Shown in pieces: positions 1-64,000 of a stretch of 64,000 nt of DNA (within the stretch, counting starts at the first letter, position 1; every line of letters starts with the position of its first letter). The notes under the pieces were generated by a model, which did not search any database, was not told the origin of the DNA, and was given only the letters and a program-made list of their open reading frames with translations. A program made the position numbers and the translations under genes. The DNA is from Magallana gigas (taxonomy: Eukaryota): contig NC_088861.1 in NCBI RefSeq assembly GCF_963853765.1, forward strand, positions 2,480,001 through 2,544,000, in the 5' to 3' direction.

Positions 1-408
1 CTGTCATCCCTGAGTTCACCGAGGGACAAGCCAACATCTGGGGGCTTCATTTTTCAATTTGTCAGGGGGACGGATTACTGTGATATACATGTTTTTTCCC
101 CTCTAAGCTCCTAGCCTGACAAACAGAGGTAATTCCCCAGCTTGTCCAGGTCTGTGTATGCTTACTGTGCAAACAGATTTAGTCTACAGATGTTCCAAAG
201 CTCCTCCTGTACAAATCTATCATTGTCGTTCCCTGCCAGCTTACTCTTTCTTTCTCTCTTTCTCTCTCTCTCTCTCAATTCTCAAATTCCATCATTCTAT
301 TATTCTATTATCATAAAACAGTATGTAGTGAAGAATCTAGCCACATATGTACATCACCTTAAATATTGACCAATTATAGTAAAATTAGAAATTTAATTGT
401 CATTGTTT

Positions 409-411
<3 letters not shown>

Positions 412-467
<56 letters not shown>
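412..467. repeat. (CT)n microsatellite
   Basis: Pure CT run; a shorter imperfect CT tract lies at ~245-276. Confidence 0.95.
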
Positions 468-469
<2 letters not shown>

Positions 470-3400
470 GGTCATAAATCAAAGATTATATGCCTAAACA
501 ACATCGAAATCCATAGTTATTATGTCATGCTATCTGACAGCGGGCCCTCTCTGTCAATATCTGATTGTTTACGAGCAGGAAAAATCAAAATTTGATGGTT
601 ATGGTTTTGATGTGTTTGCAACAGAATGAGAACTGCTCCAGTTGATCAATAGAGACACAAGTATAAGCTGATCCTTAAAAAAATTACGGGAGAGATTCTT
701 ATCTTAGATTGTCAAAGTTTTATGAATTAATTTGATCATGACACACAGTTAAACTATTAAACTAAAGAAATTCAAACTAATGAAGTATAATTTTTGTTTA
801 CTTGTACATGTAATGATTCAGAAGAAAAGTCTTAGACTACATGGTGTGTAATCAGTAGAATGGTGAGAATGATTGTACCGATAATTTTATTCAGTTATTT
901 ACATGCAACAAGAAATACCGTACATATATATTCAAATTTTTCGTAAAATGGAAAAGACGTGACACGAAATTTTTGTACATGCACAGCTGTCTTTATTACA
1001 AATTTTCCCTGAGACTAAGTAAAACCAGTTTTTTGGGTTTATTTTTTTTCGCAGTAAGCAAGTGGATCAGGACTACTGTCGTAGGGCAGCCATTAATTTC
1101 CTATGACAGACCAATGCACTGCTCCCAGGGATTTTAGAACATATAATTAATGTGTTTGTGCATGCTTGTCACTGTTTTTTTTCTTTTTTATATTAGAAAG
1201 TAAAGATTTTTTTTCCACAATTAGCATTAAATTTTGGAATCTCCCATGATTCTAAGTGTAAAGAAAGACAACCCTGTCTTGGACTGTTCATGGTGACACC
1301 AGTATTTGGCATTGAATTATTTATGTTGGATAAGCAAGCTTTTGATTAGAATCAGGCGATATTAAATTTTCAGTGAAATGAGATGGAAGGGGTATAAATA
1401 TTTCATTCCTGTCGTCACCTTTTTTAATTAGAGAGGATTTCATAGAGAAGCTTCCTAAGAGATCGGGATGATGGTGAAACATTCGGCTCGTAATCAGTTA
1501 ATTTCCAGTGATTTATTAGACATATTTCTCATAACCGAAACTCCACGATATTTTCCTTTTTATGTAAAAATTAATAAAACTGTAGATATTAATAGTAATC
1601 AGCATCGCCTGTAAAGAACTGCAAATTACTCCTTGTTTCTTTGAAAATATAACCCTCACCCTTCTTCTTCACTTAGCTCCTTTCATCAGGTAAAACTGTT
1701 GATATTTAAAAGAAGCTGAATTGTTTTCACTTTTGAATTTTTGTACAATGTCATTTTCTCAAGCATAAGTTGTTGGGCATTTCATAGTTTTATATCAGAG
1801 ATTTTTATGATAATTTGGACAATTAATATGTTTAAAAAAAATTGCCTCCTGTATAAAATGGCATTAAATAACAATTAATTACATTTTGACTGTGTTTGTA
1901 TTTTAATGTGTAATATGCATCTTTCTCGATTTAAATTTAGCTCCAGCTCATTATAAATATTAATATATTTAACAACCTTTCTGAAAGAGCATATGTCATG
2001 CCATGTTGACAATAATAGGGCCCTTGTGAAGTGTACTTTTCAAGAAAAGAAAATTGCATCAAAACCATTAAGAAAGAAGTATTGTTCCCTTGAAGTCTGG
2101 AAAGTACATGTATCTGACAATTCAGATAGAGGATTTTTCCATCAAAATGTTGTCTGACTAATACTGAAAGAGAACAAGGTGAAATTTTCTTTTTGGAAAA
2201 TTTTTCCAGCATTCATCAAGAAAGTTTTTCTTAAGAGGGATGGATGGTCTTGGTCATTTTTAGGCTATATTTATCTTCTTAAAATGAAGAGTTCCACATA
2301 CAGATAAAGAAAAATGTCTAAATTTTTAATTGAAGATATTTTATATTTTCTCTCTTTTAACAGTGGCCAAAAATATCATTTTGAAAATTTTTAAGGGATA
2401 TTTGATGGGTACCAGTAGTAAGTTAGCCACCAAGCCTCCTTAGCCTTATAGATGATATGGCCATGTAGCACCCACCTTAAACCCCCACTTTTTCAGATAT
2501 ATTGCTTGAATTAGCATGGAAGTCTGCAAAAGTTTGATCACCAGTGCATGGTCATATTAGAGGATGTATGGGATTGTTTTGACCAAGAGTAATAATGTTG
2601 GCTGGTCTGCCATTATCATGATTAGACTGCTAAGCAGACGGATTCAGCACCCCATTAGTCGTTCAGACCCTGACAGTGAAAACTACCTCTTCATTATGTG
2701 TCACCATTGTTTATTCGGGTCTCAGAGGGCAAATTCATCTTTGCCACCTATTTATATCCTGGGTGTACAATTATCTTGCCCTTATATTCCTAGAGTCGCA
2801 GTGACATTGTATAGACTGAAATAATCGTGTAAATAATATGATATATTGTACTTATTCCACTCGTCAGAATTTGTCTGAGGGATCTAGCTACATGGCCCAT
2901 CAGTAGCCATTGGAGACAGTCCTGTACCTTTGATGTTTTGTGAAAAAGGGGGTGGTTATAACTTTTTTCCATAGTAGAAGCAGACACTATCTTTTTAAAT
3001 AATAAATCCGTGAATATTCTGGTATTTATTATAAAAGAATGCGCAGTAAAGTTATTTCACCTTGTAATAGAAAGATATGTTTACTTTAAACCACTTAAGT
3101 TTACTTTTATGTACTTAGACTAACACCTGTATTGTTCAGTTAGTGCAGAAACTGACAAATATAGATTCTTCATGCATAAAACATAGAAAGGACAAAAATA
3201 TTTCATCATATTCCAAGTTTATATGGTGCGGCCTTGGTTTATCTTGTTTACAAATTCCATATTTTAGTGAGAACTGTTATATTTTTTCTTGGAAAAAATG
3301 AGATGCTGATTTATAGGTATACTGTTGTTTTACAATTTTGAAATTTATAACAAACATAAGCATAGTTTACCAACTTATTATAAGTTGAAAAGTGTAATTT

Positions 3401-3689
3401 GGACTGTAAAACATTTTCCAAGCATTTTAGCTAATTAGATTTGCCAACTGCTGCAGTGGTAACATGTTTTTCTATTGAAATTGAAGACAGTATAATGTGT
3501 TGTTCTTTAGAATCTTAGTATTGTCAATCTATACTTTGAAACAATTATTTAAACATGCTCCTATTAAAAACTAGATGTATTCAATTCTTGTGCATTGTTT
3601 TCAAATGCCAATAGTTTTATTTTGCAGTAAACTACCTGGTCATATATAAAGGTATTCAGATCTTAAGATAAAAGCATCTTTAACCAAGG

Positions 3690-4240
3690 CCATTTATATA
3701 AACAAGATATCCATATATAAAGATATCAACCGAAACATAAGATATTAACAGTTATAACAATATCAGCAGACATAACCAATGTTATCATTAACAGAAGATG
3801 CATGTATCAACAGTAACCAATGATATCTGTTGCAAAATATATCAACAGGTACATGTACTTATGATATTTATGGCAAAAGAAATCAACAACAGTAACATAA
3901 GATATTTGTTGTAAAATATACCAACAGGTACATGTACCAATGGTATTTACAGCAAAAACTATCAACAGTAACCTAAGATATATATATTGCAAAATATGTC
4001 AATGGTAACCTAAGATATCCACAACCAACAATATCAACAGTAACCAATGCTATCCATAACATATTCAACGCTTACCAAAACATCCTTTACAAAAGATATC
4101 AACACTTACCAAAACATCCTTTACAAAAGATATCAACAATTGCCAAAGATATCCATTAAAAATATCAACACTTACCAAAGATATCCTTTACAAAGATATC
4201 AACATTTGCCAAAGATATATCAACACTTACCAACTTAAAG
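3690..4240. repeat. Degenerate GATATC/CAACA-rich minisatellite
   Basis: Repeated AAGATATC and TCAACAGTAAC motifs; near-exact ~34-bp unit GATATCAACACTTACCAAAACATCCTTTACAAAA at ~4094-4240. Confidence 0.8.
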
Positions 4241-7200
4241 AATACATTAGTATGGTACAAGTATCAGGAAGATACTTACATAGATCCATGATCAAAGGTC
4301 ATGATCAACTAGGCGGCTGAATGGTCAGTGAATTATACCATCAGATATACCTTCTTCTTTTTTTATAGATATCAATTGTATGACTGTAAACTTTTATTTA
4401 GGAAAGAAAAGTTACCTTTTAAATTTTGATATTTTCCTATATTTTTATATATGGCTCTTCTTCTAAAGGATATCAAAGCAGTCTAAAAATCATAATGGCC
4501 CCGACCAACCAGCTCTTTTTAGATATCAAACAGTATAAGCTCCAGTAAATTTATCAGAAAGTACTTATATTCAAACAGAAGATAGGAATTTACAATTATC
4601 TGTAAAATTATCAGTAAAATATGAACAGTAGACAATTGGATATCAAACAATAGACAATGAAGATGAGGAACTATAGATATCAGGTGACAGTTGATAGCAA
4701 ACTGCATTTTTATTATTTGAAAGAGTAATGACCATCTTAAAGATAATAATTTGCTGTTCGTTAAATAATTGGAATTGTTGCCTAATATTTGACCTCTCAA
4801 AGCATGAGGGGTTAATTGCAAATCCATATTTGCATGCGATAAATCATTCAATTGTTAAATAGTCACATTTGGTCAACTCTGAATAATACTGGAATCTCAT
4901 CAATAAATGCCATCTATGAATAAGAATCACTATCATTAACAATAGGTAAAAAACATTGTCTGTCTTTTGACGTGACACTGACACACTGAAAAATAGTAGG
5001 AGTATTTATAATCATTTATTCACCCTCGTATGTTAGCTGACTTGATTATCTTGTGTCTTGAACGGAAGTGTACTCAAAATGCTGCGTTTATATATTTTCA
5101 AGTTGTTGCTCCATTTCAGCAAGTATTCAATGAATAAATATCAAAACTTTTGTCAGAAAGTCTTCAGGAGGCTAGTCGATTAGTGGTTGGGCGTCTCAGG
5201 TCTGCAGTTGAAAAAGAACAAGCAGAAGACTCTAGCTGGCATGGATTTTATTAATTAAGCTCTTTAGAGTTCTCCATAAATGTCAAGGCTTTATTAATGA
5301 TGGTGGTCGTCTGACAGCATTAGCTTTTGTTTCACTCATCACGAAAAAAAAAAGGCACAATGTTTGTGCAAGTCTTCAGTCGAACACAGCTGACCAAGGA
5401 AGCCTGACTAGGGGCATTCCTTAAAATTCCTTTTGTTAAGCTGTTTATGAAGAAAGCTTGTGGTATATTTATTCTTTGTCCATCTATCCATTCCTTTAAA
5501 TTTATGAATCTTCCCATTTTGTATTTGTTACTCCCCATGAAATGATTTTTATTGGTACGGCCTTAATTTACTTTTATCCGATACAATTGCTTGTTATGAT
5601 CTTCTTTTGAATATTAAGTCAATTTTGGTTAAGTTAGCTCAAGGTTACATAAGGAGTTGAAATTATTTTTAATTATTCATAATAATTTGCACATTAGAAT
5701 TGAAATGTAATTAAAATTCTTCAAAACGTCAATTTTTCTATATCACAAAGTCATTTCTAGGAAAATGTAATTTGCATTTATTAATCTGAAAATTGCAACT
5801 GTGAATGCTTGAGTTACCCTTAATTTTTTCTTGCCCGTTTGGAAACGTTAGCACTGGGGAGATAGAGGGTGGTTTATAAAGGCCACACTGGAGCTTGTGC
5901 ATTCACTGGAATATATGGTAATTTACCAAGACAGAATCAACTCTGCATAACTCCAGAAGGTTTAAATTTATTTTAATGAATGGCATAAAATTTCTTGCTG
6001 ACTTCTGGTAGTAAATTTGAAAGACATGTTCATTTTTCTTCTCAGAAATTCCATTGTTTTGCAACATGGATCATTGTCCTCAGACACAAACATTTATTTA
6101 AAATTATTTTCAAAAATATTGCCAAGTATTCATAACTACGCAGTTGTGTCATGAAAAATATGTTATTTCATATGCTGGAAGACTGCACCTTATGTAAAGA
6201 TTTATGGAGTGTCTAACTTTTGGGGGGGGGGGGTTCTCATACAACATATATACTGTAGATTCCTAAATATTAAACACATGAAGGAATAAATATCAGTGTA
6301 AAATCATGATGAGTTAAGTCCCCTTGTCAATTTATATTTTCATTACTATTTTTCTGACAGTTGTTAACTTAGTCCATATAAAATAATAAAGTTTGATGCC
6401 TGTAATTTGAGACTAAGAATTAAGAACATGGGTAAAATATGGAATCTATAATAGGTCCAGGAAGGATATTTAGAGATTTTTAGATTAATAGTGATAAACA
6501 TCAGAAATTTTCAAAATAAAGCTTAAAACAATGATATTGTACAATCATCAGCCGAAGATGCAGTTTGATTTTAAAAAGCTCAAGTTTAGGTTTATCTCAA
6601 TTTTCAACAGAACATATGATTGAAGTGGATACAAAGGACACATATTTCATAGATCCTACCATTTCATTGATTTCATTAGTAGCATAATAATTTGGGTCTT
6701 TTTGAAGTGAAGATTACTTGCTTGCAAAGGCATTTTGGCAGATAAATTATTGTGATTGACTGTAACTTTGAAGTATAGAGACAAAAAAGGAAGGAAAAAA
6801 CTATGAATAGTGATTGTGCCAGAGACTCAGAAATGTTGAAAGTCAGATTCCAGTATATTGTTGAAACCGATGATTGGAGTTTTTGAAGATATTAATCAAG
6901 TAGAAAGAAGTGAGGAAAAAAAATTGTCAGAAAATCAAGAAAAGATAGGGAAACTCGAGAGATTTAATAAATCAAAAAGATAACGTCGGTATCAATTCAT
7001 CGAGAGATCCATCAGTGTAGATCTGCGGATAATCACATCTGAGGGTGTGAACGGAGAAGGGACAAGTTTATCGGGGAGATTGAGAAGGGTAGATTAATCA
7101 AGAACACAAAGCCAAAAGCCAGAGACAACAAAGCCATGATTTCCTCCAGAATTCAATCCTTGTCAAATCCTGATGGATAACTGGGGATAGAGGTTTTGGG

Positions 7201-7390
7201 GGTCAGAGTAAAACTGGGGATAGAGGGTTTGGGGTCAGAGTTTTTGGGCCAAAGGTCTAATGATGTGAGTGGGGACATGCTAGTCTTAAGAGTTTAAGTA
7301 AGGTTTAAAGGAATTGTTGTTTGAACCAAATGTCCATTTTGTTTTGACTGTTTCATGGGGGGGGGGGGGGGAGGAGTGGATGCTGGTAAA

Positions 7391-7703
7391 GTAAAATGGG
7401 CAATGCATATTTATTACTTTAAGGTCATGTAATTTAAGTACCGGTACTTCTACAATGTATCAAATGTTGATCTAGAATTATGGAAAGGGCTAAGAGTTAT
7501 AGTTTCAAATTGTTTTAAGTTTATTAGGGATATTGAAAGTACTCAAAGTGTAAAATGGGCAATGCATATTTATTACTTTAAGGTCATGTAATTTAAGTAC
7601 CGGTACTTCTATCAAATGTTGATCTAGAATTATGGAAAGGGCTAAGAGTTATAGTTTTAAAATTGTTTTAAGTTTATTAGGGATATTGAAAGTACTTAAA
7701 GTG
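7391..7703. repeat. Tandem duplication, ~159-bp unit
   Basis: GTAAAATGGGCAATGCATATTTATTACTTTAAGG starts at 7391 and again at 7550; the copies are near-identical apart from short indels. Confidence 0.9.
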
Positions 7704-8087
7704 TTTTAATGAAGGAATTGACACTAGGAAGAAAGGGTGGTAAAAAATGTTCATAAATAACGTAATATAGCTGTTTACATTTCCTTGTGGATCAATTCAA
7801 CTATATAAATCGGTCACACTGCATAGGGAAAATTTGAATTATACTTATTCAAAATCATCTGTTTTTTAGAATATATTTTCCAATGAAGAATTAGGGTGTA
7901 TTCGTTTGCTACCTCTAGATTTGGACCTGAATATCTCCAGCAGATCTCCATTGTCTACCTGCTATTAGGAAAGTAGACAATGTAGATTTACAGGAGATTT
8001 CCATACTGAAAATGAGCAAATAAGGATTACTCTTGCAGCTCTCCAATCCACCAAACGAGTACCGGTACACCCTTAGAGTATTTCATA

Positions 8088-8309
8088 TTGTAGATTCCTA
8101 ATTTTACGCGAGAACTTCATTCCTGGATTCCCCCATTTTGAATCAAATTGCAAGAATATAAAATGGCAAACACAGGACTTCTATACCAATTTCTTATAGT
8201 TCTCAACTCTCAGTAAATAAAAGTGAGCGAGATTTTAGATTCTGCAAGGCTTGCTTCTCGCGATTTTATACATAATATGAATTCCTTGCGTTTAATAAGG
8301 AATCTACAG
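8088..8309. mobile_element. TA-flanked MITE (Tc1/mariner-like)
   Basis: TIR (C/T)TGTAGATTCCT...AGGAATCTACAG with TA on both sides; same family as 18571-18777. Confidence 0.7.
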
Positions 8310-9814
8310 TAGTCATTTAATCCAAGATTTATTCTATTTTTGACAAAAATATCTAGATGGTTATTAATGAAACATTTCATAGGGCATGGGTTTGAATTGA
8401 TAGTATTGACACTTAACTTTTGACATCTAAAAACATAAATCATTCATTGCCAAAAAAAGTCAATCTTTCCATTTTATAGCCCAGTAAACCTTGTATAATG
8501 GAATTGATTATGTAGATTTTTGTTTATTTATCTTTATTTCTTTGTCAATTGCACACACAGGTGAATTTAAATGATTCCTAATTGTTTCACACCTGGCTGA
8601 ATTCTATCATCTCTCTGCTTGGGTGAGCCGATCAATATCAGTTTTATTGAGGCAAATTTTTATATGGTCTAAGGGAGACTACTCAATCGAACCATTTCTA
8701 CAGTATTGCTCAAAAGTTTTGTATTCTCATTTTGAAGAAGGATTTTGAACACATTTTTAGTTCAGAGCTGAAATGATGTAACTTTTATTGCCTTAAAAGC
8801 ACCCCATTGTCTCAGCTCTAGTTTCGATAAAATATTCTTAATGAAATAAGGACCTCACCATTTTTAGATGGTTGTGAGATAGAGTCCATTAATTGATATT
8901 ATTCCTGATTTAGAAGAAAGTTTTGTTACTTTCATGGTTGACTCTCAGAAATCATCCGGAGATCTCACTCTCTGTTATTAAAAGACGGCAAACCATAAAG
9001 TAGTAATAGCCCAAAATTCAATACCAGCGTGGCATCCAAACCAAGATTTATTTCGCCATAAAAGAGTTTTTTCTCCTTGCAGTGCATTATTTTATTTCGC
9101 TGGGTTTATGTAACATGCATCAAAATAAAATTATGAGCTGGACAGAGGTTCCAGCGAGATGCAGATGTAATTGTTTTCGTCAGGTCTGAAGTCCTCTAAG
9201 GGTTTTAAATGGAGAATATCTCCGCGATGCAGTGTGAATAATTTCTCCGCTCAAAATAAATTTTGACAGCTACTCCTTATAAAATGAAATTCCTTGAGGA
9301 TTGCACAATGAAACTTTCCCTAAATGACCTAGTTGCAAAAGCAGCTCCTTCACACTTGATGGTGTTGTTTCATAAATGATTAAAATATTTGCATTAGTGC
9401 ATTTTTGGAGGGGGCCATTATTTGAGTATAATGATGGACATGTGATGTAATGGCGGTGTCTTGATGGATCTCGGTCCTCCCAAGTGTGCCATTGAGGGAT
9501 GGAGGATTGTACAATAAACTGGCTCTATACAGATTGTATCAGATGGCTTTGTAATACCAGTATCAGACTTCACAGTCACTCCAGGCCAAGCACATTATCC
9601 TCTAGGAGTGTGAACCCCTGGTCCTTGGTAGGGACTTGGGTTACTAAACTGTCTGCATAACGGCCAGATACTATCTCAGATCAGATATCAAATTCTTGAT
9701 CATTGCTGTAAATCATGTACCATTGTATGAAGCAAGAATGGGAGGAAATCTCGCTTGAATAAAAATCCAGGTTTTGATTTCATTTAATCTTTCTGGTTTT
9801 TTTTTTCTTTTCAG

Positions 9815-12286
<2,472 letters not shown>

Positions 12287-13550
12287 TCGGAGCCACGCCA
12301 ATTCTTCCCAACATCAGCACTGTTCTAGGCTGATGTATTTTTTTATTGCTGTGCATTGTCTCTTATTATTTGAATTTTCTTGTATTGTTTTTATTGTACA
12401 AAAGATGCAATTTTTCTTTTTCAAATTATGATTTAACAGAAATGTAAAACCCAGTTCCTCAATAGAGCATATGATGCATCTTATAGATACATTTTTGAAA
12501 TAATTTTCATTCTCTCACACATAGAAAAACAGTCAAGTTTAAATGTCCTCATTATTGTATGCATGCCTTTTATAAATCCTGGCATGATATCCCATGTTCC
12601 CAAATTCTGACCTGCTGGGAACATCTTTTGTCTTAGATATTCATTCAGAATGCATATTTGTTTGTGTGTAACCTGCAGTCACATGGAGATGTGCCGCTGT
12701 CTGATCAGACAGAGGGTATATCAGTCAGTCCATTTGTAGGACTATAATGAAGTAATTGTTCAGTTTATTTTTACACCTGTAATCTGTATGATCTGTTTGA
12801 GTGGAGTATTTTATCTATCTCAGGATTAATAATTAACGATTGTGTAATAATTGATGAACCAATGATAATGATGCATGAATGATCCGCACGTGGATATTGA
12901 TTTACAGGTGTCTTACCTGTGTCTGTTGAAGAGTACATTTACAACCTAATTAATGAAGACGCTTTGTAATTTAAACTGGATGACACGAGCACAATATGTA
13001 TACGCAGTATTGGCCATAATGCATTAAGAAAGCAAACAACTAATAAAACCAAAAACCAAGATTCCCACCTGTTTTATTTTTCAGTGGTATAGATAGTAGA
13101 AAATTTACTGAATGGAATAGTACATTTTATTTTATTTTTTATATTTGTAGTAAAATTCCAACATCTTTTTTTAAATTAATTCGTTGAAAGAATTGTTATA
13201 TATGCATAGAGGGTAATATGCCACTGTAAATATATACATGTAGAATGCAATATACAGAAGTGCCAAGCAGACTTAATAGAAAGCAGTGCTGTAAAATTTA
13301 GTTTGTGGAGGTCAGAGAGACATGAATTGATTTCATTGGGTTTGTGTTTTATTATTTATCACCATTTTGTTCAGGTACATATGTTTCTATAATGTATTGC
13401 GTCTTGACAAGGATGCATTATGCAAGTCCAAGAAATGGTTTTCTGTGATAAAATTAAATGTATATTTGTGACAGTTCATTTTATATTTTTGAGATTAAAT
13501 GAAAATATAATTTACGCAATTTTTGTCGTTATTTTACCAACAATCATTAA

Positions 13551-13879
13551 GGTGGTTTGGGACATCTGTCGATATTTATGTGGATTGATTAAAAGTATAT
13601 TATAATTAGAATACTTTCACTGGTTTAGAAATTTCAAATATTTACAATTTTTAGCCAAAAAATGGCTTTTAGAAATGATTTGGAGAGGTAAAAATTGTAA
13701 AACCCCCAATGGGATTCGAACTCATGACTTACAGATTCATAGTAAACCCTCTAACTTACTGCGCTATGCTGTTAGGTGACTATGTTGTGAAAGAATCTAC
13801 TTATATAATAAGGCATACACTTCATTTTACTGTTTATTTCAATAAACAATGTCACAACATGGAGATGTCCCAAACCACC
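13551..13879. mobile_element. TTAA-flanked MITE (Kolobok-like) with an internal tRNA-like segment
   Basis: TTAA|GGTGGTTTGGGACATCT...AGATGTCCCAAACCACC|TTAA, a perfect 17-bp TIR. Minus-strand A-box TAGCGCAGTAAG (13766-13755) and B-box GAGTTCGAATCC (13723-13712). Confidence 0.85.
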
Positions 13880-15583
13880 TTAAATTGACAGTTTTCATAT
13901 TCTTGATACTGTAGTACACTGTATATCAATTAAGAAGGCTGAATGGCTCTTGGAGTCATTTTTAGACTTTATTAATCTCCTATAAAGAAGAGCCCTGTAT
14001 AAAGATAAATTCAAGTTTTCACTTCCAATCAGGAATGAAAAAAAATATATATTTATCATACAATTGAAGTACCTTAAATGTTGTAAATAAAGTATCAAGA
14101 ACATTTTTTTTTTAAAACCTCTTTGATATCTAGTGTGAGGTTAGTCATATAAAGTAAAAAAGATTCAAATGGAATTACTTAAAGGATCAAACACTTTTGA
14201 TTTGTTATATACTGAATTTGTTATTTTATTTCAATTACTAGCTCTCAGTTTATAATGCATCATAAAGACTGATTTCATCGTAATCATTAATTTGTTATAT
14301 AAGCATGCATTATCACGGAAATAGTATTTACTTCAGTCTATGTGATCAGTTTTGCCATGTCCATACTATCAGTCATACTATCAACAAAGAACTAGATTTT
14401 ACAAACTCCTTTAATTGCATGTATAAAACTATTATTAATTTAAATCCAATCTTATCAAAATAAGATGGTAGATATGCATGATCATATTCTCACTTTACAA
14501 AGGAAATTGCAAGTAATTTTCATATTTAAAAAAATACATAGATTTGGAATAAACCAAGTCTTATTGTATTTAGCATTGAAGGTGTAAAAATTGACAACAA
14601 AAACCAGTATTTTTCAGAATTGTTTTTTAATTTCTATGTGAAGTATAAGATAATCATATCAAAAAGTGCAATTTTTAAAGTATCTACAAATAATTTTCTA
14701 ATGTGTTTCATTTCATAATGCTTTCTTTAATAAATTCATACAGGAGTGATCAAAACTTACACATACTAAATGGAGACAACTCTGTATTCTATATAACATA
14801 TATATGACTAGTAGGTAGCTGCTAGCACCACCACGAAACAGCAAACAATGAGCAATGTACACTGTGTCAAACCATGAAGCTCAACATATAAAACAAACCC
14901 TGTTATGTCATGAATTAGGAATCATGAGAAATATTTTGATCAAAACAAGAGGTACATGGTTTTTTTTAAAGAGAAACACAACATGTCTAAAATTCACACC
15001 AATAAAAATGGGAAAAAAAGTGGAAAAAAAACCGTTCCTAAAATAGATATACAAATAGACAAGATATCAAAATTGAGATAAAAAGTTTGAAATCCACTAG
15101 AATTTTAGTTTTGTCTGGTGCAAGTTTAAGAACTTTTTACAATAATAAACAATTGAAAGTAATACAAAGATAGGCACTTCAAATTCTTCTAGGTCATTTT
15201 TTAAACAACAAATATGACTGTTTGGTAATTGTAATTATAAATCTGTAAATTTATATTAAGAAAAAAAAGATGAAAAAATGATGCGGTGTTCTAACACTCA
15301 AAAACACCAAATTTTTTACGATTTTTAAAAAAATCTAAGGCATCTAAATATATGCCATATCACAGATATATATATCAGCAGCATGTCACAAGAAAATATT
15401 ACACTTCATGCAGGCATTATAGAAGACAACCCCCTTTCTCTTTGTTTTAATACATCTATCAACCCTCCTTTTAAGATATAATAATTATATATAGCACTTC
15501 TATGGTAAAAATATTAAATGCATGAAAAAATTTGAAAAATATTGTCACAATAAAAATCTACTGTCCTCTATCTTAGATGGACA

Positions 15584-18500
15584 TTAAGATGCCATAACTG
15601 GTATGGAAGCTGATTCATTAGAAGGCACCCAGTTTTTGAGAGTCAGTTGCTCGAATTCTTCTGGGATGGTCTGGATGCCAACATTTTTGGGCTCGAGATA
15701 TGAGGAGGGGATCTCACGAGGGGGGATTTTAAATGGGGGGATTTCTTTGTACATGCGCTTCTTCTGAGTCTGCATCTCGATCTCAACCTGGGCTCGGTCT
15801 CGCTGAGCCTTGGACCACAGCTCAAAGTCTAACTGACTTTGATTGAATGTACCGTGCATTCTTCGCCTGTAAAGATCAGGAAAGACAACTCTTAAGTCAT
15901 TACAACCGTGTACAATGTCATCATTATAAAACATGTGTACAAAAAAATTGTGTGTAAATTTATAGATCCATTTAAAATGATTATTTATCTTGGACTCACA
16001 GAAAAATGAAATAATGAATCTATAAAGTAATGTCAAAAAGATTCCAATAATTCTTGTGAAAAAATTAAATACAATTAATATTCATAATTAAATAAAAATA
16101 AAATACAATTAATATTCATAATTACTCTTTATTCATATATTTTTCTTTATTCAACCTATCTACGTTTAATTGGAATCATTTGAATTATGGGTTAGTCCAT
16201 GCAAGCATAATTAATTGAGTTTTTTTAATATTTATAAAGTTGAATGTAGTGAGCATCTTGGAGAATCAATACTAGTATAATATAGAGATTAATTTCATCA
16301 ACAGATCTCTTTAACTTGATCTGTAGATGCATGAGTTCATTATGATATAAAAATCATGAATATATACTTAAATATCAATAAAAATATCAATAAAAGAAAC
16401 TCCTACAAGCCATGTTCAATATTAATTCAACTCATATAAAAAAATTAATTCGGCCAATTAAAAAAATTCTAAAACACGTACCAGCTCTAAATTTCTAATT
16501 TGGAAATAATTAATAATCTAACTATTTTAATCAAGCATATGATAAACATAAATAACTGATATGATACATTTACAATCAAATGAATTATTTTTTTTCAACA
16601 CCTCTAGGATACGACTCTTTTGACTGACATTATATAGTCAGGAGATCGTTCTAATTATTTACTTGATTAACTTCTATGGTCCTTTAACCCCTAGTTACAG
16701 TATTTATAATTGAGTGATTAATATTTTACAGTGAAACACGGTTATAATGAACACATTTATAATGAATTGATGCTGACAGTGAAGTTAATTTTATTCCCTG
16801 TAACTTAATTACTTGTTGTAATCTTTGCGGTTATAACGAATTATGCTTAACGAAGCAAAATCGCCCTTCCGTAGCACTTTGTTTTACTGTAATGTATGTT
16901 AAATGATATTTTATGAAATTTAATAACTTGACCTGTCTGCTACAGTAATGTTGAGTTTTCATGATGGCAGACAGGTGACATATACAGGGGTTTTTCAAAA
17001 GTGGTTATTTTTACTAACCACATTTGGGGGTTAAGGAAGGAGTCTTTTCTGGTTTTCGACTTGTCTAACGTATATTTGATTATTTGTTCATTAAATCAAG
17101 ATGAAAGGAAATTAAAATAGAATAGTATATTTTTCGTTCTTTTTTATTATCATACAACTTGGCATATAGAAAGTAATCAATGTTTAGAATCTAACAAGGA
17201 CTATATTTTTGGCGTAATATTGGCGTAGGAAAATATCACATGTTTCGCGATTCAGAATTTCTGCAGATTAATGAGTCTGTGTTAGCATTTTAAAAACAAT
17301 AACATTAATGTTTGATTTTTTTACTAATGTGAACCAATGATATGATACTTGGGTTTCAGAATATATTTTTAAAATATGATTTGCCTATCAAATTACATTT
17401 TTATAAGCTTTCTAAAGCGCCCATTCTATACATTGATTTTTGTGAAAAAATCACTAAAATCAGTTTTTCTCTCTTATTAAATGGTCAATGTATTAGCTTT
17501 TCTGTCAATTTATATCTTTATATAAAGTCTTCATTATAAATAAAAATCAGAAATATTTTATTATTGGAAGCATAAATCTTCAAAATTTAAGAAAATTAGA
17601 GGAAATGCGGGCTAAGCAATATCTTCAAATTTAGTGTAAATATTTATTCCAATTTAGTAGTATAAACTGATAAACATTCTGATATTCTATCATTTCATTG
17701 AAGAAAAGAATCTTCAAATCTTAAACAAATGTCTACAAAACTACAAAGCGCTACACTTATTTTCATCATCCTTTTCGTTGAGGAAAAAGGTAGTGACCTT
17801 GACCTGACCTTTACGCAAAAACAAAAAGGTCAAATTTGATTTAACTGATAGAATCATTTGGTAATATGATCCGTTTGACTGTGTCAAAATTTCATGAATT
17901 TCTATTATTATAAGAAGTATGTTTGATAACGAGAAGACTCCTTCCTTAAAGGAGAATGGGAGAAACAATTATGGTACTGCAAGAAGAATTCTGTAGGGTT
18001 CTTATAGTGGGGATTGAATTAAAAGGATCTATAATTTAGTATAGTTAATTTAATTCAAGAATAATTAAATGCAAGTATGTAAATAGATTATATTATTCAG
18101 GTATATTAATGTATGGTCTGTCCACAGGGGCATCTTATCCACTCTGCTCTCTAATATGACATATATGTGAATAATACACTGTATGATAATAATGTATTAT
18201 TTGTATATGTCATATAGAGCAGAGTGGATAAGATGCTCCTGTGGTCTATATTAATTTTTTTTTAAATTGTTTTTGGGAGGGGTGAAAAATAAAGAAAAAC
18301 TATATATCAAACTATGTAACAATTATTAATACAGAAAGGTTGAACTGAAAGGGAGGTAATTCTGCATAATACCAATCTGAAATCTAGACTAAATACCAAT
18401 AACTTACCATTTTCAATGTTAATGGGACCGTACTAAATAAAGGTACACGAAAATTAGCAACACAATACAGATACATATAATACCAAGCGAAATAAGCACA

Positions 18501-21500
18501 CACAAATGTTGATGGTGATCAAATGAATAGAATGATTTCGATGATAGCTGACAGTTTGAGAGATTAAATACTGTAAATTCCTTATTTTACGCAAGTACTT
18601 AATTCCGCTGTTATGTGTCAAATCAGGAAAATATAAAAACGCAATCACCATTTTCTTGTTATTTCCTATAGTTCAAAACTGTATGAAAAATAAAGGCGAG
18701 ATTTTAGAATCTGCGAGGATTGCTTCTCACGATTTTATGTGGAAATTAATTCCTTGCGTTTTATTAGGAATCTACAGTACATTCATCAATATTTTATACA
18801 GAAATACAGGGTATACACATATACATGTATTATGATAATGTGTATCAGACAGATGTAAAACCTGCATGAAATTCTCTGTTCAACTGATGCTAGACTACTG
18901 TGAATAATAGACAGCATGTCACATGGTATGTCATGTGATCATGCAGGTGAGTGTCATCACATGCTGATCATGTGACAGTGTGGTGCCATTATATCAACAT
19001 GCGGTGAAAGAGAAGCTGTCCTATCTATTCCTGATCTATTTTTAGACTTACTGAAATTTCTCCAAGCATGCATCCTGCCTCTATATCATAAGATATTGAA
19101 TATTACATAAGTCTCGCTTACAGATAGATATTTTTACGTAGTATGTAATGTACCATGCTCGTTAGCATTTCTCCTACAAAGGTATTACAATTCATGCAAC
19201 ACACATGCTCATATAAGGGTAAGCAAAGAGCATCTTTTAATTTACACATGCATTTGAGAACTAAATTTTTTTTACATGCAAAGACATTTAACATTTGTTT
19301 TGTTAAAATACAAGTACCACCTTTAAGATAATATAAATTTTATTGCATTAACTTCAATTTGGTTTTTTGTTGAATTAAAAAATATTTTAACCTTATAATT
19401 TGATAATTTTGCTTTCAACAGCTGAATTCATTTTGAGTCCATGCCAGAAAAATCTAGTAACTGTATAAAAGGCAGCCATGCAGAACATTATCCAAGAGCA
19501 CTCGATAGATCCACTCAAAGCAAGAGACAACTCTCTGCAAGGTTAATTAATCGTGTCGAAAGTGAGTTACCCATAACCTTCACACATCACTGAATAGCTA
19601 CAGTTCAATGACTACTGACCTGCTGGCCATGCGAGGAGTGCTCTCTATGTTGTGGAGGGGCATTTCTAGCCACCTAACGCTGTCCGTGCCTTGTCGCCCA
19701 AGTGGAACCAGGGGCAAGGGAGGCAACTTGACCTGCTCGATATCTTTATCGGTGTAATCATTTCCCGTCAGACATCTTAGAATTGTCCTCTCCTCAGCGC
19801 TGCGCTCGCGACCCTGAGATAACAGTGGGTCCCGGAACGCCTTCGTGGCAATCTACAAATAACACATACTCTGTCAGAATTCATGATCGGTCACCCATAT
19901 AGACATAAATTATACAACATATTGGACAAGATTTCATGCTACAATCAATAAACAATGAAAGTGTAAGACCCAGACAATGATTAAAATAATTAACTTAACA
20001 GTTACAGGTACATGTATTACAAAACACGAACAATCTCACGTATGACCTTCACCTGATTCAAACCATTCAATAAGAAAATATCTTTACCATGTACATATAA
20101 TAACACTGAAGCATCATTCACCATTTTGTGTGAGTCCTTAGTGTGCTCTTTCACAGCTATGTCAAGTTTTAATTGTATTATTTTTGCACTATATATTATG
20201 TATTCTTGATTACAACATTATCTACATTACAAGTTTTATTAAGACAAAAAGAGATATTTTTATTGCAAATTCTGTAAATAGAGATGTTATATTATTGTAT
20301 AATATATATATAGAAACATTATTTCACTGAATTAATTAGCCAACAAGTATTACAACACATAAGTCCCGCTACCCATGTTACAAACTACAAACAGAAAGTT
20401 TAGTGTCAGATATTGGTTACTGTGGTGTCTGGTTTCCATGGATACCATGTAACCACGGATACAACAGGTGAGTGTTGCATTACCTGTGCTGGTGCTGTGA
20501 CCGGCCTTGACTCAGGGACATTAAAAACTACCTGTATTTTGCACAAAGTTTCACATTAGACAATAAACAAAAGATATACATGGTGCATGAACACAGCTTT
20601 TGCCCCTCTAGCCATGCCTGTTGTTTTGAACAGTCTTACCTTAAGTATTTTGTCTTCAGAAAGCAAGGAGTTCATACAGTAAAGTTAGATAACTCACTTC
20701 ATATAAACATTGTGCTATAAATTCAGACAAAGGGTAAAAATGGAGAGATTCTGTCATGTTTTCTTTGATATCATGAATAATGCAGTGAGCAGAAGAGAGG
20801 AATATAGCGAGGCTAAATCTAGCCAAAATCAGAGAAGGGAAAAATGAACACACATGCACTCTTGAGGGATCAATTAATTGGTGGCTTGCACTAGCAATCT
20901 CAAAATCAAGTGCCTATTGCAAAGTCAATTAGAGAGGAAAACCCAGGCAACATTTGTCAAGCAAAATTCAGTGATTGTTTTTGGCAGTCAAATTTTTAAA
21001 TGAAAAAAAAAAATAAAGAAATACACAAACATCAAATTTAATAAAAGAAAGAAGCATTTCATGAAAGGTTTTTATCAATGCTGTTACAATCACTGAATAA
21101 ACTGACAGAGAGGATGGTTGCCATGACTACCTTGTAGTGTTGATGGTCAAACCGTCGCTTGGCAGCAGCCATGTGCTTGCTCCATTTGAGACAAGAATGC
21201 TGATTGGTTAGGAAATAAAGAGGATTGTACTAAGGGTATATATACAGAGCATGAAAATTCCCCTGAATACAGGTAATATCTAACAAGATGAAAGAGCTCA
21301 AGACAGAGAGGATTCAGATAAGGCAGAGTGTCTTTTAACATATGCCTGTATATTTCAATACAGTCATATTTTGTTAAAAGGAAATACAGCACTGGCATTT
21401 CTGTATTTGTTCAATACAAATTGCTAAGATGAGGCATGAAAATAAATGTTCAACAAAGTAAGAAACAATAAAAAAAATGATTCTGTTGTAGTCAAGTTTA

Positions 21501-24500
21501 GGTATATCAATTTGATGCAGATGAATAATAATGAAACCACAGTAAATACCGTAAACCAACTTTTATATATTTGCGAGCGAGAAAATATTTTGAGGTTTGC
21601 GAGAGCTCCATCGTTGTGAATATTTCTTGCGCTTACCAGCCCTTGTCGTCTGATTGTCATAACAACACAGGTCTGTTTAAAGCTTACTCGCAAAAATTAG
21701 TCGTTGAAAACCAGTTTGTCTGCAGTAAATCATAAAATAATGTTGTCTGGAACAAAAGTTGGTTTACAGTGCATATCCAAGTAATATATGGACCACATGT
21801 AGTTTATAATCATCATCTTTTAAATTTGATTGGTTGGGAGCTACAGGAAGGTTAAATTTTTGGAATGATCTTTAAATTTAGGATATAAACTGATAAATTT
21901 TGGTGGTTCAATTTATACATGTGTGTAATCAAAGCTTTAAGTCTAAAAAACCCAAAATTTGGAGGATGATAAATGCTAATGTAATATCAAAAAGATCAAT
22001 GATGTAGATCTTTTTCTGTATATGTTAATTTATCACACATTACAAAATGAAATTTTGAAAGAACTATCAAAACAGCACATATACAAGTAGACATATTGAC
22101 ATACAAGTACAAACTTAGTCCTTTTAAGTTGATGTTCAGGTTGGGAAAGCAAACACATTTTTGACATTTTGCAATGAATGGAAACAGAAACATTAACTAT
22201 GGGAAACTAACATATTTTCCATACTACGATAACTGGTAAATATCTAAAGTATAAAAAAAAGCAAGACACTGGAGTTTTCTATAAAGTAAGGAAATACCGG
22301 GTACATGAATGTCACTACACATGGGAAACAGAATTTTCATTTACCTTTTTCTCAGAAAAGTACACCTGGATTAAAAAATCTATTTGTCTTACATCTACAT
22401 TAAATTTTAAGTTGCAACTTTTATTACTCATTTGCTCTAAAAAAAAATCTATAGATTTGTGCATCAATCAGTCTAGAATAAATGGGGGATAGGGAGTAGG
22501 CATTTACCTTGATAGGAGCTGGTCTATGTCCGTTTAATGCCTGGGCATAGTACTCGGAGGGATCCATGGTGTCTAAAAATACATGACCCTGAAAAAAAAA
22601 ACAGCATGGAAGAGGATTAAAGTTAATCAATTTTCATCATGCATTTTTTGATTTTCAAATACTGATTTCATTGGGACGATTTAAAAAAAAATTAGTTAAA
22701 CTAAATGACAAAATAAAAATATATGTACATATTAAATATTACAAGGACATATTGTACCTAAACAGTGACTTGCTAGTTCAATATATACATACATGTTCTT
22801 TTTAAAAATTTCCATGTTACAATTATTTTGCTTGTACATGTATATACTCTGTAAAAATGCAATAATCATATAAAGAGGCATTTTTCCTTAATCCATTTAC
22901 CGGTAGGTAATGAGCAAACCTTTTCATTAACAAACTCCAAGTACTGTTTATGCAGCTCTCGTTTCCGACGATCGAGCTCTGGCCAATCCTCTCCATCCAT
23001 CACGTCAATGATTTTCTCCCGGAGAGGTTCATACACACGATCGTTCCACTTCTTGTGTAACATCTCCTTCTTTCGTAGATCCAGGACTTCCTTGGAACTC
23101 ACTACATTCTCCATGTCCTGAAATTAGTCAAAGATGTTAGAGGATTTTTTCTATAGACAAATTATTTCCCTGCATAATTTAGTCTAAACATATTCTTTAC
23201 TGTCTGTATACAACGCTCCTTGAACTAGAGTTGTCTCCCATCATACAGTATAGCAGTATACATTTATATTTCATACAGGTATTTTGTTTCATTTTTGCCC
23301 AAGTCATTTAATAATCATTTCTTCCAATTCATTTTTCTTTCATACATTCAGTTCTGAAGTGTCTCAAATATATTTTTTAATAACATATTTTACAATGAAG
23401 TTGTAAGTATTCTATTATAATAATCTAATCCATTATATACATGATTTACATAATACTGGTAGTTTCAGAAAACAATGAATTGTTTCTGTTATGTGAGGCG
23501 TACCCTGACAAAAGTGTTCTCCACCTCCAGTAGCGGGTTGTATAATTCACGGGCTTCTTTAGTCTCCACATCAGATCTCTCCTGAAAAAGTCATTGAAAA
23601 TTAAAAACCCTGTCCCACCTCTCAAACGACACAGTTATACTACCTTGTTAATTAAAACACAATCTAAACATGCAAAGGAAATATATATGAAAATATATAA
23701 ATACACAGTTCAAGAAATAATCAATACATTTTAAGCACCACTTAAAGAATGATTTTTACATGTACAATTTCATGTCTTCACTAAAACAAAAGCATGCTCA
23801 TATACTTATTTTGGAAAGCAGTGTTTTATTGTTTGGCATGCATTAAAAAAGTAACAAAAGCCATTAAAAAGGGGGAAATTGAGATTATAAAGAACAAAAA
23901 AAAAAAAATTGTGCATTATAATATAGAGTATAGAGTCATAGACATGCAAATTGTCAGATATAATGCTTCAATAAAAAAAAAAACACAGAGAGAATATTCA
24001 CAGACTATTTTATATACAGTTTTTAAGCTTTAAAGATGCTAAATCAGGCAACAGGGTTAAATATTATTTAAAAGAATGCATGTCAAATAAAAATCTGGAG
24101 ACAGCTGAGAATATTAATGGTATAGCCTTGGTGTTTGCTGATCACAGACCACATCAATCCATGCATAATTTCCACGCATTTTCATTTGCATGGTGCCCTA
24201 CCTTTAGGTATGTAGAGTTGACAATCTGAAAATGTATCTAATGAGCTGAGAAAGAAGAAAAAACTACAAACTACAGACCTACACAGAAAGATTTGTGCCC
24301 CATTCCCAAAATATGACCAAAATAGAGATTAGTGAATCAAATTGTTTTTTTTTTCTTTAAAATAAAAGCAGCTGCAAATCAGTAGACATTTTTGTTCTAT
24401 CACCAAAGTGCAAAAATTGATTTTAAGAGGTGTTCAAGTTTCAGTTTTAATTACTATTTAATAAGTGCTGCATCCCTCATAAAATGAAGATTTTTATTTT

Positions 24501-26057
24501 GATCTAATTTTAAAATTTCTGTGCACTGTGTTTATATAACTGTAATATACATGTACTATGATATAAAAATTGAAAATAGAATAAAGAACATATCAGGAAA
24601 TATATTTCAAAGTGAAACTCAATAACATATATCTATCCAAAGACATGCAATGTGCTTCCTTGTTGTGAAATATAATCATGACATATATATAAATACTCTG
24701 TTCTTTTCTACAATAAATAAAGCTATATATACATGTACATTTGACCAAAGAGAAAAGAGAAAGAGCAATACAATAAGCTATAAAATGACATTTGTATACC
24801 TGTTTTTCTACCCAGGCCTGAGGTATATCAAACTGTAAGAATAAACATTATGAAAGTTCAACCCCAAGCAATTAATAAAAAGATGTAGTTCCCAGAGAAA
24901 GGCAGACAAGATTGTCTTTTGGGGTGTTTACATTCAAATGCCAAAGATAACTATCTGGCAAACACATGCATCTATACACTTCAGACAGGCTACAATTTTC
25001 CCTCTATTATAAAACAGAGTATTATTTGAATTTGGAATTATTTTGATTCTTGGAATTTAGGGCTTTTAAGAAAATTCCCCTTAAGTAGACTAACTTAGAC
25101 AAGTAACATGAATTTTTATTGTTTGATGTGTTCGTTTTAACTAACTAAAGTCAACTAACATGAATTTTTCTTATGGATAGTCTAAGGGCATTTTTCTTAA
25201 AAGCCCTAAATTCCAAGAATCAAAATAATTTCGAATTCAAATAATACTCTGATATAATAATATGAGAAAAAATCAACAATATTTTTTTCAGTTTTTTTTT
25301 TATATATATACAGAAGAATCATATAGAGGGATGATATATGAATTTAAATATACTCTGGTATATATTTATGAAAAGGTAGATAATGTCGACCTCATATTGG
25401 AATCATGCAACAAGTTCATAATGGTAAGAGGTTTCTTTCGCTAGTTTTCTATACATTACCTGCAATCCTTTTACTGTCTTCTCATTCAACCAATCCTGAA
25501 CACGGAGAGTCTGCCCTATCAAACTTTTGGAATCTACTTTAGACTGGATAACAGATGTTGACATCGGTCTTCTTGTTCGTTTTCTATACACATCACTTTT
25601 ATTCATTTTCTGTGTGAAAAAAAAAACATGCAAACAATCATGAATATTGAATTTACCATAGAACTTACTCGATTTGTCATCACTCACTCAGACTAAAAAT
25701 TCTTCGCCTCTCGAGGCAGTCATTTCACTTACAAAAGAACTGCAAGATTTTTCATAACAAAGAAAAAGAACCATTTTAAATATAAATGCTGACAGCTGTC
25801 AGTTAATAATTACATGAATATGTTTATGTTCATTTCATAAGATATTAGGATATCCTACTCAAATGGCTCTGCAAAATCAATTTAGATATGCAGATAAAAG
25901 AGCACCATATTTAAAAGCAAAAATTGAAGACAATAAGCAAATATCTTACCATTGTTCTGATATGATCTTTACTATCAATCATCAGCTCATCCACTACATC
26001 CGACGAATGAACGCTAACCTTTCCCCCTGGTTGTTTAACACATAATAATGATGCCAT
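15584..26057 (-). CDS. FAM228B: FAM228 family protein (FAM228B-like), ~376 aa
   Basis: Minus-strand GT-AG exons 26057-25950, 25609-25460, 23581-23504, 23117-22920, 22588-22508, 19852-19620, 15866-15584 join in frame. Motifs LDLRKKEMLHKKWNDRVYEPL, HKQYLEFVNEKGHVFLDTMDPSEY, AFRDPLLSQ..EERTILRCLTG and WLEMPLHNIES resemble remembered FAM228B. The first two exons have less support from homology. Confidence 0.82.
16729..16889. mobile_element. Short TA-flanked MITE
   Basis: TA|CAGTGAAACA...TGTTTTACTG|TA, 9/10 inverted terminal match. Confidence 0.55.
18122..18244. repeat. Long near-perfect hairpin (~123 nt)
   Basis: CCACAGGGGCATCTTATCCACTCTGCTCT pairs with AGAGCAGAGTGGATAAGATGCTCCTGTGG; inner arms AATAATACA/TGTATTATT also pair. 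Confidence 0.85.
18571..18777. mobile_element. TA-flanked MITE, same family as 8088-8309
   Basis: TA|CTGTAAATTCCTTATTTTACGCAAG...CTTGCGTTTTATTAGGAATCTACAG|TA; shares internal GCGAGATTTTAGA..CTGC..GCTTCTC with the 8.1-kb copy. Confidence 0.75.
20432..20445 (-). promoter_or_regulatory. RFX X-box motif in FAM228 intron
   Basis: Minus strand GTATCCATGGAAAC matches the X-box consensus GTHNYYATRRNAAC at 14/14 positions. Confidence 0.45.
20484..20531 (-). CDS. Candidate FAM228 cassette exon VVFNVPESRPVTAPAQ
   Basis: AAAATACAG|GTA...CAG|GTAATG; 48 nt, phase 0-0, stop-free in the gene's frame. Confidence 0.35.
21117..21130 (-). promoter_or_regulatory. RFX X-box motif overlapping a candidate splice donor
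   Basis: Minus strand GTAGTCATGGCAAC matches GTHNYYATRRNAAC at 14/14 positions. Confidence 0.45.
21131..21199 (-). CDS. Candidate FAM228 alternative (cassette or first) exon HSCLKWSKHMAAAKRRFDHQHYK
   Basis: TTTATTTCCTAACCAATCAG| 69 nt |GTAGTC; phase 0-0, stop-free, internal in-frame ATG at 21172. Confidence 0.4.
21549..21769. mobile_element. Mariner-type MITE
   Basis: TIR C(C/T)GTAAACCAACTTTT at both ends; TA on the left flank only. Confidence 0.65.
25015..25251. mobile_element. Foldback MITE with ~60-bp TIRs
   Basis: CAGAGTATTATTTGAATTTGGAATTATTTTGATTCTTGGAATTTAGGGCTTTTAAGAAAA matches the reverse complement of 25192-25251 with 2 mismatches. Confidence 0.85.
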
Positions 26058-26176
26058 GACTTTCTTCCCCACCCCTGGGGGCGAGTTCACTTGAAATCTG
26101 GATCAAATATCCTGAAAATAAACAGAGAAGAGGTTCAGAAAGAAACGAGCCTCCTCACCTTCTCTCCCGCGTCCGC

Positions 26177-26211
26177 CATATTTCAACAATGTGACGTCAC
26201 ATAGAGATTGG
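26177..26211 (-). promoter_or_regulatory. Putative FAM228 proximal promoter (CRE palindrome and CCAAT box)
   Basis: GTGACGTCAC perfect palindrome at 26191-26200 and ATTGG at 26207-26211, just upstream of a small first exon (26179-26159) with a GTGAG donor. A TTCCGGGAA motif lies at 26397-26405. Confidence 0.5.
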
Positions 26212-28013
26212 TCTATCCGGTAAAATTTGTATTTTCAGTGAAATTTGCAAGGTTTTAAATTTTTTACCAATGAACAAGAAGTCCATGTAAATGTCATTAA
26301 ATACTAGACGGTTGAAATGAATGAAATTAAAGTTAAAGAAGAAAACACGAAACAAACAATCAATGAAAAGTTCACTTCCTTAGTAATGCCCTAAACTTCC
26401 GGGAAGGGAAATCACTCCAATATTTTGAAGCAGAAGTGCTGAAGTCTTGGACGATGGTAATGAAGCTATTGTTTCAAACTTTTTATTTTTTGATTCACCA
26501 CATACTTTCCCCTAACATGACATAATTTGATATGTTATGAAGCATCTACATATTCATATTGACGCATAATGTCTATGCAACACTTCATATGACAATATGC
26601 TTTTTGCAAAAGAAAGTTTAAACCAAAAAAATCGACTTTGAAGATATACATAAGGTCTATCTATTTAGAGATAATGTCATGCCATATGGTTAAATGAGCT
26701 CATTATTGATAAAAGAATATCAATATTAAACAATTAGTGTTTATTCAACAGATTCTTTCCCAAACAGATTTGTTACAAGGTATGATACATAAATATCGTA
26801 CTTTGTTAACTAAATAAACATAAAACAAATTGATTTGACCCCTCCCCATGTATAAATTTATTCAAAGCATCATAGATCTCATCCTTTGGGTGAAAGGTAA
26901 AGCAGGACTTTGCGTCGCTATATCACATTCATAATTCTAACAAACCCATGTAGTGACTGAGTTCATTGCATTAAAGTCTGTCCCAAGTTATTGCTTCCAT
27001 CAATTTTTGATGATTTTTAATAAAAATACACATACCTGTGAAAGAAATACAATTGAAATCGATGAAAGGGAATATATCCAAGGTATCTACATGAAACAAT
27101 TATCAATTTTCACTCATAAAATTTCACAGGAACGAAAACAATTTTCTTACGGAGATTTGTAATGGGAAATGTTTACATCTTTTCTCCATTCAGAATACAC
27201 TCGGAATACATCGCGCAATTTTTTAACATTATCATCCGGGCTTTTTAATGGCTGATCCGTCAATTTTTGGATGTGTATTGAAACCTAGAGGGGGCGTTTC
27301 AAAACAGATAATATGGACATTTTTCATATTAGTGGATGAACGTATTTGAGCACAAAAGTATTTACTACATGTATTATCACTGTATTATTGGAATATCAAG
27401 CAAAAAGTGGTGGAAGCAAAAACTCGGGACAGAGTTTAGGATAAACCATGAAGGGCTCTCCGGAGAATAGCTGTACTTGAAAAAAAAATTACTGTTACTT
27501 TCATATAAGAAACCTATGCTTGGAAATGACAGAGAGGCCTTGATTTTGCCATCTAAATATAACAGAAATAACTGCACTGTTTTCTTTTCCGCTTTCAAGC
27601 TTTCATGCAATAATTTGATACTTTCTTGAATTAATTTAATTACAAATAATATATAAGCACTAAAATTAAAGAAAAAAGAAAGACTTCTTGAATCTGCAAG
27701 TATCCTTTATGAATTTAACAGCACCATAAAATAAAATTTATTTCATATAAAGTAATTGATACATATTTCATACTGAATGATTTTGTTTAGTCAGGCAAGC
27801 TTGTAAGAAAGCTATTACTTATAATTTATAATTCAGTTATGACTGATTAAAAATAAGGACCAAAAGTAAAGACAAAAATAGCAAAGTCATAGAAGATTTA
27901 GTTTTGTCCAATGAGTACTGTCAGACTTTCACTCATTCATCCACTTTAAATCTCTCCTTTTACCTAACTGTAATTTACACAGTTTGTCTCTTTATATTTT
28001 GGAACTACTATAA

Positions 28014-28016
<3 letters not shown>

Positions 28017-28060
<44 letters not shown>
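28017..28060. repeat. (CT)n microsatellite
   Basis: Pure CT run. Confidence 0.95.
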
Positions 28061-28063
<3 letters not shown>

Positions 28064-28160
28064 CAAGAGGAAAGAATTCTAAATGTTTAATATGCTCTTG
28101 AATAAATAATCTTTGAAAAAAGAAAAGAAATTAACGAATAACATTGGACAGATTGTTAGG

Positions 28161-28850
28161 TCAGACTAAGCGGAATTGGTGTATACGACATTGTTTTTAA
28201 GTCTCTTTACTTTTCTGAGAGGGATTGTCCTGAATCTTCTTTCAATTACCATAATTCTATTTCTTTCAGAATTTACTGGTAACTTGTAAATCTAACATGT
28301 TTCTCATCTGTCCGATATTTGAATCAATACATCATATCAGTTTTTATGAAGGAAAGTTAAGGTGTGTTGGTAATTAGCTTTTAGAAGTACAAGCCCTGTG
28401 TTATTGCCTTAGATTAGACCCTAGCTGAAGCTTGACTGGTTTTAATGACCTTCTAAATTTTAAAATCTTGCATATAAAAATGGTATTAAACATCTGTTTG
28501 TAACATTTCTGTCTCATAAGTTGAAATTTATTGTGAAATTTTAAATCACAGATTTTTTATTCACAAAAATAATGATGCAAATCTCCTATCAATAAATTGA
28601 AGGTTGTATTACCATTACATTTCATAGCTAGGAGTTAATCAAAATTTAAATGGAAAAATGAAGTACCGGTAGATGCTATTCATGGCAGTCATTATTTCCT
28701 GATAGAAATGTGTTTAAAATGAAAATACTATAAGACAATGATACAATTCTATACGATAATAGAAATATAATCTTTTGAATTGAGTGCATGTGAACTTTAA
28801 GTTAGAAGGCATAATAGGTAAAACTATGTTATATTGGAATGGATACTTCC
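28161..28850 (+). repeat. Diverged ~700-bp direct repeat, copy 1
   Basis: Shares colinear blocks with 34495-35210: GTTAAGGTGTGTTGGTAATTAGCTTTT, CCCTAGCTGAAGCTTG, CTATTCATGGCAGTCATTATTT, GTGAACTTTAAGTT. Confidence 0.85.
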
Positions 28851-28854
28851 AGTG

Positions 28855-28856
<2 letters not shown>

Positions 28857-28915
<59 letters not shown>
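28857..28915. repeat. (CT)n microsatellite
   Basis: Pure TC run. Confidence 0.95.
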
Positions 28916-28918
<3 letters not shown>

Positions 28919-30798
28919 GGATACTTCAAATATACTTCAAATACCTGATGGATTGGAGCATGGAGATGCTGTGTGGGCCATTGAAAGTATTCATCAGGGG
29001 GAAAAAAATATGAATTTGAAATTTTTTCAAGAATTAGAATTTAGAGTCATTCTCAGTTGAACTCTTACCTAATTGACACAAATACCAGTAATAAGCAAAA
29101 TGTTCATACATGCATGTTGAAATGATCTTATAAATAATTCTGTTTATTAAAAATGAGCATCTACTGGAAAAGCACAGGAAAAGGGGTTTAAATATCCAAG
29201 TTAATCAAATTTCATTTTGATATTATTTTGTTTTTACTAGTCTAAGGGAACATTTAGTATATATAGGTATCAAAGTACGGTATTGTGTACGTATTACATA
29301 TAATAAAATTATCAAGTTATAAATATTCAGTTGATCTCCCTACTTTAAATAAACATGCATAGATATCAGTGAAACTTTAGGTTAATTTGCATTTTCTTGT
29401 AATGATTTTTGACATTATACTAAAAATTCACAATGCCTGGTATTCATTAAACACAAGTACTGAAAGAACCTGGATAACTAGTTTGTAGGAGTAAAATGAA
29501 CTGAACATACTCTGTTGTTACATTTCCTTGTTTATGTTTACAGATAAAATATCATATAAATATGTAAGGTATTAGGCTAAAAACATCCTCAAAATGCACA
29601 GATGTTATTAAAAGATGCTTACTTACTTATAGACACTTACTAACAAGATAAATCAGTGGAACTTCCAAACACACACACAGCCTTTTGTCCTAACTATTCC
29701 TTCATAGTAACATGGCTGCCGCATGGAACGAAATGATTTAATCTTTTTTTTCTAATTGTATTCAAAAGCTTGATTAGAATGTATAGAAGACAAATGTTTA
29801 AATGTTTCTTTTGGGGTTTGTCCCCAGTGTTGAGGCTCGGATTAAAGTCCAGGGATTATTGGCAGATTAAATGTAACAATCCGCACGCTTCGACGTCATT
29901 AACACAATGTGATCTCCAAAGATGCACTGGTATTGATGCGTGTGTTCATTCTATCATTAAACTCATCAAAAAAATGTATTTTGTTGATCGTCCAGGGGGT
30001 AATATAATCATGTTGGGTTGTATTAGAGACAGGACAGTCTTAACCTAGCAAATGATGAAGGTACACTTTGGATCTAATAGAATAGTTTTGTATCTTTAAT
30101 ATACTAATTCAGGTAGAGTAGACAATTTTTGTTGTTAAAAAAGGTTTTGTAATGATGTATAATGCATCATGTACTTTGATTAATCTACTTTTTTTTTAAA
30201 AGTTCAAACTATTAATTTAATTTAAGAAGTATTTTATTTAAGTATATAGATACATTGAAATGGATTGAACAGCAGGCATAATGCCTATTTATGTTCTCTC
30301 CTGTAGTCAAGGTTTAATATGAGAAATTATATTATTTTATATAAGATATATGCATATATATTAATGCAACTGAATTTTGTATAATAGATTAATATTATAA
30401 ATAGCATTGGAAGGAGGTACAGTGCAAAAAATAAAACAAATAGCTTATGATAGGAAAATGAAAATAAAAAAAATAGAAAAATAATAGTTAATTGCTAAGG
30501 TTGAAAATAAAAAAAAGTATATGTAGTGTAGAGAAAAAATGAGAAAGAAAAGAAAAAACACGTAATAATAACAAAACAGAAATTGATAAAATGGAAAGTT
30601 TGGGGGAAGGGGGGTGGGAGGGGGAGGGAGAGAACAAATAAGCAATAAAAAAAAATGAAAAGAAGGGAGTGTAAGGAAAGTTCAAACTATTACAGAAATT
30701 TTATATATATGTTTGGATGATTTCCTCTGTGTAACATAATCCTCTTTAATTAGTTAAGCTGAAATGATTTGATTAATATATGCATGGAATTCCTGTTT

Positions 30799-30832
<34 letters not shown>

Positions 30833-33123
30833 CCCCACTTTCTTCATTGATTCAAAACGGAGACATGAATAGTGGTCTCTTTATCTGGGATAGAGAGTAC
30901 TCTAACGTGCAGAACTCTATATATACATTCAGAAAAATTCCACTACTCTTTTTGTGTATAAAAAATACATGATTGCGTGTTGTGTTTTTGGGGTGTGCAT
31001 GAGAAAAAGGAGGAGGTATCTTGTCATTTGGATTTTTATAGTTTTTGACCCTTTTAATTGCAGCTAAATCTAATAAAGATAACTAATATTACTTTACATC
31101 AGACTTTTGTGGGTTTCATTAAACTACAAGATCATCTAATTTTGGGTCATTTCGATCATTTGAATACCTCTACCCAAACTTTAAAATGTCAAGTGTCAGT
31201 TAACTATTTAAAGAGGCTTGGTGATAATTTTGGTCAAAAATTATTTTTCCAATTTTATTGTTTACAATGCTTCAGTAAGGCATTCTTAATAGGCAACCAA
31301 AATTGAGTGCCATTTGTTGAATTATAAGTGAGTTTATACAGAGCTTATAATTCTTTGCTATGACTAAACAAAGCTTTTGTTTACATTTGATTGTTGAAGT
31401 GAAAATTCCAGTTTTAGACCTAAAATGAATGTGTTTAACATTAGGAACTGTTTATTTATGTTTAAAATGAATAAGAACACAAACAAATCAGCTTGAAAAA
31501 GTCTTCCGATTCAGAGAGAAAATTTGTAGAATTGATATAAATTTGTATTCAATGTTTTATATTGCAAACCTTTTTTGAATCATTGTTCGACGTTCGTATC
31601 AAAAATGAATCTATTTAAGCTTATTGGTAACGATGATCATCAAAATCATCATTCAGATATATTGCAGCTATAGCTCTGTGTTCTATGCAGTTTCCCATAT
31701 ACTAAGAATTTTTTAAAAATGTTTAAACTAGAATGCCTTTACCAAAAGGAGATTTTTAAAAAAGTAAGACTATTGAAGGTTTAAGAAATTGCAAAAAACT
31801 CATAACTAGGTTACGCAACTTTTGAGCCACTTCTTTTAATGGGTCCAAAGTTGCATCACTGAGTTATGGCTTTTTTGTGCCAGTGTAGAGAGAAAAAGTG
31901 ATAATTAAATCAAAAATGTATTTCACATTAAAATTCAAAATCAGGCACAAAATAACAGGTTTTCAACCCAGCTAGTACCTGTAAAAGGCAATCCGAAGTC
32001 TCTGTAATATTCATGTTTAAAACTAAATTCCCCCACCCAGACATTTCCATGTTGACAATAAGGTGATCCATGCAAATCCATTTCCTCAATTTTGATGCAA
32101 TCATTATTTGCAGTGATTTATTTTGTCCCAGTACAAACTTTATGCAAGATTCGAACCCCGAAGCAAATATCGATTGGGTCTGATTTGATGTTCCTGTCAT
32201 GATGTAACACATACATGTACTAATTTTTCAACGTTTATTTTTTTTTCATTTTTTGTGTTACGTTACATAAAAACATAAAGGAGTTACCTTTAGAAAAACA
32301 ATTTCCTTGGACACGTACTGGTACTTAAAGTTTTTTTTTTACCTATGCATCATGCATGTTTTTATGCTAATGTACATTTAAAATAAACAATATAGAGTTT
32401 TACCTACCGGTTTTCGAGTGCCTGTTGGCTGTTATAGAGGGACCTTCATATTTTCTGATAGGATTCAGATAGGGCTGTTTAGACCATTGTCAATAGAAAA
32501 TGTCTGTGTTATTGCTTCATGGAGAGAGCTGATAAATCAAAGCTCGGGAGAGCTTTTAAGGACTTAGAAAAATTTATCGCTGCTTTTCAAGAGCTTGTCT
32601 AACTGTCGGGCTGACTAAATAGATAGTTCAGGGGGGCCAAATCCACGGGATTATCACCCTAGTCAGAGCCCCCTAATACCGAAATGTACCTCTCAATGTT
32701 ACGTAGAGAATTCGAATGATAACCAAACTATTATTGATGAAAAATGGCTCTATTTGTAGTCTTGAGATATGATTTGATATGGCATCAGAATTCCCGATTA
32801 CCCTTCGATATTCCCCGCAATGTGATTGAGTGATTTGAACTCTCATTCGTCCACGAGTTCTTGATGTTACACAAACAAAAAAAGGATTTTAGCATTTCTT
32901 AACAATGCGAAATTAAGCGCTGGTTTTAATTCATCTCCTTTTAATTAGCAGTATATTGTAAGATCAGGGACTAAATCTATCCACCTGACTCCGAGGGCAT
33001 TTAAATCAAACACTGTATGTACATGAAGGTTCCTGCTTCAAAGTTGTGTTGTTGTGAGAAATAATAGCAAACAATTCTAAAGGGACTTTTTTAAAAACAA
33101 TCAGAGATAACTGCTGGTGTTGT

Positions 33124-33674
33124 GATTTATGAAGTTTGTTCCCACGCATCCAGAGATGGGGGATGATTTTAAGAGGAACCCCCAATTCCAGGTTATGGGT
33201 CTGCCTGTAAGTATACAGGTGTACATAGGAAAATACTTAAGCTCTAGAAAATTGTTCATGATTACAACATGACTTCATGATGAGAGTCAAACTGAATTGT
33301 TTGTTGAAGGGCTTTTTTTTTGCTATGTCATTTGAATTATTCGATTTTGTTATTGAATTACTACTACTTTGATAAGCTTTCTTGCAAAAAATCAAGATAC
33401 CTTACCAGGCATTTCTGCAAAATACTAGAGTATGCAATTTCCTATTAAATGATCTTCTTGAAAATACACTTGAATTGCTGATTTATGAAGTTTGTTCCCA
33501 CGAATCCAGAGATGGGGGAAAATACTTTAAAAGCTCTGGCAAAATGTTCATGATTACTACATGACTAAGACTTCATGATGAGAGTTAAATTAAATTGAAT
33601 TGTTTGTTTAAGGGCTTTTTTTAAATGGAAAAATGATGATGGAAGAAGGCTATGTCATTTGAATTATTGGATTT
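33124..33674 (+). repeat. Diverged local direct repeat (33124-33347 and 33480-33674)
   Basis: GATTTATGAAGTTTGTTCCCACG.ATCCAGAGATGGGG and GACTTCATGATGAGAGT each occur twice, in the same order. Confidence 0.8.
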
Positions 33675-34494
33675 CACTCATAGATTTTTCTTCGAAAATG
33701 TAGAAGGGAACATTTGTGTGTTAATGTACTGTTTCCAGAGTTTTAGCAGTCTCTATAGAAAAACTGTCATGTTGCATTGTTAGCTGAGAGATAATTAATT
33801 AGTTTCCCAGTTTTTAATTGTAGACTATTGTATGAAATCCAAATCAATGATAAAGGCATTCCATTTATTTTGAATCTGTGATTGCATTACTACAGTGTTC
33901 ATTGAAAATTAAGCCTTCTTCAAAAGGGGACCGATAAAAAATGTATTTTCATATTAAAACGATGCATGCATTGTGTCTATACTATTTCATAATTTCTGAC
34001 CATGGCAAGGGACTACACTATGACAACTGATAGTTACATTAGATAAGTTTCTAATTCATAATTAGTAGGTCTTAACAATCTCCAATCCTCAGCAATATTC
34101 AATAACTCTAAATTATATGATATTTTTTATTTGTACCTTAAATCTGCCTTTATATAGACAAGTTGAATAAGTCTTGTAATGTTAATATAACACATACATG
34201 TAATTATTCAATGAACTGGTTGGCTTAGTGGCTTCTCGGAAATCTAGTTTATAAAGAAAAAGGGGTTCAAGCCATCGATTTACCAGTACAACCATTTCTC
34301 CCTTTCTGTTCTGTCTGTCTGTTTCTCTAACAGTTGTCTGCCTCCTCTCTTTGTCTTTCTGTCCATCTCTGTCTCTCTCTCTCTCTGTCTCTCTCTCTCT
34401 CTCTCTGTCTGAGAGGAATGTGTTACTAATATACAGTTGAACCAATAAACTTAAGAAAGTTAAATTAAACATTGACATTCAATGAATATTAAGC

Positions 34495-35210
34495 TCAGAC
34501 TAAGCATTTTTTTGGTGTAGATAGTTTTTGTTTTGAAGTCTCTCTGCTTTGCTGAGAGGGACTCTACCAAATCTTCTTTTACCATAATTCAGTTTCTATA
34601 AAAATTACCTTGTAAATCTAAGTTAATAATATCATTTGTCAGATGTTTGAATCCACCATAACCTTTTTACATAGGAGAGTTAAGGTGTGTTGGTAATTAG
34701 CTTTTAGCAGTATAAATCCTGTGTTATTGCCATTGGCAAAGATAAAACCCTAGCTGAAGCTTGGCTGATTTTGATGACTTTTTAGTTTTAAAAACTTGAA
34801 ATAAAAATCGTATTAACCATCTGTTTCTAACATTCCTGTCTCTTATTAAAGTTTGAATTTATTGTGAACTTATTTCAAATCACAGATTTTTTTTTACAAA
34901 AATAATGGTACAAAACTGCAATCAATAAATTGAATGCTGCAATACCATTACATTTGCCACATTCAAAGAAAGAGTCTCAATTAGAGAATCCTTAATCGAA
35001 ATTTAAAATGGAAATTGGAAGTACCGCTAGATACTATTCATGGCAGTCATTATTTTCCTGATAGAATTTTTTACAACATGAAAATGAGTCTTGAAATTTA
35101 CTTCTGGGACAATTAATGGACTCTTAAGGAAAACTTTTGAATCAAGTGAAAGGTGTGAACTTTAAGTTAAGAAGGCGTGATGGGTAAAACTGTTAAATTG
35201 GGAGGAATAT
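34495..35210 (+). repeat. Diverged ~700-bp direct repeat, copy 2
   Basis: Colinear with 28161-28850; like copy 1 it is preceded by a CT-rich tract (34310-34410). Confidence 0.85.
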
Positions 35211-36257
35211 TCCAATCTATATTTGATTTGCTTGTGCTAATGACAATTTCTTAATGATAGGAATAGTATATATATTGTATGTAAGTGTATGTATACTAGA
35301 AACTAGCTGCAATAATGTAGCCCTCTACGATTTTGTATATCTGATGTTTAAAAAAAATCAAAAAAAAAAAAAAAATCGGGAGAGGGCTACATTATTGCAG
35401 CTAACTAGGAACTATTCCACATTTATAATGGGGACAAAGAAAAGCAATATATTTGCCACTCTCCTATAAAGTTCTATTGAAATCCAGCACTAATTTGATA
35501 TTTTTCAAAAAACTTCAGTAGAATTCTATCAGAGAAACTCTATCTCTATGATATCAGGAGACGATTACTGTGACTATCAAATTCATGTCAGAGTTTCTGC
35601 CCTTAGAGGGTTATAATGAAAATTGTGTCATAGCAAAGAGCTTGGATGTATTTCTTTTGCATTTATACTTAATCTTTAATGATATTTGTTTCATGCCAAG
35701 CATACTTCTGTAATTAAGATGAATTTTTTATCAACATGTATTTAATTCTTTAATTTTTTTCCTCCTACCTACATGTACTATACACAATTCAATTAACAAC
35801 CTGAGGGCCATCATGCTTTTGTTTTGAGATGGGGGGGGGGGGCTATTTTTATAATCATATAAACAACCTTTTATAAACATAATTATTATATTAATTGATT
35901 GATTCTGAATTTTCTCAGGACCTTTGTTATGAATTTGACTATAAATTTAATTTAATTAATATGTCTGATCGAATTTTCTTGAAATTGCCCAAAACCCCCC
36001 TCTCCTCCCCTTCTAAATTGCATGTCTGGAGGTGTATAAATTTGGTTTATAAAGCCTGAGACTCCAGCTGGCTTTAAATAATAGAAAAACTCTAGATTTG
36101 AGCATGCTCATCCTTTCATATTCAAATTGAATCATGTGGATGCTTGAATCATTATAAATACTTTGAAGTGTTGTCTTAATTCAAAAAGTACAGAAGTAAT
36201 ACACATTAACAACATTACATATATGGTAGAGTCAGGTTTTATATGATTCCTAGTAAA

Positions 36258-36345
36258 GCTCTGCATGGCTCAGTGGTCAGGTTAAATGGTACAGTGCTGG
36301 ATTTAGATGCCAGAGGATCCAGGTTCAAAACCCAACAGAGGCAAT
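36258..36345 (+). mobile_element. Degenerate tRNA-derived SINE head
   Basis: A-box-like TGGCTCAGTGG (36266) and B-box-like GGTTCAAAAC (36322); no intact cloverleaf. Confidence 0.35.
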
Positions 36346-37429
36346 ATTTGTCTCTGTTACACATACAGTGTACTTTGATCAATGGGATTTGAGCAAAGTT
36401 CCAGACCGACCTTCTGATGTTGGTTGACTTAGTGATTAGAAGAACCAGTCCCACTTTCCCAACCCAATCAAACCAAAACATAACATGTTATATAGTCCAA
36501 TAAAGGAAGTGAAAACTTCCACTTTACTGCTGCACAAGTTGTGCTGTGAATAGGATACCTCCCTCCACCCAGTAAGTATGCTTAAACAAAAACCTTACTT
36601 TTACCTTTCTATCCTGTTATCTATCAACACTTTTTTGTCAATTTATTCAATGCACAACTTTTTATCCTGATTCAGATGACAGAAGTTACTAAAGGTACAT
36701 AAAAATCTTGAGCTTCTTCAAGAATCTAAAAGGAAGACTAAATTCCAAAAATTTACTTTTCCCCCCGAGTACATTTCGAGAGAAAAATTCCTTTCAATTT
36801 TTATTGCTAATTGCACCTGTGAATTCGTTATCTCAACTACTGATCGAGTTTCAATATATGTTCTAATTAATGTTTGCCTGTTTAAAATATATGAAATATT
36901 TATCAAAATGTTGATTCCGTTTTTTATGTTATAATTAAATTATGCTACAAACTTCAAAATACTTTTGACAAAGCCAGAATCAAAAATGAAAAAATCCTCC
37001 TACCTTTTGAGCTTTGTACGTCCATTGCAATATCCAAATGTGTACTGCAAATGTGAGGATTTTCGTTGGAAATGAATTTCTTTGATCCAATTGTTTGAAC
37101 TTCTTAAATGACTGTACAAGATTGTTCACCTGCAAAGCGACGACTTTTCTCAATAGATTTTCAGACTTTCATTTATTTAGTTCTGTTATTCCGCTTTTTT
37201 CAATAATGAAAATATATTCAAGTCTGCTCAACAATCTTATCACAATTTCCTTTGGTCATTTAAATAAACATTTATCACGAAAATGTCATTTCCTTTAATG
37301 GGTATTTGGAGTTTCTTTTCACCTAGAAGCTGTAAAATATACCCCGTCTAAATGCAGGTTTATACTATAGCCTGCACTCAAGGTGTGAGCTAGTCCAAAA
37401 AAATTTCTTATTCCATTTTAGATTTTTAC

Positions 37430-38410
37430 TACACTTAACGGAAAATCGGCAGATTTCAATGGTTTCCATGCGGTGAAGTGTCTTTTTTGGAGCTCTAACC
37501 TCTGTCGTATTTCTCAGTCTTAATATTAACCAGCTAGCTTAGTAATAGAGAAACGCTTCAGAAGATCACAACAATCGCTTCATCGGATTTATTTATCTTT
37601 GGGCCTTGTTGAAATGAACACACAATGTGAAAATTAAGTAATTGATAGCAACAGTTTTAAAAGAACTTGTTCAAAAGACTCGGATCCTTTTATGTTCATT
37701 TCTTTGTCAAGCATAAATTCAGTGTTGATCAAGTACTTTATATTACTTTGGCAAAGAGAAAAGACAGTTGAATTTTATAAGGGCGTGAAGGAGCACATTA
37801 TTATAGAGAATTGTTACGTTCAATACCTGTGAGACATATTCTCTAGTCATTGGTAAAAAAAAAAGTGATCCGCAATGGATTTGGATGACCTAGGAAGTAC
37901 AAAAGTCGGATCTGATATGGATGTGGTGGTAACAAGTTGAAATCTATTGAAATGAAATTCAATGCTGATTGTTTTGATAATTGCGTGTATTGTTTTAAAA
38001 CCTTTATTCTAAGCTGTCTTGTTTTCTTGACAGTCAGAGTCATAATTCATTGTAGTTGAAAGTTTGGCTGGTGTTTTGATTAAATTTTTAAAAAGGTTGA
38101 AATCTCCAATACTTTTCCCATGCAGTATTTGCCTTGAATATATTTAATTGATCTTGCTTTGCATGTGTATTGGAAGTTCTATTGAAAGTTAAGCCATTTA
38201 TTTATTTTGTTATGCAAGTTTGCATAAGTATGGATTTAAAAAAAACTGAGGTTCTATATATCACTTTTACAGGACGCTGTTAAGATGAACCAGCTGCAGA
38301 ATCTTCTGCACGACTCGTTGATTGCGACAGACCATGTACATCACTGCGCCATTATCAGACGGAAGGACTGTAATGTCAGAGCTAGCTCAGTGGGCTTCAA
38401 TGTAAGTACA
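37430..38410 (+). repeat. Segmental duplication unit, high-identity block (partner 52775-53745)
   Basis: About 1 kb of intron plus PFN4 coding exon 1 aligns colinearly with 52775-53745, roughly 93-98% identity by eye. Confidence 0.92.
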
Positions 38411-40282
38411 TCAGTGCAACATGTAGCTTTAAGAGATTCAATTTGCTATGTACGTGTTAATAGGGCTGTAACATATTAGAGCTAGCTCTGTGATCTTCAG
38501 TGTACTTAGTACATGTACACAGGGCTGTAATATTAGAGCTAAATCCATGGGTTTCAATGTAAGAACATGTACATGTATACAGGGCTGTCATGCCAGAGCT
38601 AGCTCTGTGGGCTTCAATATAAGTACATATATACAGGGCTGTAACATCAGAGCTAGCTCTCTTAGCTTCAATGTAAGTACATGTATACAGGGCTGTAATG
38701 TCAGGGCTAGCTCTGTGGGCTTTAATGTAAGTACATGTACACAGGGCTGTAATGTCAGCTAGCTCTGTGGACTTTATGAAAGTACATGTATTCAGGGCTG
38801 TAATGTCAGAGCTAGCTCTGAGGGCTTTAAAATAAGTACATATATACAGGGTTGTAATGTCAGAGCTAGCATTGTGAACTTCATGTAAGTACGGTACATG
38901 TATTCAGGGCTTTTATTTCAGAGCTAGCTCCATGGGCTTCAATGTATGTACATGTATACTGGACTGTTTGGTCAGAGGTAGCTCTGCATGTAGGCTTCTT
39001 TATGCAGAGCTGTAACATCAGAGCTAGCTCTGCAGGCCCCAATGTTAAAACATGTATACAGGGTTATGTCAGAGCTAAGCTCTGTGGGCTTCAATATATC
39101 AGAGCTAGCTCTCTTGGCTTCAATGTAGGAACATGTATACAGGGCTGTAATGTCAGAGCTAGCTCTGTGGGCTTCAAAGTAAGTACATGTATACAGATCT
39201 GTAGCATCAGAGCTTGCTCCATTAGCTTTAATGTTAGTACATGTACATGAATACTCGACTGTTATTTGGGCTTCAATGTTGATATGTATTTACAGGCTGT
39301 TAAGTAGATGGTCAGTTTAAGTACACATATTGTTCACTTGCATTTAATGTACTATAGGAGGAAGTGCCATCCATTGTTCATATTACAACTACTGAAACCA
39401 GTCAATCTTACACAGATTTGAGAGAGATTTTCTATAGTCAGAATCTATTGATGCATTAAATAGCTTTTAATAAGATGATTTCAGATTTATGCTCCCAAGA
39501 AACTTTTTATCTAGTAAATAATATAATAGTATATAAAACATTGTATAGTGATGGTTGCTTATTTTTGTAAGACTTTCGTTCTAATTGTACAGCTCCATCA
39601 TGACCAAGTGCAGATGATGTTGGATGCCTTTAAGAACCCACCCCAGACTCGGGAAGAAGGCATTTACTTCGATGACCAGCAATACAAATGTGTTCGTGCC
39701 GACAAGAACTCCATATATGGGAAATGTGTAAGTATACATTTACAAGCTGCCTTATGTGCTGGAATGCATAAAGAGGATTAATTTTATTGATACATTGCTC
39801 TATCTCTGATGGTTGTGTTTCAGAATTAAGTTTCAATATCAATTCTCTGATTGGCTGAATTTAGTCACATGAAAACAATGTATCTTATAAATCTTATAAT
39901 TAAACTGTCAAAGTCAAATCTGTACCCAGCTGTACGTGTATTACTTGTTTAAATCTTACAAATAAATTTTGTTCTCTATAGGGTACGTACAAGATTTGCT
40001 AAATAGCTCATGCATTTTAGATTATTATCTTAAACAGGATAAACGAGGTTTGATATTGGTGAAAACTCAGTCGATGCTCATTGTGGCCACATACACAGAA
40101 AACATGTTTCCTAGTGTGTGTGTAGAAGCAGTGGAAAAGCTAGGTAACCCACCTTACTAAAGAATATCCTTCACTGTAAAATACAGAGTTAACTCCCTTA
40201 TTTTTGTCCTATTTTAATACATTTTATCAATATATTCTACTTTTTTGTTTCAGCTGATTATTTCAAAGAAAAAGGAAAATAA
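38285..40282 (+). CDS. PFN4: Profilin-4-like protein, 128 aa, complete
   Basis: Exons 38285-38401, 39593-39727, 40038-40143, 40254-40282 give MNQLQNLLHDSLIATDHVHHCAII..ASSVGFN|LHHDQVQ..REEGIYFDDQQYKCVRADKNSIYGKC|DKRGLILVKT..LIVATYTENMFPSVCVEAVEKL|ADYFKEKGK*. This matches remembered PFN4 (REGLYF..YRCVRAD, VATYTEGMYPSICVEA). AATAAA at 40328. An acceptor at 38272 implies an upstream non-coding exon. Confidence 0.93.
38365..39300 (+). repeat. 54-bp minisatellite derived from the PFN4 exon1/intron1 junction
   Basis: Unit GTACATGTATACAGGGCTGTAATGTCAGAGCTAGCTCTGTGGGCTTCAATGTAA, roughly 15-17 diverged copies; the first copy is the exon end itself. Confidence 0.92.
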
Positions 40283-40543
40283 CAGCAAAAAATAGCCGAT
40301 AGGATCTGTGATACATGTACATGTACCAATAAATGTTTTGTATACATTTTACTGAACAATCATTTTGAAGCATATTTTGATATTATATTTCTCATGTTTA
40401 CTTATTTGTTGTATAATGTGGCTTTATTTCTATATTAAAGATTTTATTGTAAAAAATGACCAAGATCGTTGGTTTTGAATTTATTATAGGCAGCTGTTAA
40501 CTGTAAAACTTAGACAAGAAGTTTAGGTATATTTAAGGAATAA

Positions 40544-40668
40544 GGAATCATTCTTTGAGTATTATGAAGTGATAGTGATCAAATCCAATAAAGCCCAAAG
40601 GGGTTTATGATAGATTTGATCTCGCCTAGACCGAAATTATCATCTCATAATATTCAAAGAATGATTCC
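40544..40668. mobile_element. Hairpin core of a non-autonomous repeat (element probably extends to ~40830)
   Basis: GGAATCATTCTTTGAGTATTATGA...TCATAATATTCAAAGAATGATTCC inverted repeat. Confidence 0.65.
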
Positions 40669-41762
40669 ATATTATATTTATATAATTTCAAACCATGGTA
40701 CAATTAAATATTTAAATATAAATAAGCAAACCCCGCTGGCGCCTCAATCTGGTGTCATTTGAAGTTATGGGTTATTTAGTACAAAATTAATATGTAGTGT
40801 TATCACAGGCAAAGACACTTGATATGTGAATTTATAAATGTAATATTTACTCTAACTGTATATTTCCCCCATGTTTGCATTGGAAATCTGTGATTTTCAT
40901 TTTTTAATACCAGGAAAAACCTGATCATGGCATATGCATGAGCACAAATAAACGTCATTGCAAGCTTTGAATAGATTAATACTTGTAAAATTAATTAAAA
41001 CATTCAAACTTACATAACCAATTTGATATGTATTAATGAAAAATAATTGTTAAGTCATATCTATTCCTCGAAATAAAAAAGACTTTTTGACAAAGTTTCT
41101 GGCACTATATTTTAATCTGCAGAAGCGAACTACAGGTATATACATGTAACATGTTTTATCATGGCTGTTCCTAATTATGCATATCCCTGAAAAAGAGGTT
41201 TATAATAGCTTTAAAGCGATGATACACAAATATTTCTTACAAATAAACATTGACAAATTATCATATTGCGCTAACACACAATATTTATTTTGTTTGCAAT
41301 AAGGCCTGACTAACAATATCCAAAAATAAGCATTGAATTCAATGCTATACAAAGTAATCAGTGCAGCAAGTTTGTTTATTTTATCAAAGAAATGACCTGT
41401 TTAACAAGCATTCTGAGAGTATTGCATAAGCAATACACGTCCCCTACCGGTTTGTATTATTCTATGAAAGCTTCCAAGCACACAACTATTTCAGAGCTAT
41501 TGTAAACGAGATGTCATGCTTTAATCAGAGATAAAAGAACAGAGGAAATTAAAACTATATAGTTGATATAGAAATTAAATACATTACTATACAAAATAGA
41601 TAAAATAATACTCTTTATTTCATCTCCTGGAATTTCGCCAAGTCTATTCTGTATTCGTTGGTAAAAATTTGTGAAAACAATGCACTGTTATGCACAATAT
41701 CATTTCTTGCCGTCTTCTGTACCCTGAATCAAACCAAACAGTTAAACAGCCCAACCCGAAAA

Positions 41763-53799: not shown

Positions 53800-55720
53800 T
53801 TGCACACACCGTTGCAGTTATGAGACCACATCTTTCAAAAAATAATGATTTAATGCTTAAACACACATGTACTTACATTGAAGCCCACATCAATTTTTAA
53901 ACATGTATTACCTTCCTGCAAATATGATTTATTTTTAAAAAGCTCTGTCTTATTCAATGAGCTATGCGAAATTAAAGGAAGAGCCATTGGAACAGCCAAA
54001 TTATGCTGACAAAAATAGTGCACAGCGTTTTAAATTCTAATAACACAATTTTATTTTTCTTGCTGTAATTTAACGAATTTACTCTTGGTATACTAAGAAA
54101 TTAATCTATTGAATTCATTTAACCGTCACAATATATTTACATAAATGAAATATTAATCAGTGTAAGTATAATATCAGGTCGTGATCCGGTTTGAAGTCGC
54201 GAGAAAAGCAGTTCATGTTCTTCGAGAAATAATGAAGGAATGCTGAATGTATTCATACGCACCAGATTTGGTGATTGGGGATTCTGTGTTATGCGTAAAT
54301 ATCACTCAAATCAACCAATGCAATTTAATAGAGGGAAGGAAAGTGAATGTAAATGAAGGGTTGTAACATCAGAGCTAATTCCATCGGGTTCAATGTAAGT
54401 GCATTCATTCAGGAGTGTAATTTGGGTTTCAATGTTAAGATTTATTAAGTTATTAACAGACTGTAAAGTATGAAACTCAGTGTAAGTACATTGTACACAT
54501 ATAAGTACATTTGCACTTTAGTAAAGACTATAGGGAGTGCAAGCCACTTTTCACAATACAGCTACTGAAACCAGTCAATCTGATGGGGTTTGAGAGAATT
54601 TTTATTCAGTCACAACCAGTGTTGATGCATTAACTTTTAATAGGGTTATTTCAGAATTATGTTCCCAGGACACTTTTTATGTATAGTATATTAAGGTCGG
54701 TAGCGGGTTTAAAATTTTGCACCCTCTGCGCAGGGTATTGCGCATTACTGTCGTAAAACGCAAATGTAAAGTAAAATGTTCAAATATACAGGTTATCATG
54801 TAACGCTTTTATGTCAAAAAATTATATTTAGTATAAAGAATCGTTAGAATAATGTCAGAAGTATTTTAATCATCTCGCCGCTTCTTCAAAATCGACGTTA
54901 TTGTCGTCGGAATCAATGTCTTACGATGACGTCGGTTGATACTCTGACGTAACAACTGACAAAAATAAACGTCGTGCACTTTCTATTGCAGCGTCAATAA
55001 TTAAAATCAAAACTATAATTTGCAAAATAAAAACATATACGCGATCCACGCGATCCTTCTACGTTCTGTGTGAGTGGAAAGGTATTTTTTTTCTGCTACA
55101 AAAAAATTGAATTTGATTCGTAAACATTCTTTTTTCTTTTTTTTTTTTATACATTTCTATATGTAAAATGGCTGGCACGGCACGTTAATAGGATCATACT
55201 ATGAGGGCGGATAGCATAAAAACCATCCGGTCATTTTCGTTTTAATTTGGCAAAAAATTTACTTATACGTTAACCTTTCATCGCTGAAAATTAAAAGAAA
55301 ATCGTATGTCTGTATATTTTTAAATATAAAATTGAAAATGAAAACCCTCATTTTCTTATATAATCCTATATAGAATGTCGGTGATGAATCGGACATACGA
55401 CCAAAATTTGAGCGCGGCAAACAGATAAACTATCCGGTCAATTTACTTTATATTTTGCACATAGTTTTCTCATAAGTTGACATTTCACTGCAAAACAAAT
55501 TAAGGAAATCGAAACATTCTCCCCCGAGACTCCTTAAAATCATATAGGTATGGTTGCTTATTTTGGTAAGACTATTGTTCTAATTGTATAGCTTGACCAA
55601 GTGAAGATGATGTTGGATGCCTCTGAGAGTCCTAGCCAGGCTTGGGAAAACGGCATTTACTTTGATGACCAGCAATACACATGTGATCGCGCTGACAATA
55701 ACTCCATATATGGAAAGTGT
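53620..55720 (+). pseudogene. PFN4: Partial second PFN4 copy (coding exons 1-2 only in window)
   Basis: Exon 53620-53736 differs from copy A at 2/117 nt. Exon 55592-55720 (LDQVKMMLDASESPSQAWENGIYFDDQQYTCDRADNNSIYGKC) is open with intact splice sites but diverged. Homology to copy A stops at ~55980, before exon 3. Confidence 0.8.
54695..55533. mobile_element. TTAA-flanked insertion with GG...CC ends (Kolobok- or Crypton-like, non-autonomous)
   Basis: TTAA at 54691-54694 and 55534-55537. The flanks rejoin to match the empty site in PFN4 copy A (~39525-39550). TIRs are poor. Confidence 0.7.
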
Positions 55721-56259
55721 GTAAGTATACATTTACTTGGTGCTGGTATGCATAAAGAGAATAATTAAAGTAAATAATTCCTTTACTCTAGCTATCTCAG
55801 ATGTGTGTGTTTCAGAATTAAATTTGGCTATCAATCTCCTGATTGCATATGAAGACCATGTATAAATACCTAATTATAAACAGTCACTGTTAAATCTGTA
55901 CCAGACGATGTATCACTTGTCTATATCTTGCAAACAAGCAGGATAATATTCTCTGTAGGATGCTAGATTTGCTAAATAGTCAAAAAGTGACTTGGTAAAG
56001 GATACCTAATTGATTTCTGACCTTTGCTGGCCACGCGAAGACCATCTTTTTTTTTTTAACCCTGCCCACTTTTAATAAAATCTAATTTATGTATATACTG
56101 CAGCTTCTTTGACAAAACAAGTGTGTTTATAAGTAAAATGTTTATACAGGTCATGCAGTATTGTGTTTATATACATATTCCTTAGAAGCAGTATGACAGT
56201 GTGTAAAAAATATTTACTACATATATTTGGAAGACATCTATAAAATATTCTGTATTTAA

Positions 56260-56522
56260 GGTGATATGGGACACCTGTCAATATCAATGTGTTTAAAAAT
56301 TCATTTTAATCTCAATACTTTTACCAGTTTTTATTTTTCAAATTTTAAAATATTTGACGAAAAAAAAATGAATTTAAACTCATGACTTACAGATGCATAG
56401 AAAACGCTCTAAGTTTCTGCACTACACTGTTGGGTAATAGTTTGAGAAAAGATAAAAATAATGAAATTATACATGATTTTATTGTTTATTTCATTAGCCT
56501 AATGGAGATAACTCATACCAAC
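56260..56522. mobile_element. Degenerate TTAA MITE related to 13551-13879 (second copy 57295-57557)
   Basis: TTAA|GGTGATATGGGACACCT; internal AACTCATGACTTACAGAT..CGCTCTAA..CTGCACTACACTGTTGGG is shared with the 13.6-kb copy. Confidence 0.7.
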
Positions 56523-56562
56523 TTAAATTTAATTTCTAAGAGAACAAGTTCTTTTTTTTATA

Positions 56563-56607
<45 letters not shown>

Positions 56608-56985
56608 ATTTTGTCCGTCGTCCATCCGTCCGTCTGTAAACTTTTCCATTTTGCATGGACTTCTTCTCTAAAACCACCTGGCAAATTTCAACCAAATTTG
56701 GCACAAAGCATCCTTATGGTAAGACAAATATAAACTGCAGTAATAAAAAAACAATCTTTATCCAAAGCGAAGAAAACCTCGAAACTGTAGAAAAAGGGGG
56801 CGCATTTTAAAAAATCTTCTTCTCATGCAAGAAGTACTGAGTCAAATTCAACGTAATTTAGCCTAAATGATTCTTATTGTAGGGAAAATATAAATTGCAA
56901 AAATCATGGGCTAATTCTGTTTTAAATTTAAGTTATTCACGAAAATAATAAAGAAAGAATGGGGGTTGATCAGTTTATAACTTCG
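56563..56985 (+). mobile_element. HINE/Helentron-like non-autonomous repeat (second copy ~57598-58020)
   Basis: TTTAGCTCACCTGAGCTGAAAGCTCAAGTGAGC hairpin start followed by a GTCC microsatellite; the 3' limit is approximate. Confidence 0.65.
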
Positions 56986-57597
56986 GGTTCGGTATTTCGC
57001 ATATGGAAAACCAGGTTTTGTTTGGAGCAGCCATGTTTCACGCATTAAAATTGGTCAAACTGACCAAGATCAATTTGCTTGTTGTGCAATAGTTTACAAG
57101 CGAAGGGAATATTTGAAAATTGCAAAATATATTTGTAGATTGAGAATTCATATTTCAGTGCGTTGACATGTTCACTTGTGACGACGGTTTTAGCTTGTTT
57201 TGATTTTAGTTTCATTTTCGTTGATTATGTCTTTGAACTTAAGGGGAACTGTCGCATGCATTTTGGAATATTTATGAATCAAATCAAACATATAGGTGAT
57301 ATGGGACACCTGTCAATATCAATGTGTTTAAAAATTCATTTTAATCTCAATACTTTTACCAGTTTTTATTTTTCAAATTTTAAAATATTTGACGAAAAAA
57401 AAATGAATTTAAACTCATGACTTACAGATGCATAGAAAACGCTCTAAGTTTCTGCACTACACTGTTGGGTAATAGTTTGAGAAAAGATAAAAATAATGAA
57501 ATTATACATGATTTTATTGTTTATTTCATTAGCCTAATGGAGATAACTCATACCAACTTAAATTTAATTTCTAAGAGAACAAGTTCTTTTTTTTATA

Positions 57598-57642
<45 letters not shown>

Positions 57643-59989
57643 ATTTTGTCCGTCGTCCATCCGTCCGTCTGTAAACTTTTCCATTTTGCATGGACTTCTT
57701 CTCTAAAACCACCTGGCAAATTTCAACCAAATTTGGCACAAAGCATCCTTATGGTAAGACAAATATAAACTCGATAATAAAAAAACAATCTTTATCCAAA
57801 GCGAAGAAAACCTCGAAACTGTAGAAAAAGGGGGCGCATTTTAAAAAATCTTCTTCTCATGCAAGAAGTACTGAGTCAAATTCAACGTAATTTAGCCTAA
57901 ATGATTCTTATTGTAGGGAAAATATAAATTGCAAAAATCATGGGCTAATTCTGTTTTAAATTTAAGTTATTCACGAAAATAATAAAGAAAGAATGGGGGT
58001 TGATCAGTTTATAACTTCGGGTTCGGTATTTCGCATATGGAAAACCAGGTTTTGTTTGGAGCAGCCATGTTTCACGCATTAAAATTGGTCAAACTGACCA
58101 AGATAAATTTGCTTGTTGTGCAATAGTTTACAAGCGAAGGGAATATTTGAAAATTGCAAAATATATTTGTAGATTGAGAATTCATATTTCAGTGCGTTGA
58201 CATGTTCACTTGTGACGACGGTTTTAGCTTGTTTTGATTTTAGTTTCATTTTCGTTGATTATGTCTTTGAACTTAAGGGGAACTGTCGCATGCATTTTGG
58301 AATATTTATGAATCAAATCAAACATATAGACTTCGGTAAATCAGACAGCTGATTGTTTACCTGCGCAAAATGAGCAAAATCTGATGCACTAACAACATAA
58401 AATGAAATAAAATTCATTTGTACTTTTCATTTTATTCGTAATTCCGTACAATCGTAATGGTTGAATAATGCAACATGATTTGTTAAGATGCTAAGCATTT
58501 TCAGTCTAAACGGAGATTATTTTCGCTGCTAGAGATATATACCTGTAGGTATATTTATGATGAAAAATAAATTATGCTCTTTCTATGTTTTCAGTGCCTT
58601 TTTAATTTTTTTAATTGTTTACAATTTTCTATAATTTACTGGCCTATCTAAGAGTCATGTTATGAGTTATAAGCAAGATACAGAACTTTGTGCACAATGC
58701 TATGTTTGCACAAAGAGCTTTGATCATGCTTTAATTTCTTTATAATATAAATGCTGAATAGAAAATACCAAGTTTAAAAATCTTCAATTGAATGTAATAC
58801 ATTCATGTAAACAAAAACATGACTCAAAACAAGGTCTGTATCTTCCAAATAATTCTACGATTGACGCTGAAATTTTGGTTAATCTTTAGAAATGTCTTGT
58901 TAAAAGGATGATATGCAGTAACTACTTTTTGGTGCCCCTTCTTCAACGATGAATTATAGGTATATATTATCTACACCAATTTTGATAGTTTTTTAAATAC
59001 AAGTAAATAAAAACGGAGTCTTTTAAACAGTTGCCATACTTCTGACACATTATTATGAGGGGAAAAGCATTATCGTTCTTAAAGAATTTTGCAGTGGAAA
59101 AGCATCTTTGTCTGTAGCCATTTATTCTTTTTTAATGAAGATGAAAATAATGGATGGGCCTTAGTATGGGCCTAAGTGCAATAGAGCTATATGCCTGTCA
59201 ATACATTGATTAGAACTATCATGCTACAACATTATTCAGTTTTATAGTTTATTCATCAGTCAAGTGAGTAAGGTTCTGAAACGTCATGTGTAATGAATTC
59301 TCGCCAGGTAAACGATAATCATTTATAATTGAGAAAACCAATTAAATTTTTGAATGTTTTTGATTCGAGAATTGAGCGCATTGAGGTACAATTTTCTTCT
59401 TTCACATAATTATATAATTATAGGAAAGCTGTCGTGGGGGGGGGGGGGGTGTAAAAAAAAAAGTACTGGAGGTTAACTGTGAACCCTACAAAAAATTTAG
59501 TTAAATATCTTGCATAGGATCTTATTTTTGGTAAAAATGGTATTTCATAAGGCTGCAATGTGAAAGATTATGTGTATACAAAAATAAGTGTAAAATTTGG
59601 ATACTTTATAGTTTTTTTTTTCCTACCAAAGGGCCATATTGCACAATATAGAAAAAAGTCACGTGACCAGTCATGGCGCAGTAGGTGGTTTTCGGAGGCT
59701 CTGACTTTTTTGCCCAAAATGTACACTTCAAAAGACTGGAGCTTGAAATTCTCGCAGCGTAAATAGATATTTTGTATGCATTATGCTCAAGCGCCTGCAT
59801 TTAACTATTATCTGTTGAAATAGTAAAGATAAACAATATATAGGGACAAGGCAGATAGACAGTATAGTGGTATGAACTCTTTTCACTATTCAAAACAATC
59901 AACGTCACTAGTGTTACTAGTGTATCCCTGTCTTAATTTGTCTGTGTTGTCCTGTGTTTGAATCGTGGTAGTCCTTGAGTAATAAATGT

Positions 59990-62204
59990 TTACTCTCTGA
60001 CAATATTCAACAACGAAAAATTCAGCGCGCCTGTTTCCGTTAAAATTCGGAATCACCACATCCAATATCCAGTTATCTAGTTAATGAACATGGGTGGACA
60101 TAATCAAAACAAACCCCACTCGTCATCACGAGACCAATCAAGGTCCCAAACAATGTCCCAATCAAACAAACGTCAGAGGCCAAACTCTGATACAGATTCC
60201 TCGCAAAACTTGACTCAGGACCCTGTCAGACCTAAGTTCCTTAATTATTAGAAAACCTGTCAAATGACGAGGAACCCCTACGCGATCCACATCAAAAACC
60301 TCCAAAAAAGGATATCCATGCATTGACACTAATTTGTTTGTTCATTTTCTAACAAATTCTCAAAAACAATCTTTGAAATTAAGTGGACCAGCCGGTTAGC
60401 TATTGAATCTTAAACTGCCTGCTTCGGGAGCATAACATTGCTGATCCTCTCCTCAGTAGGCGGGGTTTATCATGCAGACGCTGGGCTGAACTCAGTGAAG
60501 GTCACTCAGTGGAAAATTTTCGCTTTATATATTTATCACTGTTGCTTTTATATATCACAGTACTGTTTATATATACACGACCTAGCTTTATATATATACA
60601 CACAATTCTTTATATATATTGGCAATTCCTTTATATATAAAGCTGCTTATTTTTATATATTTGAGTTTATCTGATATATATGTGTGTGTTTTTACATATA
60701 CATTTGTACAATGAGTTTTTCTTATATAGACTTTTCTTTTTATATATATTATGTGGCACTAACTGGCTTCTGTAGAAATCCACTAAAATTACCTTCGATC
60801 GATGCTCGATTAGCAATTCAAATCGTTTGGGACCTCCATAAGGTTCAAAGTCTCGACCTAGGGACATCATTGTGCGCTTCACAAGATATCGAGACCGTGA
60901 CGCTGTTTTCAAGAATAAGAAGAACTTAAAGAGCTTCAACACAAACCCGACGAACAATTACAAAATATTCGTCAACGAGGCTCTAACAATACGCAGGGCC
61001 CTGCTGTTTAAGAAGGCCCGTGCAGCTGTCAAAACAGGCCATGCGTCTTCCTCTGGACTAATGACGGGAAAATAATTGTTAAACTTAAAAATGACGAGAA
61101 AATCACCATTCGTTCCGAAGAAGATGTAAATAAAATTTCGGCAACAGGTGAATCCCGCCATCCAAGCTATGCAGCCGCTGCCGCTTGCAACGCCGACTAT
61201 TGCGCGCTTTGTTTTCGGACAAACTTTGTCAATATCAAACAATTATTATTATGTCTCCCTTCCTATGTCAACCAAACCAAGTTCAGAGCCAATCAGTTTG
61301 CTTGGTTTTTTTTAAATATAAAAATTGTACAGCATTCAATCATGTTTTTCTTAGATGTTCATACAATGTCAAACACGTGTGCTTTTGTATTTGTTGTGTA
61401 TCACATGTGTGCCTACCTCTTTACTTTTTCATTTTTTAAGAGGTACATGTACGTGTTTACACAAAATACGTCTCTCTTGTACATACCTATTTACTTGTAT
61501 ATGCTCAATATATTTCATGTGATCTCTATTATCTCTTGTTCATTTAATACTTTTTTCATTGCTTTTGGTACTGATGTCCTACTTTCACTTGTTTTGAGGA
61601 CAAGCAATACCTTTCACCCACATTGCAACACTTGTAAAATATTATTTGATCTGTTTTTGTGTTATTCCATACTCTCAATGTTTTTCATTATTTTGCACTT
61701 TTTTGCTTATTCCAGTTATATTCATAACGGCAACTGTCAACAGTTTTTGGTTTATTTGGAATTAGTTCAAGAATATTATATACATGTTTTTCGCAAATTT
61801 CCTTGTTGCGGCAATAAAGTCATTAATGAATCAAAGACACTAGATTATGGGTAACAGCATTAAGCAATATCGAGCCGCAATAGGTAATTTTTACTCTGCA
61901 TGTAGGCAGCTTATTCGTTCAGAAATTTTCGTTATTTTCAAATTATAGCATATTTTGTCGTTTATTAATATGTTGATGAGAATGTGTGATTTTAGTAGCT
62001 TTCATAGAGTTTATGGTATCGTTCCATACATAATTTTTTCCATGTACTTTTTTGCTTTAGTTCTAATACTATATCGGGTGATATTGAAACCAATCCCGGC
62101 CCTTTTTATGAAAGTGTAGTTGAAATTATTCATTTAAACGTTCGAAGTATTAGAAACAAGATAGATTCCCTTAACGCCATAGTTGGTGATTTCGATATTG
62201 CGTG
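59990..62204 (+). mobile_element. Decayed APE-type LINE (CR1/L2-like): ORF1 remnant and start of ORF2
   Basis: ORF1 RRM-type NRLGPP*GSKSRPRDIIVRFTRYRDRD..FVNEALT at ~60790-61080; ORF2 start SGDIETNPGP..IIHLNVRSIRNK..FDIAC at 62074-62204, cut by an LTR insertion. Confidence 0.85.
62074..62103 (+). other. 2A-like ribosome-skipping peptide motif SGDIETNPGP
   Basis: TCG GGT GAT ATT GAA ACC AAT CCC GGC CCT matches D(V/I)ExNPGP, directly upstream of the APE endonuclease start. Confidence 0.85.
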
Positions 62205-62788
62205 TGTCACGGTGTGACATTCAATCTTTCGGACTATTTTTAATTATTGTGTAAATTAACTTTTTCGGACTTTGTGTAAATTGCTACAAAAACTTTTCAT
62301 CTATTTCGACAACTGTTTTATAAACGTTATAAATTCCGCGCAGCATTGATCCCACCTGAGGCACAATCAGTGATGGACAGCTAATCTTTTAATTGACTTC
62401 TGTTTATGTTTATTGACACTTAAGCTTCTTTCATCTTATTAATCCTTTTATGTACATGCTGCTAAAATGTCCCGAGTTACTCAATAGCTGTTTGATAATT
62501 GATTTACTTACATCTGTACTTATTATGTTAATCCTTCATTGTATTGTTCCATTGTTCATTATATATTATTCTGAATTGTAAAATATGGTCAGTTGGAATC
62601 AGACCTTCGGTGCTGATGCATACCAAACTCACGTAAAAGTATATTTCATGTAAAATCTATATTAAAGTCTGAAAACTAAAACGCGTGTTGGCTTGTTGGA
62701 GGTTTTATGAGGCTGGGTCCAACAACAAGAGTATAAACTCACGGTTGGCCCAATATTAGTCCTGTACGGGAGAGAACGCCCCGTAATA
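62205..62788 (+). repeat. 5' LTR (584 bp)
   Basis: TGTCACGG...CCGTAATA imperfect inverted ends; the first 197 bp match 63804-64000 with 1 mismatch. Confidence 0.88.
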
Positions 62789-62790
62789 TT

Positions 62791-62807
62791 TGGTGGAGAA
62801 TCCGGGT
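62791..62807 (+). other. Primer-binding site, tRNA-Ala type
   Basis: TGGTGGAGAATCCGGGT versus the tRNA-Ala 3' complement TGGTGGAGAATGCGGGC (15/17, recalled sequence). Confidence 0.7.
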
Positions 62808-62931
62808 AACGACACCCGGGACTGCTACATATATTTTGTAGTAGTCAGATCCTGGACCTCTACAACAGTTTAGCGAGTTTCCCTAGATTCAGAGTCTACA
62901 GATGAAGAAGACGATTTAAACTAGATTCAAC

Positions 62932-63756
62932 ATGGAATATTCTTTCCGACCGCAGTGGAGACAGAAGAAGTTCAGCTTCCCCTCATGTCAGCGTCCCGTG
63001 TGCGGAAGGTGCGGAAACGTGCATCCCAACGTTTTATGTTTCGCGTTCAACCAGAAGTGTTACCGATGTCACAGAATTGGACATTATTCCAGAATGTGTT
63101 TTACACAGATGAAGAAACCAACAAAATGTGTTGAAAAGGAAGCAGTTTTGGGTCGTAAAAAGACGCGAGACATGAAACGACTGTGCAAATATCTTGAAAA
63201 CAAACGTACTTTGAGAGAATTGCCGTTTAATTCAATTCGTAACAATCAATTTCATTCTTTGTTTGATACCTCAAGTATTCTACGAACTGAGCTTCACAAC
63301 ATTAAGATTCAGCTACGCAAGTCCGATCAACTTACGAAGAGTATGGCTGAAAATCTACAAAGTGCTAAGTCTGAGAATGCAAGACTTCAAAGTGAAAATA
63401 CGGATTTGAGAACAAAGCTCCAAGAAAACTCGAAACGTTCTGACATTGATATGTATGTGAAGAAAATTCAAAAATTAGAAGCAGAGGCACACGGTGATAA
63501 AGTACTCATGGATTTAATGCAGAGGAAACTAAAAGATATCGGGAGTGAACATTCTCAATATGTAATGAAAATTCAAACAGAGGCTGATGATACAATCAAA
63601 CAGCTGAGGGAACAAAACAACGCCCTGCTGCAGACCATTTGGGTATTGGAATGTGATAACGAACATCTAGAAGCCGTGTTGCATGATAAACAACTTGACC
63701 GCCGATTTCAACAACACAGGCAGCAAAGAAGACAACAACGCGGCTACCGTCGATGA
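62932..63756 (+). CDS. 274-aa zinc-knuckle (nucleocapsid-like) and coiled-coil protein
   Basis: Intact ATG-TGA ORF. CGRCGNVHPNVLC and CYRCHRIGHYSRMC near the N-terminus, an L/E/K/Q heptad-rich region from ~aa115 to 250, and an R/Q-rich tail. Confidence 0.85.
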   Translation: MEYSFRPQWRQKKFSFPSCQRPVCGRCGNVHPNVLCFAFNQKCYRCHRIGHYSRMCFTQMKKPTKCVEKEAVLGRKKTRDMKRLCKYLENKRTLRELPFNSIRNNQFHSLFDTSSILRTELHNIKIQLRKSDQLTKSMAENLQSAKSENARLQSENTDLRTKLQENSKRSDIDMYVKKIQKLEAEAHGDKVLMDLMQRKLKDIGSEHSQYVMKIQTEADDTIKQLREQNNALLQTIWVLECDNEHLEAVLHDKQLDRRFQQHRQQRRQQRGYRR

Positions 63757-63803
63757 TAAAAATTCAAAACACGAGGACGTGTTTTACGCGGACGCGAAGC
63801 ATG

Positions 63804-64000
63804 TGTCACGGTGTGACATTCAATCTTTCGGACTATTTTTAATTATTGTGTAAATTAACTTTTTCGGACTTTGTGTAAATTGCTACAAAAACTTTTCATC
63901 TATTTCGACAACTGTTTTATAAACGTTATAAATTCCGCGCAGCATTAATCCCACCTGAGGCACAATCAGTGATGGACAGCTAATCTTTTAATTGACTTCT
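63804..64000 (+). repeat. 3' LTR (truncated by the window end)
   Basis: Identical to 62205-62401 except for one substitution (TTGATCC/TTAATCC). Confidence 0.92.

Follow-up and report, generated by a model that had tools for sequence, protein, structure and literature searches.

The 64-kb stretch of Magallana (Crassostrea) gigas DNA analysed here (the window) ends within a mini LTR element, which occupies positions 62203–64000 and has a total length of about 2.2 kb (Table 1). The element lies in a decayed LINE, whose endonuclease ORF it cuts: in translation, the LINE is readable exactly up to the start of the repeat. A 66-aa piece of this flank has no match in Pfam. This neighbouring LINE has a remnant of its own ORF1, different from the protein of the mini element.

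Table 1. Features of the mini LTR element and its flank (window positions; aa, residues of the 274-aa protein)
Feature	Position	Strand	Basis and remarks
Flank: decayed non-LTR retrotransposon (LINE)	62084..62202	+	Translation: 2A-like GDIETNPGP, then start of APE endonuclease ORF
5' LTR	62203..62790	+	Start from identity with the 3' copy; end inferred from the PBS
Structured leader, four-way junction, PBS in outer stem	62788..62888	+	Folding compared with shuffles
Primer-binding site (PBS), complementary to the 3' end of an alanine-type tRNA (...CTCCACCA)	62791..62808	+	Model alignment
Upstream ORF, five codons	62902..62919	+	Read from sequence; same frame as the main ORF, one stop between
274-aa ORF, putative capsid-less Gag substitute	62932..63756	+	Uninterrupted; stop included
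Two zinc knuckles: aa 24–36, CX2CX3HX4C; aa 43–56, CX2CX4HX4C	63001..63099	+	Family alignment, profiles
Basic helix, aa 69–95, ending in the signature RD..R...Y...K..LRELPF	63136..63228	+	AlphaFold, alignment
Long coiled-coil-type helices, aa 104–110, 113–167, 171–257	63241..63702	+	AlphaFold
Disordered basic R/Q/G tail	63697..63753	+	Charge, pLDDT, relatives
Hairpin of 8 bp within the 46-nt spacer (3' untranslated)	63766..63785	+	Folding
Weak polypurine-like stretch directly before the 3' LTR	63786..63801	+	11/16 purines
3' LTR, first 199 nt only (window edge)	63802..64000	+	Match to the 5' LTR

The LTRs are visible as a direct repeat of 62200–62401 and 63799–64000, with the spacing of 1599 nt. 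Continuous identity begins at 62203/63802 (TGTGTCAC...), the preceding pair (62202 G, 63801 A) being outside the repeat. There is one mismatch in 199 comparable nucleotides (62348 G vs 63947 A), that is, 99.5% identity; the initial annotation gave one mismatch in 197 bp, which is the same count taken from 62205, an equally possible start. The palindrome TGTCAC-GGT-GTGACA reported there indeed opens the 5' LTR at 62205–62219. The LTR length, 584–588 bp, is defined solely by the position of the PBS. At the termini, the 5' TG is present, and the 3' end placed by the PBS (...GTAATATT) has no canonical CA. Putative TATAAA motifs are read in the 5' LTR near 62318–62335 and 62733, and an ATTAAA motif near 62662. 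Since the window ends inside the 3' LTR, the LTR 3' end and the target-site duplication lie past its edge, and a tandem arrangement stays compatible with the visible sequence. Neither further copies nor solo LTRs were found elsewhere in the 64-kb window. Rfam scans at a permissive E-value detected no hammerhead ribozyme or other RNA family in the terminal repeats, and hence the element is not considered a retrozyme or a Penelope-like pseudo-LTR.

The PBS starts with TGG, adjoins the 5' LTR and occurs only once in the window. In a search with 131 nt, a model mimicking tRNA-Ala aligns with its complement over the T-arm, the acceptor strand and CCA (E = 0.0046); this model is the tRNA-like domain of tmRNA and not oyster tRNA-Ala. 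Otherwise the assignment follows known tRNA sequences and is probable. Thus the tRNA-Ala PBS proposed initially is in place and its complement fits a tRNA-Ala-type model. A T-arm-like hairpin extends from the PBS to 62825. The fold of the leader has z = −3.6, none of 200 shuffles being equally stable. The complement of the whole leader was also considered as a copy of a tRNA, and this was rejected, as the anticodon-arm-like hairpin has neither U33 nor the Ala anticodon and the 5' acceptor strand is absent. The T-arm and acceptor part of this complement do fit a tRNA. In the relative P0067, the stop separating the upstream ORF from the main one is missing and the ORF begins at the upstream-ORF position.

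Across the family, no other part of the element is as well conserved as the leader, which far exceeds the protein in this respect. Judged from the read-through proteins P0031, P0069 (Pinctada) and P0076, nucleotide identity may reach 92–96% in the leader vs at most 64–67% in the ORF. The complement of the tRNA 3' end is conserved from Magallana to Pinctada.

The single uninterrupted 274-aa ORF was correctly noted at the outset; with this base composition, about 4e-5 open frames of such length would be expected in a window. The protein begins with two knuckles, whose Cys and His are fully or almost fully invariant among family members. In PDB profile searches, EIAV NCp11 ranks first, with an alignment over both knuckles (E = 2e-6), and HIV-1 NCp7 matches near 1e-3; the Pfam zf-CCHC family matches 14 of 21 family members, and AlphaFold folds the knuckles at pLDDT 82–90. 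The label "Gypsy-type", attached to them initially, found no support in any test, the spacings being those listed in Table 1. The basic helix that follows (pLDDT 84–96) belongs to a region in which R79, R83, P98 and F99 are invariant in 42 sequences. The helix together with the RELPF region has no match to known domains in Pfam and profile searches. The long helices span about 150 aa with pLDDT >90. Heptad periodicity is seen for aa 100–168 (p = 0.001) and is weaker for aa 171–263 (p = 0.06); profile matches of this part are to generic coiled coils only. The tail has net charge +7 and pLDDT <50, and in relatives it usually terminates in RGRGRF or RGRGRY. Hence the order in the initial annotation, knuckles first, then a predicted coiled coil, then a basic R/Q tail, is borne out by AlphaFold, Pfam and profiles.

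No capsid, protease, RT or integrase was found in the 274-aa protein by Pfam, profile searches, two AlphaFold models and Foldseek. The AlphaFold model made with 42 sequences (mean pLDDT 83) comprises knuckles and long helices only, and three Foldseek searches for a hidden capsid fold, including PDB and viral libraries, gave knuckle-level matches only. Among the 21 members, no Gag or capsid family of Pfam was seen, zf-CCHC being the sole Pfam match; RRM and Transposase_22 were likewise without a Pfam match in the family protein. Thus the absence of visible capsid, protease, RT and integrase domains, noted from the sequence, agrees with the structure check, which yields no ordinary capsid domain.

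The ORF stop and the second repeat are 46 nt apart. The hairpin in this spacer has only a modest advantage over shuffled sequence (z = −1.9), with 10 of 200 shuffles being equally stable. Moreover, the sister subfamily P0027/P0010 is two codons shorter at this place, and therefore, although the hairpin itself is present as described, its conservation is doubtful and is not apparent in that subfamily. The segment before the 3' LTR is not a clean polypurine tract, in line with the initial remark that a G-rich PPT is missing. The translated junction of the spacer and the LTR, ...REACVTV, is common to the window copy and P0027.

An exhaustive HMMER search produced 114 cluster representatives, all of 376 aa or shorter. 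None of the 114 is fused to pol or to a polyprotein, and none contains a protease, RT or integrase segment. All named members are from pteriomorph bivalves of several orders, the genera being Magallana, Saccostrea, Pinctada, Mytilus and Tegillarca, that is, oysters, pearl oysters, mussels and ark clams; judging by the named sequences, the family is confined to pteriomorph bivalves. Many subfamilies occur per genome, and the copies are dispersed, with five of equal length on five Pinctada chromosomes and seven on different scaffolds of Mytilus coruscus. Recurring throughout the family are the start ME-Y/F-x-F/L-RPQW, the Cys and His of the knuckles, RELPF and the RG tail. Existing annotations of the named members go no further than "CCHC-type domain-containing" or hypothetical bivalve protein. 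Scans of metagenome and viral contigs guided by the protein yielded no relatives, a scan with the exact PBS/leader pattern gave no match, and a literature search found no matching bivalve coding mini-LTR element, "gag-only" element or PBS string.

The flanks of relatives were viewed indirectly, via read-through proteins. P0027 and P0010, whose copies align with the window ORF at 64% identity, continue past the ORF across the spacer into the start of the LTR, while P0031, P0069 and P0076 begin in the PBS/leader and run on into the ORF, with spacing similar to that of the window copy. Hence the layout in diverged lineages is the PBS, about 120–140 nt, the ORF, about 46 nt and the LTR. One case, P0029, has the 3' end of the ORF joined straight to the PBS/leader with no LTR between, which is unexplained by a simple model. 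As the ORF start, the ORF end and the ORF–LTR junction recur in diverged copies, a one-off internal deletion of a longer element, listed at the outset as the first way in which the annotation could fail, is contradicted; the spread of the family over several orders and the lack of pol fusions point the same way. In simulations of random substitution, 6% of trials with 38 amino acid changes kept an open frame, and 0 of 400 with 126 did so; real relatives at both distances have intact ORFs. This comparison of sequences suggests that the ORF is under selection. The window copy is a recent insertion and the family behind it is old; hence the element, initially called young, is so as a copy but not as a family.

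We consider it fairly probable, at roughly 60%, that these sequences form a family of non-autonomous LTR retrotransposons, which encode their own capsid-less substitute for Gag and are mobilised in trans by a helper element. The element appears to keep the cis signals for reverse transcription and integration, namely the LTRs, the tRNA-Ala-type PBS and the conserved structured leader. Since no protease, RT, RNase H or integrase is encoded, these would be supplied in trans by an autonomous LTR element. The 274-aa protein would stand in for a normal Gag: its N-terminal knuckles and basic R/G tail may bind and chaperone nucleic acid, and its central long helices may multimerise it. Most likely it coats the transcript of its own element during translation, and the resulting ribonucleoprotein could be favoured for entry into helper particles or for use by the helper RT and integrase. 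In the 64-kb window, no helper with the same LTR ends, PBS or leader was seen. The sole autonomous LTR element there, of the Gypsy type at 46.9–50.7 kb, was tried in this role and rejected: its gag (47249–48149) is an ordinary one with the usual capsid–knuckle order, and it has nothing in common with the mini element.

A further-reaching version, which we advance tentatively and hold to be somewhat more doubtful than not, is that of an ancient capsid-free LTR lineage of pteriomorph bivalves with a knuckle/coiled-coil/RG-tail Gag, forming an ORF1p-like ribonucleoprotein on the extremely conserved tRNA-Ala PBS/leader and borrowing RT and integrase from another element. The elements would then be stable coding "satellite" retrotransposons, and the strategies of LTR and non-LTR elements would have converged, a possibility that we hold just as loosely.

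Alternatively, the protein may be the true first-ORF Gag of an unrecognised autonomous LTR lineage, from which the window copy and its near relatives would have arisen by deletion, without forming an independent satellite lineage; we regard this as unlikely. Gene callers split gag and pol lying in different frames, so that the two are called as separate proteins, and therefore the missing fusions are indecisive and do not prove that there is no pol downstream. The PBS/leader is conserved far beyond the protein, as expected if it is fitted to one RT/integrase lineage, and some relatives reside on contigs of 12–90 kb, with the neighbouring genes outside the inspected sequence. However, in two oyster subfamilies the LTR begins within about 46 nt of the ORF, many members are on contigs of 1.0–2.5 kb, a protease, RT or integrase segment is found in 0/114 representatives, and no C-terminal read-through contains pol-like sequence.

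It is still less probable that the protein acts mainly against a helper or a competitor, as an RNA- or Gag-binding decoy poisoning assembly, or that it has been co-opted by the host. Modules for nucleic-acid binding and multimerisation, lacking a shell-forming domain, would suit a decoy, restriction factors derived from truncated Gag are comparable, and annotation pipelines call the members as ordinary genes. Against this, the members are multi-copy and dispersed, lie between LTRs and form many subfamilies per genome, which is the behaviour of a transposon and not of a single-locus host gene, and no ortholog at a fixed locus has been shown. Finally, a host gene or a tandem or segmental duplication flanked by an LTR-like repeat is very improbable: the second repeat is visible for 199 nt only with no target-site duplication in view, the 3' terminus is non-canonical, the PPT is weak and the P0029 junction has no LTR, but the complement of a tRNA 3' end is conserved from Magallana to Pinctada at the expected place, the unit interrupts a LINE ORF, its copies are on several chromosomes and the knuckles are of the retroviral NC type.

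LTR elements that are not autonomous are generally regarded either as stowaways without coding capacity (TRIM, LARD) or as bearing an ordinary Gag (plant TR-GAG). The present case is an animal LTR family that keeps a protein, apparently selected for a long time, without a shell-forming domain; the protein family is old and was previously unnamed. If the protein serves its element, an LTR-type RNA could compete for helper machinery by means of an RNA-binding multimeriser alone, and one may ask whether a capsid is needed at all for this competition. If, on the other hand, it works against the helper, the transposon would be carrying a restriction factor. Either way, well over a hundred sequence clusters receive a name and a testable role, and the conserved PBS/leader provides a concrete probe for the helper search.

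Small non-autonomous LTR elements have been described in bivalves. The biv-TRIM elements have repeats of 202–218 bp and an interior of 77–80 bp, with no clear PBS, and are non-coding (PMC6934838). No occurrence of their conserved internal motif was found in the window. Helenus, reported from Pteriomorphia, is also non-coding; its LTR includes a tRNA-like sequence, and in bivalves its PBS is of the Lys, His, Ile, Pro, Glu or Ser type, but not Ala (PMC10886601). The oyster element resembles both in being a small non-autonomous LTR element of bivalve hosts, and differs in being coding and much longer. It is not a TRIM, as these are under about 1 kb and non-coding, whereas it has about 2.2 kb and a conserved 274-aa ORF. 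A Helenus-type element was rejected as well: ARAGORN found no tRNA gene in the window, and there is no tRNA match inside the LTR.

The plant TR-GAG elements (terminal-repeat retrotransposons with GAG domain) are shorter than 4 kb and have LTRs, a PBS and one Gag-related ORF; they have no protease, RT, RNase H or integrase and are presumed to be mobilised in trans, with no autonomous partner found (PMC4350172). They are described from plants only, and in their ORFs a zinc knuckle comes after recognisable capsid motifs (UBN2) (PMC4350172). The oyster element shares the size below 4 kb, the LTRs and PBS, the single ORF and the lack of protease, RT, RNase H and integrase. In contrast, its protein has no capsid motifs, the knuckles come first and the long coiled-coil-type region after them, and its host is a bivalve.

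At the protein level, the double CCHC knuckle of the NC type and the position as the first ORF after the PBS and leader are shared with the Gag of retroviruses and LTR retrotransposons, while the two-domain capsid fold is lacking and the knuckles are N-terminal, not C-terminal. The Gag of foamy viruses combines coiled coils with Gly/Arg-rich nucleic-acid-binding boxes and a capsid-like core, and has no Cys-His knuckles. The oyster protein similarly pairs coiled-coil-type regions with a Gly/Arg-rich stretch; unlike foamy-virus Gag, it has Cys-His knuckles and no capsid, and no search revealed any similarity between them. LINE-1 ORF1p is a small basic coiled-coil RNA chaperone of non-LTR elements, consisting of a coiled coil, an RRM and a C-terminal domain. 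Like ORF1p, the oyster protein is element-encoded, small and basic, and it combines coiled-coil-type and putative nucleic-acid-binding modules without a shell; unlike it, there is no RRM or C-terminal domain and no similarity in sequence or fold, and the carrier has LTRs and a tRNA primer site. By this analogy, the function of the oyster protein is probably nearer to that of LINE ORF1p than to that of a shell-forming Gag.

The segment 62200–62401 is matched by 63799–64000, 1599 nt downstream within the 64-kb window, the identity starting at 62203 and 63802 with TGTGTCAC. The second repeat is cut by the window end, and the 199 comparable bases contain a single mismatch (G at 62348, A at 63947). 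Hence the direct-repeat element proposed in the initial annotation is present at 62203–64000, and the palindrome at the start of the repeat was found as described there. The length of the LTR, about 588 bp, is set by the position of the primer-binding site (PBS) alone, and the inferred 3' end of the LTR lacks CA. No second copy of the PBS 18-mer was found in the window, with up to three mismatches permitted. The reverse complement of the PBS terminates in ...CTCCACCA, preceded by a T-arm-like hairpin; we take this 3' end, from eukaryotic tRNA sequences, to be typical of tRNA-Ala. In a 131-nt scan Rfam aligned the PBS complement to the tRNA-like domain of tmRNA, which mimics tRNA-Ala (T-arm, acceptor strand and CCA; E = 0.0046). 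At the given base composition, the expected number of open frames as long as the ORF of the element is about 4e-5 per window. The 46 nt between its stop codon and the second repeat contain a stretch with a weak purine bias (purines at 11 of 16 positions) and the 3' hairpin noted earlier, which is indeed present, with a stability just modestly above that of shuffled sequences. The anatomy is that of an LTR retroelement without pol.

Features of the mini element, its insertion site and its protein
Feature	Position	Strand	Remark
Decayed non-LTR retrotransposon	60872–62202	+	ORF1 C-terminal-like remnant in two frames, 2A-like motif, APE start
PBS 18-mer TGGTGGAGAATCCGGGTA	62791–62808	+	begins 588 nt into first repeat unit
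Sole long ORF of mini element	62932–63756	+	274 aa
8-bp hairpin	63766–63785	+	in 3' spacer; z -1.9 against shuffles
Two small knuckle folds	aa 21–58		AlphaFold pLDDT 82–90
Helix	aa 69–95		runs into RELPF loop (AlphaFold)
Long helices	aa 104–110, 113–167, 171–257		AlphaFold pLDDT mostly >90
Tail	C-terminal		disordered in AlphaFold model

Upstream, on the forward strand, a 2A-like motif (GDIETNPGP) leads directly into the beginning of an APE-type endonuclease (...IIHLNVRSIRNKIDSLNAIVGDFDIAC), with a frameshifted LINE ORF1-like remnant farther upstream. In invertebrates, there are reports of 2A-like peptides at the starts of LINE ORFs. The endonuclease reading stops precisely at the repeat start, therefore the mini element lies inside a decayed non-LTR retrotransposon, as insertion predicts. 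The longest open frame of the window, 280 stop-free codons at 61012–61854 (+), is situated in a T-rich spacer; its translation is of low complexity and rich in F, L, Y and I, and it seems to result from base composition and not to be a gene.

A word-based search yielded ten oyster relatives of the ORF. One is an intact copy, 274 aa long and 86% identical, and one 90%-identity cluster among them holds 141 members. Since the claim that the element lacks pol and capsid depends on the absence of longer kin, the exhaustive HMMER search (1.84 billion cluster representatives, E <= 1e-3) was run with no length window. It returned 114 proteins of 41 to 376 aa, none of which sits within a polyprotein. 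The mini element is more general than could be seen from the single copy. The only longer relative seen anywhere is a Saccostrea cucullata model of 562 aa (P0147) with EGF-type domains in its N-terminal part; it looks like a chimeric gene model, an annotation artefact of the element in which EGF-domain exons are fused to part of the ORF. Another chimeric model apparently caused by the element is K1QAC4 of Magallana gigas (K1QAC4_MAGGI in UniProt, P0008), where the first 91 residues of the ORF, 100% identical, are followed by an unrelated Gly/Pro-rich tail.

The named members come from pteriomorph bivalves without exception (Magallana, Saccostrea, Pinctada imbricata, three Mytilus species and Tegillarca granosa), those of Saccostrea being the nearest to the window ORF, and are annotated as 'CCHC-type domain-containing' or hypothetical, nothing else. 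In Pinctada, five copies of equal length are spread over five chromosomes, and in Mytilus coruscus seven are found on different scaffolds; the family is multi-copy, dispersed and long-lived. When random substitution of the window ORF was simulated, the frame stayed open in 6% of trials after 38 residue changes, as many as separate the window ORF from the intact 86% copy, and in none of 400 after 126 changes, as many as separate it from the Saccostrea proteins. The intact relatives, set against this simulated frame loss, are indirect evidence of purifying selection on the ORF.

Nearly all full-length members share a common plan: the start M-E/D-Y/F-x-F/L-RPQW, knuckles around positions 22 and 41, the motif RD..R...Y...K..LRELPF near residue 95 followed by a variable helical region, and a tail with RGRGRF or RGRGRY as its last residues. 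Mean column identity is merely 16–25%, yet the Cys and His residues of the knuckles do not vary among 21 sequences and are conserved to at least 90% among 42. Four members (P0093, P0115, P0136, P0134) have an additional knuckle or knuckle pair near the C-terminus besides the N-terminal pair.

With Pfam the window ORF gives a sub-threshold zinc knuckle and coiled-coil noise, nothing more; zf-CCHC matches 14 of 21 diverse relatives, and no Gag, capsid, protease, RT or integrase family was found in any of the 21. Retroviral nucleocapsid proteins rank at the top when the family profile is compared with all PDB sequences, EIAV NCp11 covering both knuckles (E = 2e-6) and HIV-1 NCp7 scoring near 1e-3, and the remaining matches are generic coiled coil. 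The AlphaFold model from 10 close sequences has an unfolded N-terminus; that from 42 diverse sequences has a mean pLDDT of 83. Hydrophobic residues show heptad periodicity at aa 100–168 (p = 0.001) and weakly at aa 171–263 (p = 0.06), and the net charge is +18 in the first 100 residues, -2 in the helical core and +7 in the tail. The order read earlier from the sequence, knuckles first, then long helices and a basic tail, reappears in the 42-sequence model and the tail charge. A hidden capsid was seen neither in the AlphaFold models nor by Foldseek against PDB and predicted viral structures, which gave knuckle-sized matches only. The ORF encodes a conserved stand-alone protein with nucleocapsid-type knuckles, long helices and a basic tail.

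The flanks of relatives were inferred from predicted proteins extending past the normal ORF ends. Two of these, P0027 and P0010, which share 64% identity with the window ORF, continue past the stop and across the spacer into ...REACVTV, corresponding to the window spacer-to-LTR junction 63772–63813, and a third, P0058, continues into LTR sequence matching 63838–63915. Therefore the ORF is directly followed by the LTR in these oyster subfamilies too, and the possibility raised in the initial annotation, a one-off internal deletion of a full-length element, is excluded.

In P0031 and P0076 (ENA sequences) and in P0069 (Pinctada imbricata), the N-terminal extension is a translation of the PBS and leader. 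The highest nucleotide identity to the window permitted by each protein alignment is 92% in the leader and 66% in the ORF for P0031, 94% and 64% for P0076, and 96% and 67% for P0069. As judged from these alignments, the PBS/leader is the most conserved part of the element, and unusually conserved. The PBS lies 141 nt from the start codon in the window, about 138 nt in P0031 and about 117 nt in P0069. The predicted fold of the window leader (62788–62888) is a four-way junction with the PBS in the outer stem (z -3.6; none of 200 shuffles equally stable). In P0029, a Logan contig product related to 63400–63745 and 62787–62886, the ORF 3' end (...RQQRG) abuts the last bases of an LTR and the PBS/leader with neither 3' spacer nor LTR between ORF end and leader, a junction that the simple model of the element does not account for; its leader is similar to the one in a different subfamily.

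Nothing capsid-like is present in the three N-terminal extensions, thus the leader is followed first by the knuckle-protein ORF in distant lineages as well. We consider the element an LTR retrotransposon, non-autonomous and carrying its own capsid-less Gag substitute, with a probability of about 0.6. Transcription would begin within the 5' LTR and terminate within the 3' LTR; an autonomous LTR element would supply both the RT for minus-strand synthesis, primed by tRNA-Ala, and the integrase for insertion of the cDNA. The protein may bind its own encoding RNA via the knuckles and the RG tail and multimerise via the helices, steering this RNA to the helper machinery, a role that we propose tentatively, at somewhat under even odds. 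An autonomous lineage, so far unrecognised, with this protein as its first ORF is unlikely. Less probable still is that the protein acts mainly as an inhibitor or a host-co-opted factor. That the unit is no retrotransposon at all is very improbable.

Several other features are present in the window. A decayed, frameshift-broken Gypsy-type LTR element (46909–50742, +) has an ordinary gag order: a capsid-like segment precedes a single CCHC knuckle and a DTGA protease, and RT, RNase H and an integrase zinc finger come after these. It has no LTR or PBS in common with the mini element. Adjoining its truncated integrase, ORFs at 50580–51765 (-) that encode a PHD finger and a YqaJ/viral alkaline-exonuclease-like domain are probably another mobile element. 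There is a tandem array with a 54-nt period (38500–39300), a segment of about 1.7 kb recurring 15.3 kb away at 83–97% identity (38020–39750 and 53356–55743), and blocks of 300 and 226 nt recurring exactly 1035 nt apart (56259–56966 and 57294–58000).

The literature search found no published account of the element or the protein, although an unpublished database entry (e.g. in Repbase) may exist. The closest structural class is plant TR-GAG, LTR elements shorter than 4 kb whose ORF is Gag-only and for which no partner is known (PMC4350172). However, TR-GAG ORFs have capsid motifs ahead of the knuckle (PMC4350172) and the bivalve family does not, and thus lacks one of the features that define the class. 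The bivalve TRIMs, biv-TRIM (PMC6934838) and Helenus (PMC10886601), are non-coding, whereas the mini element is coding, and they differ from it in size, PBS and LTR content. With retroviral Gag the bivalve protein has the nucleocapsid module in common but not the capsid, and it resembles LINE-1 ORF1p in logic only, having no RRM or CTD. We rate the capsid-less protein architecture as undescribed, and the element itself, an LTR retrotransposon that is non-autonomous and bears a Gag-derived ORF, as one of a known kind.
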